NCBI GenBank assembly: GCA_015064395.1
Contig: SVSH01000004.1
Coordinates: 6,901-70,900, forward strand
Direction of reading: 5' to 3'
From: Oscillospiraceae bacterium
GTDB taxonomy: Bacteria > Bacillota > Clostridia > Oscillospirales > CAG-272
DNA length: 64,000 bases
Shown here: positions 1-64,000 of the stretch, in pieces
How the letters are laid out: each line of letters begins with the position of its first letter
Numbering within the stretch: the first letter of the stretch is position 1
Translations under genes and position numbers: made by a program
The notes under the pieces: model-generated
The model's input: only the letters and a program-made list of their open reading frames with translations
What the model was told of the DNA's origin: nothing
Database searches by the model: none

Positions 1-494
1 TCGTACGTGACGCGGAAGGACAGGATGCGCCCCAGTCGCCCCTCGTCGATCAGCTGCTTGGCGCGCAGCATAGGCGCCATGAAGCGGTTGTTGAATACCA
101 TGCCGCAGATGCGGTCGCTTTGCCGCTGTGCTTCGACGATGCGCGCGGCCTCGTCCGGCGTGACGCATAGCGGTTTTTCGCACAGCACGTGCTTGCCGGC
201 GGCAAGAGCCTGGCAAATCATATCGCAATGGAGGGTGTTGGGCGTGCAGATGTCTATGATATCCACGTCGTCGCGGGAGAGAAGCTCGTCAAAGCTTGCC
301 ACCGGCGTCCCAAGTCCGTACTCGTCGGCAAAACGGGCGGATCGCTCGGGCGAGGTGGTGCAAATCGCACGAACCTCGGCTAAAAAGGGGAGGGAGCTGA
401 AATAGTAGGGCAAATTGCGGATGGCGTATGCATGGGTCTTGCCCATACTGCCAAAGCCGACCATGCCGATGCGTAGCTGTTTGCGAGAAGACAA
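1..494 (-). CDS. Gfo/Idh/MocA family NAD(P)-dependent oxidoreductase (3' part runs off the window)
   Basis: Absent from the ORF track. My translation of the minus strand gives LSSRKQLRIGMVGFGSMGKTHAYA...DVDIIDICTPNTLH...AGKHVLCEKPL, with the Rossmann GxGxxG and EKP motifs. AAGGAG RBS at 505-510; TTG start at 494 (alternative GTG at 503). Confidence 0.88.
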   Translation of the reverse strand, partial: MSSRKQLRIGMVGFGSMGKTHAYAIRNLPYYFSSLPFLAEVRAICTTSPERSARFADEYGLGTPVASFDELLSRDDVDIIDICTPNTLHCDMICQALAAGKHVLCEKPLCVTPDEAARIVEAQRQSDRICGMVFNNRFMAPMLRAKQLIDEGRLGRILSFRVTY

Positions 495-539
495 TCCGTT
501 CACACTCCTTTCGCGCGGATATAGTACACCTATTATATT

Positions 540-568
540 ATTATACAACGATTGCGCCTTTTTTTCAA
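540..568 (-). promoter_or_regulatory. sigmaA-type promoter for the oxidoreductase
   Basis: TTGAAA-N17-TATAAT on the minus strand. Confidence 0.6.
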
Positions 569-641
569 GGGCTATTGCGATTGTTTTGATAAAAAAACGA
601 AAAACTTTTTTCCAAAAACAGGAAAAAATCTCGCCAAACGC

Positions 642-670
642 TTGCTTTTTTGGGCAGCTTGCTTTATAAT
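642..670 (+). promoter_or_regulatory. sigmaA-type promoter for the GNAT gene
   Basis: TTGCTT-N17-TATAAT. Confidence 0.55.
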
Positions 671-705
671 GGAAAAAACACGTTGGGAAAGGGGGAGAGA
701 GGACC

Positions 706-1302
706 GTGAAAAAGGAATTGATCTGTCGTATCTTTTCGCATATGCCGGAGCTTCAGACCGAGCGACTTTTGCTCCGTCGGATGCGTCTTGGGGACGCCGA
801 GGATATGTACGAATATGCCCGGCAGACCGAGGTGACGCGCTATCTTCTCTGGTCGCCTCACCCCGACATCTCGCACACCCGTGACTATCTCCGTTACATT
901 GCCTCACGCTACGCCACAGGAAGCTTTTACGACTGGGCGATGGTGCTCAAAAAGAGCGGCAAAATGATCGGAACGTGTGGCTTTACCGCCTTTGATTGCC
1001 CCCACGACTCGGCCGAGATCGGCTACGTGCTCAACCCCGCCTGGCGCGGGATGGGTCTTGCTCCCGAGGCAGTGCAGGCCGTGCTTGCCTTTGGCTTTGA
1101 CCGCCTGCTGCTCCATCGCATCGAGGCGCGTTTTATGGAGGGAAATGCGGCATCCTTGCGGGTCATGGAGAAGGTGGGTATGCACTTTGAGGGCTACCAA
1201 AGAGAGAGTATGCTGGTCAAGGGGAGCTATCGCACCATCGGCTGCTGCTCCTTGCTGTCCTCTGAATACAAGCGCATAAAAGCGGAAAAGATGCCCGAAT
1301 AG
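706..1302 (+). CDS. GNAT family N-acetyltransferase (RimJ/RimL-like)
   Basis: LQTERLLLRR, EIGYVLNPAWRGMGLAPEA and NAASLRVMEKVGMHFEG motifs; GTG start after a GA-rich RBS. Confidence 0.9.
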   Translation: MKKELICRIFSHMPELQTERLLLRRMRLGDAEDMYEYARQTEVTRYLLWSPHPDISHTRDYLRYIASRYATGSFYDWAMVLKKSGKMIGTCGFTAFDCPHDSAEIGYVLNPAWRGMGLAPEAVQAVLAFGFDRLLLHRIEARFMEGNAASLRVMEKVGMHFEGYQRESMLVKGSYRTIGCCSLLSSEYKRIKAEKMPE

Positions 1303-1356
1303 GGATCATATTGCCCGTTTTTTTGTAATTCCCGCTTCTTTTTTACAAAATTCCTA

Positions 1357-1385
1357 TTGCCAACGGGAAAAATATATGTTAAAAT
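1357..1385 (+). promoter_or_regulatory. sigmaA-type promoter with extended -10 for the hypothetical-parA operon
   Basis: TTGCCA-N17-TAAAAT, preceded by TGn. Confidence 0.65.
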
Positions 1386-1451
1386 AGTAAGTAATATTGA
1401 GATAAACCAACTGTGCCGCGTGCTTGCGCGGACAGAAAGAAGGATGTAACC

Positions 1452-2132
1452 ATGCAAAAAAGAACCAACCCCTTGGCTCTGAAAAACGATGCGATACCCG
1501 AAGAGGTAAGTACAGAGCCGTCGATCGAGGCGAAGGCGCCGGTAAGGGCTGAGACAGCCGCCCCCCGTCGGGAAGCCCCGATCCATAACGGCATCACTGC
1601 CTCGCAGGTCAAAAAGGCATCAGAATTCACAGCAGCGGGATCGGTCGCAACGTCGGCACCCAAAGCGCCGGCGGCCACACCTTCTTATGCAAAGCCTATC
1701 TATGACAGATCGGCTTATCCGTCCCCCACATCCAGCCTCTATGCTGAGGCCGAGGACGAGCTGGACGACGAGCACATCGACCTGTATGGCGACGAGCCGG
1801 TCGCTCCTGCACCGGCCGCAGACAAGCATCGCCTGTATACCAAGCAAGACGAGCCCGCGCAGGACGTGATCGAGGACGAAGTGCCGTTCCCGACCCTGCA
1901 CGACTTTGAATTGGCCACCAACTTTTCCTTGCGCGGCCGCAATTCCCGCAAGCTGGTCGTGGGCAAGATCAGCCGCGACGTATGCCGACTGGCACAGCTG
2001 CTCCATCCGGATCAAAGCATGTCTACTATCATGGAAAATGCGCTACTGACCCGCATTTTCCTCGAAAACCCCGAGGCGTTTGACGCCATGGCGGAGGTCA
2101 TTGAAGAAAAGGGAGGACGTATCAAATGTTAA
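1452..2132 (+). CDS. hypothetical protein: Pro/Ala/acidic disordered N-terminus plus C-terminal ribbon-helix-helix-like domain; probable ParA partner
   Basis: ATG at 1452 after AAAGAAGGA; low-complexity N-terminal ~150 aa; C-terminal RKLVVGKISRDVCRLAQLLHPDQSMSTIMENAL resembles an RHH; stop overlaps the parA start. Confidence 0.75.
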   Translation: MQKRTNPLALKNDAIPEEVSTEPSIEAKAPVRAETAAPRREAPIHNGITASQVKKASEFTAAGSVATSAPKAPAATPSYAKPIYDRSAYPSPTSSLYAEAEDELDDEHIDLYGDEPVAPAPAADKHRLYTKQDEPAQDVIEDEVPFPTLHDFELATNFSLRGRNSRKLVVGKISRDVCRLAQLLHPDQSMSTIMENALLTRIFLENPEAFDAMAEVIEEKGGRIKC

Positions 2133-2917
2133 TCAGCTTTTTCTGTAAAAAGGGCGGCGTCGGTAAGACGACCGTGACCGGTGAGTTTGCCGGCTACCTG
2201 ACCACCCTGGGCAAGCGCGTGCTTGTCATCAGCATCGACGACCAAAACTCGCTCTTTGAGATGTTCGGTCTTTCTTCCAAGGTGTTTGAGCGCGATGATA
2301 ACTATCTGGAGCATTTTGTGGCCGATAACTGCACCGAGGAGGACGTTCTGATCCCCCTGCGTGAGAATCTGTACGGCGTCAAGACGCTCAATACCGATAT
2401 GCTGTCCAAGAAGCTGACGCTGGAGCGCTCCTTCGAGCGTAACTTTGTGGGCGCGATCATGCAGCTGCAGGCCGGCTTTGATTTCGTGTTCTTCGATCTG
2501 CCGCCTTCCTCTAACCGCACCACCGAGATCCTGCTTGAGAGAACCGATCTGCTCATGCTGATCGTCGAGCTCAACAAGCTGGGTGTCAACGGCTTCTACA
2601 ATACGCTGCAGTATTTCGTCGATAACGACCTGCCCCTGGAGAAGATCCGCTACATACTGCCCAATGGCTATTCCAAGACCAAGTCGGTCCCCGGCGTGGC
2701 CCTCAAGGAGCTCAAGGCCCTCATCCGTGAGAACGTGCCGGAGGCAGTGCTCCTGCCCCTGATGCCTGAGAAGACCATCATCAAGTCGCTCCAGCAGAAG
2801 GGCGTGACCGCCTTTGACGAGGACAACTCCCGCCTGACCAACTACGAAAAGGTGCAAAAGCGCAATATTATGGATACCTTCTCGAACATCTTTGATGCCA
2901 TCGAGATCGAGGTCTGA
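2126..2917 (+). CDS. ParA/MinD family P-loop ATPase (orphan)
   Basis: Deviant Walker A KKGGVGKTT, switch I ISIDDQN, Walker B FVFFDLPPS; GGGAGG RBS. Confidence 0.9.
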   Translation: MLISFFCKKGGVGKTTVTGEFAGYLTTLGKRVLVISIDDQNSLFEMFGLSSKVFERDDNYLEHFVADNCTEEDVLIPLRENLYGVKTLNTDMLSKKLTLERSFERNFVGAIMQLQAGFDFVFFDLPPSSNRTTEILLERTDLLMLIVELNKLGVNGFYNTLQYFVDNDLPLEKIRYILPNGYSKTKSVPGVALKELKALIRENVPEAVLLPLMPEKTIIKSLQQKGVTAFDEDNSRLTNYEKVQKRNIMDTFSNIFDAIEIEV

Positions 2918-2927
2918 TATACGGAAA

Positions 2928-2965
2928 AACAAGAGAACCGCAGATGATTCTGCGGTTCTCTTGTT
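2928..2965. terminator. bidirectional intrinsic terminator
   Basis: Perfect 17-bp stem AACAAGAGAACCGCAGA / TCTGCGGTTCTCTTGTT with a 4-nt loop, between convergent genes. Confidence 0.85.
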
Positions 2966-2968
2966 CTA

Positions 2969-3505
2969 TTACAGTTCCAACCCATGCTCCTTGGCCATCT
3001 TGGCAATCAGGCAAGCAATGCGGTCGGGGGTTTCTTCGAGCGGTGCGTTGTTGTCGTAGTAGTAATCGTAGGGGTAGGACTCCACGTCGTCGTCCGATAC
3101 GTTGCCGTAGCGACCGACGGGCGTGCCGTCATCGCGGCGGACGAGCAGAGTGAGTACGGTATGTCCCTCCATCAGCTTGACAAACGAGGCGATCTGGTCG
3201 CTCTCGCGGATGTGAACGAACAAGATCTGCTCGTCCGTCGTGAGAAACTCGGCGTGCTGTGCCATCATGTAGCGATTGGGCAGGTCGTTGTATTCGGTGA
3301 ACACCCGCTTCAGATCAGACAGAAACTTGCGCGATTTCAGATCCTTTTCTCCGTTCCAGCCGTGCAGGCGAGCAATCTCCTTGATGGGATCTACGGACGA
3401 GATGTTGCGCACGCGGTAAAACTGCGATGCGAAGTCGCACAGCGTGTCCTTGCCGACGCCGCCGCGCCCGTTGATGACGATGGTCAATTTATCCTTGCGT
3501 TGCAT
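2969..3505 (-). CDS. P-loop kinase resembling phage-type deoxynucleoside monophosphate kinases
   Basis: IVINGRGGVGKDT P-loop, SSVDPIKEIA, RKFLSDLK, HIRE and GNVSDDDVESYPYDY..DNN motifs. Confidence 0.6.
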   Translation of the reverse strand: MQRKDKLTIVINGRGGVGKDTLCDFASQFYRVRNISSVDPIKEIARLHGWNGEKDLKSRKFLSDLKRVFTEYNDLPNRYMMAQHAEFLTTDEQILFVHIRESDQIASFVKLMEGHTVLTLLVRRDDGTPVGRYGNVSDDDVESYPYDYYYDNNAPLEETPDRIACLIAKMAKEHGLEL

Positions 3506-3514
3506 GATAAAACC

Positions 3515-4432
3515 TCACAGTACAAAAGTCTTGATGGATTTGAGGGCGAGCCCCTCGTCGGTCGATACGACCTCGCCCAGTGCGAAAAAGCGGCCGTCGG
3601 GGTGGTACAGGCGCACGCGCGTGCCAAGCGGAAAGCAGACCTTCAATTTGGTCAGCGCAACGGCACAGCCGTTGCCTATCAAACGGTCATAAAACGAGGG
3701 AAGGGTGAGGGAGAGAAGGTGAGAAAACAGGCTTTCGGTCGGGCGCAAAAGGAAAAGTCGCGCCTCCCGTTCCATGGCCTCCAGCTCCTCGATCGTCACG
3801 CTCTCCTCCAAGGAAAATCCACAGGCCGTGGCTCTGCACAGAGAAGCCATCGCGCCGCCACAGCCCAGCGCTTGCCCGATGTCCTCACATAGCGTGCGAA
3901 TGTAGGTGCCGCCCGAGCAGGTCACGTCCAGCGTGTAGTCGGTAGGGGTCTCGGTCGGTGTCGCCGTCAACGAGTGCACCGTCACAGGGCGGGCTTGGCG
4001 CTCGACGGTGACCCCTTGCCGTGCCAGATCGACCAGCTTGTGACCGCCGACCTTGAGGGCACTGTACATAGGGGGCATCTGCAAAATCTCGCCGCGGAAC
4101 TTGGCCAGAACGGCTTGCACATCAGCCTCACTTGGAATATGATCCGAGGTGGCCAGCACCGTGCCCGTCGTATCCTGCGTGTCGGTGGTTAACCCCAGGC
4201 GCAGTGTGGCAATATACCTCTTGTCGCCGCCGCTGAGATATTCGATCGCCTTGGCGGCGCGTCCCAAAAGGACGACCAAAACACCGGTTGCCATGGGATC
4301 CAGCGTGCCCGCATGACCAACGGCGCGGGTGCCATACAGGCGGCGTACCATACCGACGATGTCGTGCGAGGTCACGCCGGCGTGTTTATTTACGATCAAA
4401 ACGCCATCAGGGGCGAGTGTCTCTATCGACAT
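3515..4432 (-). CDS. truB: tRNA pseudouridine(55) synthase
   Basis: GHAGTLDPMATGVL, PPMYSALKVGG and CSGGTYIRTLCEDIG motifs. Confidence 0.97.
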   Translation of the reverse strand: MSIETLAPDGVLIVNKHAGVTSHDIVGMVRRLYGTRAVGHAGTLDPMATGVLVVLLGRAAKAIEYLSGGDKRYIATLRLGLTTDTQDTTGTVLATSDHIPSEADVQAVLAKFRGEILQMPPMYSALKVGGHKLVDLARQGVTVERQARPVTVHSLTATPTETPTDYTLDVTCSGGTYIRTLCEDIGQALGCGGAMASLCRATACGFSLEESVTIEELEAMEREARLFLLRPTESLFSHLLSLTLPSFYDRLIGNGCAVALTKLKVCFPLGTRVRLYHPDGRFFALGEVVSTDEGLALKSIKTFVL

Positions 4433-4453
4433 ATCGGTCTCCTTTTTTTATTT

Positions 4454-5101
4454 TCAGAAACGAACCAAAGCCGCGTGGATGGGCATGCCCTTGGCGGTGA
4501 AGTTGCTTTCGTATTCCGTCATGACATTGCCCTCGGCATAAGGGGAATTGTGCAGGTCGTCCGTCTGCCATTCGATGACCAGATTGGCCGCGGCGAACTC
4601 CTCCAGCGAGAAGGCGAACAGATCCGCATTGTCCGTCTTGAAGCGCAGGACGCCGCCGTCCTTGAGCAACAAGCGATATTGCTCCAAAAACGCGCGATAG
4701 GTCAGTCTGCGCTTGTGGTAGCCCGACTTGGGCCAGGGATCACTGAAATTTAAGTAAATGCAATCAAAGGTTTTGGGAGGGAACATCTCAGTAAGCCCGC
4801 GCGCGTCACCAATGAGGAATCGGAGGTTATCAGGACGCTCATCCTCACGCGACTTGGCCTTCTCCAAAGCGAGACAAGCCACGTCGGATACGCGCTCCAT
4901 GGCGATGAAGTTGACGTCGGGGTGCTGTGCGGCCATGCCGCAGGCAAAGGCACCCTTGCCGCAGCCGATCTCCAGGTGAAGGGGACGCTCGACAGGGAAG
5001 TATGCTCCGGGATTTTCCAGTACACTCTCGGGCAGGGGAATCAGGAGTGACGCACAGGCGGCAATTCTCTCGCTGCCGTGCTTTTTTCTGCGCATTCTCA
5101 T
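4454..5101 (-). CDS. trmB: tRNA (guanosine(46)-N7)-methyltransferase
   Basis: LEIGCGKG, LNFSDPWPK, FKTDN and MTEYE motifs. Confidence 0.97.
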   Translation of the reverse strand: MRMRRKKHGSERIAACASLLIPLPESVLENPGAYFPVERPLHLEIGCGKGAFACGMAAQHPDVNFIAMERVSDVACLALEKAKSREDERPDNLRFLIGDARGLTEMFPPKTFDCIYLNFSDPWPKSGYHKRRLTYRAFLEQYRLLLKDGGVLRFKTDNADLFAFSLEEFAAANLVIEWQTDDLHNSPYAEGNVMTEYESNFTAKGMPIHAALVRF

Positions 5102-5115
5102 GATGCGACCTCCGA

Positions 5116-6210
5116 TTATACGTTGAACAGGAACTGCACGATGTCGCCGTCCTGCATGACGTATTCCTTACCTTCGGATCGATAGCGACCGGCCTCACGA
5201 ACGGCGGCCATGCTGCCGTACTTTTCCAGATCGTCAAACGCCATGACCTCGGCGCGGATAAAGCCTCTCTCAAAATCGGAGTGGATCTTACCGGCCGCGC
5301 GGGGGGCCTTGGTGCCTCTTATGATGGTCCAGGCGCGAACCTCGTCAGGACCTGCCGTCAGGAAGGAGATCAGACCCAAAAGGGTGTAGCTTGCCTTGAT
5401 CAGACGGTCAAGACCGCTCTCGGCAATGCCCATCTCCTCCAGGAACATTGCTTTTTCTTCGGGGGGGAGCTCGGAAATTTCAGCCTCAATGCCGGCGCAA
5501 ACGGGCATCACCTGTGCGTTTTCCTCGGCGGCAAAGGCCTTGAGCTTCTGATATCCTGCGTTGTTGACGGGTTCGCTTGCGGCCTCGTCCTCGCTGACGT
5601 TGGCAACGTAGATGACGGGCTTCATGGTAAGCAGAGGGGTGTCGTTGAACCAGGCCAGATCGTCATCAGTTAGCTCTACCGTGCGGGCGCACTTGCCCTC
5701 GGCCAGGGCGTCGTATACGCGCTTGAATACCTCGATAGAGGGAGCCACGCTCTTGTCCGACTTGAGGGCCTTGTTGGCGCGCTCCATGCGGCGCTCCAGC
5801 ATCTCCATGTCCGAGAAGATGAGCTCCATGTTGATGGTCTCCAGGTCGCGCATGGGATCGATCGCGCCGTCGACGTGAAGGATGTTTTCATCCTCGAAGC
5901 AACGGACAACGTGCAGAATGGCATCGACCTCGCGGATGTGCGACAGAAATTTATTGCCCAGACCCTCGCCCTGTGCCGCACCGCGGACAAGACCTGCGAT
6001 GTCAACGAATTCGATAATAGCAGGCGTGGTCTTCTTGGGGGAGTGCATCTTGGTCAGATAGTCCAGACGTGAGTCGGGAACGGCAACAATGCCCACGTTG
6101 GGGTCAATGGTGCAAAAAGGGTAGTTTGCGCTCTCCGCGCCCGCACCCGTCAGGGCGTTGAACAGCGTGCTCTTTCCTACGTTGGGAAGGCCTACGATAC
6201 CTAATTTCAT
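5116..6210 (-). CDS. ychF: redox-regulated ATPase YchF
   Basis: [37 protein letters not shown] and [16 protein letters not shown] motifs. Confidence 0.98.
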
Positions 6211-6255
6211 ATTGTTTCTCCTATATCTTTATTGACAAATAAATTCACAACCCAT

Positions 6256-6284
6256 ATTATATATCAAATTTTTATTTTTCGCAA
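6256..6284 (-). promoter_or_regulatory. sigmaA-type promoter for the ychF operon
   Basis: TTGCGA-N17-TATAAT on the minus strand. Confidence 0.65.
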
Positions 6285-6335
6285 GGGTTAAATCCAAATT
6301 GAGAAAATTTTTCTTGTAATATTTACAAAAACTTC

Positions 6336-6364
6336 TTGGTTTTTCGCTTGAGATGTGCTATAAT
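6336..6364 (+). promoter_or_regulatory. sigmaA-type promoter (extended -10) for the TCS-htrA operon
   Basis: TTGGTT-N17-TATAAT with TGn. Confidence 0.55.
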
Positions 6365-6373
6365 AAACTGAAT

Positions 6374-6471
6374 GGGTGTCATTTTATGGAAAAACAGGCG
6401 ATGTTTCCGCAAACGTTCATGCTTCAATCACCCAACCGTCGAAGGACGGAGGTAGGATAAAATGACAGCCC
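6374..6471 (+). ncRNA. candidate structured 5' leader RNA (unassigned)
   Basis: 14-bp closing stem (6374-6387 with 6457-6471, one bulge) encloses two hairpins; lies within a ~150-nt 5' UTR. Confidence 0.35.
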
Positions 6472-6519
6472 GCGTATAGAAGATGAAAAATAAGTAAAAA
6501 TAAAACGGAGGATTGTGTC

Positions 6520-7215
6520 ATGCTGGATAAGAAGATCCTGGTCGTGGATGACGACCCCAATATCAGCGATCTGCTCAAGATCTATCTGGAGAAGGAAGGC
6601 TACGAGGTCAAGTTGGCCTCTGACGGCGTGGAGGGCGTGAACTTTTTCAAAATGTACTCGCCTGATCTGGTGCTGCTTGACATTATGCTGCCCAAGAAGG
6701 ACGGCTGGCAGGTGTGCCGCGAGATCCGCGAGATGTCCTCAAAGCCCATTATCATGATCACGGCCAAGGGCGAGGCATTCGATACGGTGCTGGGACTGGA
6801 GCTGGGCGCGGACGACTACGTCACCAAGCCCTTTGACATGAAGGTGCTGTCTGCCCGCGTGAAGGCAGTTTTGCGCCGCTCTCAGACCTATGCGGGTCAG
6901 GGTGACAGCAAGGAGACCATCAAATTTGATAACATTGAGATCAGCAAGGAGAAGTACGAGCTGAAGCTGTGCGGCAAGGCGATTGACATCCCCCCCAAGG
7001 AGCTGGAGCTGCTGTATTTCCTCGCCTCCAACTGCAACCGCGTGTTCAGCCGCGACCAGCTGCTCGATAAGGTATGGGGCTTTGACTATCTGGGCGACTC
7101 CCGCACGGTCGACGTCCACGTCAAGCGCCTGAGAGAAAAGCTGGAGGGCGTGTCGGATAAGTGGATGCTCAAGACGGTCTGGGGCGTCGGCTATAAGTTC
7201 GAGATCCTCGGCTGA
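6520..7215 (+). CDS. OmpR/PhoB family response regulator
   Basis: Receiver motifs VVDDD, LLDIMLP, ITAKG, GADDYVTKPF; winged helix with RTVDVHVKRLREK. Confidence 0.97.
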   Translation: MLDKKILVVDDDPNISDLLKIYLEKEGYEVKLASDGVEGVNFFKMYSPDLVLLDIMLPKKDGWQVCREIREMSSKPIIMITAKGEAFDTVLGLELGADDYVTKPFDMKVLSARVKAVLRRSQTYAGQGDSKETIKFDNIEISKEKYELKLCGKAIDIPPKELELLYFLASNCNRVFSRDQLLDKVWGFDYLGDSRTVDVHVKRLREKLEGVSDKWMLKTVWGVGYKFEILG

Positions 7216-7226
7216 TCGGATCCTTT

Positions 7227-8678
7227 ATGTTCAAAAGCTTATTCAGTAAATTTTTAACGGCCTTTATCCTGATCATCACCATTTGCCTGTCCATGCTTCT
7301 GATCATCGTGTACGGCATCGTCAACAACTATGCCGCAGACGTTAAGATGGACAGCGCACGTCAGGTTGCCACGGCGGTGCGAGACTATTTGCAGGAGGAC
7401 TTCAGCCAAAAAGACCTGCAGGAGGAGGCCGCCCGCGAGGAGATCGGCTGGATGCTTCGCCTTGCTGCGACCAGTACCGACCAGATGGTCATTATCCTGA
7501 CGGATGCCGATGGTGTTCCCGTGGTTACGGAGAGCAACTTTGAGATGGATATTCCGTCCGATTTCAAGGTGCCGGATAACGTTCTGTCTATGTTGAGGAA
7601 TGGCACGGAAATCACCAATGCGGCTTATTTTCAGGTGTTGCTCAGAGAAAATCAGCTGGCATATGCCGTCCCCATTATGCAGGAGGGACAGATGAAGGCG
7701 GCCGTTTTGGTCACCTCGCCCAGCGACCGTTGGACGGGACTGCTCAACGTCATGTCCCACACCATCGTTATGGCCTGTCTGTGGATCATGCTGGCAGCCC
7801 TGATCGCCGTGTACTTTATCTCCGAGCGCGTCAGCGCGCCCTTGAAGGAAATGCGACGAGCGGCCAAGGATTTTGCCAAGGGAGATTTCGATCGCCGTGT
7901 CGTGGTGCAGGGGAGCGACGAGGTCGCGGAGCTGGGTATCGCCTTTAACCAGATGGCACAGTCACTGGAAAATCTGGAAAAGACGCGCAACAGCTTCATG
8001 GCCAACGTATCGCACGATCTGCGCTCTCCCATGACGACCATCGCCGGCTTTATCGATGCCATTCGCGACGGGGTCATTCCGCCCGAAAAACAGGATCATT
8101 ACCTGGAGATCGTATCGGGCGAGGTGCACCGTCTTTCCCGTCTGGTATCGGATCTGCTCGACGTGACCCGCATTCAGGCGGGCGAGCGTAAATTTATGAT
8201 GAAGCCGTTTGACGTCTGTGAGATGGGACGGCAGATCCTGATCTCGCTGGAACAACAGATCGATGCCAAGGGACTTCGAGTCGAGTTTGTCTGTGACGAG
8301 GACAGCATGATGGCACTGGCAGATTACGACGCTATCTATCAGACCTTTTATAATATTTGTGACAACGCCGTAAAATTCTCGTGCGACGGTGGTATTTTCC
8401 GCGTCAGCATCGGTCGTTTGACGGATAAAAATCAAAAGAACAAGCTACAGGTATCGATCTACAACCAAGGGCAAGGCATTAGTGAAGACGATCTGCCCCT
8501 GGTATTTGAACGCTTTTATAAGGGCGACAAGAGCCGCGGACTTGACCGTCGCGGCACGGGACTTGGCCTTTATATCTGCAAGACCATCATCACCGCTCAC
8601 GGAGAGGAGATCTGGGCAACCAGCATTGAGGGCAAGGATTGCCAATTCAGCTTTACCTTGACGGAGCAGGTGCTGTGA
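7227..8678 (+). CDS. HAMP-domain sensor histidine kinase
   Basis: Two TM segments, HAMP, H-box VSHDLRSPMT, N-box NICDNAVKF, G-boxes FERFYKGDKSR and GTGLGL. Confidence 0.97.
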   Translation: MFKSLFSKFLTAFILIITICLSMLLIIVYGIVNNYAADVKMDSARQVATAVRDYLQEDFSQKDLQEEAAREEIGWMLRLAATSTDQMVIILTDADGVPVVTESNFEMDIPSDFKVPDNVLSMLRNGTEITNAAYFQVLLRENQLAYAVPIMQEGQMKAAVLVTSPSDRWTGLLNVMSHTIVMACLWIMLAALIAVYFISERVSAPLKEMRRAAKDFAKGDFDRRVVVQGSDEVAELGIAFNQMAQSLENLEKTRNSFMANVSHDLRSPMTTIAGFIDAIRDGVIPPEKQDHYLEIVSGEVHRLSRLVSDLLDVTRIQAGERKFMMKPFDVCEMGRQILISLEQQIDAKGLRVEFVCDEDSMMALADYDAIYQTFYNICDNAVKFSCDGGIFRVSIGRLTDKNQKNKLQVSIYNQGQGISEDDLPLVFERFYKGDKSRGLDRRGTGLGLYICKTIITAHGEEIWATSIEGKDCQFSFTLTEQVL

Positions 8679-8720
8679 GTCGGTCGTTCGATACACATTT
8701 TTCAAGGAGTACCTTGCATC

Positions 8721-10151
8721 ATGAATGAAAAAGAAAACGAAATCATAGATCCTTCACAAGAACAGGATGACAAGGACAACACGGTATCGACTGAGGTATC
8801 CCCGGAGAGCGAGGCGGATACGGTGACCTCGGAGACAGAGGAAGAGAGTGTTGATCCCACTCCCACTGCAGGTGAGAATGAGGGGACTGCCGATGAGCCG
8901 GAGGTCGTCTATCGCTGGAGCTACGCCGAGCAGCTCGCGGCGGACCGCTCGGAAAAAGCATCCTCTCGCCGCCGCGGCGTCGTGACTTACGCCATCGTGA
9001 TGACGGCTTGCTTCGCCGTCAGCTTTGGTATTTTGCTTGCTGCGCTATTTACCGGCTGGGACGGGCCTCTTTCCTTTGGCCCTGTGTTGGGAAATTCGAG
9101 CAATCAGAACGGCTCTGACCGCATCATCTACGTCAAGGATGATTATGAGGGAAGCGGCGTTCTGACCGAGCAGGAAATCTCCACGGCAGGCAATCCCGTC
9201 GTGGTGGGCATTACCGTAAAGACCACGCTGGGTGGTGGTGTCGGCACGGGAATTATCCTGACAGAGGACGGATATATTGCGACCAACAGTCACGTAGTAA
9301 ACGGTGCAAAAAGCATAACTGTCCGACTCTACAACGGCCAGGAGTGCACCGCGACGCTGGTCGGCGAGAGCGAGATGGACGACTTGGCTGTTATCAAGAT
9401 CCAAGCCAAGGGATTGCCTACCGCCAAGCTCGGAGACTCTTCCAAGGTTTTGGTTGGGGATCGCGTGACAGCGATCGGTCACCCGGCAGGACTGGAATTT
9501 GGTTGGACGGCGACCTACGGCCGCTTGTCCGCGGTCAACCGTATGGTCAAGATCCGTGACAATGACGGTACGATGTCCAAAAAGATGCTTTTGTTGCAAA
9601 CAGATGCCGACGTCAACTCGGGCAACTCGGGCGGGCCCTTGTTCAACGACCGCGGTGAGGTCATCGGTATCATTACCATGAAGCTGGCAGGGGACTATGA
9701 GGGGCTTGGCTTTGCCATTCCCATCTCAACCGCCGTGCCGCTTTTGAATGCGCTGATAAACAACGGAACGGTAGCTGACGTGCAGTCGCAGGTCTCCTTT
9801 GCTCGCGCAACGCTGGGTGTTACGGGCGTGTACGTGGAAAAAGAGTACTTTTACGTGCTGACCGAAACGGGAATTGCCAGACTGACCGAGGAGCAGGCGG
9901 CGCAGACCGAGGGTAGCTTCCGCCCGGGCGCAACGGGCGTGCTGGTTACGGGAACGGCGCCGGGGACGGATGCCGTCGGAAAATTTCAGCAATACGACGT
10001 GATCACAGCCATCGACGGCAAGGCCATCGATTCCTTTGATGCGATGCGCGAATATCTGTACGACCGCTTTGTGGGCGACACGGTAACCCTGACTTATGAC
10101 AGAGAAGGCCAATCGGCGCAAGCAAGCGTTGTTTTGGTGAAAACAGAATAA
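8721..10151 (+). CDS. htrA: HtrA/DegP family serine protease with PDZ domain
   Basis: Acidic N-terminus, one TM segment, catalytic triad TNSHVV / DDLAVIK / GNSGGPL, C-terminal PDZ. Confidence 0.93.
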   Translation: MNEKENEIIDPSQEQDDKDNTVSTEVSPESEADTVTSETEEESVDPTPTAGENEGTADEPEVVYRWSYAEQLAADRSEKASSRRRGVVTYAIVMTACFAVSFGILLAALFTGWDGPLSFGPVLGNSSNQNGSDRIIYVKDDYEGSGVLTEQEISTAGNPVVVGITVKTTLGGGVGTGIILTEDGYIATNSHVVNGAKSITVRLYNGQECTATLVGESEMDDLAVIKIQAKGLPTAKLGDSSKVLVGDRVTAIGHPAGLEFGWTATYGRLSAVNRMVKIRDNDGTMSKKMLLLQTDADVNSGNSGGPLFNDRGEVIGIITMKLAGDYEGLGFAIPISTAVPLLNALINNGTVADVQSQVSFARATLGVTGVYVEKEYFYVLTETGIARLTEEQAAQTEGSFRPGATGVLVTGTAPGTDAVGKFQQYDVITAIDGKAIDSFDAMREYLYDRFVGDTVTLTYDREGQSAQASVVLVKTE

Positions 10152-10165
10152 AAAAACCATACCAG

Positions 10166-10199
10166 AGAAGGCGAAAGATGCTATGATCTTTCGCCTTCT
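10166..10199. terminator. bidirectional intrinsic terminator
   Basis: 14-bp stem AGAAGGCGAAAGAT / ATCTTTCGCCTTCT between convergent genes. Confidence 0.8.
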
Positions 10200-10200
10200 T

Positions 10201-11358
10201 TTACGGCATTTCCTTGAGTGCTTGGTACAGCAGATCCACCTCGCGCGCTCGGTTGAAGGGGCCAAAGCTGACCCGCACACCGCCGCCGTCGGGCGTGTGA
10301 AGCGTGCGATGCCCGAGTGCCGCGCAGTGATACCCCGTGCGAACGCATATGCCGCGCTGTGAGAGATATTGCCCAATGTGCTCCGAGGGCACGCCCTCTC
10401 GGTGGAACATCAGGGTAGAGCCCTCGAATTCGGGTAGATACAGATGATACCCGGCAAGGGAATCCAGGCGGTCACGCAGACGGCAGAACAAAGCACTCTC
10501 GTGCTGTCTGATGTGCTCAAGCGTTACCCCCTCCAGGTATTGCAGTCCCGCACACAAGCCGGCGATGGCGGGGGTGGGAAGCGTTCCGGCCTCGCCTCGT
10601 TCGGGCAGTGTTTCGGGCATATCAGGGTCAAGCGAGGCATAGCCGCTTCCGCCCTCAATGATGGTGCCAAGGTGGAGGTCACGGTCTACGATGGCAGCGC
10701 CGCAGCCCTGAATGCCCAAAAGGCCCTTGTGTCCCGGCACGCACAGCCCGTCGATGCTCATCGCCTGCATATCAATGGGCAAATGTCCCGCCGATTGTGA
10801 GGCATCGACGATAAAATACAGATGGTGACGGCGGCAAAAGGCGCCGATCTCACATAAGGGCAGGGTAGCAGAGCATAGATTGGATTGATGGGAGCAAATG
10901 ACGGCACGGGTATTGGGCTTGATCTTGGCGGCAATACGGGCGCAAATGCGGGTGGCATTGCGCAGGCGACGTTCACCCTCCGTTTCCAGCATGGTGGAAA
11001 ACACGTCGTATTCAATGCCACCGCAGCCGGTACAACGTACCACGGGGCGCAGGACCGCGTTGTGCTCCATATCCGAGATCACAACGTGATCTCCCGGGCG
11101 TAACAGTCCCTTGATCAGAAAATTGAGAGCATAGGTGGCGTTGAGCGTGAATATGACGCCCTCGGGCGAGGGGGCGTTGAACAGACGGGCCAGGCGATGG
11201 CGACATTCAAATATTTTTTCGCCGGCCGCCAGCGCCAGAGGGTGTGACCCGCGACCGGGATTTCCGCCATATTGCCGGATACAGCGATCGACCTCCTCGT
11301 AGACTGCTGTGGGCTTGGGAAAGCTGGTGGCGGCATTGTCGAAATAAATGATACTCAT
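10201..11358 (-). CDS. class V PLP aminotransferase, cysteine desulfurase/selenocysteine lyase family (group II motif)
   Basis: IYFDNAATS, PGHKGLLG (PLP Lys) and VRTGYHCA (RxGxHCA) motifs. Confidence 0.92.
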   Translation of the reverse strand: MSIIYFDNAATSFPKPTAVYEEVDRCIRQYGGNPGRGSHPLALAAGEKIFECRHRLARLFNAPSPEGVIFTLNATYALNFLIKGLLRPGDHVVISDMEHNAVLRPVVRCTGCGGIEYDVFSTMLETEGERRLRNATRICARIAAKIKPNTRAVICSHQSNLCSATLPLCEIGAFCRRHHLYFIVDASQSAGHLPIDMQAMSIDGLCVPGHKGLLGIQGCGAAIVDRDLHLGTIIEGGSGYASLDPDMPETLPERGEAGTLPTPAIAGLCAGLQYLEGVTLEHIRQHESALFCRLRDRLDSLAGYHLYLPEFEGSTLMFHREGVPSEHIGQYLSQRGICVRTGYHCAALGHRTLHTPDGGGVRVSFGPFNRAREVDLLYQALKEMP

Positions 11359-11376
11359 AACGGTCTCTTTCTTTGG

Positions 11377-11640
11377 TTAGATGGGGTCCCAGGTGGCTTG
11401 ATCCGCATAGCGCCTGACGTTGATGTGAGCGGCTGTGAGGATGGCTTTTACGTTGGCCCTTTGTGAGGCGGCAAACAGGACGCCAAAGCCACAGCCGCGT
11501 TCCTTCTCCGAATCGGATTTGACGATCTCTGAACGAACGGCGGCCGCCGATAAAACCTCGCGGGCGTGCAAGGCGCTCGTCATTGACCCCAGAACGGCAA
11601 CCTGCATGCCGCCCGATATCGAACGATCTCGTTGTCGCAT
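11377..11640 (-). CDS. DUF3343-like small putative S/Se carrier protein
   Basis: 87 aa with SMTSAL and a GCG motif; GGAGG RBS; directly upstream of the desulfurase, the usual context for this family. Confidence 0.7.
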   Translation of the reverse strand: MRQRDRSISGGMQVAVLGSMTSALHAREVLSAAAVRSEIVKSDSEKERGCGFGVLFAASQRANVKAILTAAHINVRRYADQATWDPI

Positions 11641-11662
11641 GATAGCACCTCCTTCCTCTTTC

Positions 11663-11690
11663 AGTGTATGTCAAAGGCCGTCGTGGGGTG
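11663..11690 (-). promoter_or_regulatory. sigmaK-like (mother-cell) promoter candidate
   Basis: CACC-N16-CATACACT on the minus strand, matching the mACm-N16-CATAnnnT consensus. Confidence 0.5.
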
Positions 11691-11696
11691 TCGAAT

Positions 11697-11726
11697 AAAA
11701 AGGCGTGCGGAGGAGATCCGCACGCC
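11697..11726 (-). terminator. intrinsic terminator
   Basis: GGCGTGCGGA / TCCGCACGCC 10-bp stem followed by a U-run on the minus strand. Confidence 0.8.
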
Positions 11727-11736
11727 CAGGCTTCCG

Positions 11737-12237
11737 TTATTTATCCGTGACCACGTGGATCTCCACGTAGATCGTTCTTGTGTTGAGATTGGTGGAATAG
11801 GTGAATTTGACGTTGGTATGCTGGGACAGATTCGTGCCCAGCCGATAGCAAAAGACCAGAACTTCTTTACCCGACCGCTCGCACAGGCTGTCCATCTCAC
11901 CCGAGGGGGAGGCCAGCAGATTGACCGTCGAGCCCTCTGCCGTCATAGAGAGATTTTTCAAATCTACGGTGTATTCGGTTCCGTCGATGACGATGCGAGT
12001 GACGTCGGAGGAGACGCGCTCCACCTCATACCCGCAAGCGGCAAAGGTCGCAGCCAAGGGGATGAGCGGATATTCGCCGTGTAAATAAGCCTGTGCCTTT
12101 TCTACCGTCGTGCCGTTGACGATCAGAGTAGCCTTGCGTCGTGCGGATCGGTTGCCACCGCACATCGTCAGAGTCAATATCAAAAAGAGCGCCAGCACTG
12201 TCGTGCACAGGCGTAGGATCCATATCTTGCCTTTCAT
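11737..12237 (-). CDS. secreted or lipoprotein hypothetical with a copper-amine-oxidase-N-like (stalk) domain
   Basis: Signal peptide MKGKIWILRLCTTVLALFLILTLTMC; LIVNG...YPLIPLAATFAACGYEV pattern; GGAGG RBS. Confidence 0.55.
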   Translation of the reverse strand: MKGKIWILRLCTTVLALFLILTLTMCGGNRSARRKATLIVNGTTVEKAQAYLHGEYPLIPLAATFAACGYEVERVSSDVTRIVIDGTEYTVDLKNLSMTAEGSTVNLLASPSGEMDSLCERSGKEVLVFCYRLGTNLSQHTNVKFTYSTNLNTRTIYVEIHVVTDK

Positions 12238-12265
12238 GCCGTGACCTCCAATTTTTCTGCACAAT

Positions 12266-12294
12266 ATTATACCACACAGGGCGATTTTTGTCAA
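12266..12294 (-). promoter_or_regulatory. consensus sigmaA promoter for the stalk-domain gene
   Basis: TTGACA-N17-TATAAT on the minus strand. Confidence 0.8.
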
Positions 12295-12320
12295 CGGTGG
12301 GGAGGGCGAAAAGGAATATG

Positions 12321-12349
12321 TTGACAGAACGGGGGAAGTGTGGTAGAAT
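12321..12349 (+). promoter_or_regulatory. sigmaA promoter for radC
   Basis: TTGACA-N17-TAGAAT. Confidence 0.75.
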
Positions 12350-12381
12350 GATGACTGTATAACAGTTCAAAGGAGCGCCCT

Positions 12382-13167
12382 ATGTCAGATACAAAATCAA
12401 ACAACCCTCATCAAGGACACCGCGAGCGGATGCGCGAACGCTTTATCAAGGAGAGCGGAGAGCATTTCGAGACGCATCAACTCCTGGAGATGTATTTGTT
12501 TCCTCTCTTGCCGCGCCGCAATACCAACGAGATCGCCCATCGACTCCTTGGGCGCTTTGGCTCGCTGGAGGATATTTTCCTGGCCGATCCTTTGGAATTG
12601 ACAGAGGTGGAGGGCATCAGCGAAAAGACGGCCACTGCGATCAAGGTGACTGCCGCCCTTATGAGACGCATGGCACAGGAGAGCTATCATCCGCCCAAGA
12701 GATACGATCATTTCGAGGACGTCGTCCGCTACCTGCAAAGCCTGTATACCGGAATTACCGTTGAGCGCGTGTATCTGCTGCTGTTCGATAACGGCATGAA
12801 GCTGCTCGATTGCATCCTGCTGGACGAGGGAACGGTCAATCAAGCCAATATCACCCCGCGCAAGGTTCTTGAGCACGCCATCAAGCGAGGCGCTTCTTCC
12901 GTTTTGCTTGCCCACAACCATCCTCGCGGCGTCGCGATCCCGTCCTCGGAGGATATAGCAACGACCAATTTTCTGCAGAATAACCTCAGAGGTATGGGGG
13001 TAACTCTCATCGATCACGTCATCGTGGGACGGGATACCGTCATGCCCATTCTTAACCATCAGATCGGAAATCTGCGCCCCTCGCCCATTTCGGGAGAGGT
13101 GGATGAGAAGTTCTATCGCTCCTTCTACGGCCGATTTGACGCACGCGGATCAAGATCCGATGAATGA
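12382..13167 (+). CDS. radC: RadC family JAB/MPN domain protein
   Basis: HQGHRERMRERF N-terminus, HhH region, AHNHPRG..PSSED JAMM motif, LIDHVIVG. Confidence 0.93.
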   Translation: MSDTKSNNPHQGHRERMRERFIKESGEHFETHQLLEMYLFPLLPRRNTNEIAHRLLGRFGSLEDIFLADPLELTEVEGISEKTATAIKVTAALMRRMAQESYHPPKRYDHFEDVVRYLQSLYTGITVERVYLLLFDNGMKLLDCILLDEGTVNQANITPRKVLEHAIKRGASSVLLAHNHPRGVAIPSSEDIATTNFLQNNLRGMGVTLIDHVIVGRDTVMPILNHQIGNLRPSPISGEVDEKFYRSFYGRFDARGSRSDE

Positions 13168-13181
13168 TAAAATAACGAAAA

Positions 13182-13211
13182 AACCGCCCGGGACGTAAGT
13201 CTTGGGCGGTT
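13182..13211. terminator. bidirectional intrinsic terminator
   Basis: AACCGCCCGGGAC / GTCTTGGGCGGTT stem. Confidence 0.75.
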
Positions 13212-13218
13212 GATCTTT

Positions 13219-14988
13219 TTACGTGGGGTCGAATTGGCTGTTGTACAGGTCAGCATAGAAGCCGCCGCGAGCGAGTAGCTCCTCGTGCTTGCCTTGCTCG
13301 ATGACGTTGCCGTCCCTCATGACGAGAATGACGTCCGCGTCGCGAATGGTCGAGAGTCGGTGAGCAACGATAAAGCTGGTGCGGCCCTTCATCATGCGGG
13401 CAAACGCATCCTGAATTTTGAGCTCGGTTCGGGTGTCGATCGAGGAGGTCGCCTCGTCGAGAATGAGCATGGGAGGCAGACACAGCATGATGCGGGTGAT
13501 GCAAAGCAGCTGCTTCTGTCCTTGCGACAAACTTCCGCCGTCCTCGCCGATGACGGTGTCGTATCCGTTGGGTAATTTGCGAATAAAGCTGTGGGCGTGA
13601 GCCGCACGCGCGGCCGTCTCGATCTCCTCTTGGGTGGCGTTGGGCCTGCCCATGGTGATGTTCTCGCGGATCGTTCCTGAGCGAAGCCAGGTGTCCTGCA
13701 AGACCATGCCGTAGCTCTGACGCAGAGAGCGGCGGGGGATCTGACGAATATCCTGTCCGTCGACCGAAATACTGCCTGCCTTGACGTCGTAGAAACGCAT
13801 GAGTAGGTTGATCAGAGTTGTCTTGCCGCAACCCGTCGGACCGACGATGGCCACACGCTGGCCCGGCTTGACGTCCAGGGAAAAACCACGGATCAAGGGG
13901 CGGTCCTCGTCATAGGAGAAATGCACGTCCGCAAGGGAAACGTTGCCCTGTGTCTTGTCAATGTCCGTAGCGTCCTCAGCATCCGCAGACTCGGTGGGCT
14001 GCTCGATCAGATCGAAGATGCGGGAGGCGCAGGTCAGTGCGTTTTGCAGCTCGGTCAGAACGCCCGAGATCTCATTGAAGGGCTTGGTGTATTGGTTGGC
14101 ATAGCTGAGGAAGCAGGACAGCCGACCGACCGAAAATCCGATGGGATCAGCCATGACGGCGAAGGCGCCCGACAGCGCAACGCCGGCATATACCATCGAG
14201 TTGATAAAGCGGGTACAGGGGTTGACCAGGGAGGAAAAGAAGATCGCCTTGAGCGAGTATGTTTTGAGTCGCTCGTTGACCTTATCAAAGTCGCGCACCG
14301 CCTCGTCCTCGTGGGCAAAGGCCTTGACGACCTTTTGGTTTCCGATCATCTCCTCGATCAGTGCGGTCTGCTCGCCCCGTGTCTCGGATTGCTTTTTGAA
14401 CATGTCGTGGGTGTGGGTGGCGATATAGCGCGCCACAAACAGCGACAGAGGCGTCAGCACGACCACCAAAAGGGTGATCAAGGGATGAAGCGTCAGCATG
14501 AAGATAAGCGTGCCGAGAATGGTCAGAATGCCGGTAAACAGCTGGGTAAATCCCAGGAGTAGTCCGTCAGCAAACTGATCCACGTCGGCGATGACACGGC
14601 TGACGATATCGCCCACCGGCTGCTTGTCAAGATAGGAAAGGGGCAAGCGCTGGATGCGGCGGAAGGCGGCGTTTCTCGTGTCGTGAACGACGCGGAAGGC
14701 GATCTTGTTGTTGAGCGTGCTCATCAGCCATTGCGACAGAGCGATCACGAGCGCGCACACGGCGACACGCACAAGAAGGGGAATGATGACAGGGAAGTTG
14801 ACGTTGCCCTTTGCGATGATATGATCGATGGCGTCGCCAATGACGATGGGGATATATAGCGTAAGTCCGACCGAGAGTGCGGCCAGAAGTGCTGACAGAA
14901 TGATCTGCAGGCGGTAGCGCTTCAGATAACGAAGAACGGTCGCAAGTGTTTTGCGGGTCTGTCCGGAGGAGAGCTTTTGGTTTGCCAT
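13219..14988 (-). CDS. ABC exporter, fused permease/ATPase (heterodimer subunit with consensus catalytic Glu/His)
   Basis: TMD plus NBD with GPTGCGKT, LSQGQKQ, ILDEATSS and AHR; start MANQK after a GGAG RBS. Confidence 0.95.
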   Translation of the reverse strand: MANQKLSSGQTRKTLATVLRYLKRYRLQIILSALLAALSVGLTLYIPIVIGDAIDHIIAKGNVNFPVIIPLLVRVAVCALVIALSQWLMSTLNNKIAFRVVHDTRNAAFRRIQRLPLSYLDKQPVGDIVSRVIADVDQFADGLLLGFTQLFTGILTILGTLIFMLTLHPLITLLVVVLTPLSLFVARYIATHTHDMFKKQSETRGEQTALIEEMIGNQKVVKAFAHEDEAVRDFDKVNERLKTYSLKAIFFSSLVNPCTRFINSMVYAGVALSGAFAVMADPIGFSVGRLSCFLSYANQYTKPFNEISGVLTELQNALTCASRIFDLIEQPTESADAEDATDIDKTQGNVSLADVHFSYDEDRPLIRGFSLDVKPGQRVAIVGPTGCGKTTLINLLMRFYDVKAGSISVDGQDIRQIPRRSLRQSYGMVLQDTWLRSGTIRENITMGRPNATQEEIETAARAAHAHSFIRKLPNGYDTVIGEDGGSLSQGQKQLLCITRIMLCLPPMLILDEATSSIDTRTELKIQDAFARMMKGRTSFIVAHRLSTIRDADVILVMRDGNVIEQGKHEELLARGGFYADLYNSQFDPT

Positions 14989-14989
14989 A

Positions 14990-16714
14990 TCACACACTCT
15001 CCTTTCTGAACTGCGACTCATAGATCTCGCGATAGGTCTCGCAATTCGAAAGTAGCTCGTCGTGGCGTCCAATGCCTGCGACCTCGCCGTTGTCCAGTAC
15101 GATAATACGGTCGGCGTGAGTCAGCGAGGTGGCGCGCTGGGAGACGATAAACACCGTAGGCGCGTCCTCCATGCGGCGCAGTGCCTGGCGCAGGGCTGAG
15201 TCGGTGGCATAGTCCAGCGCGGAGGAGCTGTCATCCAAAATCAGGATCTCTGGCTTGCGGACAAGGGCACGGGCGATGGTCAATCTCTGGCGCTGACCGC
15301 CCGAGAAGTTGCGTCCGTTTTGCTCGACGGGAGCATCCAGCCCACCCTCTTTGTCAAGGACGACCTGCTCTGCCTGCGCAATGCGAAGCGCCTCGAACAT
15401 CTGCTCCTCGGTGGCGTTCTCGTTGCCCCATAACAGATTGTCGCGGATGGTGCCGCGGAACAGCACAGCCTTTTGCGGAACGACACCGATCCGCTCGCGC
15501 AGTCGCTCGGCGGACCATTCGGTCACAGGGGTGCCTTGCACGTATACTTGACCCTCGCTGGCGTCGTAAAAGCGGGGGATGAGATTGACCAGCGTGGTCT
15601 TGCCCGAGCCCGTACCGCCGATGACGCCGATGACCTCGCCCCGACGGGCAACGAAGCTGACGTCACGCAGTACCACATCCGCGGCATTGGCATACGCCAT
15701 GCTGACGTGATCAAAGCGCACCACCTCGTCCGAAGGAGGCGGATTTTGCCCGTTCTCGGGCATTTGCATGGTGGGTCTGACCTCCAACATCGCCTGTACG
15801 CGGCGGCCGCAGGCGACAGCCTTGGTCAGCGTGATGATGAGGCTAGCCAGCTTGATCAGCTCGACCAAAATTTGTGACATATAGTTGTACAGCGCGATGA
15901 CCTCGCCCTGCAAAAGGTTGCCCCCGTTGACCTGCAGAGCACCTGCGTAGACGAGAACGACGATGGCCAGATTGACCAGAGCGTAGGACAGGGGATTGAG
16001 CAGCGAGGAAAGACGTCCCACCCGGTTTTGCGTCGCCGTCAGAAGATCGTTGCGCTCGCGGAAGGTGTCCATCTCGTCCTGCTCCTTACAAAAGGCGCGG
16101 ATGACACGCACGCCCGTCAGGTTTTCACGCGTTGTGCCCGTGATGTTGTCCAAGCGCTCCTGCACCTTTTTGTACAGTGGGAGGCACAACAGCATGATGC
16201 CGAATACCGCAACGGACAAAACCGGAATGGTCACGGCGAAGATGATCGAGCATTCAGGGTCCACGACGTAGGCCATGACCATCGCGCCCAACACCACAAA
16301 GGGGGAGCGCAACACCAGGCGCAGGGTCAGATTGATGCCCGATTGTACTTGTCCTACGTCGCTTGTCATGCGGGTGATCATGGTCGACGTTCCCACCCGA
16401 TCGAGATCGGAGTAGGACAGCTTGCCGATGTGCGAGAACAGCGAGTGTCGCACCTGCGACGCAAAGCCCACGGCGGCGCGGGCGGCAAAATATTGGGCCG
16501 TTACCGCGCAGACAAGTCCGATGATGCCGAGTGCCACCAAAATCAGGCAGTTCTTCACGATCATGCCCGTGTCACCCTGTGCAATGCCAACGTCGACGAT
16601 GCGAGCGACCACCAGGGGAACAAGCAATTCAAAGGAGGCCTCCAGCAGCTTGAACAGCGGCCCTAAGATCGCCTCCTTGGTATACGGTTTCAAAAATCTC
16701 AACAGCTTTCTCAT
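14990..16714 (-). CDS. ABC exporter, fused permease/ATPase (heterodimer subunit with degenerate site)
   Basis: GGTGSGKT, FSGGQRQR, ILDDSSS (E to D) and SQR (H to Q), as in TmrAB/EfrAB-type heterodimers. Confidence 0.95.
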   Translation of the reverse strand: MRKLLRFLKPYTKEAILGPLFKLLEASFELLVPLVVARIVDVGIAQGDTGMIVKNCLILVALGIIGLVCAVTAQYFAARAAVGFASQVRHSLFSHIGKLSYSDLDRVGTSTMITRMTSDVGQVQSGINLTLRLVLRSPFVVLGAMVMAYVVDPECSIIFAVTIPVLSVAVFGIMLLCLPLYKKVQERLDNITGTTRENLTGVRVIRAFCKEQDEMDTFRERNDLLTATQNRVGRLSSLLNPLSYALVNLAIVVLVYAGALQVNGGNLLQGEVIALYNYMSQILVELIKLASLIITLTKAVACGRRVQAMLEVRPTMQMPENGQNPPPSDEVVRFDHVSMAYANAADVVLRDVSFVARRGEVIGVIGGTGSGKTTLVNLIPRFYDASEGQVYVQGTPVTEWSAERLRERIGVVPQKAVLFRGTIRDNLLWGNENATEEQMFEALRIAQAEQVVLDKEGGLDAPVEQNGRNFSGGQRQRLTIARALVRKPEILILDDSSSALDYATDSALRQALRRMEDAPTVFIVSQRATSLTHADRIIVLDNGEVAGIGRHDELLSNCETYREIYESQFRKESV

Positions 16715-16749
16715 ACGATGCCTTTCCGTTTCTGATTTCCACATCCCAT

Positions 16750-16778
16750 ATTATAGCATAAATTCATTCTTTTGAAAA
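16750..16778 (-). promoter_or_regulatory. sigmaA-type promoter (extended -10) for the ABC pair
   Basis: TTTTCA-N17-TATAAT with TGn on the minus strand. Confidence 0.5.
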
Positions 16779-16815
16779 GCCCCTTTATTATTTTTCTTCA
16801 GCGCATGCCAAAAGG

Positions 16816-16844
16816 GCATAAAACCCCTTGCTTTTTCATACACT
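16816..16844 (+). promoter_or_regulatory. sigmaE-like (mother-cell sporulation) promoter
   Basis: GCATAAA-N14-CATACACT, a close match to the sigmaE consensus. Confidence 0.6.
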
Positions 16845-16908
16845 GCAATGTCGCCGGCTTTGGGCGACCGAAAAGATCGGATGTGCCATGGAAAGGAGAA
16901 AAACACGC

Positions 16909-17871
16909 ATGAATGAACGCTATATGCCCGAGGGGGCGCGTCTTGCCACACAGGAAAACCGAGAGGCGACGGCAAGCCTTGCCGCCCTGGAGCGGGCCAT
17001 GAATACGGGAATGATACTGGAGGGCATCGCCACGCTGTGCGATCATTCGCTCAATCTGCACGTGGATGTAGGAGGCTTTGAGGGCTTTATGCCGTACGGG
17101 GAGACGGTGTTCAACCCCGACGGACAGCCCATCAAGGATATTGCCGTCATCTCGCGCGTCGGTAAGCCCGTCTGCTTTCGGGTACTGGGGGTGCTACGGG
17201 ATGCCGAACGGGGAAAACCGCAGCTGTTGCTTTCCCGCCGCGCGGCACAGATGGATTGCTATCGGGAATTTTTGAGCGCACTCGTCCCGGGTGACATCAT
17301 CCCAGCCAAGGTCACCCACCTGGAAAGCTTTGGGGCGTTCGTCGATATCGGATGCGGTGTGGTGTCTCTTCTGGCCGTGGATTGCCTGTCCGTTTCCCGC
17401 ATCAACCATCCGCGCGAGCGCCTGGCCCCCGGGGCACGCCTTCGCGTGGTCGTCAAAAACATTGACGCGCCCAATAACCGCATTTTCGTCAGCCTGCGCG
17501 AGCTGCTGGGCACCTGGGAGCAAAACGCCGCCCGCTTCGAGGCAGGGCAGACGGTCACGGGCATCGTCCGCAGTGTCGAGGACTACGGTATGTTCATCGA
17601 ACTCGCCCCTAACCTTGCGGGGCTGACCGAGCTGCGTGAGGAAACGCGCGAGATCGCTTCGTCCTGGATCGGGCAAAACGCGGCCGTGTTTATCAAAAGC
17701 ATCGTGCCCGAGCGCATGAAGATCAAGCTGGTGCTCATCGATACCTTTGCCGCTACCCGCACACCTGCGCCGCTGACTTATTACATAGGCGAGGAGGTCG
17801 AGCACATCGACCGCTGGATCTATTCGCCCACGGGGTGCAGAAAACGGGTGGAGACGGTGTTTGGGGAATAA
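16909..17871 (+). CDS. multi-S1-domain RNA-binding protein
   Basis: Three S1-like repeats (e.g. VTHLESFGAFVDIG and VRSVEDYGMFIELA); AAAGGAG RBS before MNERY. Confidence 0.85.
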   Translation: MNERYMPEGARLATQENREATASLAALERAMNTGMILEGIATLCDHSLNLHVDVGGFEGFMPYGETVFNPDGQPIKDIAVISRVGKPVCFRVLGVLRDAERGKPQLLLSRRAAQMDCYREFLSALVPGDIIPAKVTHLESFGAFVDIGCGVVSLLAVDCLSVSRINHPRERLAPGARLRVVVKNIDAPNNRIFVSLRELLGTWEQNAARFEAGQTVTGIVRSVEDYGMFIELAPNLAGLTELREETREIASSWIGQNAAVFIKSIVPERMKIKLVLIDTFAATRTPAPLTYYIGEEVEHIDRWIYSPTGCRKRVETVFGE

Positions 17872-17876
17872 CAGGT

Positions 17877-17916
17877 AAAAAACAAAAAATCCACCGAGGG
17901 TGGATTTTTGTTTTTT
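17877..17916. terminator. bidirectional intrinsic terminator
   Basis: AAAAATCCACC / GGTGGATTTTT stem flanked by A- and T-runs. Confidence 0.8.
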
Positions 17917-17947
17917 AAAATAAAGATATGAAATGGTTGGAAGATTG

Positions 17948-18334
17948 TTACAGAAGTTTGCTTGGAAACTTGGAGCTGCTCTTGGATGGTGGATTCTTTT
18001 TTGCAAATACCAAATGGAATATAAAGCCGATGCCAAAAGAAACAAGGCCGATAACCTCGATGATTTTTGCATATAAATAGCTGGCGTAAGAGACTTCTGT
18101 GTACACTCCGTGAGAATCCAGGTAGTAGTGTCCCGCTTGATATAACTCGTAATCCGTGGCGGCATTATTGAACGCACTTCCGCCGAGAATCAAGGTTGAA
18201 ATAAAAAACACAAAAAAAGGAAGATAGAAAAGAGTAGAGAACAACTGGGTATATTTTTTAGCAATGATGGCATTTTTAATTTCAATAATGGTTTTGATTA
18301 ATATCAAACCAAAGACGATGTAAGCTAAAATCAT
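17948..18334 (-). CDS. small AT-rich hypothetical membrane protein
   Basis: Three hydrophobic segments and a GHYYLDSHGVYTEVS loop; AAGGAG RBS; about 25-40% GC in sampled lines vs about 60% in radA. Confidence 0.75.
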   Translation of the reverse strand: MILAYIVFGLILIKTIIEIKNAIIAKKYTQLFSTLFYLPFFVFFISTLILGGSAFNNAATDYELYQAGHYYLDSHGVYTEVSYASYLYAKIIEVIGLVSFGIGFIFHLVFAKKNPPSKSSSKFPSKLL

Positions 18335-18350
18335 TCAGTTACTCCTTTTG

Positions 18351-19748
18351 TCAATTTTTATTTTCTGTATTCAAAAATTTCAGCGTATCGTAGATCGTCC
18401 GAATGGGAATGAGCTCAATGCCCTCGCACTTGATGGCCCGCTTTTCAATGTTGCGATAGGGCACGATGGCGCGGCGGAAACCGAGTCGGGCCGCCTCACG
18501 AACGCGCAGCTCCAGATTGGACACGGCGCGGCATTCGCCCGAAAGACCAAGCTCACCCACGGCGATGAGGTCATCGGGAATGATGCGGTCGGTGTGCGAC
18601 GAGATGAGGGCCAGCGCCATCGCCACGTCGGACGCCGGCTCGTCGATGTGCAAGCCGCCGACAACGTTGATATAAACGTCATTTTGGGAAAATCTGAGTC
18701 CCATACGCTTCTCCAGTACGGCCAAAATAAGGCACAGACGGTTGTAGTCCATACCGTTGTTCGTTCGGCGTGGAGCGGGGAAGACGGTAGGGGAAACGAG
18801 GGCTTGTACCTCGGCAATCAAGGGACGAGTGCCCTCCATGGTGCACACGGCGCAGTTGCCCGAGATGTTTTTTGGACGTCCGGCCAACAGCATTTCGGAG
18901 GGATTGGTGACCTCGCACAGCCCCGTGTCGGTCATTTCAAACACGCCGATCTCGTTGGTCGAGCCGTAGCGGTTTTTGATGGCGCGAATGATGCGGTAGG
19001 ATTGCTGACGCTCACCCTCAAAATACAGCACCGCGTCCACCATATGCTCCAGCACCTTGGGGCCGGCAATGCCGCCCTCTTTGTTGACGTGACCGACGAG
19101 CATGATGGAAATGCCCTCGCTCTTGGCCTTGGCAATGAGTGCCAGCGTGCATTCCTTGACTTGCGACACACTGCCCTGGGTCGAGTTGGCCGTGTCGGAA
19201 TAGATGGTCTGAATGGAGTCGATGATGATGACGTCGGGCTTGACCTTGTCGGTCTGTGCCATGATGCGCTCCAGGTTGGTCTCGGTCAGAATGAACAGAT
19301 TGGTGCCCATAACACCAAGCCTCTTGGCGCGCAGCTTGAGCTGTCCGCCCGATTCCTCACCCGATACGTACAGCACGCGATGCCCCTGTCCGAGAGAGTC
19401 GCAGATCTGCATGAGCAGAGTGGATTTACCGATACCCGGCTCGCCCGAGAGAAGAATAACGGAGCCGGTGACAAGTCCGCCACCGCCCAGCACCCGGTCA
19501 AGCTCGCTCATGCCGGTCGGAAACCGCATATAGGAGGGCATGTCCAGCTGCTCGTAGGGAAGTGCCTCGCTCTCGGTCACAGCCCGCAAGGCGGCTCGCT
19601 TGTTGGCAGTCGCGCCGGCGGCGGGAGTCGTCTCGATGACGTCCTCAACAAAGGAATTCCACGCGCCGCAAGAGGGGCATTTGCCCAGCCACTTGGGGCT
19701 CTTCATTTCGCATTCCGAGCAGATATAGATGGTTTTGGTTCCTTTCAT
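18351..19748 (-). CDS. radA: DNA repair protein RadA/Sms
   Basis: C4 Zn finger CSEC..GKCPSC, GEPGIGKST, KNRYG motif, C-terminal Lon-like domain. Confidence 0.97.
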   Translation of the reverse strand: MKGTKTIYICSECEMKSPKWLGKCPSCGAWNSFVEDVIETTPAAGATANKRAALRAVTESEALPYEQLDMPSYMRFPTGMSELDRVLGGGGLVTGSVILLSGEPGIGKSTLLMQICDSLGQGHRVLYVSGEESGGQLKLRAKRLGVMGTNLFILTETNLERIMAQTDKVKPDVIIIDSIQTIYSDTANSTQGSVSQVKECTLALIAKAKSEGISIMLVGHVNKEGGIAGPKVLEHMVDAVLYFEGERQQSYRIIRAIKNRYGSTNEIGVFEMTDTGLCEVTNPSEMLLAGRPKNISGNCAVCTMEGTRPLIAEVQALVSPTVFPAPRRTNNGMDYNRLCLILAVLEKRMGLRFSQNDVYINVVGGLHIDEPASDVAMALALISSHTDRIIPDDLIAVGELGLSGECRAVSNLELRVREAARLGFRRAIVPYRNIEKRAIKCEGIELIPIRTIYDTLKFLNTENKN

Positions 19749-20637
19749 GCTGTGTGTCCTCCGTTTTAGAGCAGTGATCGGTCATCTCTCGTTTTATTAT
19801 ACGGTATTTTTTATCGAAAATCAAGTCCTTGTCGGCGAAAAGCTCAACTTTTGACCAAAGAGGGGCGCTTTCCTTCGTTTGCTCGCACAGCGCCTGTCGA
19901 ATGGCGCAAAACAGCAAAAAGGCAAGCTTTTGCTGATAGTCTGCCTGCTCCAACAGCCGGCACTCGTCCTCGTTGGATAAAAAGCCGCACTCGACCAAGA
20001 CAGCCGGGCATTTCAGATGCTCCAACAGAAAAATGTCCGACCCCGCTTTTTTAATGTGCCTGTGATTGTCCGGCTGCAGCTGCTCCTGCGTTCTGTCTTG
20101 TATGTGCGCGGCGAGCGTCTGTGATAGGGCGTGGTTGGGGGAGTAGTAGACCTGCAGACCGTGATACTTGGCTTGCGTAAAGGCATTCATGTGGATACTG
20201 ACGAACAGTGCCCCCGGGGTGCTTTGCCCAACGTGCAGGCGAGCCGCGAGATCGAGTACCTTTTTTCGCCCTTGATAGTCGGTGTTCCGATCGTACAGGA
20301 GAACGTCCTTCTCGCGGGTCAGAATGACGTTGATGCCTTCAGCCTCCAGCAGGTCGCGCAGGGTCAGCGTGATGGCAAGATTGATGTCCTTTTCGTATAC
20401 CTCTCGCCCGTCGATATGACCGATAGCGCCCCCGTCCTCACCCCCGTGTCCCGCGTCCAGGATGACGGTGTGGTAGGCCGGTGTCTCATCAGTCGCTCCA
20501 AAGGAGGGAAGCGGCGTAAGGCTTCCTTGCCGCAAAAACAAAAACAGAGCGACCATGCCTGCGACGGATAGGAGCAAAAGCAGAACAAAGGCGGCATATT
20601 CAGCAAAGCAGAGCAATATCTTTCGCTTTTCGCACAT
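19645..20637 (-). CDS. cwlD: N-acetylmuramoyl-L-alanine amidase (Amidase_3, CwlD-like); ORF carries an anomalous ~75-codon C-terminal extension
   Basis: N-terminal TM, ILDAGHGGEDGG, EKDINL, FVSIHMN and VLVECGFLSN motifs; sigmaE-like promoter upstream. Confidence 0.75.
   Translation of the reverse strand: MCEKRKILLCFAEYAAFVLLLLLSVAGMVALFLFLRQGSLTPLPSFGATDETPAYHTVILDAGHGGEDGGAIGHIDGREVYEKDINLAITLTLRDLLEAEGINVILTREKDVLLYDRNTDYQGRKKVLDLAARLHVGQSTPGALFVSIHMNAFTQAKYHGLQVYYSPNHALSQTLAAHIQDRTQEQLQPDNHRHIKKAGSDIFLLEHLKCPAVLVECGFLSNEDECRLLEQADYQQKLAFLLFCAIRQALCEQTKESAPLWSKVELFADKDLIFDKKYRIIKREMTDHCSKTEDTQHERNQNHLYLLGMRNEEPQVAGQMPLLRRVEFLC
19796..19824 (-). promoter_or_regulatory. sigmaA promoter for radA (inside the amidase ORF extension)
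   Basis: TTGATT-N17-TATAAT on the minus strand. Confidence 0.65.
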
Positions 20638-20671
20638 GACGGGACCTCCCCAAAAGCCTTGGATTTATTTT

Positions 20672-20699
20672 ATCATATGCGAGGTGCCGAAAAATATGA
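20672..20699 (-). promoter_or_regulatory. sigmaE-like promoter for the amidase
   Basis: TCATATT-N13-CATATGAT on the minus strand. Confidence 0.6.
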
Positions 20700-20745
20700 A
20701 ACAGAAAAGGTGCCCACACGGGCACCTTTTACGGGAAACATTCGA

Positions 20746-20970
20746 TTACTTGTGTGCTTCGAGATAGTTGACAACGTCGCCGATGGTGACGAACTTGTGG
20801 AATTCCTCGTCCTCGATCTCAACGCCGAATTTGTCCTCGCACATCATAGCCAGGTCGTAAAGCTCGATGGAATTGATGTTCAAGTCGCCCTTCAGCTCTG
20901 CCTCCATGGTGATGGTGCTCTCGTCCAGCTGCAGCTCCTCAACCAGGAGATTCTTGAAAGTTTCAAACAT
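20746..20970 (-). CDS. acpP: acyl carrier protein
   Basis: Acidic 74-aa protein with DLNINSIE (phosphopantetheine Ser) and FGVEIEDE...TIGDVVNY; GGAGGA RBS. Confidence 0.85.
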   Translation of the reverse strand: MFETFKNLLVEELQLDESTITMEAELKGDLNINSIELYDLAMMCEDKFGVEIEDEEFHKFVTIGDVVNYLEAHK

Positions 20971-21036
20971 TGGTTTGTCCTCCACGTTTTCTCTTTTTAT
21001 CGTATGTAATATGACTTTTGCCTCATATTCTTGTCT

Positions 21037-21065
21037 ATTATAGCGTATGCTCCTGCGTTTGTCAA
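21037..21065 (-). promoter_or_regulatory. consensus sigmaA promoter for ACP
   Basis: TTGACA-N17-TATAAT on the minus strand. Confidence 0.8.
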
Positions 21066-21171
21066 TGGTATTTTACAATCTTTTCAAAAAAGTTGACCTG
21101 TCACCATCTATGGGTTTGGCATCTCCGACGTAAAAGACAAAAGAAGGAATGATGAATTTTTGCAAAAACAC

Positions 21172-21200
21172 TTGCAAAACGGTTTATAATCTGTTATAAT
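21172..21200 (+). promoter_or_regulatory. sigmaA promoter (extended -10) for the SRP RNA
   Basis: TTGCAA-N17-TATAAT with TGn. Confidence 0.75.
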
Positions 21201-21231
21201 AATCAAAGTGAGCAGCGTCGGGCTGCGAAAC

Positions 21232-21506
21232 GAGGTCATACCAGTCGGGGGAGTAGCGGAGCCCTGTACCTGAAATCCGCTATAGCAGGGATGGATTCCT
21301 CTGTTGAGGGCCGACCGTTTACGGTTTGAGTCGCATCGCTCGTGTTGAGAGATGGGTCTTGCGCAATCGGTGGCTGTGAACCATGTCAGGTGGGGAACCA
21401 AGCAGCATTAAGCAGTTTAGCCGGTGTGCCGCGAGGGTGCCTGTTTTGAGCGAGAGGTGCGTGCCTCGCGTAGGCGTGACGTTCGATTCAGAGGTGTATG
21501 GTCTCG
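21232..21506 (+). ncRNA. ffs: large (Alu-containing) bacterial signal recognition particle RNA
   Basis: Matches B. subtilis scRNA landmarks GGGGxxGTAGCGGxGCCCTGTACCTGxAATCCGCTxTAGCAGGG and GAACCATGTCAGGT..GGAA..AAGCAGCATTAAG; 5' and 3' ends pair (21228-21240 with 21496-21509); upstream of dnaX as in Bacillus. End coordinates approximate. Confidence 0.95.
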
Positions 21507-21555
21507 TTTTACAGCCCGGGTTGCTCTATTTTTATATCTCTCGTGGAGGATACCC

Positions 21556-22392
21556 ATGAAGATCGGTGTCAGCTCTTATAGCTTCCGTCGTTATCGAAAC
21601 GCCACCGGCGCGACGCTGGCAGACGTATGCCGCAAGGCGCGCGAGATCGGCTTTGATGCCGTTGAATTCATTGCCTTAGGCGGCGACGATCCCATCGCAC
21701 AGGCAAATGAATTGCGAGCCCTGTGCGCGGAATTGGGGCTGGAGATCAGTGCGTATACCGTAGGCGCCGATTTGATGGCAGAGGACGTAGAGGCGGTGGT
21801 GAAGCAGCTTTGCCGTTGCGTTGACGTGACCGAGGCTTTGGGCGCTTCCATCATGCGCCACGACGTGTGCTACTCCTTGCCCGAGGGCGTGAGCTGGGAA
21901 GCGGCTGTCGAGCAAATGGCGCCCCATATCCGCCGCGTGACCGAATACGCAAAGGCCAAAGGCATTCGCACCTGTACGGAGAACCACGGCTTTATTTTCC
22001 AGGACAGTGTGCGCGTCAAAGCGCTGATCGACGCGGTGGGCGATGAAAACTATCGCTGGTTGGTTGACCTTGGCAACTTTTTATGTGTGGACGAGCCTCC
22101 TCTTGAGGCGGTCAGAACGGCGGTGCCATACGCCATTCACGTCCACGCAAAAGACTTTATTTTCCGCCCCGCCGATATGCCGACACCGGAAGGGTTTATT
22201 TGCACCCGAGGGGGCAACTTTATCCGAGGGACGATCCTCGGTCATGGTGTCGTTCCGCTGGAGGCGTGTGTCAAGGCACTCAAGGAGAGTGGCTACGACG
22301 GTACGCTTTCGCTGGAATTTGAAGGATTTGAAGACAACCTGTTGGCGCTTGAGATGGGGTATCGAACGCTTGGGCGACTGGTTGAAGCTTAA
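21556..22392 (+). CDS. sugar phosphate isomerase/epimerase family TIM-barrel protein
   Basis: GFDAVEF, TENH, VDLGNF, HVHAKD and GYDGTLSLEFEG metal-site motifs; GGAGG RBS. Confidence 0.88.
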   Translation: MKIGVSSYSFRRYRNATGATLADVCRKAREIGFDAVEFIALGGDDPIAQANELRALCAELGLEISAYTVGADLMAEDVEAVVKQLCRCVDVTEALGASIMRHDVCYSLPEGVSWEAAVEQMAPHIRRVTEYAKAKGIRTCTENHGFIFQDSVRVKALIDAVGDENYRWLVDLGNFLCVDEPPLEAVRTAVPYAIHVHAKDFIFRPADMPTPEGFICTRGGNFIRGTILGHGVVPLEACVKALKESGYDGTLSLEFEGFEDNLLALEMGYRTLGRLVEA

Positions 22393-22418
22393 TTTTGTGA
22401 TAAGGAGACGTGAAAAGT

Positions 22419-24044
22419 ATGCATCAGGCATTATACCGCAAATGGAGACCGCAGACGTTTGACGACGTGTGCGGACAGGAGCATATCACGTCTATTTTGA
22501 AATACGAGGCGGATCACGGTGCGTTCAGCCACGCGTATCTCTTCTGTGGCTCGCGCGGTACGGGGAAAACGACCTGCGCCAAGATCCTTGCCAAGGTGGT
22601 CAACTGCGAGCATCCGGTAAACGGCTCGCCCTGCGGCGAGTGTGCCGCCTGCCGTGCCATCGACAACGGGGCTGCGACTGACGTTTTGGAAATGGACGCC
22701 GCCTCCAACAACGGCGTCGATAACATCCGCGATATCCGTGACGAGGTCGTGTTCGCACCCAACGCGCTCAAATACCGCGTGTACATCATCGACGAGGTGC
22801 ATATGCTGTCGGGAAGTGCCTTCAACGCACTGCTCAAAACGCTGGAGGAGCCGCCCGCCCACGTGGTGTTTATTCTCGCGACCACCGAGCTGCAAAAGCT
22901 GCCCGCGACCATCATTTCGCGCTGTCAGCGCTTTGATTTCCGCCGGATCGCCACGCCCGTGCTTCGTGACCGCCTGTTGCACATCGCAAAGGTCGAGGGC
23001 ATCACTCTTGACGAGGACGCCGCGACCCTTTTGGGCAAGCTCGCCCAGGGCGGTATGCGCGATGCTATCTCACTGCTGGAGCTTTGTGCCGGCGCGCGTC
23101 GCCCCATTACTCCCGCGCTCGTCAATGAAACGGTAGGACTGACGGGCAGAGAAGCCCTGCTTTCCACCGTCCGTGCCATCGCCTCCCGCGACTACGATGC
23201 CCTGTACGCTCGCATCGCCGAGGTGGTGCAATCCTCTATGGATCTTGGCGTGTTCTGGCAGGATCTGATTTCGATCTACCGCGATATGTTGGTGGTCAAG
23301 ACAACGCCTCGCCATGCCGAATATCTGGATCTGACCGACGCCGAATGCCAGCAGCTTCGCGAGGTCAGCGGACTCTTTTCCAAGGAGACCATCCTCTACC
23401 ATCGTCAGCTTTTGGATAGTGCCTACGTTATCATGCAAAGCGCCAATGCCCTCAAGCGTGTGACAGCAGAGCTGACGCTCACCCGTATGTGCGATGAGTC
23501 GCTCAGCACCTCCAACGAGGCGCTTCTGTCCCGCATGGCAAGGCTTGAGGAAATGCTGCTGTCGGGTCAATTCAGCGCCCCCAAAGCGCAAGATGAGCCT
23601 GCCGAGCAACCGACACCCACGCCTGCGCCGCAGCCCAAGGCAGAGCCCGTGACAGCACCCGAACAAAAGCCAACGGTCCAAGCCTCCACCCCTGCGCCCA
23701 AGGCACCGGCCGCAGATACCGAGGGCAAGCGAGTGCTGCGTCCTCTGCGCGCCTGGCCCGAGGTGGTCGAGCGTGTCACCAAGCAGAGCGGCATGGCCGC
23801 CTCCTTCCTCAAGACGGCCGCTTGCTATACCGAGGGCGAGAGCACGGTGATCGTCCGCTTTGACAACGACTTTGCCCTGATGATGATCGACCGCGGCGAT
23901 GCCAAGGATATTTTGCGCGGCGCGCTGTCTGTCTGTCTCCAGCGTGAGGTCAGGGAAAGGGACCTTGTTTGCGAGGTCAAGCCTAAAGCCACCGAGGCAA
24001 GCGCGATCGATGAGATCATCGAGGAATTGGAACAGGATTTTTAA
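22419..24044 (+). CDS. dnaX: DNA polymerase III subunit gamma/tau
   Basis: ALYRKWRPQTF, GSRGTGKT, Zn module, DEVHML, SRC motif; alternative GTG start at 22410. Confidence 0.97.
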   Translation: MHQALYRKWRPQTFDDVCGQEHITSILKYEADHGAFSHAYLFCGSRGTGKTTCAKILAKVVNCEHPVNGSPCGECAACRAIDNGAATDVLEMDAASNNGVDNIRDIRDEVVFAPNALKYRVYIIDEVHMLSGSAFNALLKTLEEPPAHVVFILATTELQKLPATIISRCQRFDFRRIATPVLRDRLLHIAKVEGITLDEDAATLLGKLAQGGMRDAISLLELCAGARRPITPALVNETVGLTGREALLSTVRAIASRDYDALYARIAEVVQSSMDLGVFWQDLISIYRDMLVVKTTPRHAEYLDLTDAECQQLREVSGLFSKETILYHRQLLDSAYVIMQSANALKRVTAELTLTRMCDESLSTSNEALLSRMARLEEMLLSGQFSAPKAQDEPAEQPTPTPAPQPKAEPVTAPEQKPTVQASTPAPKAPAADTEGKRVLRPLRAWPEVVERVTKQSGMAASFLKTAACYTEGESTVIVRFDNDFALMMIDRGDAKDILRGALSVCLQREVRERDLVCEVKPKATEASAIDEIIEELEQDF

Positions 24045-24077
24045 TCAATTTACATAAAAACAAAAGGAGAGATCACT

Positions 24078-24422
24078 ATGAGAGCAAACATCCCCAAGGG
24101 TATGGGCGGTGCCGGTAATATGCAGGCTATGCTGCGCCAGGCACAGAAGATGCAGGAGGATATGGCCAATCTGCAGGCCGAGCTGGACGAAAAGGTTTAT
24201 GACGTCAGCGCGGGTGGCGGCATGGTCAAGGTGAGCATCAACGGTAAAAAGGAGATCCTCGCCATCGATATCAAGCCCGATATCGTCGATCCCGACGACA
24301 TCGAAACGCTGTCTGACATTCTCGTCGCGGCCGTCAACCAGGCCATCACCCAGGTCGAAACCACCAACACCACGGAAATGGGCAAGATCACGGGCGGCAT
24401 GAATATGCCCGGACTCTTCTGA
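24078..24422 (+). CDS. YbaB/EbfC family nucleoid-associated protein
   Basis: MLRQAQKMQ, AGGGMVKV and DPDDIETLSD motifs; located between dnaX and recR. Confidence 0.95.
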   Translation: MRANIPKGMGGAGNMQAMLRQAQKMQEDMANLQAELDEKVYDVSAGGGMVKVSINGKKEILAIDIKPDIVDPDDIETLSDILVAAVNQAITQVETTNTTEMGKITGGMNMPGLF

Positions 24423-24423
24423 T

Positions 24424-25029
24424 ATGGCTGAATATATGGAATCCCTCCAGCACCTGGCCGAGCAATTCGGCAAGCTGGAGGGGGTCGGCCGTAAAACAGC
24501 CATGAGATTGGCTTATTCCGTTGTGGATATGTCGGTCGAGGATGCAACCGCCTTTGCCGACGCCATCCGCGTCGCCAAGGAGCGGATACACTTGTGTCCC
24601 GTGTGCCAGAATCTGACCGACAGGGAGCTGTGTCCCGTCTGTCGCGACGACTCGCGCGACCGCTCTACCGTCTGTGTCGTGGCCGACGCCAAGGCTGTGC
24701 TGGCGATGGAGAAGGTCAGGGAATACCGCGGTGTCTATCACGTCCTGCACGGGCTGATCTCGCCCATGAACGGCGTCACGCCCGACAATATCAAGATCCG
24801 CGAGCTGCTCACCCGTGTGGGCGAGGGAGAGGTGGAGGAGCTCATCATCGCCACCAACCCCACCATCGAGGGCGAGGCGACGGCTATGTACATCTCGCGC
24901 CTCATGAAGCCGCTGGGCGTCAAGGTCACACGACTTGCCTACGGTATCCCCGTGGGCGCCGACCTCGAATATGCTGACGAGGTCACCCTCTGCCGCGCGC
25001 TGGAGGGCAGACGGAGCGTGGAGGATTGA
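24424..25029 (+). CDS. recR: recombination mediator RecR
   Basis: GVGRKTAMRLA, C4 Zn finger, Toprim ATNPTIEGE, LEYADEVTL. Confidence 0.97.
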   Translation: MAEYMESLQHLAEQFGKLEGVGRKTAMRLAYSVVDMSVEDATAFADAIRVAKERIHLCPVCQNLTDRELCPVCRDDSRDRSTVCVVADAKAVLAMEKVREYRGVYHVLHGLISPMNGVTPDNIKIRELLTRVGEGEVEELIIATNPTIEGEATAMYISRLMKPLGVKVTRLAYGIPVGADLEYADEVTLCRALEGRRSVED

Positions 25030-25038
25030 GCGAAATAG

Positions 25039-25079
25039 AAGCATCTCGATGGCATACGAATGCCGCCGGGATGCTTTTT
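25039..25079 (+). terminator. intrinsic terminator
   Basis: AAGCATCTCGATGGCAT / ATGCCGCCGGGATGCTT imperfect stem followed by a T-run. Confidence 0.7.
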
Positions 25080-25102
25080 CTTATCTTTTTTTGAAAAATA
25101 TG

Positions 25103-25131
25103 TTGTAATTTTTCAAATTCTATGATATACT
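25103..25131 (+). promoter_or_regulatory. sigmaA promoter for sufC-sufBD
   Basis: TTGTAA-N17-TATACT. Confidence 0.6.
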
Positions 25132-25188
25132 ACTTAATCGACCATTTGATCGATAATCTATCGCATATGAAAGGGGGTATTTTATCCC

Positions 25189-25923
25189 ATGTTGGAATTA
25201 AAACACGTATCTTATGCCGTTCCCGCGGAAAATGATTCTACGGAAACGAAGGAAATATTACATGACGTCAGTTTGACCATTGACGAGCGCTTTGTGGCCA
25301 TCACCGGCCCCAACGGCGGCGGTAAGTCGACGCTGGCCCGCGTCATCGCGGGCATTGCACAGCCCACCTCGGGTGAGATCTGGCTGGACGGTCAGAACAT
25401 CACAAGTCTCGGTATCACCGAGCGCGCCCGTCTTGGTATCAGCTTTGCGTTTCAGCAGCCTGTCCGCTTCAAGGGCATCACGGTCAACGACCTGATCAAC
25501 CTGGCGGCCGGCAAGCCGCTGACCATCGCCCAGGCCTGTGAATACCTCAGCGAAGTCGGCTTGTGTGCTCGCGATTATATTAACCGTGAGGTGAATGCAA
25601 GCCTTTCGGGCGGCGAGCTCAAGCGGATTGAGATCGCGACCGTGCTGGCAAGAGGCACCAAGCTGTCCGTCTTCGACGAGCCCGAAGCGGGCATCGACCT
25701 GTGGAGCTTTGGCAACCTCATCAACGTCTTTGAGAATATGCACGAGCGCCAGGGCGGCTCCATTCTGATCATTTCGCACCAGGAGCGTATCCTCAATATC
25801 GCGGACAAGATCATCGTCATCGCCGACGGTAACATCACGGCAGTCGGCGGTAAGGACGAGGTTTTGCCCGAACTGCTCCGTTCCTCTGCGGCGTGCCCCA
25901 CGCTGCTCCAAAAGCTGTCGTAA
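25189..25923 (+). CDS. sufC: SufC-like ABC ATPase
   Basis: GPNGGGKST, AFQQP, LSGGELKRIE and FDEPEAGIDL motifs; next to a SufBD gene. Confidence 0.85.
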   Translation: MLELKHVSYAVPAENDSTETKEILHDVSLTIDERFVAITGPNGGGKSTLARVIAGIAQPTSGEIWLDGQNITSLGITERARLGISFAFQQPVRFKGITVNDLINLAAGKPLTIAQACEYLSEVGLCARDYINREVNASLSGGELKRIEIATVLARGTKLSVFDEPEAGIDLWSFGNLINVFENMHERQGGSILIISHQERILNIADKIIVIADGNITAVGGKDEVLPELLRSSAACPTLLQKLS

Positions 25924-25936
25924 GGAGGGATGAGAT

Positions 25937-26860
25937 ATGAGCTTGAATGACATTCAAAAGCAGCTTCTGCGCGAGATCGCAGATCTGGAAACGGTTCCCA
26001 AGGGAGCGTATAACATCCGTGCCAACGGCGAGAGCGCCGGTCGCTCTACTACCGCCAATATCGACATCGTGACCAAAACGGACAAGCCCGGCATCGATAT
26101 CATCATCGCGCCCGGCACCAAAAACGAAAGCGTCCATATTCCCGTTATCATCAGCCAGCACGGTCTGAAGGAAATGGTGTACAACGATTTCATCATCGGC
26201 GAGGACGCCGACGTGACCATTATCGCGGGCTGTGGCATTCACAACTGCGGCGACCAGGACTCCTCCCACGACGGTATCCACTCCTTCTTCGTGGGTAAGA
26301 ACGCCCGCATCCGCTACATTGAAAAGCATTACGGCGAGGGTGACGGAATCGGTGGCAAGATCATGAACCCCACGACAGTCATTGAGCTGGCCGAGGGCGC
26401 GGTCATGGAGATGGAATCCACCCAGATCAAGGGCATCGATTCCACCTCGCGCAAGACGGAAGCAAAGCTGGCAGACGGCGCGTCGCTGACCGTGCGCGAG
26501 AAGATCATGACGCACGGCGAGCAGCTGGCCGAGACCGACTTTGTGATCGACATGGACGGCGAGGATTGCGCTTGTCACTTGATTTCCCGTTCGGTCGCAA
26601 AGGACAAGTCGCGCCAGATCTTCCGTTCCAACGTCAAGGGCAACAACCGTTGCACGGGACATTCGGAATGCGATGCCATTATTATGGACGATGCACTGGT
26701 CAGTGCTATCCCCGAGATCACGGCCAGCCACGTGGACGCAAGCCTCATTCACGAGGCCGCCATCGGTAAGATCGCCGGCGAGCAGCTCATGAAGCTGATG
26801 ACGCTGGGTCTGACCGAAAAAGAGGCAGAGGAACAGATCGTAAACGGTTTCTTGAAATAA
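25937..26860 (+). CDS. SufB/SufD family Fe-S scaffold protein
   Basis: Beta-helix-type core, GHSECDAII and HEAAIGKI...GLTEKEAEEQIVNGFL. Confidence 0.9.
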   Translation: MSLNDIQKQLLREIADLETVPKGAYNIRANGESAGRSTTANIDIVTKTDKPGIDIIIAPGTKNESVHIPVIISQHGLKEMVYNDFIIGEDADVTIIAGCGIHNCGDQDSSHDGIHSFFVGKNARIRYIEKHYGEGDGIGGKIMNPTTVIELAEGAVMEMESTQIKGIDSTSRKTEAKLADGASLTVREKIMTHGEQLAETDFVIDMDGEDCACHLISRSVAKDKSRQIFRSNVKGNNRCTGHSECDAIIMDDALVSAIPEITASHVDASLIHEAAIGKIAGEQLMKLMTLGLTEKEAEEQIVNGFLK

Positions 26861-26872
26861 CAAAAAAATGAA

Positions 26873-26900
26873 GGGCGGATGCACCTCGGTGCATCCGCCC
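26873..26900. terminator. bidirectional intrinsic terminator
   Basis: Perfect 12-bp stem GGGCGGATGCAC / GTGCATCCGCCC with A- and T-runs. Confidence 0.85.
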
Positions 26901-26918
26901 GTTTTTTGTTTTGGTGAA

Positions 26919-29900
26919 TTATTTTTCTTCTTTGGTGTATTCCATGACAAATCTAGAGATGCAACCGCCGAATCCCTTGGAGGGATAGCAATTACGGATA
27001 CGAACGTAGAACACGCCGCCCTCCTTTGCACCGTAGGTGAAGGGATCGAGGGTAAAGGTCGTGTCGTTTCCGCCGCCGGGCAGGTGAGGCACCTTGCCGC
27101 CCTCGGAGTAGTCGGCGACCATGGTATAATTCTCGCCGTCCGTGCTCACCTCCAGAATATAGTTCTGCGCCAAATAGAAGGTAAATTTGGCACTGAGCAT
27201 ATCACTGAGGTCAAAGGCGTAGATCAGAATACCGCCATTGTCGCAGAAGCGAACGCCGCTGTTGACGCCTGCGCTGCTGAAATCAAGGAATTCGTAGTCT
27301 TCGTTGCTGCTGTTGGTACGAACGGTTCGCTGATACGAGGCGATGCCGTTCTTGACGGAGACCAGAAAATCGCTCTCATTGGTGCTGTTGTCGTCACGTT
27401 CGGGGATGAACTCGGTGGTCGTGTTGTTCTTACCGGGTGCCCGATTGGGCTTTACGGCAGTGGTGGTCGTGTGGCGAATGACGATACGGGAAACAGCAGC
27501 GCCGTGGCTGCCGATCGTTGCCGTGTTACGGATACGGATGTACAGGTCGTTGCCGATCTCTTCGTATGCCGTGGGATCGATCGTGATGACGGTGGCGTTG
27601 TCTGCGTTTGTCACACGGTCGACCGTTCCGCCCTTGGAATAGTCGGCTATCAGCGTCCAATTCTGACCGTCTCCGGAAACCTCAATGATATAGTTTTGTG
27701 CGATGTAGACCTGATATACAGGGGAGTCATAGTCACGCGTGTCAAACTTGTAGATCAACTCGCGGTTGTCGTCGCAAAAGCGGACAGATGCACTGACCCC
27801 GGCGGTATTCTTGACGAGGTATTTTTCGTCAGCCCCCGACTCGTTGGTCAGAATATTGACCTCGCCAAGGCCTCCTGTGATGTCCTTGATGGCATTCTTG
27901 TCGTCGCCCCACTTGATGGTGACGGTGATGGGCTCCATGCCACCGTCAAACAGGAAGAAGATGGAATTGCTTGCCTCATCATAATCGTATTGGAGCAGGG
28001 AAAGATCCAGCTCGTCCTCGCCCTTGGTGATGCTGATGCTCTTGGGATATACACCGGCGGGGAGCAGGATGCGGTTGGAAAGCAGCGTGTTGCCGGCACT
28101 GGTGACGGTGTAGGTCATGCTATCCGCCGTTTCGACCAAAGAGCCGCTCTGGATCGTGCCGGCGGTGAAGCCCAAGCGGGGAACGGAGAGGTCAAAGCCG
28201 GAGACGTCATACAAAACGACGCTGTCGTCCTTGGGAACGACGGGATTTTTGAGAATACTCAGCTGTGCGCTGTAGAGGTTGATGTAAGTACCCTTCAGCG
28301 TTTGCGCGGAATGGTAAGCGTGAGCCGCTACGACGTTGCCGCGGCGAACGGTCATCAGATCGGTGGTGACGTAATCATAGTCGGTGTAGTTCAGCGCGTA
28401 TTCGGTCAGGGCGCGCATCATTTCAGGACCGAAGGAATGGCCGCCGAAGAAGGCGGAGGAAAGACCGATGGCGATGACGCGGCCGTCCTCGACTCGCTCG
28501 TCGATGCCGACAGCCTTTCCGCTGACTGTCAAAATGGGATTGCTTGCGCCCTCAAAGGTGATGGCAAATCTGCGATAAGAGGCAGAAAGTCTCTGATCGT
28601 TAAAGGCACTCTTCAGCGTGGGATCGCTTGCCGAGATGCTGTTGCCGCCGGCAAGAGAGGAGACCTTGATATCATCAAGCTCCAGATGCTTGAAGAGGTT
28701 GTTCAGGGGAGAGCCGTCCTCTTGCCAGAAGAAGTAATCATCAACGCTCCAGTACTGATTGGAGCCGGAAATGAACAAGAGAGTACCGCCCGCCTTGACC
28801 CAATCGGCAATGGCGATATTGATCTTTTCATTCAGCGGCACGTTGGAATCAAAGCTGACGATGAGAACGGTAACGCCCTCCAGGTCAGCGGCGGATTCGA
28901 TCTGATCCATCGACTTCATCTTAGTGGGGATACCCTCGCGGACGAGAGAAGCAGTGACACCGTACAGGCCGTCGGTGGTGCCCAGCGCCCAGCCCGAGCC
29001 CGGATTCATCCAGGACAAGGAGTCGGAGATCAGATAGGTGATACCGGGTGTGCCGGCCTCGATCTTGACGTCCTCACCGCCGACATTGTTGAGCATCTCG
29101 TAGATCTGGGACTGAATGGTGCGGTAGTTGTTGGATACGTTAGCAAAGGCGCGGTTGACCCAGGGAAGGATCTGGAAACGATTGATCTCGGGCTGCATCA
29201 GGATTGCCGCGATGGACTGACGGTAAAGATACTGGCAGTCCTCCTCGGTGAAGCTGGCGTTGTCCATCATCGGGTCGGCAAGGGCGTAAAAGTTCAGTCC
29301 TTCGACCGAATCAACGTAAGAGGAATACTCGATAAAGGCATTGGTAAAGTTATCGGTAAAGGCACCGCCGCGATAGAGAAAAGCGGTATTTTGGGTATCC
29401 GACCAGGTCTGCCCGATGACACCGTCAAGCGCCCCTGTGGCGACGTAATGGTTCAGTCCTGCATCAATGCCCCAGTCGGAGTAGTTGACCGTGCTGTGAG
29501 TGGCAATATAGACCTGAGTGGTGGGGGAGAGCTCCTTGATGCGGGAGGAGAGCTCTACGATGATACGCTCAAACAGATAGGTCTTGAGCAGATTTGCCTT
29601 GAGCATATTCTCGGGAGAGGAGGCGGGATCCTGCCATTCCTCACCGTAGTAGGCCTTCCATTCTGCCTTGAAGGACTTGGAGTAGCCGGAGGCCGCCCAC
29701 ATTTCGGGCTCCTCCAGAGCGATGGTCTGGGGGTGGCAGGCAATAATAACGGGCTTGACCCTGTTTTCCCATACGTAATCGATCCAGCGCTCTGTGGGCA
29801 CCATATAGTAGTCGGTGCCTGCGCTATGCTCCAGGAAGCTGCCTGAGCTGTTGGTCTGAACGTCATCCTGACGCTTATACTGAGAGACGTAGGTTTTGCT

Positions 29901-30719
29901 GGCACGGTTGATGGCGAGCATCATATCCACGACGTAAGTGCCGGGCTCATACCAATCGGCAAAATGCTTGTAGTCGTTGGCGTAGACCATAACGGAATCC
30001 GAGTTGACGGCGTACAGATCCGAGAACATCGTTCCTGTCTGGAAGGTGGTCATAACACCCTCCAGCTTCATACCCTGATACTCCTGAACGTACATACCGC
30101 CCGAGAGGGTGTAGGTGGGCTTTGGGTAGGAGAGGGGGGTGGTAGTGGGCTTGTTTTGCTCGGGGAAGATGGGCAGATCGGGGTCAAAGGGATTGACCAC
30201 AGGTGGGGTATAAGAATTTTTCATAGAAAAGTTAGCAGCCATAGCGAATGCTCCCGTCGTTGCATTGGTTTCCAGTATGTTGGTAACGAAATAATCCACC
30301 GCCTCCACGGTCGCGGCGTCATCGTAGCCGATGATGACGAGTCGCTTGTTCATAATAGCGATGACGTATTCGTTTTCGGACAGCTGTGCGTGTGCCTCGA
30401 TGCTCTCGGCGCGGTTGGTCATGCCGACTAAGATCTCCAGCGTATCGGTGGGAACGGGCTCACCGCGCTTGACGTAGTCTTCGTTGATAGGCATATCCTT
30501 AAGTCCTGTTTTTTCTTTCAGGACAGCGCAGACACGGACGGCCGCCTTGCGAATGTCTACGTTGGCCGTCTCCGAGCGGACGACCGTGTAGGAGGTCGCA
30601 CCGTTGGCGATCAGATGCAGCATTTCCACCGGGGGCTCTTTGGGCTTACAAGCCACGATGCTGCCGCCGATCAGTGCCAAAAGGGCAACGCATACCAGAA
30701 TGCGAAGTGTTTTTTTCAT
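26919..30719 (-). CDS. large multidomain lipoprotein, putative uncharacterised glycoside hydrolase
   Basis: Lipobox IVAC after MKK plus a hydrophobic core; GH20-domain-2-like N-terminus; central LEEPE-containing domain; class I GATase-like domain; two ~130-aa C-terminal repeats; AGGAG RBS. Confidence 0.6.
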   Translation of the reverse strand: MKKTLRILVCVALLALIGGSIVACKPKEPPVEMLHLIANGATSYTVVRSETANVDIRKAAVRVCAVLKEKTGLKDMPINEDYVKRGEPVPTDTLEILVGMTNRAESIEAHAQLSENEYVIAIMNKRLVIIGYDDAATVEAVDYFVTNILETNATTGAFAMAANFSMKNSYTPPVVNPFDPDLPIFPEQNKPTTTPLSYPKPTYTLSGGMYVQEYQGMKLEGVMTTFQTGTMFSDLYAVNSDSVMVYANDYKHFADWYEPGTYVVDMMLAINRASKTYVSQYKRQDDVQTNSSGSFLEHSAGTDYYMVPTERWIDYVWENRVKPVIIACHPQTIALEEPEMWAASGYSKSFKAEWKAYYGEEWQDPASSPENMLKANLLKTYLFERIIVELSSRIKELSPTTQVYIATHSTVNYSDWGIDAGLNHYVATGALDGVIGQTWSDTQNTAFLYRGGAFTDNFTNAFIEYSSYVDSVEGLNFYALADPMMDNASFTEEDCQYLYRQSIAAILMQPEINRFQILPWVNRAFANVSNNYRTIQSQIYEMLNNVGGEDVKIEAGTPGITYLISDSLSWMNPGSGWALGTTDGLYGVTASLVREGIPTKMKSMDQIESAADLEGVTVLIVSFDSNVPLNEKINIAIADWVKAGGTLLFISGSNQYWSVDDYFFWQEDGSPLNNLFKHLELDDIKVSSLAGGNSISASDPTLKSAFNDQRLSASYRRFAITFEGASNPILTVSGKAVGIDERVEDGRVIAIGLSSAFFGGHSFGPEMMRALTEYALNYTDYDYVTTDLMTVRRGNVVAAHAYHSAQTLKGTYINLYSAQLSILKNPVVPKDDSVVLYDVSGFDLSVPRLGFTAGTIQSGSLVETADSMTYTVTSAGNTLLSNRILLPAGVYPKSISITKGEDELDLSLLQYDYDEASNSIFFLFDGGMEPITVTIKWGDDKNAIKDITGGLGEVNILTNESGADEKYLVKNTAGVSASVRFCDDNRELIYKFDTRDYDSPVYQVYIAQNYIIEVSGDGQNWTLIADYSKGGTVDRVTNADNATVITIDPTAYEEIGNDLYIRIRNTATIGSHGAAVSRIVIRHTTTTAVKPNRAPGKNNTTTEFIPERDDNSTNESDFLVSVKNGIASYQRTVRTNSSNEDYEFLDFSSAGVNSGVRFCDNGGILIYAFDLSDMLSAKFTFYLAQNYILEVSTDGENYTMVADYSEGGKVPHLPGGGNDTTFTLDPFTYGAKEGGVFYVRIRNCYPSKGFGGCISRFVMEYTKEEK
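26937..27860 (-). repeat. two tandem ~130-aa protein repeats (27471-27860 and 26937-27329)
   Basis: Both share AGV.S.VRFCD....LIY.FD, Y.AQNYI.EVS.DG.N.T..ADYS.GG and DP..Y...Y.RIRN.......G..SR. Confidence 0.9.
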
Positions 30720-30778
30720 AATAACGTCTCCTTGTCGTAGGACTTGCGGCAAAACAGCCGCAGGCTTTCATAGTACAT

Positions 30779-30807
30779 ATTATACAAATTTTGTCATTCA
30801 AAGTCAA
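30779..30807 (-). promoter_or_regulatory. sigmaA promoter for the lipoprotein
   Basis: TTGACT-N17-TATAAT on the minus strand. Confidence 0.75.
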
Positions 30808-30868
30808 TAGAATATTTCATTTTTGGCACATTCACCAAAGGCATCACAACTTTTTCTGTTAGAGAAAA

Positions 30869-30882
30869 CGAATGAATGTTTG
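30869..30882. promoter_or_regulatory. candidate LexA (Cheo/SOS) box
   Basis: CGAATGAATGTTTG vs consensus CGAAC-RNRY-GTTYG (one mismatch), upstream of ruvC. Confidence 0.45.
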
Positions 30883-30910
30883 AATTTTTTATAAAAGTTT
30901 GTGATTTTGT

Positions 30911-30939
30911 TTGACTTATCTGTATTTTTGTGGTATTAT
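30911..30939 (+). promoter_or_regulatory. sigmaA promoter for the ruvC operon
   Basis: TTGACT-N17-TATTAT. Confidence 0.7.
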
Positions 30940-30978
30940 ATTACATTGGAAAGGTATGATAGTTGACAGAGGGAGGCG

Positions 30979-31485
30979 ATGTGTGTGATCATATTGGGAA
31001 TTGACCCCGGAATTGCCATCGTTGGATGGGGTGTTGTCGATTATACCGGCAACAAATTCACGCCCATCGCTTACGGCTCGATCCAAACGCCCAAGGAATT
31101 GACGACTGAGCGAAGACTGGAGCGCATCTATCACGAGCTGACCGACATCATCAAGACCTATCACCCGCAATCCATGGCGGTGGAGGAGCTGTTTTTCAAC
31201 ACCAACCAAACCACGGGTATCCGTGTGGCAGAGGCGCGCGGCGTCATCCTGCTGGCAGGACAGCTGTGCGGACTTCCCATCGCGGAGTATACCCCTCTGC
31301 AGGTCAAGCAGGCGGTGGTCGGCTACGGCCGGGCGGAGAAAAAGCAGGTCATCACCATGGTGACCATGATGTTAGGATTGCCCAAGCCCCCCAAGCCGGA
31401 CGACACGGCCGACGCCCTGGCACTGGCCATCACCCATGCGCACAGCGGGTGCTCGCGGCTGGCCTCGTACTACAATCTGAAATAA
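30979..31485 (+). CDS. ruvC: crossover junction endodeoxyribonuclease RuvC
   Basis: ILGIDPG, AVEELFF, EYTPLQVKQAVVGYGRAEK and DDTADALA motifs. Confidence 0.97.
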   Translation: MCVIILGIDPGIAIVGWGVVDYTGNKFTPIAYGSIQTPKELTTERRLERIYHELTDIIKTYHPQSMAVEELFFNTNQTTGIRVAEARGVILLAGQLCGLPIAEYTPLQVKQAVVGYGRAEKKQVITMVTMMLGLPKPPKPDDTADALALAITHAHSGCSRLASYYNLK

Positions 31486-31500
31486 ACGGAGAACGAAAAT

Positions 31501-32367
31501 ATGTGGACATCGGAACACTGGAAGGACTATGAATTGCTCGATACCAATGACGGCGAGCGACTGGAGCGGTGGGGAGACTATATCCTGATCCGTCCCGACC
31601 CGCAGGTCATCTGGCACGGCGTTGCCAAGCACCCCGCCTGGCAACGAGCAGACGGCATCTATCGTCGCTCCAACACGGGCGGCGGCCGTTGGGTCAAAAA
31701 TAAAATGCCCGAGAGCTGGAACATCCGCTATGGCGAGCTCGGCTTTGTCCTTCGTCCCATGGGCTTTAAGCATACGGGACTGTTTCCCGAGCAGGCCGCC
31801 AACTGGGATTGGTTCTCGGGACTGATCCGCAAGGCGGACCGCCCCATCCGTGTGCTCAATCTGTTTGCCTATACCGGCGGCGCTACCGTTGCCGCTGCCA
31901 AAGCGGGTGCGAGCGTCGTTCACGTCGACGCGGCCAAGGGCATGGTCGCCCAAGCCAAGGAAAACGCGGCACTGTCGGGTCTTGCCGACGCACCCATCCG
32001 CTATATTGTGGATGATTGTAAAAAGTTTGTTGAACGCGAGATCCGTCGCGGCAATCACTACGAGGGTATCATCATGGACCCGCCCTCCTACGGCAGAGGA
32101 CCGGGAGGCGAGGTGTGGAAGCTGGAGGATTGCGTGGATGAGCTGATCGCTCTGACTGCACAGCTGCTCTCGGACCGTCCCTTGTTTTTCCTTGTAAATT
32201 CGTATACCACAGGACTGTCCCCTCTGACCATGAGCTACCTGATCGAGCTGAAGGTCAGATCCCGCTTTGGTGGGCACGTCGAGTCGGGTGAATTGGGACT
32301 CCGCGTCACGCAGACGGGCGCGTATCTGCCCTGCGGGGCAAGCTCGCGCTGGACGTGTGAGTATTGA
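31501..32367 (+). CDS. class I SAM-dependent methyltransferase (RlmI/RlmK-like, short form)
   Basis: GFKHTGLFPEQ, VLNLFAYTG, VDAAK and IIMDPPSYG motifs. Confidence 0.85.
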   Translation: MWTSEHWKDYELLDTNDGERLERWGDYILIRPDPQVIWHGVAKHPAWQRADGIYRRSNTGGGRWVKNKMPESWNIRYGELGFVLRPMGFKHTGLFPEQAANWDWFSGLIRKADRPIRVLNLFAYTGGATVAAAKAGASVVHVDAAKGMVAQAKENAALSGLADAPIRYIVDDCKKFVEREIRRGNHYEGIIMDPPSYGRGPGGEVWKLEDCVDELIALTAQLLSDRPLFFLVNSYTTGLSPLTMSYLIELKVRSRFGGHVESGELGLRVTQTGAYLPCGASSRWTCEY

Positions 32368-32406
32368 TCGGTCTGCATCAAACGCAAACGAAAAGGAGGA
32401 TGCTGT

Positions 32407-33285
32407 ATGTCACAGGGCTGGATCCGAACGGAGGGCTTGACCTACGCTTACACGGATGACACCACAGGCGAAGAGCAGCCCGCTTTGCACTGCATTGATC
32501 TGAACATTGAAAAGGGCGAATATATCGCCATCATTGGTCACAACGGTTCGGGTAAATCCACACTGGCCAAGCTGCTCAATCTGGTGCTGGAGCCGACGGG
32601 CGGCGCCATCTATGTGGACGGCAAGAACGTCTGCGCCCCCGATATGACGGACGAGGACGTGTTTGCTCTGCGTCAAAAGGTGGGTATGGTCTTCCAAAAC
32701 CCCGATAACCAGCTGGTTGCTACCATCGTGGAGGAGGACGTGGCCTTTGGACCCGAAAACCTCGGCGTTCCCTCGCAGGAGATCCGCCGTCGGGTGGACG
32801 AGGCGCTGGCCATGGTCGGCATGAGCGAGTACGCTCGTCACGAGCCGCACCGACTGTCGGGCGGACAAAAGCAGCGTGTTGCCATTGCCGGTATTATCGC
32901 CATGATGCCCGAATGCATGATCTTTGACGAGTCCACCGCCATGCTTGACCCTCTGGGACGGCAGGAGGTGTTGGATACCATGGAGATGCTGCATCGGGAC
33001 AAGAATATTACCATCATCACCATCACACACCATATGGACGAGGCGGCGCGCGCCGACCGTATCGTCGTCTTGGACGACGGACGCATTCTGCGCGACGGAA
33101 CGCCTGAGGAGATCTTCTCCGATCCCGAGCCGCTGCTCGCGGCAGGGCTTGACGTCCCTCAGTCGGCGTCGCTCATTCATCGCCTGCGTAAAAGAGGCCT
33201 TGCGCTTGAGGGGCAGGTCGGGACGCCGGGGGCGTGTGTGGATGCTATTTGCCGTATGTATGAGGCGCGGCACAAATCTTTGTAA
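32407..33285 (+). CDS. ecfA1: ECF transporter ATPase A1
   Basis: GHNGSGKST, VFQNPDNQ, EEDVAFGPENLG and LSGGQKQR motifs. Confidence 0.95.
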   Translation: MSQGWIRTEGLTYAYTDDTTGEEQPALHCIDLNIEKGEYIAIIGHNGSGKSTLAKLLNLVLEPTGGAIYVDGKNVCAPDMTDEDVFALRQKVGMVFQNPDNQLVATIVEEDVAFGPENLGVPSQEIRRRVDEALAMVGMSEYARHEPHRLSGGQKQRVAIAGIIAMMPECMIFDESTAMLDPLGRQEVLDTMEMLHRDKNITIITITHHMDEAARADRIVVLDDGRILRDGTPEEIFSDPEPLLAAGLDVPQSASLIHRLRKRGLALEGQVGTPGACVDAICRMYEARHKSL

Positions 33286-33297
33286 GACGGGTTGGTT

Positions 33298-34170
33298 ATG
33301 TCGAAAATAAGATTAGAAAATATCAGTTACGTGTACGGGGCGGGCACGCCGTTTGAGATGCATGCACTCGACGACGTCACGCTGGATATCCGCGAAAATG
33401 CGGTCACGGGACTCATTGGGCACACCGGGTCGGGTAAATCCACCCTGGTGCAGCTGCTTAATGGCTTGAGCCGCCCCACAAGCGGCCGCGTGCTGCTGGA
33501 CGGCGTGGATATCTGGCAAAAGCCCAAGGAGATCAAGCAGGTTCGCTTTCGCGTCGGCTTGGTTATGCAGTATCCCGAGTACCAGCTGTTTGAGGAAACG
33601 GTACGGGCAGACATTGCGTTCGGCCCTAAAAATATGGGGCTATCCCAAGAGGAGATCGCCCAGCGTGTTGCCGAAGCGGCGGCTCTGACCGGCTCGGATG
33701 CGTCATTGCTTGACCATTCACCCTTCGATCTGTCGGGGGGACAAAAGCGCCGCGTGGCCATTGCAGGCGTGATCGCCATGCGCCCCGAGGTGCTGGTGCT
33801 GGATGAACCGGCGGCAGGGCTTGACCCCCGCGGACGGGATATGATCCTGAACCAGATCTGCAACTATCAGAAACAGACGGGTGCTACCGTCATCATCGTC
33901 AGCCACAGCATGGAGGACATGGCCCGCTACTGCGACGACATTGTCGTTCTGTCCCGCGGCCGATGCATCATGCAGGGAACTACCCCCGAGGTGTTCGCAC
34001 GCTCGGAGGAGCTGTCCTCCGTTGGCCTTAACGTCCCCGAGATCTCCCGCGTTTGCTCGATGCTCCGCGCACGCGGCGTTCCTATGGACGAGGGGATTTT
34101 CACCGTCGAGCAGGCCGAGGCGTGCCTTTGCCGTTTGCTTGCCGCGGACGGAAAGGAGGGGCGGATATGA
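33298..34170 (+). CDS. ecfA2: ECF transporter ATPase A2
   Basis: GTPFE, GHTGSGKST, QYPEYQLFEE and PFDLSGGQKRR motifs. Confidence 0.95.
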   Translation: MSKIRLENISYVYGAGTPFEMHALDDVTLDIRENAVTGLIGHTGSGKSTLVQLLNGLSRPTSGRVLLDGVDIWQKPKEIKQVRFRVGLVMQYPEYQLFEETVRADIAFGPKNMGLSQEEIAQRVAEAAALTGSDASLLDHSPFDLSGGQKRRVAIAGVIAMRPEVLVLDEPAAGLDPRGRDMILNQICNYQKQTGATVIIVSHSMEDMARYCDDIVVLSRGRCIMQGTTPEVFARSEELSSVGLNVPEISRVCSMLRARGVPMDEGIFTVEQAEACLCRLLAADGKEGRI

Positions 34171-34985
34171 AAAGCATTACGCTCGGTCAGTTTTATCCTG
34201 CCGATTCGATCCTCCACCGCGCCGATCCCCGTATGAAGGTCATTCTGACGGTCTTGTATATCGTCGCGACCTTCCTGGCAAAGAACGTTCTTTCCTTTGC
34301 ACTGCTGCTTTTGTCGGCGCTGTTCCTCATTCTGATCAGTAAGATCCCGATGAAGCTCGTCATCAAAAGCATTCGCCCGATTTTGTTTATTATGGCGTTC
34401 ACGGCCTTGATCAACGTTTTCTTCACGGGCGGCGAGACGGTGCTCGTCGAGTGGAAATTCATCCACATCTACCTGGAAGGCGTGTATCAAGCGCTGTTTA
34501 TGGTCACTCGCATCGTCGTGCTCATTCTCGGCACGAGTATGCTTCTGACCTATACGACCACTCCCATTATGTTGACCGATGCACTGGAGCAGCTGCTCTC
34601 GCCGTTGCGCGTCCTTCACGTGCCGGTGCACGAGTTTGCTATGATGATGACCATCGCCCTGCGCTTTATCCCGACACTGGTCGAGGAAACGGACAAGATC
34701 ATGTCGGCGCAAAAGGCACGAGGTGCCGATTTCACCAGTGGCTCGCTCATCTCGCGTGCCAAAGCACTCGTTCCCATTCTCATTCCTCTGTTCGTTTCGG
34801 CCTTCCGCCGGGCGGACGAATTGGCAACCGCGATGGAGTGCCGTTGCTATCACGGCGGTACGGGACGCACCCGCATGACGGTGCTGCATTACCACCCGCT
34901 TGACTTTGTGATTCTCTGTGCCATGCTGGCGTTTGGGGCGGCTATTGTCGTCCTCAACCGCTTGGGGCTTGGCTTTACCCTGTAA
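34167..34985 (+). CDS. ecfT: ECF transporter transmembrane component T
   Basis: LGQFYP, IALRFIP, AQKARG and AMECRCY motifs; ATGA overlap with ecfA2. Confidence 0.95.
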   Translation: MKSITLGQFYPADSILHRADPRMKVILTVLYIVATFLAKNVLSFALLLLSALFLILISKIPMKLVIKSIRPILFIMAFTALINVFFTGGETVLVEWKFIHIYLEGVYQALFMVTRIVVLILGTSMLLTYTTTPIMLTDALEQLLSPLRVLHVPVHEFAMMMTIALRFIPTLVEETDKIMSAQKARGADFTSGSLISRAKALVPILIPLFVSAFRRADELATAMECRCYHGGTGRTRMTVLHYHPLDFVILCAMLAFGAAIVVLNRLGLGFTL

Positions 34986-35008
34986 ATGCTACGAAAGGAA
35001 ACGGACGC

Positions 35009-35803
35009 ATGAAAGCGATGATCAAATTCCGCTTTGTCGGAACAGCGTATAACGGCTATCAGGTGCAGCCGGGGAGTATCCCGACTGTCCAGCGTGCCCT
35101 CAATGAAGCGACACGTGCGCTGTTTGGCTACGACTGTGACGTCATGGGCTGCAGCCGCACCGATGCGGGCGTCCATGCGCGCGCCTTTTGTGCCGCCGTT
35201 TCCAAAAAAGGACAGTACGATCTGCCCACGACGATCGCGGCGGCCAATATCCCGCGGGCACTGTGCAACTACCTGCCGGGCGATATTGCCGTGACGGACG
35301 CCTGCTTTGTGCCGGATGATTTTCATCCCCGCTATTCGGTGTCGGCCAAGGAGTACGAGTATCGCTACTATTCCTCGCCGATCCGTGATCCGTTTGAGGA
35401 ATATCGCAGCTGGCACATTCCGTGTCCGCTCATGCCCGATGCGGTCGACCGCATGAACCGGGCGGCCCAGGCTTTTGTGGGAACGCATGATTTTGCCTCC
35501 TACATGGCACAGGGCTCCAAGATCACGGAGCCGACCCGTACCGTCAACTATGCCACGGTGGAACGGCAGGGAAGCATTTTGTCCTTCCGCGTCTGTGCAG
35601 ACGGATTTTTGTACAACATGGTGCGCATTATGGCGGGAACGCTGTATGAGGTTGCGGTGGGGCGCAGGGAGCCCGAAAGCATCGTCGATACGGTGCTGGC
35701 GCAAAACCGCACGGCGGCCGGCTTGACAGCCCCTCCGCACGGTCTGTACCTGTCGCGCGTCTTTTATTGCCGCCCGGACGTTCTGCCGGCGCACTGGGAT
35801 TAA
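35009..35803 (+). CDS. truA: tRNA pseudouridine(38-40) synthase
   Basis: GCSRTDAGVHA, DFHPRY and GFLYNMVRI motifs. Confidence 0.96.
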   Translation: MKAMIKFRFVGTAYNGYQVQPGSIPTVQRALNEATRALFGYDCDVMGCSRTDAGVHARAFCAAVSKKGQYDLPTTIAAANIPRALCNYLPGDIAVTDACFVPDDFHPRYSVSAKEYEYRYYSSPIRDPFEEYRSWHIPCPLMPDAVDRMNRAAQAFVGTHDFASYMAQGSKITEPTRTVNYATVERQGSILSFRVCADGFLYNMVRIMAGTLYEVAVGRREPESIVDTVLAQNRTAAGLTAPPHGLYLSRVFYCRPDVLPAHWD

Positions 35804-35846
35804 TTCATCCCCCAAAAAACATTGAACTACCGAGAGGAGGGATCGC

Positions 35847-37106
35847 ATGAGCCGAAAGTGGCGTTTTGACGTGTTGTGGCGCGCGTTGCGCCTGCGTCGC
35901 GGTGTCTCCGACGAGAAACAAGCCCCTCCCATCCGCGAAGTTCTGACGGACGAGGGCTACTACCGTGAGATCTCTCTGCGCTACGGTACGGCACAGATCG
36001 TGTGTATCATGCTGCTTGCCGTCTTTGTTGCCGTTTCGCTGGTGACCAATACCGAGCTGCTCTCGGCTAATAATCTGATCTATTTTGCCAAGGATCTGAC
36101 CAGATCTATCGCCATGAGGGAGACCGAAGCACGGGATACGCTGGTCTATTCGGCCGATTCGGATAATCAGTTTGCTCTGTACCGTGACGGCCTTGCTACG
36201 CTCGGCAAGAATAAACTCACCGTATTTACCGCCACGGGCCGCGAGGCGCATTCGCACCTGCTGTCCTATGCGACGCCCCGCCTTGTGACCTCGGGTCGCT
36301 ATCTGTTAGCCTACAACCTCGGGGGCAGAGAGTTTGGCTTGTATAATTCCTTTACCAGCGTCAAGCAGGCGACCGTGTCTCAAAACATCCGTGGGGCGGC
36401 GATGTGCAACAAGGGCTACTATTGCTTGATCACCGACGGGGAGGCGAGTGAGAGCCAAGTCCTTTTGTACAACGACAGCCACCGTATGATCTCGCGCTAC
36501 TCCTTGCAGGAATATACTGTATGCGCCGATATCCGGGACGATGGTAAAGAGATGGCCATCGTGTCCGTCTCCGCGCAAAACGGACGCATGGTGACGCACG
36601 TGGCGCTCGTCACGCCCGGGGCTACTGAATGGGGTGCTTCCTGGACGATCCCCGACGTCTATGCCGTGCAGTGCCATTACACGAGTGATGGCAATCTTCT
36701 CCTGCTTTCCACCAATGCCGTGTATTGGTTTGACGCCTCCGGACAAATGCTGCAAACACACGCCTTTTCGCCGGATGACGTGCTCTCCTTCCGCGCCGAC
36801 GGCGAGAGCTGTCTGCTTTTGTCGCGTGCCAACGCCTATGACAATTCCACCCGCGTGGAAGCGTTTGACAAAGCGGGAAATCGGGTGTATAATATGACTG
36901 TTGAAGAGGCAGTGCTGGACGCCGCTTGGGACGGCGGGGCACTGGCGGTCCTGACCCGAGACCGGCTGACGGTTTACCCGGCGGATTCCGCACAGGACAG
37001 TGTAAGTGTGTCCTTGAAGGAAGGCTATCGCACGCTTTTGATCTGCGAAAACAATGAATTCATGCTCTGCGGAGATGCCAAGGCGATCACCGTACAGCCG
37101 AATTGA
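35847..37106 (+). CDS. membrane-anchored beta-propeller-like hypothetical protein (DUF5711-like)
   Basis: One N-terminal TM followed by repeated short beta-strand units; directly upstream of cvpA. Confidence 0.6.
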   Translation: MSRKWRFDVLWRALRLRRGVSDEKQAPPIREVLTDEGYYREISLRYGTAQIVCIMLLAVFVAVSLVTNTELLSANNLIYFAKDLTRSIAMRETEARDTLVYSADSDNQFALYRDGLATLGKNKLTVFTATGREAHSHLLSYATPRLVTSGRYLLAYNLGGREFGLYNSFTSVKQATVSQNIRGAAMCNKGYYCLITDGEASESQVLLYNDSHRMISRYSLQEYTVCADIRDDGKEMAIVSVSAQNGRMVTHVALVTPGATEWGASWTIPDVYAVQCHYTSDGNLLLLSTNAVYWFDASGQMLQTHAFSPDDVLSFRADGESCLLLSRANAYDNSTRVEAFDKAGNRVYNMTVEEAVLDAAWDGGALAVLTRDRLTVYPADSAQDSVSVSLKEGYRTLLICENNEFMLCGDAKAITVQPN

Positions 37107-37148
37107 CCGTCATAAGCTTTTTATTTTCGAAACGAGGGAACCTTTGTT

Positions 37149-37871
37149 ATGAAATATTTTCTCGATATATCGCTCGTGCTGCTGATCGTGCTGACGGTGA
37201 TCCTTTGCTGGAAAAAAGGATTTATCCGTTCCGTGTTTGGCGTAGCAAAAAACCTTGCGGCAATTATCATCACCTATATGCTGGGCTCGACGGCTTCTGC
37301 CTGGATCTCCGAGCATCTGGTCACCCATCGGGTCACGGATTATGTCCATGATCGCCTGCTTTCCATGTTTGAAGCAGGCGCTGAAACCTTCGACCTCACC
37401 CACATCTTGGATAACATCCCCTCCTGGGTCGAAATCTTTTTCCAAAAGGGCGGCCTGGATGCCGATGCGCTGGCAGGACAGCTGGGAAGCCTGACGGAGG
37501 CAGATGCCACATCCTTGGAGGCCCTGGCCACCTCGCTGGCTTCCCCCATTACCCAAATGATCTCGGATTTTCTTGGATACACGTTGGTCTTTTTGGTATC
37601 GCTTTTGGTGCTGACCATTTTAGCACGTCTTTTGTACAAGGTTGCCGAGCTGCCCGTGATCCGTAACGTTGACCATTTGCTTGGATTGGCGCTTGGTGTT
37701 TTGTGTGCTGTTTTGTACGCCTCCGCCTATACGTTGCTTTTGTTCGCTTTGCTCAGCATGATCGAGGGCGTTCAACCTGATTTTGCTTTCCACGAAGCGT
37801 ATGAGCAAACGATTATTTTCCAAAAAATATACAGCATCAACCTGTTCCGCTTCATATTCGGCATCGGTTGA
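37149..37871 (+). CDS. CvpA family membrane protein
   Basis: LDI..., WKKGFIRSV and IRNVDHLLGLALG motifs; multiple TM segments. Confidence 0.85.
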   Translation: MKYFLDISLVLLIVLTVILCWKKGFIRSVFGVAKNLAAIIITYMLGSTASAWISEHLVTHRVTDYVHDRLLSMFEAGAETFDLTHILDNIPSWVEIFFQKGGLDADALAGQLGSLTEADATSLEALATSLASPITQMISDFLGYTLVFLVSLLVLTILARLLYKVAELPVIRNVDHLLGLALGVLCAVLYASAYTLLLFALLSMIEGVQPDFAFHEAYEQTIIFQKIYSINLFRFIFGIG

Positions 37872-37919
37872 GGTTGCATCAGACAGAAAGGATAGGCCAG
37901 CGTTGGCCGTGGTAAATAG

Positions 37920-40316
37920 ATGATCAAATGTGCAAGATGCCGGAAGCGTCCGGCGATGATCTTTGTGACCAAGGTGGAAAACGGTCAGAAAAGCAGCGAG
38001 GGACTCTGTATCGTCTGCGCCAAGGAGATCGGACTGCCCCTGGAGAACATGATGGGTGGCGCCCTGGATAAGCTGGGATTGACCCCCGAGCAGCTGGCCG
38101 GCATGAGTGAGGAAATGGAGCAAATGCTGGAGTCCGGCATGGGGATGGAGTCCGAGGGGCTTGACGAGATGGAGGATTCCGACGACAACGAAGAGGGCAC
38201 AGATGCCGCCGAATCCAAAAAGAAGGGAAGCGAGCACGTCGTTCCCACCTTTGACTTCCGCAAGCTGTTTGAGCAGGCGGGACTGATCTCGGCGCAAAAG
38301 CCCAACGTTCCCACCCCCGGCGAGGAACAAAAGGGCGAGGGCAAGCCCAAGGGCGAGCGCGCCCCCAAGGATCATGACAAAAAGTATAAATATCTGCCGG
38401 CATACTGCCGCAATCTGACCAAGAGCGCAAAGGAGGGCAAGCTCGACCGCATCATCGGCCGTGACAAGGAGCTTTCCCGCGTCATTCAGATCCTTTGCCG
38501 CAGACAAAAGAATAACCCCTGCCTGATCGGCGAGCCGGGTGTCGGTAAGACGGCCATCGCAGAAGCCTTGGCTTTGCGCATTGCCGAGGGCAACGTGCCG
38601 TATAAGCTCAAAAACAAGGTGATCTACCTGTTGGATCTGACCTCGCTCGTTGCGGGCACGCAGTTCCGCGGCCAGTTTGAGGCGCGCATCCAGGGCTTGA
38701 TCAATGAGATCAAGGACGCGGGCAACGTGCTGCTGGTCATCGACGAGGTGCATAACCTGGTCGGCACCGGTAACTCGGAGGGCAGCATGAACGCCGCCAA
38801 TATCCTCAAGCCCGCCCTGTCGCGCGGCGAGATCCAGGTGATTGGCGCGACTACCCTTAACGAGTACCGTAAATTCATCGAAAAGGATGCAGCCCTTGAG
38901 CGCCGCTTCCAGCCCGTCATCGTTGACGAGCCCTCGGTGGACGATACGGTGGATATGCTGCGTGGGATCAAGCATTATTACGAGGAGTTCCACGGTATCA
39001 TCATTCCCGACGACCTTTTGCGGCGCACCGTCGTGCTGTCCGAGCGCTATATCACCGACCGCTACCTGCCCGATAAGGCCATTGACCTGCTCGACGAGGC
39101 GGCTTCGTACTTGTCGCTCAATACGGCGGTCATCAACGAATCGTATGATATTCGGGATCAGCTCCTTAAGCTCAAGGCTGAGCGCGAAGCACTGGAGGCC
39201 CAGACCGGCTCGCTTGAGGGGGCGGACGCCCAGCGCAATTACGAGCAGATCGCGCAGATCCGCGCCAAGGAGCTCAAGCTCTCTGACCGCCTGCACAAGA
39301 TCGAACCCGAATGCGCCAAGGTATACCTGACGGTCGAGCAACTGGCCGCTGTGATCGAGGTGTGGACGGGCGTTCCCGCCAGCACCATCGGAGAGAACGA
39401 ATTTGAAAAGCTGTCCCGCCTGGAGGATAACCTCAAGACCCGTATCGTCGGTCAGGACGAGGCCGTTCGCGCCGTCGTTCGCGCCATCAAGCGCAACCGC
39501 GCGGGCATTTCCTATAAGAGAAAGCCGGTGTCCTTCATTTTTGCAGGTCCTACCGGTGTGGGTAAGACGGAGCTGGTCAAGACCATTGCCGCCGAGCTGT
39601 TCCACACGCCCGAGACGCTGATCCGACTGGATATGTCCGAGTTTATGGAGAAGCACTCTGTTTCCAGAATCATCGGAGCGCCTCCCGGATACGTGGGCTA
39701 CGACGAGGCCGGGCAGTTGACCGAAAAGATCCGCCGCCATCCCTATTCCGTCGTGTTGTTCGACGAGATCGAAAAGGCACACCCTGACGTGCTCAACATT
39801 CTGCTTCAGATCCTGGACGACGGCCGTATCACCGACGCCGGCGGCAAGACGGTCAACTTTGAGAACGTCATTCTCATCATGACCACCAACGCAGGCTCCG
39901 ACCGCACTTCCTCCGCTATCGGCTTTTTCGAGGACGGAAAGTCGCTTGCAGAAAGCAAGACGGAAAAGGCACTGTCGAGCTTTTTGCGCCCCGAGTTTAT
40001 CAACCGCGTGGACGAGATCATCACCTTCCGTTCGCTCGACGAAAAGGATTTTGCCCGCATCGCAGGTATCATGCTGGGGGATCTGGCCAAGGCTTTGAAG
40101 GAAAAGGACATGAACTTCACCTATACGCCTGCGGCCGCATCTCTTATTGCCCAAAGATCCTTCTCGCAAAAGTTTGGCGCACGCCATATGCGCCGCTTCA
40201 TTCAGCGTGAGGTGGAGGATATGCTGGCAGAGAAGATCTTAGCCGACCAAAAGCACGCCATCACCCAGATCCGACTGTCTGTCAGCGGTGGTCAGCTCGT
40301 GCTTGACTGTATGTGA
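37920..40316 (+). CDS. ATP-dependent Clp protease ATP-binding subunit with N-terminal C4 Zn finger (ClpE-type)
   Basis: CARC...CIVC N-terminus with no Clp-N repeats; two AAA+ modules ([16 protein letters not shown]); RLDMSEFME; IGF loop. Confidence 0.9.
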
Positions 40317-40362
40317 TTTTGTTTGAATAGCCCGTAAAATTCAGCAAGAAAGGAGGACGAAT

Positions 40363-43167
40363 ATGCAACAACCGATGGAGCAGTGGCATACCATGTCGAT
40401 CGACGAAGTACAAGCACGCTTGAAAACCGACGCTGAGCACGGACTCAGCCCCAAGATCGCGCGCAGACGCCTTGAACGCTTTGGACGCAACGAACTGTTT
40501 TTGCCCGAGCCGTGTAGCCTCAAGGCCTGCATTCTGCGTATTTTGTCCGATACCTCCTTGCTCGTTCTTGCCTTTATCTGCCTGATCGCCCTGTTCTTTG
40601 GACGCTTTGCCACCTCGCTGACGGTGCTGTTCGTCCTGGCGGTCAGTTGTGCGGTCAGCGTGGCCGCTTATCTCAAGACCAATCGCATCAAGGAGGCGAT
40701 GAGCAGCTATTCTGCGCCTCGCGTCCGCGTTGTGCGGGGAGACCGCGTCCTGCTTTGCGATGCGGCGAGCATCGTCCCCGGAGACGTTTTGCTGTTGCGG
40801 GAGGGGGACGTCGTTCCTTGTGACGCCCGCCTGGTCTCTTCCTCGCCCGACTTTTGCGTGCTGACCTATCACTGTGACGAGCGAGGCAAGGTCAGCTATT
40901 ATCCTTCCCCCAAGGATGCCGGTGTCGTCTATAGCCGCCAAGATAATGAGCCTATCCTCAAACGGGCCAATATGGTCTTTGCGGCCGCTGTGGTGCATCA
41001 GGGCGAGGCGCGCGCCATCGTCACCGAAACGGGCGAAGCAACACTGATCGCCTCCGAGCAAGGTCCGCACCCGCTGGCCATGCCGGTGGGAGATCCCGGC
41101 TATCTCTCCCCCATGCGTAAGTACATGAACCGCTACAGCATCATTATGTGCGCCCTGATCCTTCCCGTGACCATCATCGGCATCTTTGCGGGCAGGGGAA
41201 GCGTTGACATTTTGGACGTGCTGCTCTTGACGGTGTCGCTCGTGGTGTCCTCCATGAATGAGCAGCTGCTTTCCATGGGACGCATCGTTTGCGCCTGTGC
41301 GGTCATTCGTGCATCCTATGCATCCAATAAGGAAAACGCGGCGATCATTAAAAACTATGCCGCACTGGATTCGCTTTGCCACGTAGACGATCTGTTTTTG
41401 CTTGGCAGAACGGCACTGTCCGACGGACATTTGCACCCTTACGCCGCCTATACCGCCCAGGGCCTGTTTATCGGTCACAAGCTGAAAAACCCGGCGGTCT
41501 CTCAAATGTATGAAACGGTGTATCGCTACGAGCGCTGTATTGAACAAAACGGCCTGATCTACGAACAGCAGGAAAATGCAGAGGAGTGGATCTCGGGCGT
41601 GCATCAGCTGGGAGATCTTTTGTCCTTTGACCGCGCGTCTGCCGATATCCGAACGCTGTCTCTGCGTCCCGTTGAGGTAGCTCCCGAATGGGTGGAGGTC
41701 GTGATGCGCCCGACAGCGGAGAATGCGGCCGAGCGCCGCTTCCGTATCCATCGCTGTACCCAGCCGGAGCCTCTGTTGCGCTGCAACGCAAGCAATAAGG
41801 GCGGCAAAACGGTAGCCTTGGAGGAATCCGAGCGCAAGATGCTGTTTGATATTTTCTGCCGCCTGAAAAACCAGGGGACAGAGGTGTGCGCTTACCTTCG
41901 TGAGGAGCGAGGATACGTCATCTTTGAGGGTATTTTGTCCTTCCGTGAGGCGTTTGATCCCGGCTTGCGGGAAACGCGCCGCCAGTTGGACGAAAGCCAC
42001 GTCCGCATTTCGCTGTTTTTGCCGGAGGAGGGCAACTATTATTTGAATTATCTGCTGTCCGCAGGATGGATCGATTCGGAGTCAGAGGTAGTCTCGGCTT
42101 CCCGCGTGGCGGCCGTCGGTAAGACGCTGGCTGATGTTTTCGATAAGAAGAGAGTCTTTTTGGGCTTCTCGGACGAGGAGATCGCAGAACAGATCCGTCT
42201 TTGCCGTGACATGGGTCGGACGACGGCGAGCCTGGGACTTCGCCACGGCGATTCTCCCGCCATGACACCGGCGAATATCTGCTTTAGCTGTGAGAGCCGC
42301 CAGTATAGCTCGGATGCCCCCAACGAGGCGAGCATCGAGCCGCTCTCACTCCAGACGATCGACGAGTGCGACCAGTCCGTCCGCCGCAACGCTGACGTTC
42401 TGATCCGCCGCGCAGGGCCGGATGGCGGCGGGCTTTCGGGCATCGCCAACGCCATATACACCGCCCGCGCCATCAGCTTTCGTATGATGCTGACCATGCA
42501 ATACCTGCTGGTCGCTCAACTGTTGCGTGTGACGCTGGTCGCCTTGCCGCTTTTGCTTGGCTGGTTGACTATCTCTCCCGCCTTGCTGCTCATCAGCGGC
42601 GTGTGGGTCGATCTCGCCTATATTTTGGTTTGCGCGTTCCATCATTGCAGCCTTGACGTGCTACGCGATGCACCCGACTATGACCGTTTCTTCAAGTCTC
42701 CCTTGCGTAGCCGCCCCGACTGGGTGTGCGCGACGCTGATCTGTGGCGCCTTTACTACGCTGGCAGGCTGGATTTTGAAGGGAACCGGTGTAGCACCGCA
42801 AGGAAACGGACTGCAGCTGTACATCTTCTTGGCACTGCTTGCCGCGCAGACCTGCCTGCTCCTGTGTCTCTTGCGCGTGGCGGGATCGTTTGCGGGGAAT
42901 TGGAAGGCACACGCATCGTCCCTCTTGATCCTTTTGGCCTTGCTGGGTATCCTTTGCCCGATCCTCTTGATCTCGCCCATTGCCGCTTGGTTCGGCGCGG
43001 GCGGTATGTCCGTCCTGATCGTCGTGTTCTCGCTGTTTGCGCCGCTGTATTTGTTGGGTAGCTACTTTATCTCGCTGTCCTATCGACCGAGATTCATGCG
43101 CATCATTCGTGATACTTTTGGAAAAATCGGAAGAAATTCCGGAAAGAATGACACCCCCCGTGAATAA
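40363..43167 (+). CDS. P2A-type ATPase homologue lacking all catalytic motifs (probable pseudo-pump)
   Basis: Retains GLSPKIARRRLERFGRNEL, IVPGDVLLLREGDVVPCDARL, RANMVF and the C-terminal TM bundle; lacks DKTGT, TGES, PEGL, KGAPE, TGD and GDGxND. Confidence 0.85.
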   Translation: MQQPMEQWHTMSIDEVQARLKTDAEHGLSPKIARRRLERFGRNELFLPEPCSLKACILRILSDTSLLVLAFICLIALFFGRFATSLTVLFVLAVSCAVSVAAYLKTNRIKEAMSSYSAPRVRVVRGDRVLLCDAASIVPGDVLLLREGDVVPCDARLVSSSPDFCVLTYHCDERGKVSYYPSPKDAGVVYSRQDNEPILKRANMVFAAAVVHQGEARAIVTETGEATLIASEQGPHPLAMPVGDPGYLSPMRKYMNRYSIIMCALILPVTIIGIFAGRGSVDILDVLLLTVSLVVSSMNEQLLSMGRIVCACAVIRASYASNKENAAIIKNYAALDSLCHVDDLFLLGRTALSDGHLHPYAAYTAQGLFIGHKLKNPAVSQMYETVYRYERCIEQNGLIYEQQENAEEWISGVHQLGDLLSFDRASADIRTLSLRPVEVAPEWVEVVMRPTAENAAERRFRIHRCTQPEPLLRCNASNKGGKTVALEESERKMLFDIFCRLKNQGTEVCAYLREERGYVIFEGILSFREAFDPGLRETRRQLDESHVRISLFLPEEGNYYLNYLLSAGWIDSESEVVSASRVAAVGKTLADVFDKKRVFLGFSDEEIAEQIRLCRDMGRTTASLGLRHGDSPAMTPANICFSCESRQYSSDAPNEASIEPLSLQTIDECDQSVRRNADVLIRRAGPDGGGLSGIANAIYTARAISFRMMLTMQYLLVAQLLRVTLVALPLLLGWLTISPALLLISGVWVDLAYILVCAFHHCSLDVLRDAPDYDRFFKSPLRSRPDWVCATLICGAFTTLAGWILKGTGVAPQGNGLQLYIFLALLAAQTCLLLCLLRVAGSFAGNWKAHASSLLILLALLGILCPILLISPIAAWFGAGGMSVLIVVFSLFAPLYLLGSYFISLSYRPRFMRIIRDTFGKIGRNSGKNDTPRE

Positions 43168-43224
43168 AATGAAGCAAGCAGGCTTTGATTTGACCGAGCT
43201 TGCTGAATACTGGGAGGTGGGGAA

Positions 43225-43539
43225 GTGTCGCGTTGTACGACGGTATCATTAAAAAAGAAGGAAATCATCAATCTTTGCGACGGCTCGCGTCTGGGATTTG
43301 CGACCGATTTTGAGTTCGATCCCAAGTGCGCGACACTGACGGCTTTGCTCGTGCCGCGCGGCGGATGTGGATTTTTGGGGCTTGGCAAACCGGAATATCT
43401 GTTCATCCCTTGGTGTAAGATCGAATGCATCGGGGAGGATACGATCCTTGTGCGTATATCACACGAAGAGGAACGAGCGTTGACGAGTTCCATTTGCAAT
43501 GATTCGTGTGAGAGTAAGAAAAGTAAAACCAATTGTTAA
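43225..43539 (+). CDS. YlmC/YmxH family sporulation PRC-barrel protein
   Basis: KEIINLCDGSRLG..D.E, IPWCKIECIGEDTILV; GGGAGG RBS with a GTG start. Confidence 0.9.
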   Translation: MSRCTTVSLKKKEIINLCDGSRLGFATDFEFDPKCATLTALLVPRGGCGFLGLGKPEYLFIPWCKIECIGEDTILVRISHEEERALTSSICNDSCESKKSKTNC

Positions 43540-43565
43540 CAAATTGTAAATTATAGCACATTCTG

Positions 43566-43594
43566 TTGAAAGTTGGAACGGGATGTGCTATAAT
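43566..43594 (+). promoter_or_regulatory. sigmaA promoter for rpsB-tsf
   Basis: TTGAAA-N17-TATAAT with TGn. Confidence 0.75.
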
Positions 43595-43640
43595 TTCTTG
43601 TAATTGCGGAAATTGCCAAAAGTGCGTCCGCAATACAAAA

Positions 43641-43710
43641 AATACACACACATAACGGCGTGCGTTCGGTGCCTTTCGGGGTGATGAGCACGAGACTTAT
43701 GTGGTGGAAA
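43641..43710 (+). ncRNA. rpsB leader (S2 autoregulatory, t44-like)
   Basis: ACACAC followed by nested stems (CACATAA/TTATGTG, CGTGC/GCACG) and GGTGCC, in the 5' UTR of rpsB. Confidence 0.65.
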
Positions 43711-43731
43711 AAACCGAAGGAGGACATTGAA

Positions 43732-44460
43732 ATGTCTATCATTACCATCAAGCAGCTGCTTGAAGCAGGTGTTCATTTCGGACACCACACCAGAAGATGG
43801 AACCCCAAGATGCAGGAGTACATCTTTACCGAGAGAAACGGCATCTATATCATCGACCTGCAGAAGACGGTCAAGAAGTTCGAGGAAGCTTATATGTTTG
43901 TCCGCGAGCTGTCTGCGCAGGGCGGCACCCTTCTGTTCGTCGGCACCAAGAAGCAGGCGGCAGAGGCCATCAAGGAAGAGGCTACCCGCTGCGGTATGTA
44001 CTACGTGAACAACCGTTGGCCCGGCGGCATGATGACCAACTTCAAGACCATCAAAAAGTCCATCGCTCGTCTGAACAGCCTGAACAAGATGCAGGAGGAC
44101 GGCACCTTCAATCTGCTGCCTAAGAAAGAGGTTGCAGGTCTGCAGAAGGAAGCCTTCGACCTGGAGAAGAACCTGGGCGGTATCAAGACCATGGATACGC
44201 TGCCTTCCGCGATCTTCATCGTTGACCCCCACAAGGAAAGAAACGCAGTTCTCGAGGCAAAGAAGCTGGGTATCCCGGTTATCGCTATCGTTGACACCAA
44301 CTGCGATCCCGACGACGCTGACTACGTGATCCCCGGTAACGACGACGCGATCCGCGCCATCAAGCTGATCTCCTCCGTTCTGGCTGACGCTATGATCGAG
44401 GGCAGACAGGGCGAGCAGAACGCTCCCGAGGCTACCGAAGAGACCGCATCCGAGGAATAA
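43732..44460 (+). CDS. rpsB: 30S ribosomal protein S2
   Basis: [22 protein letters not shown] and [10 protein letters not shown] motifs. Confidence 0.99.
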
Positions 44461-44512
44461 TTTTCACATTCCGAGTTTCCCAACAAAATAATCAGAAAAG
44501 AGGATTTTGAAC

Positions 44513-45439
44513 ATGGCTAACATTACGGCAAAAGACGTAGCTGAACTTCGTGCAAAGACCGGTCTGGGTATGATGGACTGCAAGAAGGCACTGGTTGAGG
44601 CTGACGGTGATATGGATAAGGCAGTAACCATCCTTCGTGAGAAGGGCCTGGCTACCGCTGCTAAAAAGGAAAGCAGAATCGCAGCTGACGGTATCGTTAA
44701 GCTGATGAACAAGGGCGACGCTTACGCTATGATCGAGGTCAACTCCGAGACCGACTTCGTTGCTAAGAACGCTTCCTTCCAGGAGTTTGTTGATGGCGTT
44801 CTGGCTACCATCCTGGAGAGCAAGCCCGCTGACGTTGACGCGCTGCTCAAGGCTACCTACGTTGGTACCGACAGCACCGTTGAGAGCGTTCTCGTCGAGA
44901 AGATCGCTCAGATCGGTGAGAAGCTGAGCATCCGCCGCTTCGTCATCGTTGAGGGTAACGCTGTTTCCACCTACGTTCACGGTAACGGCTCCATCGGCGT
45001 TTTGGTTAAGTTCGACACCGACGTGGCTGACAAGGACGGCTTCGCTGCATTTGCAAAGAACATCGCTCTGCAGATCGGCGCATACCCCACTCCTTACCTG
45101 TGCCGCGAAGAGGTTCCCGCTTCCGTTCTGGAGGAGGAGAAGAACATTCTGCTGGCTCAGATCGCAAACGATCCCGCCAACGCAAAGAAGCCCGATGCTA
45201 TCAAGGAAAAGATGGTTCAGGGTCGTATCAGCAAGTTCTACGACAACAACTGCCTGGTTGACATGACCTACGTCAAGGACGAGGACATGAAGGTCGGCAA
45301 GTACGTCGAGTCCGTTGCTAAGGAGCTGGGCGGCAATATCGCTATCGCCGGCTTCTTCCGCTTCGAAAAGGGCGAGGGCATCCAGAAGAGAGAAGAGAAC
45401 TTCGCTGAGGAGATCGCGAAGATGACCGCTGGCAAGTAA
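44513..45439 (+). CDS. tsf: elongation factor Ts
   Basis: LRAKTGLGMMDCKKAL, EVNSETDFVAKN and RFEKGEGI motifs. Confidence 0.99.
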   Translation: MANITAKDVAELRAKTGLGMMDCKKALVEADGDMDKAVTILREKGLATAAKKESRIAADGIVKLMNKGDAYAMIEVNSETDFVAKNASFQEFVDGVLATILESKPADVDALLKATYVGTDSTVESVLVEKIAQIGEKLSIRRFVIVEGNAVSTYVHGNGSIGVLVKFDTDVADKDGFAAFAKNIALQIGAYPTPYLCREEVPASVLEEEKNILLAQIANDPANAKKPDAIKEKMVQGRISKFYDNNCLVDMTYVKDEDMKVGKYVESVAKELGGNIAIAGFFRFEKGEGIQKREENFAEEIAKMTAGK

Positions 45440-45441
45440 AC

Positions 45442-45537
45442 TTGCCAGCAGAAGAAATCTCGCTTCGCGAAATTTCTTCCCGCGACAAGAAACTTTGCCG
45501 GCAAAAGAATTTTGCTTTTCAAAATTCTTCCTGTAGC
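45442..45537 (+). repeat. two diverged tandem copies of a hairpin-forming unit (period 53 nt)
   Basis: TTGCCaGCAgAAGAA..GCTT..AAATTTCTTCC vs TTGCCgGCAaAAGAA..GCTT..AAAATTCTTCC; each copy folds into a hairpin. Confidence 0.6.
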
Positions 45538-45557
45538 GGGTATTCTTACTCTGCACA

Positions 45558-45591
45558 AACAAAGGACATTCCGCATGGGATGTCCTTTGTT
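45558..45591 (+). terminator. intrinsic terminator after tsf
   Basis: AACAAAGGACATTCC / GGGATGTCCTTTGTT 15-bp stem. Confidence 0.8.
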
Positions 45592-45654
45592 GTATTATGG
45601 TACCAATATTTTTTGAAAAACTGGAAAAATCCGAGATAAATTTACAAAATGCTG

Positions 45655-45683
45655 TTTACAAAATCGGTGTTTTGTAGTAAAAT
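45655..45683 (+). promoter_or_regulatory. sigmaA promoter for pyrH-frr
   Basis: TTTACA-N17-TAAAAT. Confidence 0.6.
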
Positions 45684-45737
45684 ATATGCGAGTTAGGCAA
45701 ACGGCGCACTTTGTGCGCTTATTTTGAGGAGTTCTAT

Positions 45738-46460
45738 ATGGAAATGAATCAAGGGTCCCCTAAGTATCGTCGCATTTTACTTAAGCTGTCGGGCGAGGCG
45801 TTGGCCGCCGGCGGGAATGATATCCTGAATTTTGAGTTTATCCGAGAGATCGCCGGCGTTGTCCGCAAATGCCAAGCGGCAGGTGTTCAAGTCGCTCTTT
45901 TGTGCGGTGCCGGTAACATTTGGCGCGGCAGACAGGGCGGCAAGATGAACCGTTGCCGAGCGGACCATATGGGCATGCTTGCGACCACCATCAACGCCTT
46001 GGCCATCAAGGACACCTTCGAGCAGGAGGGAATTGACGCCGTGGTCATGAGTGCCGTCAAGATGGACACGTTTGCCGATTATTACACCTCGCGCGATGCT
46101 ATCACGGCCCTGCAAGCCGGCAAGGTCGTCATTCTCGGGGGAGGCACCGGCCTGCCCTACTTCTCGACCGATACTGCCGCCGCGCTTCGTGCCGCTGAAA
46201 TCGAGGCCGACGTCGTGCTGATGGCGAAAAACATCGACGCGGTCTACAGCGCAGACCCCAAGCTGGATCCCACGGCGACTCGCTACGAGGAGCTGACTTA
46301 CATGGAGATCCTGGAGAAAAACCTGCGCGCGCTGGATATGAGCGCCGCCACCTTCTGCCAGGATAATCACATTCGTTGCTATGCCTTTGGTCTCTCTGAC
46401 CCCGAGAACATCTACCGTGTGGTCATGGGCGAGCGCATCGGGACGGAGATACACAATTAA
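45738..46460 (+). CDS. pyrH: UMP kinase
   Basis: RILLKLSGEAL, GAGNIWRG, ADHMGMLAT and PYFSTDTAAALRA motifs. Confidence 0.98.
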   Translation: MEMNQGSPKYRRILLKLSGEALAAGGNDILNFEFIREIAGVVRKCQAAGVQVALLCGAGNIWRGRQGGKMNRCRADHMGMLATTINALAIKDTFEQEGIDAVVMSAVKMDTFADYYTSRDAITALQAGKVVILGGGTGLPYFSTDTAAALRAAEIEADVVLMAKNIDAVYSADPKLDPTATRYEELTYMEILEKNLRALDMSAATFCQDNHIRCYAFGLSDPENIYRVVMGERIGTEIHN

Positions 46461-46523
46461 TTTGAGTTTTATTAAAGTTAACATATTACAAGTGGCGCCT
46501 TGCCCACACATAGGAGGATTATT

Positions 46524-47078
46524 ATGAAGTTTGATACCAAGCCGATGGAAGAAAGAACCGCAAAAGCGATCGCGTCCTTTGAAGCTACCCTGGCTACCGT
46601 TCGTGCATCCCAGGCCAACGCAGGTGTATTGTCCCGCGTCAATTTTGATTATTACGGATCTCCCACGCCCCTGAACACCATGGCAGACGTTCGTGTTGCT
46701 GATGCCAGAACGCTGGTCATCACGCCCTACGACTCCACCACGCTCAAGGCAATGGAGAAGGCCATTCAGATGTCCGATATCGGCATCAACCCCATGAACG
46801 ACGGTAAGGTCATTCGCCTGTCCTTCCCCCAGCTGACCGAGGAGCGCCGCCGCGAGATCAAGAAGCAGGTCCAGAAGTATGCGGAGGATGCCAAGGTTGC
46901 CATCCGTAACATTCGTCGTGATGCCAACGAGGATTCCAAGAAGCAGAAGAAGGACGGCATCCTGACCGAGGATGAGCAGAAGGCAGCGGAGAAGTCCATC
47001 CAGGATATCACCGATAAGTGCATCAAGAAGATCGAGGAGATCCTGGCAAAGAAGGAAAAGGAAATCATGGAGATCTGA
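46524..47078 (+). CDS. frr: ribosome recycling factor
   Basis: DYYGSPTPL, IGINPMND and PQLTEERRRE...IRNIRRD motifs. Confidence 0.98.
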   Translation: MKFDTKPMEERTAKAIASFEATLATVRASQANAGVLSRVNFDYYGSPTPLNTMADVRVADARTLVITPYDSTTLKAMEKAIQMSDIGINPMNDGKVIRLSFPQLTEERRREIKKQVQKYAEDAKVAIRNIRRDANEDSKKQKKDGILTEDEQKAAEKSIQDITDKCIKKIEEILAKKEKEIMEI

Positions 47079-47101
47079 TCTCTCCTGATTTTGCATACGA
47101 G

Positions 47102-47130
47102 GGGCGAAATGTGACTGTCATATTTCGCCC
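47102..47130 (+). terminator. hairpin after frr (possible weak terminator or processing site)
   Basis: GGGCGAAATGTGA / TCATATTTCGCCC stem with a weak U-tract. Confidence 0.5.
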
Positions 47131-47171
47131 GCTTTCCTATCCTCAAAAAGAGACGTGAAAGGAGACCTGTT

Positions 47172-47894
47172 ATGGCATTGAAGATCATAAAGAAAGAGTC
47201 CGTCGTGTTGGACGAGCGCCTGTCTCATATTGCCTTTATCATGGACGGTAACGGGCGTTGGGCAACCTCCAGGGGACTGCCGCGTGAGCAGGGACACCGT
47301 GCAGGGGCTAAGGCCTTTCAGCGCATCGCCACCCATTGCGAGGAGCTGGGACTGCGTGCCATGACGGTCTACGCCTTTTCTACCGAAAACTGGAAGCGCC
47401 CTGCGCGCGAGGTCGAAGCCATCATGGATCTTTTGGAGGACTATATCGACTCCTGTGAGAAAGAATTGAAAAAGCATAGCGTTCGTTTCCGCTTTATCGG
47501 GGACAGAACACCGCTTCGCCCCGTGCTTCGCCAGAAGATGGATCGCCTGGAGGCGATCACCAAGGATAACCGTATGATCTTGAATATTGCCGTCAATTAC
47601 GGTGCCCGCTCTGAGCTGTGTCGGGCCATGCAGACGGTGGCAGATGGCGGTCTTCCGATCAGCGAGGACAGTATCAGCGGAGCGCTATATACCGCGGAAT
47701 GCGGAGATCCCGATATGATCGTCCGCACGGGCGGGGATATGCGCATCTCCAACTTCCTTTTGTGGCAGGCGGCGTATGCCGAGCTGTATTTTACCGACAA
47801 GCTGTGGCCTGATTTTTCCCCCGCTGACGTAGACGAGGCTATTCGCGTCTTTTACTCCAGACAGCGCCGCTACGGTGGCGTATCAAACGTCTGA
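47172..47894 (+). CDS. uppS: undecaprenyl diphosphate synthase
   Basis: HIAFIMDGNGRWA, YAFSTENWKRP and RTGGDMRISNFLLWQ motifs. Confidence 0.97.
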   Translation: MALKIIKKESVVLDERLSHIAFIMDGNGRWATSRGLPREQGHRAGAKAFQRIATHCEELGLRAMTVYAFSTENWKRPAREVEAIMDLLEDYIDSCEKELKKHSVRFRFIGDRTPLRPVLRQKMDRLEAITKDNRMILNIAVNYGARSELCRAMQTVADGGLPISEDSISGALYTAECGDPDMIVRTGGDMRISNFLLWQAAYAELYFTDKLWPDFSPADVDEAIRVFYSRQRRYGGVSNV

Positions 47895-47908
47895 CCCAAG
47901 GAGGCTTT

Positions 47909-48745
47909 ATGCTCAAACGAATTTTAACGGCAATCGTCGCCATCGCGATCTTTTTGCCTATTTTGATTTGGTCTGACACCGTGATCTTTGCCATTGCTAT
48001 GGCTATCCTTTGCGCCATCGCTTGCGCCGAGATGCTTCGTTGCGTGGAGCTGTTGCGCCTGTATCCCATCTCACTGCCTATGATCGCCACGGGCGCAGTC
48101 CTGCCTCTGTTGCCTTATTGGCTGGAGAGAAGTGCGCTTGAACATATTGGTATGATGGTTCTGGTGGTAGCGGCACTGTATCTGTTCGCCGTGATGACCT
48201 TTTCTCGTGGCAAGATCACGCTGCAAAACGTCGGAAACGCGTGCCTGACCGGCTTTTATATCATCGCCGCCTTTTGTGCCATGTCCGCGCTGCGCTATCG
48301 CACGGCGGCAGGCGAATACGTGTACCTGATCTGCTTTATTGGCGCATGGGTCACGGATACCTTTGCCTATTTCAGCGGATATTTGTTTGGTAAGCATAAG
48401 CTGATCCCCGACGTCAGCCCCAAGAAAACGGTGGAGGGAAGCATCGGCGGTACACTCTTCTGCGTGCTGGCCATGCTGCTCTACGGCTTTATCGTGCAGA
48501 CCGTTTCGGGCGGTGCGCTCACGGCCAATTACCTTGTTTTAGGGGTGAGCGGACTTGCGATCGCCATTGTCTCGCAGGTGGGCGACCTTTTGATGTCGGC
48601 CATCAAGAGAACGTATGGCATCAAGGACTATGGCAAGCTGTTTCCCGGACACGGCGGCGTGCTCGACCGCTTTGACTCGGTCATGGCCGTAGCACTTGTG
48701 TTGCTTGTGATTACTGCTTATTTTGGATTGTTCACGGTGGCTTGA
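47909..48745 (+). CDS. cdsA: phosphatidate cytidylyltransferase
   Basis: SPKKTVEG, GDLLMSAIKR and GHGGVLDRFDS motifs. Confidence 0.96.
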   Translation: MLKRILTAIVAIAIFLPILIWSDTVIFAIAMAILCAIACAEMLRCVELLRLYPISLPMIATGAVLPLLPYWLERSALEHIGMMVLVVAALYLFAVMTFSRGKITLQNVGNACLTGFYIIAAFCAMSALRYRTAAGEYVYLICFIGAWVTDTFAYFSGYLFGKHKLIPDVSPKKTVEGSIGGTLFCVLAMLLYGFIVQTVSGGALTANYLVLGVSGLAIAIVSQVGDLLMSAIKRTYGIKDYGKLFPGHGGVLDRFDSVMAVALVLLVITAYFGLFTVA

Positions 48746-48746
48746 T

Positions 48747-49919
48747 ATGCAAGAAAAGCAACGTGATTCATTGATACTTTTAGGCTCGACCGGCTCGATC
48801 GGCGTGCAGACATTGGACGTAGCGTCGCGCCTGGACGTGCCCGTGGATGCTCTCTGCGCCCATCGTGACGTAGATAGGATCGAAGCACAAGCGCGCGCCT
48901 TCGGCGTCCGTGCCTGTGCGATGGGCGACGAGCAAGCGGCCAAGGAGCTGAAGGTTCGATTGGCGGACACCCCGACCCGCGTCTATGGCGGAGAACAAGG
49001 GATTTTGGATATGGTTCGGGAAAGCCCTGCCAAGATCGCACTCAACTCCATCATTGGCGAGGCGGGACTTTTGCCCACGCTCGCTGTCCTTGACAGCGAC
49101 AAGCAGTTGGCGCTGGCCAATAAAGAGTCCTTGGTGGTGGCGGGCGAGATCGTAATGGCCCGTGCCAAGCAAAAGGGCATACACATTCGTCCCGTGGACA
49201 GCGAGCACTGCGCCGTTGCCCAATGTCTGATGGCGGGACGATCGCGCGAGGTGCGTAAGATCATTCTCACGGCATCGGGCGGTCCCTTCTTTGGCAAGAC
49301 GAGGGAGGAGCTGCGTTTTGTTCGCGCCAAGGATGCGCTGGCCCATCCGACCTGGAGCATGGGACAAAAGATCACCATCGACAGTGCTACTATGATGAAT
49401 AAGGGCTTTGAGATCATCGAGGCGTCTTATTTGTTTGACCTGCCGCAATCGTCCATCGACGTCGTGGTGCACAGAGAGAGCATAATTCACTCTATGGTGG
49501 AATATATTGACTATAGCATAATGGCCCAGATGGCAGTGCCTGATATGCGCCACTGCATTCAGCACGCCCTGACCGATCCGACAAGAGAGCCGGGCGTCAT
49601 CAAGCCTCTCGATCTTGCCGACGTGGGGAGCTTGACCTTTGCCCGCCCCGACGAGGAGACCTTCTCCATGCTTCGCCTGGCGCGAGAGGCCATGCAGGCG
49701 GGTGGCGCTATGCCGGCCGTCCTCAATGCGGCCAACGAGGTGGCTGTCGCGGCCTTTTTGCGGGATGAGATCTCGTTCTGCACCATTTTCGACGCCGTCG
49801 AACAAACGGTGAATGATCTGTCGAGCGCTTCCGGCGCGCATACGCTGGAGGACATTTTGGAATACGACCGTCAGGCTCGTCGGCTTTGTGGCGAGCACTT
49901 GACAAATAGGGGGATCTGA
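48747..49919 (+). CDS. dxr: 1-deoxy-D-xylulose-5-phosphate reductoisomerase
   Basis: ILGSTGSIG, LALANKESLV, PVDSEH and HPTWSMGQKITIDSATMMNKG motifs. Confidence 0.98.
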   Translation: MQEKQRDSLILLGSTGSIGVQTLDVASRLDVPVDALCAHRDVDRIEAQARAFGVRACAMGDEQAAKELKVRLADTPTRVYGGEQGILDMVRESPAKIALNSIIGEAGLLPTLAVLDSDKQLALANKESLVVAGEIVMARAKQKGIHIRPVDSEHCAVAQCLMAGRSREVRKIILTASGGPFFGKTREELRFVRAKDALAHPTWSMGQKITIDSATMMNKGFEIIEASYLFDLPQSSIDVVVHRESIIHSMVEYIDYSIMAQMAVPDMRHCIQHALTDPTREPGVIKPLDLADVGSLTFARPDEETFSMLRLAREAMQAGGAMPAVLNAANEVAVAAFLRDEISFCTIFDAVEQTVNDLSSASGAHTLEDILEYDRQARRLCGEHLTNRGI

Positions 49920-49956
49920 CAGCACCCCAACAGAGAGAAACACAGGAGTGGATAAT

Positions 49957-51012
49957 ATGTATATCATTGTCGCTATATTGATCTTTGGCATTTTGATCAT
50001 GATTCACGAATTCGGTCATTTTGCCATTGCCAGAGCTTGCGGTGTTTACATCGAAGAATTTTCGATTGGTATGGGTCCCAAGCTGTTGCAGCGTAAAGGA
50101 AAAAAGCACGGAACGCTCTTTTCGCTCCGCGCCCTTCCGATCGGCGGATACGTCAGCATGAAGGGTGAGAACGAGGCGGAGGACGCCCCCGATTCCTTCA
50201 GCGCCAAAAGGGTGTGGCAGCGCATGGCCATTGTCGTAGCCGGTGCCGCCATGAATTTGATCTTGGGATTTATCATCGTTTTCGTCATTGTATGTATGTC
50301 GCGTGACCAGTTGGCCTCGACTACCATCCATAGCTTTTTGGAGGGGGCGACTAGCAATGCCGCCGACGGACTGCAGGCAGAGGATACCGTCATCAAGGTC
50401 AACAACGTGTCAGTATATACCGGCGAGGAGCTGATCTACGAGATCGTGAACCAGGGAAGCGAGCCTGTCCGCCTGGTCGTCGTTCGCGACGGGGAAAAGA
50501 TCGTGCTGGATCAAGTCACGTTCCCGACCTTTGAGGAAAACGGAATTACCTTTGGTGACTACGATTTTAAGGTGTACGCCGTTAAGGATCCCACCTTCGG
50601 CCAGCTGCTTCGCATTTCCTGGCATCGGTCGCTTTCGCTGGTCAAAATGGTGTGGGACAGCCTGATCAATCTGATCACGGGACGTTACGCTCTGACCTCG
50701 CTCTCCAGCCCCGTCGGCGTTACCTCGGCTGTCAAGGATACCATTCAGTCCAGCGGTTGGGATGCCGAACAGATCTTGCGCTACGTCTTGCATATTACGG
50801 CTGTGATCTCCATTAACCTGGGTGTATTTAACCTCATTCCGTTTCCTGCTTTGGACGGCGGCAGATTTGCACTGCTTGCTTTTGAGGGCATTACTCGCAA
50901 GAAGGTTCCGCAGGACATGGAAGGAAAGATCAACTTTGCCGGCATTGTGCTGCTCATGATTCTGATGGTCTTTGTCGTAGGCAAGGACATCGTGATGCTG
51001 TTTCTAAAATGA
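49957..51012 (+). CDS. rseP: RIP metalloprotease RseP
   Basis: HEFGH, FSIGMGP, PDZ region and NLIPFPALDGG. Confidence 0.96.
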   Translation: MYIIVAILIFGILIMIHEFGHFAIARACGVYIEEFSIGMGPKLLQRKGKKHGTLFSLRALPIGGYVSMKGENEAEDAPDSFSAKRVWQRMAIVVAGAAMNLILGFIIVFVIVCMSRDQLASTTIHSFLEGATSNAADGLQAEDTVIKVNNVSVYTGEELIYEIVNQGSEPVRLVVVRDGEKIVLDQVTFPTFEENGITFGDYDFKVYAVKDPTFGQLLRISWHRSLSLVKMVWDSLINLITGRYALTSLSSPVGVTSAVKDTIQSSGWDAEQILRYVLHITAVISINLGVFNLIPFPALDGGRFALLAFEGITRKKVPQDMEGKINFAGIVLLMILMVFVVGKDIVMLFLK

Positions 51013-51031
51013 TAATAAAAGGGAGACCGCT

Positions 51032-52117
51032 TTGAATTACCGAGAGATACGAAGAGCATCCCGAGCCGTGATGGCGGGAGGCGTTGGCATCGGTGGAACA
51101 CATCCGATCGCCATTCAATCCATGACCAATACCGATCCCCACGACGCCAGGGCAACGGCGGCGCAGATGATGCGGTTGCAGGATGCAGGGTGCGACGTGG
51201 TGCGCATCACGGTGCCCGACCTTGAGGCGGCCGAGACCATCGGTGCCATTCGTCAGGCAGGCGTGAGCATGCCTGTGGTTGCCGATATTCATTTTGATTA
51301 TCGTGTTGCACTGCGTTGTGCCGAGCTGGGATTTGATAAAATCCGCATCAATCCCGGCAACATCGGAGACGAGGACCGCGTGCGCCAGGTGGCAAATGCC
51401 TGCCGGGAACGAAGGATTCCCATCCGTATCGGTGTCAACAGCGGATCGCTGGAAAAGCATTTGCTGGCCAAATACGGATCTCCTACCGCGCAGGCGCTTT
51501 GTGAGAGCGCCCTGTATCACAGCGCACTGCTGGAGAAGTTTGGGTTTGAAGATATCGTCATTTCCATCAAGGCCTCGGACGTGCAGACCATGGTCGCGGC
51601 CAACCGTCTCCTGTCGCAGTCCTGCCCCTATCCGATCCACCTGGGAGTAACGGAAGCCGGCGGCGGTGAGGAGGGCATGATCAAGAGCGCCATGGGCATC
51701 GGTGCACTCCTTCTGGACGGCATTGGAGATACCTTGCGCGTGTCTCTGACCGAGGATCCCGTACATGAGATCGCGGCGGCCCGCCGCATTCTCAACGGCC
51801 TTCAGATCGAAGGGCAGAGCGGCATGAACATTGTCAGCTGTCCTACCTGCGGACGCACCCAAATTGATTTGATCTCGCTGTGCGAGAGCTTTAAGCAGGC
51901 CGTGCGCGCAGAGGGACTGGATCGACTTCCCATTAAGGTGGCCCTGATGGGATGCGTCGTCAATGGTCCGGGTGAGGCAAGAGAGGCTGATATCGGCATT
52001 GCCGGCGGTCGGGGTGAGGGACTTTTGTTCCGCCACGGCCAAATCATAGAAAAAGTGCCCGAGGGCGAGTTGATTCCTCGCCTGCTGGCTGAAATTCGGG
52101 CTATGGACAAGCAATAA
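51032..52117 (+). CDS. ispG: (E)-4-hydroxy-3-methylbut-2-enyl-diphosphate synthase
   Basis: IQSMTNT, ADIHFD, RINPGN, SCPTCGR and MGCVVNGPGE motifs; TTG start. Confidence 0.98.
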   Translation: MNYREIRRASRAVMAGGVGIGGTHPIAIQSMTNTDPHDARATAAQMMRLQDAGCDVVRITVPDLEAAETIGAIRQAGVSMPVVADIHFDYRVALRCAELGFDKIRINPGNIGDEDRVRQVANACRERRIPIRIGVNSGSLEKHLLAKYGSPTAQALCESALYHSALLEKFGFEDIVISIKASDVQTMVAANRLLSQSCPYPIHLGVTEAGGGEEGMIKSAMGIGALLLDGIGDTLRVSLTEDPVHEIAAARRILNGLQIEGQSGMNIVSCPTCGRTQIDLISLCESFKQAVRAEGLDRLPIKVALMGCVVNGPGEAREADIGIAGGRGEGLLFRHGQIIEKVPEGELIPRLLAEIRAMDKQ

Positions 52118-52175
52118 AGCAAGAAAACGCCCCGACCTCTGTGTCGGGGCAAACTTAAACGATAAGGAGACAGTC

Positions 52176-55100
52176 ATGTCGGACATGCAATCGAAACCGA
52201 TGGCGGGTGGTGAGGAACGGTCACTTCTGCAGATCTTGAAAAAATACGAGCCGGGGATGCGCAATCGCGAGATCCTCTCCGGTGCCTTTTCTCATACGGT
52301 CCGCGCGGATAAGCAAAAGCGAATGCTGGAGATCTCCGCGCATTTTCCCATGCCGATCGACAAGCCCGAATTGTACCGTCTGGAGGACGAGATCTGTGCG
52401 GCGTATGAGTTGGCCGCCGTCCGTATCCTTCCTCATTATCCCGCTCGGTTCTTCACACAGGCCTACGTTCCCAACGTGCTGGCCGAGGCGGAGCGCATCG
52501 GCATCGTCGCCCGTGGCTTTTTTAATCATTACAGAATTCAACTGCAGGACGATTGCCTGACGATCGAATTACCCTTTGAGGTCGACGGCATCCGTCTGAT
52601 GGAAAGTGCCCACACGCCGCAGGTCATCGAAGGCATCATTTTGAGTGAATTTGGTCTTAAGATCAAGGTGAATATTCGTCACAATCTGGACGTTGGACAG
52701 TCAACGGCGCAATACTCCATGGAACGGCGCCTGGAGTCGATCGACGCACAGCTGGCGCGTGCGGAAAGTGAATATGATCGCGCAATGGAGGCACGCCGCC
52801 AGGGCGGCGATGACTTCGGCGGCCACGCCCCCGCTCTCGCCGAGGACGAAAAAAAGATCTTCCCGCGTACTCCCTCCGTTTATTTTGATACCATTCCGGC
52901 GCCCGATCTGTCCGAGGAGGGAAAGTGCCGCATTGGATATTATACGTATGATATCAGCGCCCCCGAGGTGTTGATCGGACAAGCCTTTGACATCAAGCCG
53001 GTGACCATTGCCTCGTTGCAGCATGCCGCGCGTGGCATCATCGTGCTGGGTGAGACCTTTGGCTATACTGCAGAAGCCAACCGAAACGGCGATAAATATA
53101 ACGTCACCTTTGACGTGTTCGACGGCGTCTCCTGTATTGAGGTGAGAAAATACGGACTGACCCTGGACGAAGAAAAGGAGCTTTCCAAGCTGATTCCCAA
53201 CGGTACAGCCGTTGCGATGCAGGGATACATCAAAAAGGAAACGCGCAAGAACTATACGGATATCGACTTCACCTTTTTCTATAGCGACGTGATGAAGATA
53301 GGGCGCATTGGCCGTATGGACCACGCCGAAAAAAAGAGAGTCGAATTGCACCTGCACACCACCATGTCCAGCATGGATGCGCTTATTCCGCCCGATGTGG
53401 CCGTCAAGACAGCCAACAAGTGGGGCATGCCGGCGGTGGCCATCACGGACCACGGCAACGTGCAGGCGTATCAAAAGGCGATGCTTGCCTCGGAAAAGCT
53501 GGGGCAAAAGGTCATCTACGGTCTGGAAGCCTATTTCGTCAACGATACCGCGAGTGCCGTCTCCGGCATCTACGAGGGACTTGTGGACGATGAAATGATC
53601 GTGTTCGACATTGAGACCACGGGGCTTTCTACCCAGACGAGCCGTCTGACCGAGATCGGTGCCGTTCGCATCCGCGGCGGCGAGGTCATCGACCGCTTCG
53701 ATACCTTTGTCGATCCCGAAATGGTCATTCCCCAGGAAATTGTGGAATTGACCTCCATCACCAACGAAATGGTGGCCGGCGCCCCGAAAACCAAAGAGGC
53801 GCTGGAGATGTTCTTTGACTTTATCGGAGACAGGGAGGGAGAGCCGAAAAAACTGCTCATCGCCCATAACGCTAACTTTGATATTGGCTTTATCCGCTAT
53901 TTTTCCGAGCAGTGCGGCATCGAATTTTCCAGCCCCTATCTTGATACGTTGGCGCTGTCTCGCTATATCAATCCCGATCTGAAAAATCATAAGCTGGATA
54001 CCATTGCCAACCATTATAAGCTGGGGGATTTCCATCACCACCGTGCCTGCGACGACGCTGAAATGCTGGCTATGATCTATTTCCGTATGTGCGACCGCCT
54101 GCGCGAGATGGATATCCGCAATTTCTCTGCGTTGCAGCGGGAAATGCTGGCCAACACCGACCCGCTCAAGCTCCGCCCCTATCACCAGGTGCTACTGGTC
54201 AAAAATAAGACGGGACTCAAAAACCTGTATCGCCTGATCTCCATGAGTTATCTCAAATATTACCGCCGTCAGCCCAGAATCCCCAAGACCGAGTTGGAAA
54301 AATACCGTGAGGGACTGATCGTCGGCTCTGCCTGCGAGGCAGGCGAACTGATCCAGGCGATTTTGGATAACAAACCGGAGTCGGTGATCGAGGAGATCGT
54401 CAACTTCTACGACTACCTGGAGATCCAACCGACCTGCAACAACCGCTTTATGATCGACGAGGGCAAAATCCGCGATGAGGAAGGCCTGCGCGATCTCAAC
54501 CGCCGCATCGTAGCGCTGGGAGAGAAATACGGTAAGCCGGTCGTCGCGACCTGTGACGCCCACTTCCTCAACGACGAGGACGAGCTTTCCCGTAAGATCC
54601 TGCAGGCGGGCATGAAATTCAAGGACTTCGACCGCGACATCCACCTGTATTTCCGTACGACGGATGAAATGCTTGCCGAATTCTCTTATTTGGGAGAAGA
54701 CAAGGCCTACGAGGTGGTCGTGGAGAACACCAATAAGATCGCCGATATGATCGAGTCCGACATTCGTCCGTTCCCCAAGGGCACCTTCACCCCTCACATG
54801 GAGGGCGCGGAGGAGGATCTGCAGCGCATTTGCTATGAGCGGGCAGAGAAGCAGTACGGTAAGCCGCTACCCAAAATCGTCCACGACCGACTGGATAAGG
54901 AGTTGACCTCCATCATCAAGAACGGCTTTGCCGTGCTTTATATGATCGCGCAAAAGCTGGTGTGGTACAGCGAGAGCCAAGGGTATCTTGTCGGCTCGCG
55001 AGGCTCGGTCGGATCGTCCGTCGTCGCCTCGTTTGCCGGTATTTCGGAGGTCAACCCTCTGCCGCCGCACTATTATTGCCCGAACTGTCAGCACTCGGAA

Positions 55101-56663
55101 TTCTTCACTGACGGTTCTGTTGGCTCCGGCTTTGACCTGCCCGATACCAACTGTCCCAAATGCGGCACCAAGCTGGTCGGCGACGGCCACGACATCCCGT
55201 TTGAGACCTTCCTTGGCTTTTACGGTGACAAGTCGCCCGATATTGACCTCAACTTCTCGGGAGAGGTGCAGGGCAAGGTCCATAAATACACCGAGGATCT
55301 GTTCGGTGCGGAAAACGTGTTCCGCGCGGGCACCATCGGTGAATTGGCAGATAAGACGGCGTATGGCTTCGTAGCCAAATACCTGGACGAAAAGCAAGTC
55401 TCGGTCTCCCGTGCGGATATGAACCGCCTGGTGGCCTCCTGCGTCGGCGTTAAGCGTACGACGGGACAGCACCCCGGCGGTATCGTCGTCGTTCCCAAGG
55501 AATATGAGATCTACGATTTCTGTCCCGTCCAGCACCCCGCCGATGACCCCAATTCGGATATTGTCACCACCCACTTCACCTTTGAGTATCTGCACGATAC
55601 GCTGCTCAAGCTGGACGAGCTGGGGCACGATATTCCGACCAAATATAAGTGGCTGGAGCGCTATTCGGATACCAGCGTCATGGACGTCAAGATGAATGAC
55701 GAATCCATCTACGCTCTCTTTACCTCGACCGCACCCTTAGGCATCCGCCCCGAGGATATCGGCGGCTGTCAGGTGGGTACATGGGGCATTCCAGAGATGG
55801 GCACCCGCTTCCTCCAGCAGGTTCTTATGGACGCACAGCCTAAAAACTTTGCCGACCTGCTTCAGATCTCGGGTCTGACGCACGGCACCGACGTGTGGCT
55901 GGGTAACGCCCAGGATCTGATCAAAGAGGGAATTTGCGACATTTCCAAGGTCATCGGATGCCGTGACGGTATCATGCTCGACTTGATCCGCTACGGCTTG
56001 GAAAACGCGCTGGCCTTCAAGATCATGGAAAGCGTCCGAAAGGGCAGGGGCCTGACTCCCGAGTGGGAAGCCGAGATGCGGGCACACAACGTCCCGGATT
56101 GGTACATCGGTTCATGCAAAAAGATCAAGTACATGTTCCCCAAGGCGCACGCGGCAGCCTACGTCATGTCGGCGATCCGACTGGGCTGGTATAAGATCTA
56201 TATGCCAACAGTCTTTTATGCGGCTATGTTTACCGTAGCCCCCAAGGGCTTTGACGCCGAGATCGTCATGCGCGGCAAGAAATATCTGGAGAATTACATC
56301 AAGGATATCGAACAGCGGGGCAAGGAAGCCAGCCCCAAGGAGCAGGATTCCATCCCGACCTTCCAGTTGGCGATGGAGGCTTACGCCCGCGGCATTAAGT
56401 TCCTGCCTGTTGATATCAACGTTTCGGACTCCCGATGCTATCGTCCCGAGGGAGAGCGTGCCATTCGCTTGCCGTTCTCGTCGCTTGGCGGTGTTGGCGA
56501 AAACGCGGCCGAAAACATCGTTAAAGCGCGTGAGGCAGAGCCCTTCTTCTCGGTGGAGGATCTCCAAACGCGAGCCAAACTCACCAAGAGCGTCATCGAG
56601 GTCCTGCGCCGCAACGGCGTCCTGGACGGCATCCAGGAAACGGATCAGCTGAGTATTTTCTGA
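52176..56663 (+). CDS. polC: DNA polymerase III PolC-type
   Basis: OB domain, PHP (ELHLHT) split by an exonuclease (FDIETTG), RGSVGSS, Zn finger, PDIDLNF, KYMFPKAHA. Confidence 0.98.
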   Translation: MSDMQSKPMAGGEERSLLQILKKYEPGMRNREILSGAFSHTVRADKQKRMLEISAHFPMPIDKPELYRLEDEICAAYELAAVRILPHYPARFFTQAYVPNVLAEAERIGIVARGFFNHYRIQLQDDCLTIELPFEVDGIRLMESAHTPQVIEGIILSEFGLKIKVNIRHNLDVGQSTAQYSMERRLESIDAQLARAESEYDRAMEARRQGGDDFGGHAPALAEDEKKIFPRTPSVYFDTIPAPDLSEEGKCRIGYYTYDISAPEVLIGQAFDIKPVTIASLQHAARGIIVLGETFGYTAEANRNGDKYNVTFDVFDGVSCIEVRKYGLTLDEEKELSKLIPNGTAVAMQGYIKKETRKNYTDIDFTFFYSDVMKIGRIGRMDHAEKKRVELHLHTTMSSMDALIPPDVAVKTANKWGMPAVAITDHGNVQAYQKAMLASEKLGQKVIYGLEAYFVNDTASAVSGIYEGLVDDEMIVFDIETTGLSTQTSRLTEIGAVRIRGGEVIDRFDTFVDPEMVIPQEIVELTSITNEMVAGAPKTKEALEMFFDFIGDREGEPKKLLIAHNANFDIGFIRYFSEQCGIEFSSPYLDTLALSRYINPDLKNHKLDTIANHYKLGDFHHHRACDDAEMLAMIYFRMCDRLREMDIRNFSALQREMLANTDPLKLRPYHQVLLVKNKTGLKNLYRLISMSYLKYYRRQPRIPKTELEKYREGLIVGSACEAGELIQAILDNKPESVIEEIVNFYDYLEIQPTCNNRFMIDEGKIRDEEGLRDLNRRIVALGEKYGKPVVATCDAHFLNDEDELSRKILQAGMKFKDFDRDIHLYFRTTDEMLAEFSYLGEDKAYEVVVENTNKIADMIESDIRPFPKGTFTPHMEGAEEDLQRICYERAEKQYGKPLPKIVHDRLDKELTSIIKNGFAVLYMIAQKLVWYSESQGYLVGSRGSVGSSVVASFAGISEVNPLPPHYYCPNCQHSEFFTDGSVGSGFDLPDTNCPKCGTKLVGDGHDIPFETFLGFYGDKSPDIDLNFSGEVQGKVHKYTEDLFGAENVFRAGTIGELADKTAYGFVAKYLDEKQVSVSRADMNRLVASCVGVKRTTGQHPGGIVVVPKEYEIYDFCPVQHPADDPNSDIVTTHFTFEYLHDTLLKLDELGHDIPTKYKWLERYSDTSVMDVKMNDESIYALFTSTAPLGIRPEDIGGCQVGTWGIPEMGTRFLQQVLMDAQPKNFADLLQISGLTHGTDVWLGNAQDLIKEGICDISKVIGCRDGIMLDLIRYGLENALAFKIMESVRKGRGLTPEWEAEMRAHNVPDWYIGSCKKIKYMFPKAHAAAYVMSAIRLGWYKIYMPTVFYAAMFTVAPKGFDAEIVMRGKKYLENYIKDIEQRGKEASPKEQDSIPTFQLAMEAYARGIKFLPVDINVSDSRCYRPEGERAIRLPFSSLGGVGENAAENIVKAREAEPFFSVEDLQTRAKLTKSVIEVLRRNGVLDGIQETDQLSIF

Positions 56664-56674
56664 ATTTAAGCAAC

Positions 56675-56726
56675 CATACGCCTTCGTTCAGGACCTTCGT
56701 CTTGATCCGGGGGCGTATGCTTTTTT
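56675..56726 (+). terminator. intrinsic terminator after polC
   Basis: CATACGCC...GGGCGTATG long stem followed by a T-run. Confidence 0.7.
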
Positions 56727-56834
56727 GCTTTGAATATTTTGTCAAATTTTGCCCGGGTGAATAGAATGGTAGAGAAGGGAGTCGTATGCGTGTTTGCACC
56801 GGCTTCTTCAAAATCAATCAAGGAGGATATTACC

Positions 56835-57674
56835 ATGGCAGAAAATAAGTTTCCGTGCCAGCCGTCACCCGGCTGTGGACGAGAAATGGTCTGCATCGAG
56901 ACCAACCGCATTCTGGATTCCTGCCGCGACCGTGACTGCTTTGAAAACGTGCGGGTGTTTTTGACCGATTTCGGCAACGAGATTTTGGAGCGCACCGGTA
57001 GCATCCGCGTCAAGCGCGCCACGATCTGCTGGACATCCATCCATATCGACCCCGTGCAATTCAACCGAGGGTTCTATTCCGTCAACATTCGCTTCTACGT
57101 CAAGATCGAGCTGGAGGCTTGCGTAGGCGGTGGCAGAAGCCAGGAATTCGACGGCGTGGCTGTTTTGGAAAAGCACGTGATCCTGTACGGTAGCGAGAGC
57201 AATGTCAACATTTTCAAGAGTAGCCCCGACGCATCTGACTTCTGCGCCGAGCCCGGTCCTTGCAACCAAAGTCGCAACGTGCCTATCGCGGTGGTGGAGG
57301 TCGTCGATCCCATCGTTCTCGGCACTCGCATCTGCGAAAAGGAGACGGAATGTCATTGCTGCTGTTGCTGCTGTGACATTCCCGAGCCTGTTTCTCACCG
57401 CGTCAGCGGAACGCTCTCGGACAGGGATTCCGGCCGCTATCTGACCGTTTCTCTCGGCATCTTCTCGGTCGTCCGCATCGTTCGTCCCGCCCAGTATCTG
57501 ATCCAAGCGACGGAATATTGTGTTCCCGACAAGGAATGCATCGAGGCTTGCGAGGACGATCCCTGCTCGATGTTCCGGCGTATGGCATTCCCGGTAAGCG
57601 AATTTTGCCCGCCCTCGTCGCCGCACGGAAATGGCCCCGGACATCATAATGACCGTAACAAGTGCGGTTGCTAA
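56835..57674 (+). CDS. cysteine-rich hypothetical protein (spore coat/exosporium-like)
   Basis: 279 aa with 24 Cys including CHCCCCCC; no signal peptide; AAGGAGG RBS; monocistronic between two terminators. Confidence 0.7.
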   Translation: MAENKFPCQPSPGCGREMVCIETNRILDSCRDRDCFENVRVFLTDFGNEILERTGSIRVKRATICWTSIHIDPVQFNRGFYSVNIRFYVKIELEACVGGGRSQEFDGVAVLEKHVILYGSESNVNIFKSSPDASDFCAEPGPCNQSRNVPIAVVEVVDPIVLGTRICEKETECHCCCCCCDIPEPVSHRVSGTLSDRDSGRYLTVSLGIFSVVRIVRPAQYLIQATEYCVPDKECIEACEDDPCSMFRRMAFPVSEFCPPSSPHGNGPGHHNDRNKCGC

Positions 57675-57681
57675 ACCAAAT

Positions 57682-57711
57682 AAAAATGGGAAGTGAAGAC
57701 TTCCCATTTTT
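57682..57711. terminator. intrinsic terminator
   Basis: Perfect 13-bp stem AAAAATGGGAAGT / ACTTCCCATTTTT. Confidence 0.85.
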
Positions 57712-57737
57712 GTCTTAAGGATATTTTTTCATACCTA

Positions 57738-57766
57738 TTGACATACGATCATATATATGGTATACT
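57738..57766 (+). promoter_or_regulatory. sigmaA promoter for the citrate synthase operon
   Basis: TTGACA-N17-TATACT. Confidence 0.8.
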
Positions 57767-57781
57767 TGTATACAATTATAC
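57760..57781. promoter_or_regulatory. GntR-family operator overlapping the -10
   Basis: 22-bp palindrome GTATACTTGTA-TACAATTATAC with one mismatch; core differs by one base from the B. subtilis gnt operator ATACTTGTATACAAGTAT. Confidence 0.75.
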
Positions 57782-57820
57782 AAAAGAGCCAAATCCACAC
57801 GCAGTAAAGGAGATCCGGAT

Positions 57821-59218
57821 ATGATCGAAATTTCTGACAAGACAAACCTGCTGGAACAAAAAACATACCGCTATCAGCTTCAGGACGTGATTGAACCCAA
57901 CCTCTACCGCGAGGTCTATCCCTACGACGAGGTGCCCAAGATGACGTTCAACCACCGTCGTGTGCCGATCAATATGCCAAAGGAAATTTGGATCACGGAT
58001 ACGACCATGCGCGACGGTCAGCAGTCGGTCGAGCCCTATACGGTCAAGCAGATTGTCGATCTTTACAAGCTGCTGTCTCGCTTAGGCGGCCCCAAGGGCA
58101 TTATTCGCCAGACTGAATTTTTCATTTATAGTAAAAAGGATATTGAGGCACTGGAGGCTTGCCGCGCGCTCGGGCTGAAGTTCCCGGAGATCACCACCTG
58201 GATACGAGCCAACCGAGAGGATTTCAAGCTTGTTAAAAGCTTGCAGATCTCGGAAACGGGCATTTTGGTCAGCTCCTCTGACTACCACATCTTCAAAAAA
58301 ATGAAAATGACCCGTCGCGAGGCGATGAACTATTATCTGAAGACGGTTGCTGATGCTTTCGAGGCAGGTATCGTGCCGCGGTGTCACCTGGAGGACATTA
58401 CGCGTGCCGACTTCTACGGCTTTGTCGTTCCGTTCGTCAACGAGCTCATGAAGATGAGCCGCGATGCAGGCATCCCGGTGAAGATCCGCGCATGTGATAC
58501 CATGGGCTACGGCGTGCCGCTCCCCGAGGTGGCCATTCCGCGAAGCGTACCCGGCATCGTTTACGGTTTGCAGCATTATTCCGACGTGCCCAGCGAGCAG
58601 CTCGAGTGGCATGGTCATAACGACTTCTACAAGGCGGTCAGCAACGCCACCACCGCCTGGTTGTATGGTGCAAGCGCGGTCAACTGCTCCTTGCTTGGCA
58701 TCGGAGAGAGAACCGGTAACATTCCCGTGGAGGCGATGGTCTTTGAGTACGCCTCCATGCGCGGCACGCTTGACGGCATGGATCCCACAGCTATCACCGA
58801 TATTGCCAGCTATTTCAGAGACGAAATGGGCTACCGCATTCCCGAAATGACGCCGTTTGTCGGCCGCAACTTCAACGTCACCCGTGCGGGCATTCACGCG
58901 GACGGCATGATGAAGGACGAGGAGATCTATAACATTTTCAATACGAAAAAACTTTTGAATCGTGATGCAAGCGTCATGGTCACCAAGACCTCAGGGCTGG
59001 CAGGCATTGCCTACTGGATCAATGCGAATTATCACCTGGAGGGCGAGAATAAAGTGGATAAGCGCGACCCGCTGGTCGTGGCCATGAAGCAATGGGTGGA
59101 CGAGGAATACGAGGCTGGACGTATCACCAGCCTTTCCAACCACGAATTGGAAGAAAAGATCGCGGAGCTGTCGGATCATCGCCTGGTCATCCCGCATCCC
59201 CCAAAGCAAAACGACTGA
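57821..59218 (+). CDS. Re-citrate synthase (LeuA/DRE-TIM family)
   Basis: YREVYPYDEVPK, ITDTTMRDGQQS, RCHLEDITRAD, EWHGHNDF and TRAGIHADG resemble the C. kluyveri Re-citrate synthase; co-operonic with aconitase and IDH. Confidence 0.9.
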   Translation: MIEISDKTNLLEQKTYRYQLQDVIEPNLYREVYPYDEVPKMTFNHRRVPINMPKEIWITDTTMRDGQQSVEPYTVKQIVDLYKLLSRLGGPKGIIRQTEFFIYSKKDIEALEACRALGLKFPEITTWIRANREDFKLVKSLQISETGILVSSSDYHIFKKMKMTRREAMNYYLKTVADAFEAGIVPRCHLEDITRADFYGFVVPFVNELMKMSRDAGIPVKIRACDTMGYGVPLPEVAIPRSVPGIVYGLQHYSDVPSEQLEWHGHNDFYKAVSNATTAWLYGASAVNCSLLGIGERTGNIPVEAMVFEYASMRGTLDGMDPTAITDIASYFRDEMGYRIPEMTPFVGRNFNVTRAGIHADGMMKDEEIYNIFNTKKLLNRDASVMVTKTSGLAGIAYWINANYHLEGENKVDKRDPLVVAMKQWVDEEYEAGRITSLSNHELEEKIAELSDHRLVIPHPPKQND

Positions 59219-59248
59219 TGAAGAAAGACGGAAGGAAGGAAACACAAA

Positions 59249-59902
59249 ATGAACGGTTCTCTTGCTGATTTTGTATTTGAATCACTGGAAAACGATATTT
59301 TGAGCGGCGTTTATGCCCGCGGTGAAATTTTGACCGAGCTGAAGCTGTGCGAGCGATTGGGCGTGAGCCGAACACCGATCCGAGAAGCACTCAATCGCTT
59401 AAAGCAACAGCAACTGGTCGAGGAGACCTCCTCGCATAGCGTTCGTGTGCGTGGCGTATCCCAGCAGGACCTGATGGATATCTATGAGATCCGCCTCCGG
59501 ATCGAGGGCTACGCCGCTCGTCTTTGCGCGTTGCGCATCACCGAAGAGGAATTGAATGAATTGCGCGAGATCGTAGCACTGCAGGATTTTTACACCGCAC
59601 GCGGCGGTGCTGCCAATATCCGCGACATGGATTCTCGTTTCCACGAGTTGGTGTACCGTTATTGCGGAAGTGAAATACTGATGGCGACCCTGAGTGAACT
59701 GCATCACAGGGTGCAACGGTATCGCAAGATCTCGGTTGAGCACCCCGATCGCGCCGAGGTTGCCGTCAAGGAGCACGCCGCCATTCTCGGTGCATTGGAA
59801 GGGCACGACGCAGACGAAGCCGAGCGGCTGACGGTGCTTCACATTGAAAATGCCAAAAAGTGTATTGTCCTGGCCACGAGCGCCGTGGGCGAGAGCAAAT
59901 AA
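59249..59902 (+). CDS. GntR family transcriptional regulator (FCD domain)
   Basis: wHTH LGVSRTPIREAL; FCD domain with DSRFH and EH motifs. Confidence 0.95.
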   Translation: MNGSLADFVFESLENDILSGVYARGEILTELKLCERLGVSRTPIREALNRLKQQQLVEETSSHSVRVRGVSQQDLMDIYEIRLRIEGYAARLCALRITEEELNELREIVALQDFYTARGGAANIRDMDSRFHELVYRYCGSEILMATLSELHHRVQRYRKISVEHPDRAEVAVKEHAAILGALEGHDADEAERLTVLHIENAKKCIVLATSAVGESK

Positions 59903-59919
59903 AAGGAGTAGATAAAGTT

Positions 59920-61842
59920 ATGGGACTGACGATCGCACAAAAAATTATCCAAGCGCATCTGGTCGAGGGTGAAATGATTGCGGGGCAAGAAATTGCGCTC
60001 CGCATGGATCAGACACTGACCCAGGATGCAACGGGAACGATGGCATACCTGGAGTTCGAGGCCATCGGTATTCCGCGCGTTCGCACGGAGCTGAGTGTTG
60101 CTTATATCGATCATAACACACTGCAATCGGGATTTGAAAACGCCGATGACCATAGATATATTCAATCCGTTGCCAAAAAGCACGGCATTCGCTTTTCCCG
60201 CCCCGGTAACGGCATCTGCCATCAGGTCCATCTCGAACGCTTTGGCAAGCCGGGCAAGACGCTGATCGGCTCGGACAGCCACACTCCCACGGGTGGCGGC
60301 ATCGGTATGCTGGCGTTTGGCGCGGGCGGTATGGACGTAGCCGTTGCCATGGGAGGCGGTGCGTATTATATCACCATGCCCAAGATGATCAAGGTGAATC
60401 TGACGGGCAAATTGTCGCCTTGGGTCAGCGCCAAGGACGTAAGCCTTGAGATCCTTCGCATCTTGTCCGTTAAGGGCGGCGTGGGGTACATCATCGAGTG
60501 GGGCGGTGAGGGCGTTTCTACGCTGTCTGTCCCCGAGAGGGCTACCATTACCAACATGGGAACAGAACTGGGCGCTACGACCTCTATTTTCCCCTCAGAC
60601 GAGGTCACACGCGCTTTTCTTGCTGCACAGGGCAGAGAAGAGGACTACATTCCTCTCCAAAGTGATCCCGATGCGGTGTATGACCGCGTGATCGATATCA
60701 ATCTGTCCGAGCTTGAGCCTCTTTTGGCTTGCCCCCACAGCCCCGATAATATCAAGTCCGCGCGCGAATTGTCGCATATCAAGGTCGATCAGGTCTGCAT
60801 CGGCTCTTGCACCAATTCATCGTTGCGCGACATGCTTCGCGTTGCCGCCATTCTCAAGGGCAAGAAGATCGACGATTCGGTCAGCCTATCCGTGTCTCCC
60901 GGCTCCAAGCAGGTCTTGACCATGCTGGCCGATTGCGGCGCGCTGTCCGATATCATCACCTCGGGTGCACGCGTGCTGGAATGTGCCTGCGGTCCGTGTA
61001 TCGGCATGGGCTTTTCGCCCAACTCCGCGGGCGTCTCTCTGCGTACCTTCAACCGTAATTTTGAGGGCCGAAGCGGTACGCGAGACGGCCAGGTCTATCT
61101 AGTCTCTCCCGAGGTGGCTGCCGTGGCCGCTTTGACGGGTTATATCACTGATCCGCGCACGCTGGGCGACTATCCCGAGATCACCATGCCCGAGGAGTTC
61201 CTTGTCAACGACAGCGCTGTTCTCATGCCTGCTGACGAGGCTGAGGCCGCCGACGTTGAGGTTTTGCGCGGCCCCAACATCAAGCCACTGCCCGATGCCT
61301 ATCCGTTGACGGATACCATCAAGGCACCCTTAACGCTCAAGGTGGGTGATAACATCACGACCGACCACATCATGCCCGCAGGTGCTAAGATCCTGCCGTA
61401 CCGCTCCAATATCCCGTACCTGTCCAAGTTCTGCTTTGCCGTGTGCGACGAAAGCTTCTCGGAGCGCGCCAAGGCGGCGGGCAATTCCATCATCGTCGGC
61501 GGTGTCAACTACGGCCAGGGCTCCTCGCGTGAGCACGCGGCGCTTGTTCCGCTGTATCTCGGCGTTCGTGCCGTCGTGGCCAAAAGCTTTGCCCGTATCC
61601 ACGTGGCAAACCTCATCAACGCAGGCATTTTGCCCCTGACCTTCGCTGATCCTGACGATTACGACAAAGTGGAACAGGGGGATGAGCTTGAAATGACGGG
61701 ACTGATCGAGGCCCTTAATACCGGACGCGCAACGATGAAGAATTTGACGAGCGGGCAAGAAATCGAGCTGGTTTGCCACTTCTCGCAGCGTCAGAAGGAT
61801 ATGTTGCTCGCGGGGGGGCTCCTCAAATATACCGCAAGATAA
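59920..61842 (+). CDS. aconitate hydratase
   Basis: [43 protein letters not shown] and GQGSSREHA motifs. Confidence 0.95.
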
Positions 61843-61859
61843 CGAAAGGAACAACCATC

Positions 61860-63059
61860 ATGCAGAAAATTCAAATGAAAACACCGCTGGTCGAAATGGA
61901 CGGCGACGAAATGACCCGAATCCTGTGGCAACAGATCAAGGACGAGCTGATCCTTCCTTTTGTCGATCTCAAAACAGAATATTACGACCTCGGCTTGCCC
62001 GAGCGCGAGCGGACGAAGGACGCCGTTACTATGGAGGCGGCACTGGCCAACAAAAAGTACGGCGTTGCCGTTAAATGTGCCACCATCACACCCAATAAAC
62101 AGCGTGTGGAGGAATACAACCTGTCCGAGATGTGGAAGAGCCCCAACGGCACGATCCGCGCTGTTCTTGACGGTACGGTCTTCCGCGCGCCTATTCTGAT
62201 CGACAGCATCAAGCCGGCAGTCCGTAAGTGGAAAAAGCCCATTACCATCGCCCGTCACGCCTATGGAGACGTCTATAAGGCTACCGAGTACCGCATCCCG
62301 GGCGAGGGCAAGGCAGAGCTGCTGTTCATCGCCAAGGATGGTACCGAAATACGCCAAACGATCTACGACTTCGAGTGCGCAGGTGTGTTGCAAGGACAGT
62401 ATAACAAGGATAGCTCCATCCGCTCGTTCGCCCATTCTTGCTTCCGGTATGCCATCAATACCAAGCAGGATCTTTGGTTTTCCACCAAGGACACCATCTC
62501 CAAGCAGTACGATCAGACCTTCAAGCTCATCTTTGAGGAGATCTATCAGAACGAATACAAGGATAAGTTTGAAGAGCTTGGCATCGAGTATTTTTATACG
62601 CTGATCGACGATGCGGTCGCTCGCGTTATCCGCAGTGAGGGCGGCTTCATCTGGGCCTGCAAGAACTACGACGGCGACGTCATGAGCGACATGGTGTCGA
62701 CGGCCTTCGGGTCGCTGGCCATGATGACCTCGGTGCTCGTCTCGCCCGACGGTAACTACGAATACGAGGCGGCGCACGGTACGGTCACCCGCCATTACTA
62801 CCGCTACCTCAAGGGCGAGGAGACCTCGACCAACCCCATGGCGACTATCTTCGCCTGGACGGGCGCGCTCCGCAAGAGAGGAGAGTTGGACGACCTTTCT
62901 GACCTCGTTGCCTTTGCCGACAAGCTGGAGGCGGCCTGCATCCAGACCCTCAATGACGGTATTATGACCAAGGACCTCGCAGGTCTTGTCGAGGATAAAT
63001 CCACCGTCACGCCTGTCAATAGTATGGGATTCTTGAAGGCGATCAGAGATAGAATGTAA
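61860..63059 (+). CDS. icd: NADP-dependent isocitrate dehydrogenase (type II)
   Basis: [30 protein letters not shown] and [11 protein letters not shown] motifs. Confidence 0.97.
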
Positions 63060-63078
63060 ATAGTAAAATAAAAGAGAA

Positions 63079-63106
63079 GAGCCCCTTGGTTTTTACCAAG
63101 GGGCTC
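63079..63106. terminator. bidirectional intrinsic terminator
   Basis: Perfect 12-bp stem GAGCCCCTTGGT / ACCAAGGGGCTC. Confidence 0.85.
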
Positions 63107-63118
63107 CTTGTGTTTATT

Positions 63119-64000
63119 TTATTGTTTAATTTCCTCTAAAAACTCCCCGATCCTTTTCAGCGCCTCGGTGATATGCTCCACCGAGTAGCAGTAGGACGCC
63201 CGGATGAAGCCCTCGCCGCCCTGGCCAAAGGCAGGGCCGGGAACGACGGCGACCTTTTTGGCATACAGTAGCTTTTCGCAGAATTCCTCCGAGGTCATGC
63301 CCGTCGAGGCGATGGAAGGGAAGGCGTAAAACGCGCCCTTGGGCTCGCGGCACTCCAGTCCCAGCTTGTTAAAGCCCGACACGATCAGACGGCGTCGCAT
63401 ATCGTACTCCTCCCGCATCTCCTGGACGTTGGCGTCACAGCTTCGCAGAGCCTCAATGGCGGCGTACTGTGAGGTCGTGGGGGCGCACATAATGGCATAC
63501 TGGTGGATCTTGCGGATCTCCTTCATAATAGGTGCCGGACCGCAAGCGTAGCCCATACGCCAGCCCGTCATGGAAAAGGCCTTGGAAAAGCCGTTGACAA
63601 CGACGGTGCGCTCGGCCATGCCTTCCAGCGAGGCGATGGACACGTGGCGCTTGCCGCCGTAGGTCAGCTCGGCATAGATCTCGTCCGAAATGACCAGGAT
63701 GTCGCGCTCACGCAAAATTTCGGCGATCTTTTCCAGATCTTCCTGTTCCATAATTCCGCCCGTCGGGTTGCAGGGATAGGGAAGAATGAGCACCTTGGTT
63801 TTAGGTGTCAGGTGAGAGAGCAGCGCCTCGGGCGTGAGCTTGAAGTCATGCTCGGCGTCCGTTTGGATGATCACAGGCACACCACCCGCCAGAACCGTCA
63901 TAGGCTCGTAGCAGACGTAGCTGGGCTGGGGGATGATCACCTCGTCACCCGGACAAACAACAGCGCGGATTGCGGCGTCTATGGCCTCGCTACCACCAAC
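63119..64000 (-). CDS. class I/II PLP-dependent aminotransferase (5' part outside the window)
   Basis: Frame open to the window end (GSEAID..); YPCNPTG, ISDEIY and NGFSKAFSMTGWRMG motifs. Confidence 0.93.
   Translation of the reverse strand, partial: VGGSEAIDAAIRAVVCPGDEVIIPQPSYVCYEPMTVLAGGVPVIIQTDAEHDFKLTPEALLSHLTPKTKVLILPYPCNPTGGIMEQEDLEKIAEILRERDILVISDEIYAELTYGGKRHVSIASLEGMAERTVVVNGFSKAFSMTGWRMGYACGPAPIMKEIRKIHQYAIMCAPTTSQYAAIEALRSCDANVQEMREEYDMRRRLIVSGFNKLGLECREPKGAFYAFPSIASTGMTSEEFCEKLLYAKKVAVVPGPAFGQGGEGFIRASYCYSVEHITEALKRIGEFLEEIKQ

Follow-up and report, generated by a model that had tools for sequence, protein, structure and literature searches.

A Conserved Chromosomal Operon Pairing a Small ParA ATPase with a Peptide-Bearing Partner in a Genus of Clostridia

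Organization of the Locus

The window analyzed here, a 64,000-nucleotide stretch of contig SVSH01000004.1 of an Oscillospiraceae bacterium, carries near its beginning a two-gene operon in which the gene for a protein that we call the partner (or adaptor) precedes the gene for a ParA-type ATPase. The features of the operon, in window positions, are the following.

1357..1385, plus strand: sigma-70-type promoter TTGCCA, 17 nt, TG-n-TAAAAT; 10/12 consensus positions matched, upstream TG present
1440..1444, plus strand: Shine-Dalgarno AAGGA, 7 nt 5' of the partner ATG
1452..2132, plus strand: partner (adaptor) gene, 226 aa, MQKRTNPL...GGRIKC; found in 13/13 genus genomes
1452..1484, plus strand: invariant N-terminal peptide MQKRTNPLALK, the motif proposed to contact ParA and activate its ATPase; pairwise identity of these 11 residues in the genus is 94%
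1485..1892, plus strand: tether of residues 12-147, disordered, acidic and rich in Ala and Pro; over residues 11-140 pLDDT is for the most part no higher than about 50
1893..2129, plus strand: folded C-terminal domain, residues 148-226, with the basic segment RGRNSRKLVVGK, three helices and a terminal strand RIKC; AF2 pLDDT 87.9, pTM 0.71
2126..2917, plus strand: ParA-type ATPase, 263 aa, without N-terminal HTH; its start overlaps the partner stop
2147..2173, plus strand: deviant Walker A KKGGVGKTT with signature lysine, residues 8-16; columns K8-T16 invariant in subfamily alignment A2
2928..2965, no strand assigned: perfect hairpin of 17 bp (pair I2), -30.7 kcal/mol, z = -7.6, with the shape of a bidirectional terminator

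The first-pass annotation had described a 226-residue gene whose stop overlaps the parA start, and this is indeed the arrangement, the overlap being AAATGTTAA. All genus members keep the junction AAATGYTRA, and translation of the second gene is coupled to that of the first. The terminal Cys of the partner is invariant, an invariance that the overlapping parA ATG forces at least partly. An in-frame GTG at 1413 provides an alternative partner start that would yield 239 residues; we favor the ATG at 1452 because MQKR is the family-wide N-terminus. Genus relatives have a GAGGTG-type Shine-Dalgarno at the position equivalent to 1440-1444.

The promoter-type match at 1357-1385 is, as a single occurrence, not above chance (shuffled sequences contained 1.4 on average). 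When the upstream regions of close genus relatives (L037-L043) are aligned, the -35 TTGCCAA and an extended -10 TGnTAcAAT form a recognizable block, which confirms the sigmaA promoter claimed earlier at this site. In the deeper branch (L046-L048) the -35 differs (TTGTAAA), and the upstream region of L045 is not alignable. A strong terminator had also been claimed after parA. The strong hairpin stands; it is common to parA and to a convergent gene on the minus strand (2969-3505), and its U-tract is canonical for the convergent gene only, the plus-strand tail being U-poor. A role as strong terminator of the partner-parA operon is plausible. The sequencing runs that match the stretch are DNA metagenomes only, with no RNA runs among them.

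The ParA ATPase

The ParA protein matches the profiles AAA_31 (1.3e-20, 74.5 bits) and CbiA (4.6e-09, 36.7 bits), both over the cut-off, as well as the PHROG family phrog_164 (1.2e-24). Its NCBIfam matches are all far under their cut-offs, and the best profiles are those of generic partition families (phrog_164, ParA_partition, PrgP). Asp38, Asp39 and Asp124 are invariant in alignment A2, and the Walker A' and B motifs are intact. By these motifs, the protein is a member of the ParA/MinD (deviant Walker A) superfamily. Its size of 263 residues, with Walker A beginning at residue 8, fits the small type Ib ParAs, which have no N-terminal HTH or regulatory domain. Identification as MinD was rejected: the C-terminus is acidic (...FDAIEIEV) where MinD has an amphipathic membrane-targeting helix, and the TIGR01968 score, 28.5 bits, is below the cut-off (212.9).

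In about 72 of the 79 partners encoded upstream of ParAs of the same subfamily, the motif [KQ][KR]Rx[NSD]P[LFMI] is located at the N-terminus or close to it and is often duplicated; most of the others carry close variants. No other partner feature is conserved together with the ParA subfamily, which gives strong comparative support to the proposal in the first-pass annotation that the N-terminal peptide contacts ParA. Two other traits that had been taken for peculiarities of this locus turn out to be ordinary: the partner-first order is the rule across the whole family, and the long linker belongs to a range that extends from about 20 residues to a coiled coil of 380.

The C-terminal domains of the partners fall into two classes. 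In class I, found in Acholeplasmatales and Bacilli MAGs, the partner ends in a ribbon-helix-helix (RHH) domain (PDB 2kel, 1.2e-9; Pfam RHH_3, 8e-8), in 56 of the 57 loci the pair and dnaN-dnaA are convergent neighbors, and the loci adjoin TATGTA-type repeats. A ParB_N search in eight class I genomes found none in six and weak matches in two. Class II, the branch to which the window's pair belongs, lies off the origin, has neither a repeat field nor an RHH Pfam match, and coexists with Soj-Spo0J-parS; dnaN or dnaA occurs within 4 kb of 0/14 genus loci and 0/13 class II loci, against 56/57 in class I. The N-terminal motif is nevertheless common ground, being present in nearly all 62 class II clusters. 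The window ParA is 40-53% identical to class I ParAs and has the signature blocks in common with them. In a tree rooted with a single Soj outgroup, which is set apart by a very long branch, the genus and class II group together within the family as one clade with 100/100 support. Judged from these alignments, the window ParA belongs to a discrete subfamily with a peptide-bearing upstream partner. Our literature searches found no description of this ParA-partner family.

Anatomy of the Partner Protein

The partner matched no Pfam, NCBIfam or PHROG family; in current annotation all partners are "hypothetical" and the ParA carries a generic label. Its three parts evolve very differently. The tether is only 25% identical between genus members and varies from 122 to 216 residues; in the window it is composed of 18% Ala, 12% Pro and 19% Asp plus Glu, with a net charge of -14. 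The short basic MQKRTNPL start followed by a Pro/Ala/acidic low-complexity stretch, as first proposed, is thus borne out by both composition and the genus alignment. The C-terminal 79 residues are 71% identical in the genus, and a search for this domain among 1.84 billion proteins returned only 62 clusters.

The C-terminal domain, although its fold is predicted with confidence, resembles an RHH weakly. Aligned with the class I RHH profile (hhalign), it gives a weak, collinear match (P 0.005 and 0.0024), and its basic cluster sits ahead of helix 1, as in RHH ribbons. The domain gave no significant fold match, and no PDB or Pfam sequence match, to an RHH or to any other structure or family. With the model of the full-length partner, the top two Foldseek matches were the archaeal RHH protein SegB (E about 1, TM 0.44-0.52), which are not significant and vanish when the model of the domain only is queried. 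The AF2 monomer model shows KLVVGKI, the putative ribbon, as coil and pairs FSLR (159-162) with RIKC (222-225), a feature absent from every RHH. The domain is proposed to bind the target, probably DNA, and is possibly RHH-derived.

Chromosomal Setting and Distribution

The pair is present, with both frames intact, in each of the 13 species genomes that represent the genus. The gene order GNAT-partner-parA-(variable metabolic insert)-P-loop-truB-trmB-ychF is kept, and ParA is 76-94% identical across the genus, similar to the housekeeping neighbors; the pair is under purifying selection in every genus species. Among the genera sampled, the partner was not found in about 96 others of the family or 178 others of the order, and the distribution of the pair among higher taxa is patchy. 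Neither a ParB, a replication gene nor an integrase lies near the operon, which is flanked by housekeeping genes and has a GC content of 0.54-0.58 compared with 0.545 for the genome, so that the host-like composition and the absence of such neighbors noted at first sight are both upheld. A tblastn search with ParA gave zero matches in 72,556 plasmids (PLSDB) and 50,697 phages (INPHARED). The locus had been put forward as a self-contained ParA operon, and it proves to be chromosomal, vertically inherited and non-mobile. It had also been asked whether homologous pairs occur only on plasmids or ICEs, as they would in a plasmid remnant; the conserved housekeeping synteny in 13/13 genus genomes answers against this.

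The same genome has a canonical soj-spo0J with three parS sites on another contig (C23). The pair is not itself the chromosomal ParABS: the partner matches no family, hence no ParB, and soj-spo0J-parS is located elsewhere. We detected no iterated or palindromic site array in positions 1250-3000, nor upstream of the genus or class II loci, and a centromere beside the operon was rejected when repeat searches and the genus alignment gave promoter elements only. Heptamer arrays found genome-wide (12 arrays, 4 direct + 4 inverted) were rejected as binding sites, since they correspond to the Rfam Gut-1 RNA; nor do they track the module, being missing in five other genus genomes and four class II carriers and present in one non-carrier.

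Several other assignments were tried and set aside. A defense system was rejected, since PADLOC matched no more than a P-loop, and weakly. A GNAT-RHH toxin-antitoxin pair formed with the upstream GNAT does not fit: this GNAT resembles RimJ, the genes are not in the right order, and the synteny is confined to the genus. The convergent P-loop gene (2969-3505) is not a third component: in other species 3.5-8 kb of metabolic genes lie between it and parA, and the gene stays with truB.

Proposed Mechanism and Alternatives

On balance we think that the pair is a two-part, chromosomal ParA positioning machine, additional to Soj-Spo0J-parS, whose target is most likely DNA. ParA-ATP dimers would coat the nucleoid, while the partner, probably a dimer, would grip a specific target via its folded C-terminal domain. 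This domain would most likely be RHH-derived, with the basic stretch RGRNSRKLVVGK as its ribbon, and it is for this reason that DNA would be the most likely target. The invariant MQKRTNPLxLK peptide, on an acidic disordered tether of 122-216 residues, would reach the ParA dimers and trigger ATP hydrolysis, which would in turn move the bound target by a diffusion ratchet or space it.

The same motor could serve a different load. The C-terminal domain may have left DNA binding and hold a protein or organelle-like cargo that is positioned or spaced over the nucleoid, as in McdAB, ParC-ParP and PomXYZ. The class II domain has no detectable RHH signatures and has an extra helix and terminal strand, the loci have no repeat field and lie away from oriC alongside a full ParABS, and the long disordered or coiled-coil linkers are reminiscent of McdB-type adaptors. 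However, no lineage has a conserved neighboring cargo gene, the contexts all being different; the basic cluster ahead of helix 1 resembles an RHH ribbon, and the profile alignment with the RHH relatives is collinear. We consider a cargo of this kind rather unlikely.

Less probable still, and in our estimate quite improbable, is a mainly regulatory role, in which the partner acts as an ATPase-gated transcription factor or antitoxin-like repressor, or the pair controls replication, division or sporulation in the manner of Soj. Type Ib RHH partners such as omega and ParG do double as repressors, Soj regulates DnaA in Bacillus, and the sister class I is wedged against dnaA-dnaN. Against this, the promoter contains no conserved operator-like repeat besides the promoter elements, a tether of 120-216 residues ending in an invariant peptide is ill-suited to a plain repressor, and no toxin-like partner is present, the adjacent GNAT being RimJ-like and syntenic in the genus only.

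That the pair is what is left of a partition cassette from an integrated plasmid, ICE or phage, decaying and now without function, is close to refuted: a small ParA of type Ib-like architecture, the generic partition families among the best profiles and the patchy spread among higher taxa would suit it, but the intact frames, fixed synteny and 76-94% ParA identity in 13/13 genus genomes, the host-like GC, the housekeeping flanks free of integrase and replication genes, and the zero plasmid and phage matches all speak against it.

Returning to the DNA-positioning machine, we can place it in a broader and more tentative scenario, which we regard as possible but less likely than not to hold in full. 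The KRxNP[LF] peptide would mark a new, ParB-independent family of bacterial chromosomal ParAs. In ParB-less Acholeplasmatales-like Bacilli the module would be the origin segregation machine, with an RHH protein and TATGTA iterons beside dnaA-dnaN. One branch would have passed between Mollicutes-like Bacilli and Clostridia of the gut, where it would have been retained as a second, off-origin system beside ParABS, its DNA-binding module remodelled and its tether lengthened, to position a separate locus of the chromosome or a nucleoprotein body.

The prevailing view is that a bacterial chromosome using a ParA depends on ParB-parS, and small RHH-type adaptors are regarded as a plasmid and archaeal trait. 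The locus links a genus-wide operon of Clostridia to a family in which ParA plus a small, peptide-bearing adaptor is a stable chromosomal fixture, one branch of it at the origin of genomes in which no canonical ParB was detected. The N-terminal peptide is a short, invariant and easily mutated candidate for a ParA-activating motif, the series of tethers from 20 to 380 residues is natural material on how linker length tunes ParA ratchets, and the genus offers a case of two ParA systems on one nucleoid. For annotation, the gain is that "hypothetical" partners and a generically labelled ParA are placed in one family.

Comparison with Known Partition Systems

The window pair is a variant of type Ib-like partition systems, and the variant itself is new. 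Like the window's operon, the type Ib system delta-omega-parS of pSM19035, from Firmicute plasmids, has a small ParA that lacks the N-terminal HTH. Omega is an RHH protein, and its first 27 residues stimulate delta, the ParA of the system (10.1101/2022.05.29.493902). Omega and the window's partner both have a flexible N-terminal segment bearing Lys and Arg; ParA activation is a property of the former and is proposed for the latter, and omega's QKAKRNDTPI (its sequence was verified) is loosely like QKRTNPL of the window. Omega has a small C-terminal DNA-binding domain, and the C-terminal domains of class I relatives give weak matches to the Pfam family Omega_Repress. A direct similarity between the partner and omega was sought and rejected (no BLASTP match; hhalign P 0.09). 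Unlike delta-omega, the window pair is chromosomal and genus-wide, with the partner gene first and translationally coupled to parA; its tether has 136 residues compared with about 20 in omega, its C-terminal domain is not demonstrably RHH, and there is no heptad array nearby.

ParF-ParG-parH of TP228, also type Ib, combines a Walker-box ATPase with a dimeric adaptor that has a disordered N-terminal tail, with an arginine-finger-like residue, and a C-terminal RHH. The window likewise pairs a Walker-box ATPase with an adaptor that has a disordered N-terminal tail, and weak matches to the ParG Pfam family occur in a few class I partners. The window's pair differs from this system in gene order and chromosomal location; its partner has no detectable similarity to ParG, and no repeat operator was observed.

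Archaeal SegAB, which serves chromosome segregation in Sulfolobus, is reported (PMC8682754) to consist of a chromosome-encoded ParA homologue and a small site-specific RHH protein that is not a ParB. A chromosomal ParA with a small non-ParB partner is what the window has as well, and SegB (SegB-DNA structure 7dv2) provided the top, non-significant Foldseek matches; SegAB belongs to another domain of life and has a different gene order.

The origin-linked RHH-ParA module of class I, finally, has a sequence-proven RHH, short linkers, adjacency to dnaN-dnaA and fields of TATGTA repeats, none of which the window's branch has. What the two have in common is the ParA subfamily, the partner-first coupled order and the N-terminal KRxNP[LF] peptide.

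A Chromosomal Adaptor-ParA Operon

The features that the first-pass annotation had placed at 1357-2965 are all present as described.

Features of the operon and its 3' neighbor (window coordinates)
1357-1385, + strand: sigma-70-type promoter, TTGCCA-17-TAAAAT with upstream TG, the sole sigma-70-type match on the plus strand
1440-1444, + strand: Shine-Dalgarno AAGGA, 5' of the partner ATG at 1452
1452-2132, + strand: partner gene, 226 aa, C-terminal end ...GGRIKC
2126-2917, + strand: ParA gene, 263 aa, deviant Walker A KKGGVGKTT almost at the N-terminus
2928-2965: 17-bp perfect hairpin common to ParA and the convergent gene, -30.7 kcal/mol, z = -7.6
2969-3505, - strand: P-loop protein, 177 aa, GRGGVGKDT, beside truB across the genus (67-93% identity)

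The single promoter match is no excess over the 1.4 expected by chance. A block with -35 TTGCCAA and extended -10 TGnTAcAAT is recognizable upstream of the operon in the close genus relatives L037-L043; in the genus alignment L046-L048 have a variant -35 and L045 is not alignable. The hairpin after parA is as strong as the proposed terminator implied; its U-tract is canonical for the convergent gene only. The two genes overlap, AAA-TGT-TAA in the partner frame being A-ATG-TTA-A in the parA frame. Because this junction, AAATGYTRA, is conserved across the whole genus (window 2123-2132; L037-L048), the genes are translationally coupled, and since the Lys-Cys-stop (AAA-TGY-TRA) includes the parA ATG, the invariant terminal Cys of the partner reflects, at least partly, a dual-coding constraint. 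No RNA-seq run covering the locus was found.

A partner profile search found the gene in 13/13 species genomes of the genus, with no matches in ~96 other genera of the family and 178 other genera of the order. The 12 other species retain the arrangement GNAT-partner-parA-[0-8 kb]-P-loop-truB-trmB-ychF, the variable block consisting of ordinary metabolic genes (BadF-type sugar kinase, MurQ-like SIS, ABC transporter, AzlC, NUDIX). Across the genus ParA is 76-94% identical, comparable to its neighbors truB (71-88%) and ychF (90-97%); the whole partner is 34-52% identical. The reading as a plasmid remnant is refuted by this conserved synteny, by the host-like GC of the operon, and by a tblastn search with ParA that gave no match in 72,556 plasmids and 50,697 phage records. 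The operon belongs to the chromosomal core of the genus and is no leftover of a mobile element. Contig C23 of the same genome carries a canonical soj-spo0J and three parS palindromes (dnaA is on C49), and the window's ParA is therefore an additional one. The palindromes, near-consensus and of the TGTTTCACGTGAAACA type, lie within ~120 bp (C23:16480-16600), with the soj-like gene on one side and a second ParB_N protein (385 aa, Noc-like) on the other.

Two neighbors were rejected as components: the upstream GNAT, considered as a toxin partner, is RimJ-like, and the P-loop gene that converges on parA is linked to truB instead. The product of the latter has no Pfam, NCBIfam, or PADLOC family and is possibly a nucleotide or dNMP kinase-like protein of a type not yet classified. 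Outside the window the genome has twelve intergenic arrays of ~150-180 bp, each made of 3-4 heptamers (GTGAAAT, GTGATAT, or TCGATAT) in direct orientation followed by 3-4 inverted ones, with short hairpins bearing UNCG/GNRA-like loops between them. In convergent pairs, the GTGAAAT and GTGATAT arrays score 56-68 bits against the Rfam Gut-1 RNA (RF01706); those of the TCGATAT type share the architecture and are unrecognized by Rfam. As sites for the module they were rejected, being Gut-1 RNA motifs that do not co-occur with it.

Heptamer arrays in the window's genome (contig:positions)
C13:37907-38062
C19:11712-11868
C31:194-348
C32:58077-58228
C34:26993-27146
C36:19013-19156
C45:46220-46369
C48:15913-16049
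C8:7580-7690
C5:6099-6277
C17:4260-4442
C37:9059-9237

One ParA Subfamily with Two Classes of Partner

The main interest of the locus is at the family level. ParA matches AAA_31, CbiA, and a phage ParA-like PHROG and falls under all NCBIfam cut-offs, ParA_partition, PrgP, MinD, and BcsQ among them. Its relatives at 45-64% identity come from Christensenellaceae and other Clostridia MAGs, Anaeroplasmataceae, Haploplasma axanthum, Alteracholeplasma palmae, and many Acholeplasmatales/"Bacilli" MAGs, and they share the blocks FCKKGGVGKTT, SIDDQNS, KTLNTDMLSKKLTLER, DLPPSSNR, NKLGVNGFYNTLQYF, and YILPNGYSK. In virtually all loci the gene directly upstream, abutting or overlapping parA, encodes a small protein with the N-terminal motif [FLIM][KQ][KR]Rx[NSD]P[LFMI]. 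Some 72/79 loci match it strictly, and most of the others have close variants; the motif is often present in two copies.

Class I partners (57 loci) end in KYTATMDxxLRxRxKIAxxxxGxxxSxFIEEAxxEKLEREG, which matches PDB 2kel (1.2e-9), Pfam RHH_3 (8e-8), and 56B_RHH (1e-6), and weakly Omega_Repress and ParG; judged by these matches, it is a ribbon-helix-helix (RHH). The pair is convergent with dnaN-dnaA in 56/57 loci; the remaining locus is truncated at the edge of its contig. Upstream of the pair lie TATGTA/ATACAT-type repeats, which at one locus fill 2 kb devoid of ORFs; AT-rich, ORF-free fields of this kind, up to 2 kb, are seen at many class I loci (L061-L108; L082:1754-3790). Translated in frame, such fields add spurious YVYIYMY-type extensions to the N-terminus, and class I partner starts are therefore likely mis-called. 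A ParB_N search of 8 class I genomes gave no match in 6 and weak matches in 2 (~443-aa proteins). Each ParB-less class I genome examined (for example G545:C2:465206-465646, G551:C6:71807-72247, G544:C21:71796-72239) has a second ParA/MinD-like gene (260-275 aa) ~33-52 kb from the origin-linked module.

Class II comprises the window's genus, 13 other loci, and 62 clusters from a set of 1.84 billion representative proteins; its partners share the C-terminal domain of the window's partner. None of 27 class II loci adjoins dnaA-dnaN, no repeat field was found near them, and in Clostridia the same genomes have a canonical Soj-Spo0J. Other class II lineages have a simpler partner/parA overlap, AAATGA. 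Rooting the ParA tree with the Soj of this genome places the genus and class II together in a 100/100 clade, on a long stem that arises among the class I sequences; in that clade the genus (100/97) branches as sister to the rest of class II. As class II mixes Mollicutes-like Bacilli and Clostridia, and carrier genera are 1/97 of those sampled in the family, its history implies horizontal transfer and then vertical inheritance. In one cluster, a 292-aa protein carries the class II domain mid-protein (residues 50-125), with no N-terminal peptide and with ~165 unrelated residues after the domain; this protein is probably chimeric, through misassembly or gene calling. No description of the ParA-adaptor family turned up in literature searches, and the window's operon apparently belongs to a chromosomal ParA family so far undescribed.

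Anatomy of the Partner

Segments of the window's partner (residues; pairwise identity in the genus)
1-11: N-terminal peptide MQKRTNPLxLK, 94%
12-147: Ala/Pro/acidic linker, 25%, length 122-216 aa in the genus
148-226: folded C-terminal domain, 71%
149-155, 175-184, 190-205, 207-219: helices of this domain (AF2 model)
159-162, 222-225: strands FSLR and RIKC, paired (AF2 model)

The linker has a net charge of -14. From the full-length alignment AF2 predicts a chain that is disordered as far as residue ~148 and confidently helical beyond 171; the C-terminal 85 aa alone give pLDDT 87.9 and pTM 0.71. The partner had no match in Pfam, NCBIfam, PHROGs, PADLOC, or PDB sequences.

The C-terminal domain had been read as RHH-like. 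It has the same position, in the same type of operon, as the proven RHH of the branch with orthologous ParAs, and a basic cluster, RGRNSRKLVVGK, lies N-terminal to helix 1. Aligned as profiles, the domain and the class I RHH are collinear from the strand through helix A and the loop to helix B; in two comparisons, each single and planned beforehand, the signal was weak (P = 0.005 with 21 sequences, 0.0024 with 58). The best two Foldseek matches of the full-length model, also weak, are the archaeal RHH protein SegB, and hhalign of the domain against omega gave P = 0.09. RHH proteins are obligate dimers; the AF2 monomer has an N/C-terminal two-strand sheet absent from RHH proteins, and KLVVGKI lies within coil. 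pCXC100 ParB is a precedent for an RHH undetectable by sequence methods (PMC3074162). We consider it fairly likely that the domain is RHH-derived. Of the positioning system suggested by the first-pass annotation, the orphan adaptor-ParA pair and the role of the peptide are supported, and the RHH part is unproven, all its signals being weak.

Comparison with Type Ib Systems

ParA and the KRxNP[LF] peptide are constant across the family, and the linker and the class of C-terminal domain vary, the linker from ~20 aa to a 380-aa coiled coil. The latter is found in a 466-aa class II partner of an Anaeroplasmataceae MAG (L056:2581-3981), where ~380 aa of coiled coil, not a disordered linker, separate the peptide MQKRKNPM from the usual C-terminal domain. 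Since ParA and peptide are both constant, the peptide should bind ParA, which is our strongest mechanistic inference; the variable C-terminal domain should therefore bind a variable target. In the genus we favor DNA as this target, the main alternative being a protein cargo.

In type Ib systems ParG and omega each use an N-terminal tail to activate the cognate ATPase. The constant peptide, which fits this mode of activation, leads us to propose a diffusion-ratchet machine in which ParA-ATP would be bound to the nucleoid, a dimeric adaptor would be anchored to its target, and the long acidic tether would present the activating peptide to ParA. Residues 1-27 of omega have been used to activate its ParA ATPase (10.1101/2022.05.29.493902), and the omega sequence QKAKRNDTPI loosely resembles KRxNP[LF]. 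The operon is a variant of type Ib-like ParA systems not seen before.

Follow-up and report, generated by a model that had tools for sequence, protein, structure and literature searches.

The 1266-residue lipoprotein encoded within the window (the whole 64,000-nucleotide stretch of an Oscillospiraceae contig that was analysed) was found to join a core of GH42 layout to accessory modules, and to belong to a large family of unnamed proteins. The best explanation, to which we assign a probability of about 0.5, is a surface-anchored extracellular glycosidase of a large unclassified family with putative activity on mannose-rich glycans. It is quite likely that this is a real glycosidase, and a mannose-rich substrate is given an even chance. 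The layout of the core is already known; what is new here is the substrate clue provided by mannosidase fusions and neighbours. None of the papers found for DUF4350, for GxGYxYP or for new GH families describes this family.

Gene and domain layout

The ORF is located on the minus strand, with an ATG at 30719 and a stop codon at 26919-26921. The gene and its flanking signals are as follows.

26919..30719, minus strand: whole coding sequence, 1266 aa and stop codon (ORF, translation, homologues)
30779..30807, minus strand: sigma-70-like promoter TTGACT-17-TATAAT, 11/12 matches (sequence read)
30727..30733, minus strand: ribosome-binding site AAGGAGA, 7 nt 5' of the ATG (sequence read)
26873..26900, unstranded: bidirectional intrinsic terminator, 12-bp, common to the gene and convergent sufD (sequence scan)

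The lipoprotein gene with its own promoter, claimed in the original prediction, is real, and the motifs quoted there are all present, EEPE lying exactly at 29703-29714. The range then given, 27861-30719, corresponds to residues 1-953 only and misses two C-terminal discoidin-like repeats (26922-27857); the observation of the gene was confirmed in part. On the plus strand the same DNA contains a 992-aa ORF, which matches no family and is an antisense shadow. Housekeeping genes flank the gene, namely dnaX, recR, sufC and sufD on one side, with ruvC, a methyltransferase and ECF ATPases on the other, and no carbohydrate genes were found among its neighbours in the window.

The N-terminus, MKKTLRILVCVALLALIGGSIVAC, contains the lipobox IVAC (...GGSIVAC), which fits the pattern [LVI][ASTVI][GAS]C ending a signal peptide, and its Cys is nearly invariant among homologues. 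AlphaFold2 models were obtained for residues 25-960 (pLDDT 94.7) and for the N-terminal domain and linker region (pLDDT 85.6).

30648..30719, minus strand: signal peptide and lipobox, residues 1-24, Cys24 being the predicted lipidated residue (translation; Cys in homologues)
30210..30629, minus strand: N-terminal alpha/beta accessory domain of GH115/GH67/GH20 N-domain fold, residues ~31-170 (model m0908cabc02a1)
30075..30209, minus strand: Pro/Thr-rich linker, residues ~171-215 (translation; low pLDDT in model)
29079..30074, minus strand: (beta/alpha)8 barrel, putative catalytic domain, residues ~216-547 (model m1f7f6c0e9a38)
28365..29078, minus strand: class I GATase-like domain (GH42 'trimerisation'-type, DUF4350-like), residues ~548-785 (6jow profile match, hhalign, DUF4350)
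27870..28364, minus strand: beta-sandwich domains (GH42 domain-C-like and one more), residues ~786-950 (model; VIA alignment)
27450..27857, minus strand: discoidin / F5-8 type C (CBM32-like) repeat 1, residues ~955-1090 (Pfam, homologues)
26922..27323, minus strand: discoidin / F5-8 type C (CBM32-like) repeat 2, residues ~1133-1266 (PDB profile, repeat comparison)

The N-terminal domain gave a Foldseek E of 5e-6 and, by VIA, a match to 4zmh (Z 13.4 over 129 residues), and its fold is shared with the N-domains of GH115 (Z 13.4-12.4), GH67 (Z 11.2) and GH20/GH84 (Z 9-12) enzymes. In GH115, GH67 and GH20 this domain precedes their own barrel, whereas in the 1266-aa protein it precedes a GH42-like core. 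Within the family it is limited to the Clostridial branch, and it also occurs in the source genome's GxGYxYP protein. The two discoidin repeats are 44% identical to each other. PF00754 scores 23.6 bits on repeat 1 of the window protein against a gathering cut-off of 28.2, and 41.9 (P0022) and 41.5 bits (P0093) on the homologous repeats; weak PDB profile matches were to neuropilin b1, and an ESM Atlas lead to CBM32 stood at 0.87, a chance-level score.

Relation to known glycoside hydrolases

The best whole-chain Foldseek matches of the core model were GH35 GlmA, GH42 and GH164 enzymes (E 2e-21 to 1e-15). Against the GH42 enzyme 1kwg, VIA gave a Z of 22.4 and an rmsd of 3.7 with 540 residues aligned, the beta-sandwich region being aligned up to model residue ~816. 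Like this core, GH42 enzymes (Thermus A4 beta-gal 1KWG, Rahnella 5E9A, Bifidobacterium 4UZS) consist of a barrel, a GATase-like 'trimerisation' domain and a beta-sandwich. At the sequence level the relation lies outside the barrel: the family profile matched 6jow in the PDB over the GATase-like and C domains only (E 1.4e-5), hhalign against a GH42 alignment gave probabilities of 95-97% carried by the GATase-like part (and C domain), and DUF4350 was detected in 25/36 family members. Pfam, NCBIfam and PDB-sequence searches revealed no family that covers the barrel, and identity to GH42 is ~10%.

On the basis of these models, the 1266-aa protein is probably a lipid-anchored surface enzyme with a GH42-like shape. 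The Pro/Thr linker of the original prediction is present in the translation, and its GH20/GH67-type N-terminal domain, (beta/alpha)8 barrel and GH42-like GATase domain hold at the level of fold. The proposed new architecture does not, the core being laid out as already known from GH42 enzymes and the additions being accessory modules, and the interpretation is partly supported.

Other enzymes share parts of this plan. The GH164 beta-mannosidase Bs164 (6T5O, 6T7G), which acts on a mannose sugar, resembles GH42 enzymes in layout (Foldseek E 8e-17; VIA Z 20.4 over 555 residues). Unlike the family, it has the canonical Glu/Glu machinery of clan GH-A, and at 11-12% identity it forms a separate sequence family. 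The GH35 GlmA enzymes gave the best Foldseek matches (E 2e-21) and were the sole PDB sequences reached by the family profile, but the barrels are without sequence similarity and GlmA is cytoplasmic and archaeal. The best barrel-only matches by VIA were the GH153 C-terminal domain of PgaB (4P7L, Z 22.3 over 298 residues) and Cwp19 (5OQ2, Z 21.6 over 279 residues), values tied with those of many other TIM-barrel GHs. In both, as in the family barrel, the groove is rich in acidic residues and the classical Glu pair is lacking; they differ from the family in having no GATase-like domain and 7-12% identity.

Putative active site

Two nearly invariant motifs were identified in the barrel.

29703..29714, minus strand: Glu336-Glu337-Pro338-Glu339 directly after barrel strand 4 (conservation; strand 4 ends at residue 336)
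29262..29276, minus strand: Asp482-Pro-x-x-Asp486 directly after barrel strand 7 (conservation; strand 7 is residues 476-481)

In an alignment of 98 family members from many phyla, E336, E337 and P338 are each kept in 97/98, position 339 is E or D in 97/98, D482 is kept in 96/98 and D486 in 97/98; together with H408, Q437, W439, W520 and R523, all these invariant positions fall within 96-98/98. The signature judged from the alignment is unusual. EEPE stands where clan GH-A has Asn-Glu, and Asp482 where GH-A has Glu; no Glu of the strand-7 region is invariant in the alignment. The paired catalytic Glu residues expected earlier are therefore absent in the usual sense. To our knowledge, an Asp at the strand-7 position has no known use in clan GH-A. 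A low-confidence global hhalign places E337 on the GH42 Glu. Judging from the model, E337 is the candidate general acid/base and D482 the candidate nucleophile or base.

These residues bear on the idea of a divergent beta-galactosidase or alpha-L-arabinopyranosidase of GH42/GH35 type, with galactans of plants or of the host as substrate. The three-domain layout would fit such an enzyme, as would the discoidin/CBM32-like repeats, which often have galactose-type sugars as their ligand, and the dockerin and CBM9 modules on relatives. However, in all members the Asn-Glu and the strand-7 Glu of GH42 are replaced, by Glu-Glu in 97/98 and by Asp in 96/98. The protein, unlike GH42 enzymes, carries N-terminal and discoidin modules and a lipid anchor, and the family's fusion partners are mannosidases, not galactan enzymes. 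Pfam GH42 or GH35 gave no match to it at E up to 1, and a six-frame search of the source genome with PF02449 (GH42) gave 0 matches, this gene included. Membership of the barrel in GH35 likewise finds no Pfam match, and the Asp at the nucleophile position leaves no Glu/Glu pair. A galactosidase of this kind has very little probability. The 1272-aa ORF of a relative (L095), which scored above the Pfam GH42 cut-off, is unrelated to the 1266-aa protein.

The same residues are compatible with a hexosamine-directed enzyme, in either of two versions. In the first, Glu336-Glu337 would act like the Asp178-Glu179 of GlmA, in which a carboxylate likewise replaces the Asn before the acid/base Glu (PMC6566704), the first carboxylate binding the C2 ammonium of glucosamine; in GlmA, unlike the family, the Glu nucleophile (Glu347) is kept and the first carboxylate is Asp, not Glu. 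In the second, the pair would act like the Asp-Glu of GH20 in substrate-assisted catalysis on a 2-acetamido sugar without an enzyme nucleophile, which would make the protein an endo-beta-N-acetylglucosaminidase freeing high-mannose N-glycans. The lack of a Glu at the nucleophile position, the rank of GlmA among whole-chain matches and of the dPNAG hydrolase domain of PgaB among barrel-only matches, and an N-domain fold common to GH20 and GH84 all favour this idea. PgaB itself has His-Asp after strand 4 (PMC5933820). On the other hand, many other TIM-barrel GHs give equally good fold matches (Z 19-22), which do not indicate function, the best N-domain matches are GH115 and GH67 glucuronidases, and the Paenibacillus members, having no signal peptide, fit an ENGase poorly.

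Absence of the canonical Glu nucleophile could also mean that the protein is no hydrolase. With a dead GH42-like frame, it would bind glycans or serve as a scaffold at the surface; alternatively, it would be a phosphorylase or a transglycosylase (cf. GH112 and GH35 beta-1,2-glucosyltransferase). The transferase IaSGT is among the fold matches, the invariant Arg523 and His408 could bind phosphate, and language-model neighbours include GH112 phosphorylase barrels at a score of 0.91; the ESM Atlas scores (GH112, GH_cat and GHL6 at 0.86-0.91) are, however, at a chance-prone level. Conservation of five acidic residues, a His and an Arg in 96-98/98 members across phyla speaks for a chemical role and not for binding alone. 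Extracellular members (lipoprotein, dockerin, SLH) are numerous, and we know of no extracellular phosphorolysis. A non-hydrolase is regarded as very unlikely.

A neighbouring-group mechanism of the GH99 type was considered because E336 and E339 form a Glu-x-x-Glu, as do the catalytic E333 and E336 of GH99 (PMC6055899). It was rejected: when the family barrel was aligned by hhalign with a single GH99 sequence (L106), the probability was 0.4%, and in that template the NEWHE motif occurs towards the end of the barrel, a different part from the one with EEPE in the family.

Mannosidase links and proposed role

The protein had been described as an orphan, which is wrong. It has 119 homologues, more than 100 of them close ones in animal-gut Clostridia, and the core (residues ~224-937) occurs in at least 588 loci of species genomes and at least 7151 protein clusters, in both cases from many phyla and all of the clusters unnamed. 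The range includes gut Clostridia, soil Paenibacillus, Verrucomicrobia and Armatimonadota. Relatives bear dockerin, SLH and CBM9 modules, which together with the lipobox point to a location that is probably extracellular.

The core was found fused to GH92 in P0247-50 (the P0249 cluster has 1304 members), to GH43 and GH76 (P0242), to GH38 (P0243) and to GtaA-like modules. EEPE and DPxxD are retained in these fusions, with the exception of P0252, which is without EEPE. GH38 genes adjoin family members at L023, L062 and L072. GxGYxYP proteins, which have been associated with alpha-mannan loci (PMC4071793), adjoin members at L030, L062, L065 and L075 and lie near the source genome's family paralogue; true GxGYxYP neighbours amount to 4/74 loci, a 32-locus signal from jackhmmer having proved to be mostly family members themselves, detected via common accessory domains. 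Identity of the window protein to members with a fusion or a mannosidase link is only 25-30%.

In the 1.9-Mb source genome (G000), GH38 is represented by six genes, GH92 by one and GxGYxYP by four, and a search by family for GH18, 20, 76, 85, 125 and 130 found none. Such a number of alpha-mannosidases without a GH18 or GH85 ENGase would suit the second hexosamine version. Among family-positive relatives, 14/14 have 4-11 GH38 matches each, but these come from two genera, so that kinship confounds the co-occurrence, and some genomes (G034, G036) are rich in GH38 and lack the family. Pfam neighbour tallies over 121 and 122 flanking genes gave no dominant partner; NagA, NagB and deacetylase genes were not recurrent beside members in these tallies, a further point against a hexosamine-directed enzyme, which we consider unlikely. 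In close Clostridial relatives the surroundings are for the most part housekeeping genes. Neighbours in the wider family are mixed: GH127 occurs in four cases, and one Bacteroidota locus has GH172/GH183; the substrate may therefore differ between branches. Repeated fusion to, or placement beside, alpha-mannosidases suggests that the family probably performs an unassigned step in mannose-rich glycan breakdown.

For a mannose-directed glycosidase the following mechanism is proposed. The enzyme would be membrane-anchored and outward-facing, with its barrel, GATase-like and beta-sandwich core in the GH42 layout, to which the Clostridial branch adds the lipoprotein signal, the GH115/GH67/GH20-type N-terminal domain and the two discoidin repeats. 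The barrel would cut a glycosidic bond with Glu337 as general acid/base and Asp482 as nucleophile or base. The -1 site may comprise Glu336, Glu339, Asp486, His408, Arg523, Gln437, Trp439 and Trp520, which may bind a divalent metal or read a C2 substituent. The substrate would be a glycan rich in mannose, for example the alpha-mannan of fungi or yeasts or a high-mannose N-glycan, tethered at the cell surface by the discoidin repeats, and the six GH38 and one GH92 alpha-mannosidases of the genome would complete the breakdown of the fragments set free.

The use of alpha-mannan and N-glycans by gut bacteria is known mainly from Bacteroides enzymes (GH76, GH92, GH99, GH125 and GH18). It is possible, though doubtful, that the proteins described here form a new GH family with a GH42-like scaffold and a non-canonical, perhaps metal-assisted EEPE and DPxxD site, supplying the missing polymer-opening surface enzyme for GH38 and GH92 in bacteria like the source organism, in which GH76, GH99, GH125, GH18 and GH85 were not found. 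The family comprises thousands of unnamed proteins without an assigned activity and includes physical fusions to GH92, GH76 and GH38. If active, these proteins would add one more family to CAZy and present a GH42-like barrel operating with Asp at the strand-7 position; many annotations as 'hypothetical' or 'beta-galactosidase trimerisation domain' could be corrected, and the attack on mannose-rich glycans by mannosidase-rich Firmicutes without known endo-enzymes might be explained.

Gene organization and surroundings

The gene is located on the minus strand and encodes a protein of 1266 aa, the signal of which ends in IVAC with Cys24, so that the lipobox of the original prediction was recovered. 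Every motif quoted there was also found in the protein, the position of EEPE (29703-29714) being exact, while the gene range of 27861-30719 proved too short and left out two discoidin-like repeats. The following features were identified:

26919-30752, minus strand: open reading frame containing the 1266-aa protein (start ATG 30719)
30807-30779, minus strand: promoter TTGACT-17-TATAAT, upstream of the gene
Upstream of the ATG, minus strand: ribosome-binding site AAGGAGA
26873-26900: bidirectional terminator with a 12-bp stem, between the gene and the convergent sufD

One flank carries dnaX, recR, sufC and sufD, and the other ruvC, a methyltransferase and ECF-type ATPases. Based on its own promoter and terminator and these housekeeping flanks, the gene is therefore monocistronic, as had been claimed.

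Long stop-free antisense frames, nearly coextensive with the genes, lie opposite both family members of this genome:

26868-29846, plus strand: 992 codons, opposite the window gene
9444-12569 of L104 (the locus of the paralogue), plus strand: 1041 codons

The 992-aa product is rich in Gly, Asp, Val and Ala and is without a family match in Pfam; it was treated as an antisense shadow.

Distribution and fold of the family

The protein had been considered an orphan, which was not borne out. A word-indexed search revealed 119 homologues with identities of 94% to 28%, most of them from Clostridia assembled from the gut of animals (sheep, goat, deer, horse, yak) and some with dockerin, SLH or CBM9 modules. 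At least 588 family loci were identified in a scan of species-representative genomes, in which a core of about 720 aa (residues ~224-937) stands alone in Paenibacillus, Cohnella, Alicyclobacillus, Armatimonadota, Verrucomicrobiota, Planctomycetota, Bacteroidota and Bifidobacteriaceae. A search seeded with the Paenibacillus lycopersici member yielded 7151 or more clusters (90% identity), named only "hypothetical", "beta-galactosidase trimerisation domain-containing" or "DUF4350", and no precomputed Pfam domain was present among those found; the barrel by itself gave 401 clusters at 50% identity. Within the genus, all 12 other species genomes carry the family (1-6 matches each); outside it one further genus was positive, and none of 27 other genera sampled was. 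Another member, a lipoprotein of 1006 aa with 35% identity to the window protein, is encoded in the same genome.

Pfam gave only sub-threshold matches, to F5/8 type C and DUF4350, and NCBIfam and PDB sequences gave none. The two repeats at the C-terminus share 44% identity, and the corresponding repeats of homologues exceed the Pfam cut-off for F5/8 type C. Residues 25-960 were modelled with AlphaFold2 from 109 sequences, with a mean pLDDT of 94.7 and a pTM of 0.86. In a Foldseek search of the PDB this model was closest to GlmA, the GH35 exo-beta-glucosaminidases (E 2e-21), followed by GH42 beta-galactosidases, a GH164 beta-mannosidase and a GH35 beta-1,2-glucosyltransferase. The likeness to Thermus GH42 (1kwg; VIA-align Z 22.4, rmsd 3.7, 540 residues) would suit an ordinary GH42-type galactosidase, which is less likely. 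The GH42 alignment was reached by hhalign (prob 95% local, 97% global) through the GATase-like and C-terminal domains, not the barrel. The same domains carried the match of the family profile to GlmA (E 1.4e-5). For the barrel alone the best match was the PgaB C-terminal domain (Z 22.3, 298 residues), with Cwp19 at Z 21.6, but many other TIM-barrel hydrolases score equally well (Z 19-22). Residues 25-200, modelled separately (pLDDT 85.6), resemble N-terminal domains of GH115 (Z 13.4-12.4) and GH67 (Z 11.2), and also match those of GH138, GH20 and GH84. At the level of these predicted folds, the three domains originally proposed (GH20/GH67-like N-terminal, barrel, GATase-like) are supported.

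In relatives of this genome several other ORFs of 900-1330 aa (e.g. L095, on contig C57 of G018) are weak matches to the Pfam GH42 model over its positions ~100-300. They are unrelated to the window protein and may represent another unclassified GH-A-like family.

Putative catalytic signature

Conservation was counted in an alignment of 98 members from many phyla. After strand 4, E336, E337, P338 and E339 (as E or D) are each present in 97/98; after strand 7, D482 and D486 are present in 96/98 and 97/98. H408 (97/98), Q437 (96/98), W439 (98/98), W520 (98/98) and R523 (97/98) are further conserved. With strands 4 and 7 modelled at 332-336 and 476-481, E337 and D482 are predicted to occupy the positions defining the 4/7 superfamily (clan GH-A). 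Of the paired catalytic Glu residues that had been anticipated, the candidate E337 thus occupies the strand-4 position, but strand 7 offers Asp482. The family has Glu-Glu in place of the Asn-Glu of clan GH-A and Asp in place of its Glu nucleophile. We know of no clan GH-A family with Asp at this position. A non-hydrolytic protein (binder, phosphorylase or transferase) is less likely, the glucosyltransferase among the structural matches notwithstanding; the conserved carboxylates argue against binding alone. A mechanism like that of GH99 was examined and rejected (one GH99 sequence against the family barrel, hhalign prob 0.4%).

PgaB has His-Asp after strand 4 (PMC5933820). GlmA has Asp178-Glu179 in place of Asn-Glu, Asp178 binding the C2 ammonium of glucosamine (PMC6566704), so that a carboxylate replacing Asn, as in this family, has a precedent in the literature. 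This precedent agrees with the main rival explanation, an enzyme directed at hexosamines or working by substrate assistance, possibly with ENGase-like activity on N-glycans. Gene neighbours and fusions in the wider family are clues to mannose-rich glycans.

No description of the barrel family, its signature or its activity was found in the domain libraries (Pfam, NCBIfam, PDB) or literature searched. The fold and layout are already known.

Neighbours, fusions and probable substrate

No informative neighbours were found beside the window gene or most close relatives. In Paenibacillus operons a member directly adjoins genes for GH38 alpha-mannosidase and sugar ABC transporters, plus a GxGYxYP or GtaA-like protein. 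Of 74 family loci, 3 have GH38 next to the member, 4 have GxGYxYP and 3 have a GtaA-like gene. A search for longer relatives identified the core behind other modules: GH92 (four clusters, one of 1304 member sequences), GH43 with GH76, GtaA-like modules (four clusters) and GH38 (one protein). EEPE(F)W and DPIED are intact in all listed fusions except P0252, a GtaA-like fusion. The GH43-GH76 fusion, P0242 (1400 aa, secreted, metagenome assembly), comprises:

28-321: GH43
380-611: GH76
717-1393: family core, with the motif HLEEPEFWVN

GtaA-like proteins ("glutaminase A" six-hairpin, DUF4964/DUF5127) occur as a neighbour in locus L072 (12233-14281, plus strand) and in fusions P0245, P0246, P0251 and P0252; their presence in both roles suggests that they target the same glycan as the family.

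Contrary signals were GH127 beside members in four loci, and DUF2961 and DUF4185 genes in one Bacteroidota locus, L047. This MAG locus (98-21630) holds three SusC/SusD pairs, a family member, a BT_3987-like/discoidin surface protein, DUF4185 and DUF2961. We take the latter two to be GH183 and GH172, D-arabinan-type enzymes, and the gene set may indicate another or a wider substrate, e.g. actinobacterial arabinomannan.

GxGYxYP proteins have been tied to alpha-mannan loci, GH92 and GH38 (PMC4071793). The paralogue of the window gene lies ~2.5 kb from such a gene:

4380-6977 of L104 (contig C48), plus strand: GxGYxYP protein

This protein and the window protein have in common a signal peptide and a GH115/GH20-type N-terminal module (29% identity over 188 aligned positions, E 7e-13), and by sequence the module appears to have been exchanged between two putative glycosidase families.

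In the genome (1.89 Mb, 90% complete) there are six matches to GH38, one to GH92 and four to GxGYxYP; GH18, GH20, GH76, GH85, GH125 and GH130 were not found in it. This repertoire is rich in mannosidases and lacks known endo-acting partners among the families searched. Each of the 14 relatives that carry the family has 4-11 GH38 matches; family-negative relatives mostly have 0-2, but two have 6 and 9, and the comparison is confounded by kinship.

The best-supported account is that the window protein is an extracellular, lipid-anchored putative glycosidase of an unclassified GH42-like family. Held outside the cell by its anchor, it would act on mannose-rich glycans, the products of which would feed the exo-mannosidases of the cell.

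Follow-up and report, generated by a model that had tools for sequence, protein, structure and literature searches.

A clostridial family of P2-type ATPase homologues without catalytic motifs, encoded next to a ClpE-type unfoldase

The window, a stretch of 64,000 nucleotides from the genome of an Oscillospiraceae bacterium, encodes a protein of 934 amino acids that has the fold of a P2-type ATPase and lacks all of its catalytic motifs. The best explanation of this sequence is a pseudo-enzyme, which would be incapable of phosphorylation or dephosphorylation and in which the cation site would be gone. Strong selection, a steady place behind a clpE gene and the loss of the residues for ATP use together point to a pump that has been put to a new use and is mislabelled in databases as an active transporter. 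Our leading guess for its function is that of a non-catalytic membrane partner of ClpE. More specifically, we give a probability of roughly 0.4 to the reading that a co-transcribed pseudo-enzyme with a P2 fold acts together with ClpE as a non-catalytic membrane platform or regulator.

An intact reading frame without catalytic motifs

A preliminary description, made from the nucleotide sequence, had proposed an uninterrupted frame of 934 codons with a strong ribosome binding site. Translation verified that the frame is open throughout, and the Shine-Dalgarno motif lies directly upstream. The following features were assigned:

40350..40356, plus strand: Shine-Dalgarno motif AAGGAGG, 6 nt 5' of the ATG
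40363..43167, plus strand: pseudo-pump gene, 934 aa, P2-type ATPase fold without catalytic motifs (translation, Pfam/NCBIfam, AlphaFold2, Foldseek)
40384..41313, plus strand: part still recognisable by sequence, i.e. Cation_ATPase_N (residues 8-75), M1-M2, A-domain barrel (116-245) and M3-M4 (Pfam; LMCA1 alignment)
41401..41427, plus strand: former phosphorylation loop, LGRTALSDG for (C/S)DKTGTLT (motif position and alignments)
42235..42252, plus strand: former Mg2+-binding hinge, GLRHGD (residues 625-630) for GDGxND (motif position and alignments)
42517..42612, plus strand: M5-M6 core, Q719..R722 for N..E and G746..D750 for N..(T)D (alignments and family column counts)

The proposed replacement of the catalytic motifs was recovered position by position. 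PEGL of M4 is changed to NEQL (41257-41268, residues 299-302), TGD to LPE (42019-42027, residues 553-555), and EAFD is found instead of DPPR at residue 529. The A-domain barrel has kept GDxxxLxxGDxxPxDxR, whereas TGES is absent from 40852-40914; the position aligned with this dephosphorylation loop carries DERGKVSYYPSP. The alignment also revealed that the conserved P-domain lysine (Lys684) is replaced, and that the arginine of the conserved (F/Y)AR motif, which sits a few residues before this lysine, corresponds to Gly601. Two assignments had to be modified. LGRTA (41401-41415, residues 347-351) indeed has no aspartate at the phosphorylation position, but the equivalence of the phospho-Asp with Leu347 was not unequivocal, as the alignments were split between L347 and G348. 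Similarly, CTQPE was found at 41755-41769 (residues 465-469), but MAFFT paired KGAPE of the N domain with RCTQP.

The alignment also confirmed that the ion ligands of M5 and M6 are mostly lost. N768 is replaced by Q, E771 by R, N796 by G and T799 by V; only the equivalents of the Ca2+ ligands E309 (E300, M4) and D800 (D750, M6) are kept, so that D750 is the aspartate remaining in M6. A basic residue at position 722 (Arg/Lys, M5) and an acidic residue at 750 (Asp/Glu, M6) co-vary among 170 family members: 136 have both, 20 have neither and 14 are mixed, with an odds ratio of 113 when computed without regard to phylogeny. R722 and D750 may form a salt bridge in the former ion pocket, and this built-in charge pair might stand in for the bound ion. 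The exchange of cation ligands for a charge pair argues against an open ion path. In P3A plasma membrane H+-ATPases, an M5 arginine and an M6 aspartate are present in the transport site (Arg655/Asp684 in AHA2), and thus a basic residue of M5 faces an acidic residue of M6 at the same position. However, these are active enzymes, whereas the protein that carries the pair described here has no phosphorylation cycle.

The fold of a P2-type pump is retained

At E<=1, Pfam matches were confined to PF00690 (residues 8-75) and PF00122 (116-317), and none was obtained for PF00702, PF13246 or PF00689; nearly all tested family members gave the same result. Only the N-terminal third therefore fits P-type ATPase models. 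All NCBIfam pump models scored far below their cut-offs, the best being TIGR01522 with 97.6 bits (cut-off 798.3), and TIGR01116 reached 45.7 bits (cut-off 703.4). The alignment with LMCA1 spans residues 24-334, and the region from 40384 to 41313 is also the best-conserved stretch across the family.

The AlphaFold2 model, which bears on the fold and carries no functional information, was a confident full-length P2-pump fold (pLDDT 85.3, pTM 0.83). Foldseek retrieved 269 PDB matches at E<=0.001; the top 50 were P2 and P3 pumps throughout, with about 950 aligned columns. The leading matches were full-length P2 pumps, and the best was human SPCA1 (8iwp, TM 0.70/0.73). The monomer model and the structure search thus support the earlier suggestion that a P2A-like scaffold has been kept. 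Judged by the model, the protein belongs to the P-type ATPase superfamily as a fold, in which the A, P and N domains persist on a membrane domain of ten helices. The full-length fold and the ten membrane helices are common to the protein and the P2A Ca2+-ATPases (LMCA1, 6zhf/9euq; SPCA1, 8iwp/7yai; SERCA; the PMR1-type of TIGR01522), and sequence likeness is found in the N-terminal segment, M1-M4 and the A-domain barrel. Unlike these enzymes, it lacks the phospho-Asp as well as TGES, TGD and GDGxND, and it fits neither hydrolase nor N-domain models; none of these features of a P-type ATPase as an enzyme is present. Neither a curated score nor the Ca2+ ligands place it among the P2A Ca2+-ATPases.

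A taxonomically restricted family linked to clpE

An exhaustive search yielded 277 clusters at E<=1e-30, each listed homologue representing one cluster of 50% identity. In a phylogenetic tree the pseudo-pumps formed a clade of their own outside the real pumps (SH-aLRT 93-100; the rows L025 and L039, which contain the longest ORF of the locus and not an ATPase, are to be disregarded). Among the GTDB families sampled, two contained these proteins, both of them uncultured Clostridia of gut and rumen. By our reading of the profile matches, about a third of the genomes of the bacterial family surveyed were devoid of the pump, so that it is dispensable. Profiles were required for this survey, since a single sequence, the C-terminal 605 aa, understated the family when searched across the order, with matches in just 8 of 201 genomes. 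The full-length profile A3 also gives real pumps about 225-265 bits, over positions 5-636; whether a genome has the pump was therefore decided from the range of the match, and nine genomes remained ambiguous.

The preliminary description had noted neither the tight clpE linkage and the conserved Arg-Asp pair nor how large and taxonomically confined the family is. The neighbourhood of the gene comprises the following features:

37149..37871, plus strand: gene for a CvpA-like (Colicin_V family) membrane protein, first of the string cvpA-clpE-pump-ylmC (PF02674, E=6.3e-16)
37920..40316, plus strand: ClpE-type double AAA+ unfoldase, 798 aa (Pfam AAA, AAA_lid_9, AAA_2, ClpB_D2-small)
43225..43539, plus strand: YlmC/YmxH-family PRC-barrel gene, 104 aa, 57 nt past the pump stop codon, last of the block (TIGR02888, 56.8 bits, cut-off 44.2)
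43566..43594, plus strand: promoter-like TTGAAA-17-(TG)TATAAT before rpsB (consensus match only)

The upstream gene product contains an N-terminal CxxC...CxxC zinc ribbon (CARC...CIVC, residues 4-33), an acidic linker, two AAA+ modules and the tripeptide IGF (AIGFFEDG). ClpE of Firmicutes is characterised by a zinc ribbon that replaces Clp_N, two AAA+ modules and an IGF-type ClpP loop, and all of these are present; the protein therefore appears to be an HSP100 protein of the ClpE type, with its (I/L/V)GF loop. This assignment was made from sequence motifs and Pfam domains, and the ClpA and ClpB models of NCBIfam scored below their cut-offs. ClpP is encoded in the genome.

Terminator-like sites were not found between clpE, the pump gene and ylmC, including the gap of 46 nt between clpE and the pump gene. 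Judged from the spacing and the absent terminators, clpE, the pump gene and ylmC/ymxH would form one transcription unit, the end of which is likely marked by the promoter-like site before rpsB, the only such site seen. Metatranscriptomes contained short contigs with 95-99% identity within the pump ORF; at a depth of 2-3, and with DNA carry-over possible, they are weak evidence for transcription.

Of 23 independent loci in which the flank was long enough, 21 had a clpE-type gene immediately upstream of the pump gene, as does the window in addition to them, with gaps of 15-52 nt. In every Clp-linked locus, the gene immediately 5' of the pump encoded a ClpE orthologue (55-90% identity). A cvpA-like gene preceded clpE in most related loci, and ylmC/ymxH followed the pump gene in most, including two loci (L006 and L026) in which rpsB does not come next. 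The pattern GDxxPxDxRL is common to all P-type pumps, and therefore most of the 80 loci retrieved were those of true pumps, which served as a negative control. None of the 58 DKTG-bearing loci had clpE directly upstream.

This linkage may reflect a physical or functional tie between the two proteins. The pseudo-pump would work with ClpE and, via the IGF loop, with ClpP, and it could anchor the unfoldase at the membrane or hand membrane substrates to it. In a bolder version, which we regard as rather unlikely, the dead pump and ClpE-ClpP would be the two parts of one machine, with the pump as its dedicated membrane receptor or lateral gate: without using ATP, the pump would hold or partly expose membrane proteins, and AAA+ force would extract and degrade or remodel them. 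If true, a pump and a Clp unfoldase would constitute a bacterial counterpart of membrane quality control of the FtsH type or the P5A-dislocase type.

Alternatives to a partnership with ClpE

The most serious alternative, a somewhat doubtful but real contender, is an independent non-catalytic membrane protein unrelated to ClpE, for example a protein that senses membrane state, ions or pH, a passive leak or uniport path, or a structural scaffold. The gene order would then reflect an ancestral landing site in a stable housekeeping block. In agreement with this, the entire block (ecfA-ecfA-ecfT-truA-DUF5711-cvpA-clpE-...-rpsB-tsf) is syntenic across the family, and the linkage is vertical within the two sampled GTDB families, so that it represents few independent events. 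Furthermore, genomes without the pump keep ClpE with an unaltered architecture, e.g. in the order cvpA-clpE-ylmC-rpsB in G210, and ClpE can thus do without the pump. L028 and L029, both members of the family, are found in other surroundings, and a second dead-pump lineage (L108 and L112) adjoins a gene for an rRNA methyltransferase-like protein, without a Clp match in the short flank. However, the pump gene holds its place behind clpE even in loci that diverge further downstream (L006, L025, L031-L034), and the downstream genes are varied at other clpE loci of the order. In pump-less genomes the synteny downstream of clpE is otherwise broken, and therefore the linkage is not merely frozen synteny. 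A passive ion path in particular is disfavoured by the charge pair.

A heterodimer partner of an active pump had also been suggested. The protein would then be a regulatory or structural subunit that joins one of the cell's active P2-type pumps, which we consider improbable. The genome does encode two intact P2-type pumps (C3 and C41, with DKTGT, TGES and GDGxND) as well as a CopA-type pump, and dimeric P-type pumps exist, structures of the MgtA dimer being among the Foldseek matches. However, the active pumps are unlinked and lie on other contigs, and co-localisation with an active pump was observed in none of the loci read. Active P2 pumps are near-universal, so that their co-occurrence with the pseudo-pump is uninformative.

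A similarly low probability applies to a substrate or substrate-like regulator of ClpE-ClpP, or to a sporulation-stage membrane protein that acts with YlmC/YmxH. The position of ylmC/ymxH next to the pump gene in most loci would fit, and the organism has spo0A and spoIVA. However, in a survey of 121 genomes of the bacterial family, spoIVA was present in 65 of the 73 with the pump and in 31 of the 39 without it (Fisher p=0.26), some complete genomes, among them G021, contain the pump and lack spoIVA, and ylmC directly follows clpE also in the pump-less locus L118. Pump presence does not follow spoIVA, and a tie to sporulation is not supported by this phyletic pattern.

Motif loss under purifying selection

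The catalytic motifs were missing in all orthologues, which ranged from 98% to about 22% identity. In the best 150 of the 277 clusters, DKTG and GDGxND were missing at the expected positions in 150 of 150. The former phosphorylation loop contains a family-specific S/T-D-G signature (D354 82%, G355 83%), and three residues further H358 is conserved in 71%. Position 348 is Gly in 76% of 170 members, including P0001, and Asp in 14% (24/170), and P0029 has DKTA at the phosphorylation site. Catalysis with unconventional residues, by the conserved D354 or by Asp348 in some members, is nevertheless very improbable, since the partners in phosphoryl transfer are all replaced (Thr of TGD, Lys684, both Asp of GDGxND, TGES) and matches to HAD/hydrolase models are absent. 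D354 was therefore rejected as an alternative phospho-Asp.

Comparison with an orthologue of 98% identity gave an overall dN/dS of 0.025 with an unsaturated dS of 0.335, and the lowest value, 0.014, was that of the former P/N catalytic region (residues 341-690). Frameshifts were found in none of the relatives, and the frame is intact in all. The motif loss alone would also fit a decaying pseudogene or an assembly artefact, but the probability of either is negligible in view of the open frames, the dN/dS value and the recurrence of the gene across many independent assemblies and runs. The earlier view that selection and not decay is at work was thus upheld; intact motifs in orthologues, decay and an alternative Asp were all checked, and none refuted it.

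Precedents and annotation

The phospho-aspartate cycle is what defines P-type ATPases. Here, free-standing bacterial homologues that lack this chemistry form a large family under selection, which indicates that the scaffold of a pump can be put to a different use, and they offer a clean natural system in which to study the role of the scaffold once the cycle is gone. Our literature search brought up no account of dead P-type ATPases that form a family in bacteria, and no described ClpE with a dedicated membrane partner. The constancy with which clpE adjoins the pump gene suggests that, in Clostridia abundant in gut and rumen, a Clp unfoldase may have a so far undescribed membrane partner.

The sole precedent located in the literature search comes from alveolates, in which some guanylate cyclases carry a degenerate P4 module (P4GC); in certain lineages, such as Cryptosporidium and P4GC-beta, residues of DKTGT and LDGET are altered or missing (PMC13466520). 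In both cases a P-type scaffold is retained despite a changed catalytic Asp or Glu, and a non-pumping role is suspected. However, the P4GC module is a eukaryotic domain of the flippase (P4) type that is joined to a cyclase and only in part degenerate, whereas the pseudo-pump, a free-standing, P2-like bacterial protein, retains none of the signature motifs.

As had been predicted, automatic annotation mislabels such proteins: NCBI lists the homologue P0030 as a 'cation-transporting P-type ATPase'. Genes of this family annotated in this way inflate the transporter counts in metagenome-based metabolic models.

Loss of the catalytic motifs from an intact pump scaffold

The pseudo-pump is encoded by an unbroken ORF behind a strong ribosome-binding site, as the preliminary description had stated, and the peptides quoted there were recovered when each range was translated.

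Pseudo-pump ORF and motif positions (+ strand, translated ranges)
40350-40356: strong ribosome-binding site AAGGAGG, ATG 6 nt further on
40363-43167: pseudo-pump ORF, 934 residues
41257-41268: NEQL, residues 299-302
41401-41415: LGRTA, residues 347-351
41755-41769: CTQPE, residues 465-469
from residue 529: EAFD
42019-42027: LPE, residues 553-555
42235-42252: GLRHGD, residues 625-630

Alignment with true pumps, i.e. P-type ATPases with intact catalytic motifs, agreed motif by motif with the replacements described, and only small corrections were necessary. The column of the phosphorylated Asp, originally assigned to Leu347, indeed lacks an Asp, but different alignments place it on either L347 or G348. 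Likewise, CTQPE is present at its position, but the KGAPE of true pumps aligns to RCTQP. The reported absence of the A-domain TGES was also borne out, as none was found in translated 40852-40914. Two acidic pump residues persist, E300 in M4 and D750 in M6.

Only two Pfam models matched, Cation_ATPase_N (residues 8-75) and E1-E2_ATPase (116-317), whereas the hydrolase, N-domain and C-terminal models did not match even at E<=1. Scores against the NCBIfam pump models were all far below the cut-off (best PMR1-type Ca pump, 97.6 versus 798.3 bits). A PDB sequence search yielded Listeria LMCA1 (residues 24-334 only covered) and SPCA1 as the best matches.

An AlphaFold2 model based on a 32-sequence family alignment was confident (pLDDT 85.3, pTM 0.83) and contained ten long membrane helices, with the A, P and N regions, all rich in beta structure, in their normal sequence. 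When it was compared with the PDB using Foldseek, only P2/P3 pumps were retrieved, aligned over the whole length, so the predicted structure indicates that the pump scaffold is kept, as had been proposed for frame and fold. The top match was human SPCA1 in the CaE1 state (8iwp, TM 0.70/0.73). E1-state structures scored higher than E2P states, the conformation being that of the model only. The protein was negative in every enzymatic test of P-type ATPase membership and positive in the fold test alone, and the annotation "cation-transporting ATPase" should not be applied to it. NCBI gives this label to a homologue, the mislabelling that had been anticipated.

Selection and family-specific conservation

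The closest orthologue, at locus L019 from an independent run, has 98% protein identity, with 185 synonymous and 17.5 non-synonymous differences (dS 0.335, dN 0.008, dN/dS 0.025). By region, dN/dS was 0.014 in the former catalytic P/N region (341-690), 0.021 in the N-terminal third and 0.043 in the C-terminal helices. Against orthologues at 70-73% identity it was about 0.09-0.12, with dS saturated, and for the adjoining clpE gene it was about 0.05. Fragmented assemblies aside, no frameshifts were found among the relatives. These values exclude pseudogene decay, in accordance with the earlier proposal of selection. The pseudo-pump is a full-length pump scaffold under selection that lacks both the phosphorylation cycle and a cation site.

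A word-indexed search yielded 28 full-length relatives at 48-98% identity and four at 26-27%, none of these 32 with a hydrolase-domain match; below them followed true pumps, matched only in the first third. An exhaustive phmmer search of 1.84 billion cluster representatives retrieved 277 proteins at E<=1e-30, the best 150 of which had 24-60% identity, mostly end-to-end. Among these 150 were 146 new representatives, and none of them had a DKTG where it should lie or a GDGxND at any position, so the motif loss extends to the orthologues; in the control, 46/46 true pumps carried both.

In an alignment of 170 members, A-domain barrel residues and a few glycines were common to the family and real pumps. 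Family-specific conserved residues were S/T353-D354-G355 in the former phosphorylation loop, H358 just beyond it, D423, G601 (Arg in pumps), R683, G689-G690 (Asp-Asn in pumps) and, among the membrane residues, Q719 (Asn in Ca pumps), R722 (Glu in Ca pumps), G746 and D750. R/K722 and D/E750 co-vary (both 136, neither 20, mixed 14; odds ratio 113, phylogeny ignored), and we read them as a built-in charge pair filling the old cation pocket. An (R/H)RTAK C-terminal tail is conserved in one subclade (proteins P0030, P0031, P0032 and P0093), and C-termini in the window's subclade are basic, disordered tails with an acidic finish (PRE, DDE, PEE).

Phylogeny and distribution

When 37 motif-less proteins and 30 true pumps were placed in one maximum-likelihood tree (two mis-picked-ORF rows disregarded), the motif-less proteins formed their own clades apart from all true pumps (SH-aLRT 93-100) and were nested in no single active subfamily. 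Loci L108 (253-2874, genome G354) and L112 (397-3033, genome G313), from another GTDB family of the class, formed a separate small lineage that is less degenerate, with GKTG(V/I)(L/V)TQ for DKTGTLT (GKTGVLTQ), TGNE/TGIS for TGES, PSKL for PEGL and S/TYD for TGD. The pump homologue is followed there by an rRNA methyltransferase-like ORF. This lineage, branching apart from the main family, may represent an independent motif loss.

Distribution was analyzed with a profile built on the last two thirds of the protein. Among 399 scored genomes of the class, nothing rose above the real-pump level apart from the own genome and a single weak case, and matches in 301 genomes of the order were confined to the window's own GTDB family. 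Inspection of ClpE loci revealed the pump in a second family of the order (L130, L132, L134). Judged by match ranges, about 73 of the 121 sampled genomes of the own family, from many genera, have a full-length member, 39 have none and 9 are ambiguous. Genome G213 has two full-length copies, on contigs C75 and C123 (424 and 414 bits). All named records are from uncultured Clostridia ("Eubacteriales" or "Oscillospiraceae" MAGs) of human, sheep, buffalo, goat and termite guts, and the window sequence was found again in metagenomes of faeces and of the bovine gut. The family is thus large and confined to one group of Clostridia, all uncultured and from gut or rumen.

Literature searches found no account of such a bacterial dead P-type ATPase family. 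The closest comparable case comes from alveolate guanylate cyclases, whose P4-ATPase module has altered DKTGT/LDGET residues in some lineages (PMC13466520).

Linkage to clpE and possible role

Gene neighbourhood of the pseudo-pump
35847-37106, +: DUF5711 protein, 419 aa
37149-37871, +: cvpA
37920-40316, +: clpE, 798 aa
43225-43539, +: ylmC/ymxH

The gene 46 nt upstream encodes a ClpE-type unfoldase, a double AAA+ protein whose N terminus carries a CxxC...CxxC zinc ribbon and which also has a long acidic linker and the ClpP-loop motif AIGFF; a YlmC/YmxH-family PRC-barrel gene follows 57 nt downstream. No terminator-like sites were found between clpE, pump and ylmC, and the only good promoter-like site within clpE-pump-ylmC-rpsB lies ahead of rpsB. 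The gene string ecfA-ecfA-ecfT-truA-DUF5711-cvpA-clpE-pump-ylmC-rpsB-tsf persists in loci whose pump is as little as 27% identical. The DUF5711 protein, which heads the DUF5711-cvpA-clpE part, is fast-evolving (20-54% identity versus 55-90% for ClpE).

In nearly all cases clpE is the gene immediately before the pseudo-pump: a ClpE gene (55-90% identical) lies directly 5' in the window and at 21 distinct motif-less loci whose flanks are long enough, but at 0/58 loci of DKTG-bearing pumps. The two motif-less exceptions are from "Oscillospiraceae" MAGs; L028 (3790-6579) is preceded by an ABC-2-like permease and a lipoprotein-like ORF, and L029 (5995-7326) by a small HAD-like ORF. Because L028 groups with the Clp-linked L034 and L038 in the tree, a secondary rearrangement seems to account for its context. 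The linkage is more than frozen synteny: the genes 3' of clpE differ widely among pump-less genomes of the order, and at L006 and L026 pump and ylmC still adjoin though rpsB is not next.

Our best mechanistic guess, to which we assign a probability of about 40%, is that the pseudo-pump would serve as a non-catalytic membrane platform or regulator acting with ClpE-ClpP. The own genome also encodes ClpP and ClpX, together with a second Clp ATPase. The main rival is an independent membrane role. ClpE of the same architecture occurs in every genome examined, and the pump-less locus L118 reads cvpA-clpE-ylmC-rpsB; both argue against a strict ClpE-pump dependence. A function as partner of an active pump is less likely; the own genome encodes three intact P-type pumps (two P2-type, one CopA-type).

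A sporulation role is also less likely. The own genome carries spo0A and spoIVA, but across the 121 family genomes spoIVA was found in 65/73 pump-positive versus 31/39 pump-negative genomes (Fisher p=0.26), and near-complete genomes with the pump and without spoIVA occur; having the pump is thus not coupled to the ability to sporulate. Residual enzymatic activity is less likely as well. Position 348 is Gly in 76% and Asp in 14% of the 170 members, the Asp being found in P0029 and 23 others, and P0029 (locus L001, 8001-10790) has the near-DKTG string FDKTALSDG. Despite its DKTA, P0029 lacks TGD, GDGxND and TGES, so the scattered Asp is not evidence of activity.

Contigs of 151-336 nt (depth 2-3, 95-99% identity) from four bovine gut metatranscriptome runs fall inside the pump ORF and weakly suggest that it is transcribed, DNA carry-over or close relatives being possible sources too. 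Three further features were observed in the window.

Additional features
36865-36893, +: 12/12 sigma-70-like TTGACA-17-TATAAT inside the DUF5711 ORF, ~255 nt before cvpA
40282-42000, -: antisense ORF, 572 aa
37620-40187, -: antisense ORF, 855 aa

Judged by its sequence, the first could be an internal promoter for cvpA-clpE-pump-ylmC. The long antisense ORFs, which overlap pump and clpE, we take to be frame artefacts of coding DNA with 55% G+C.
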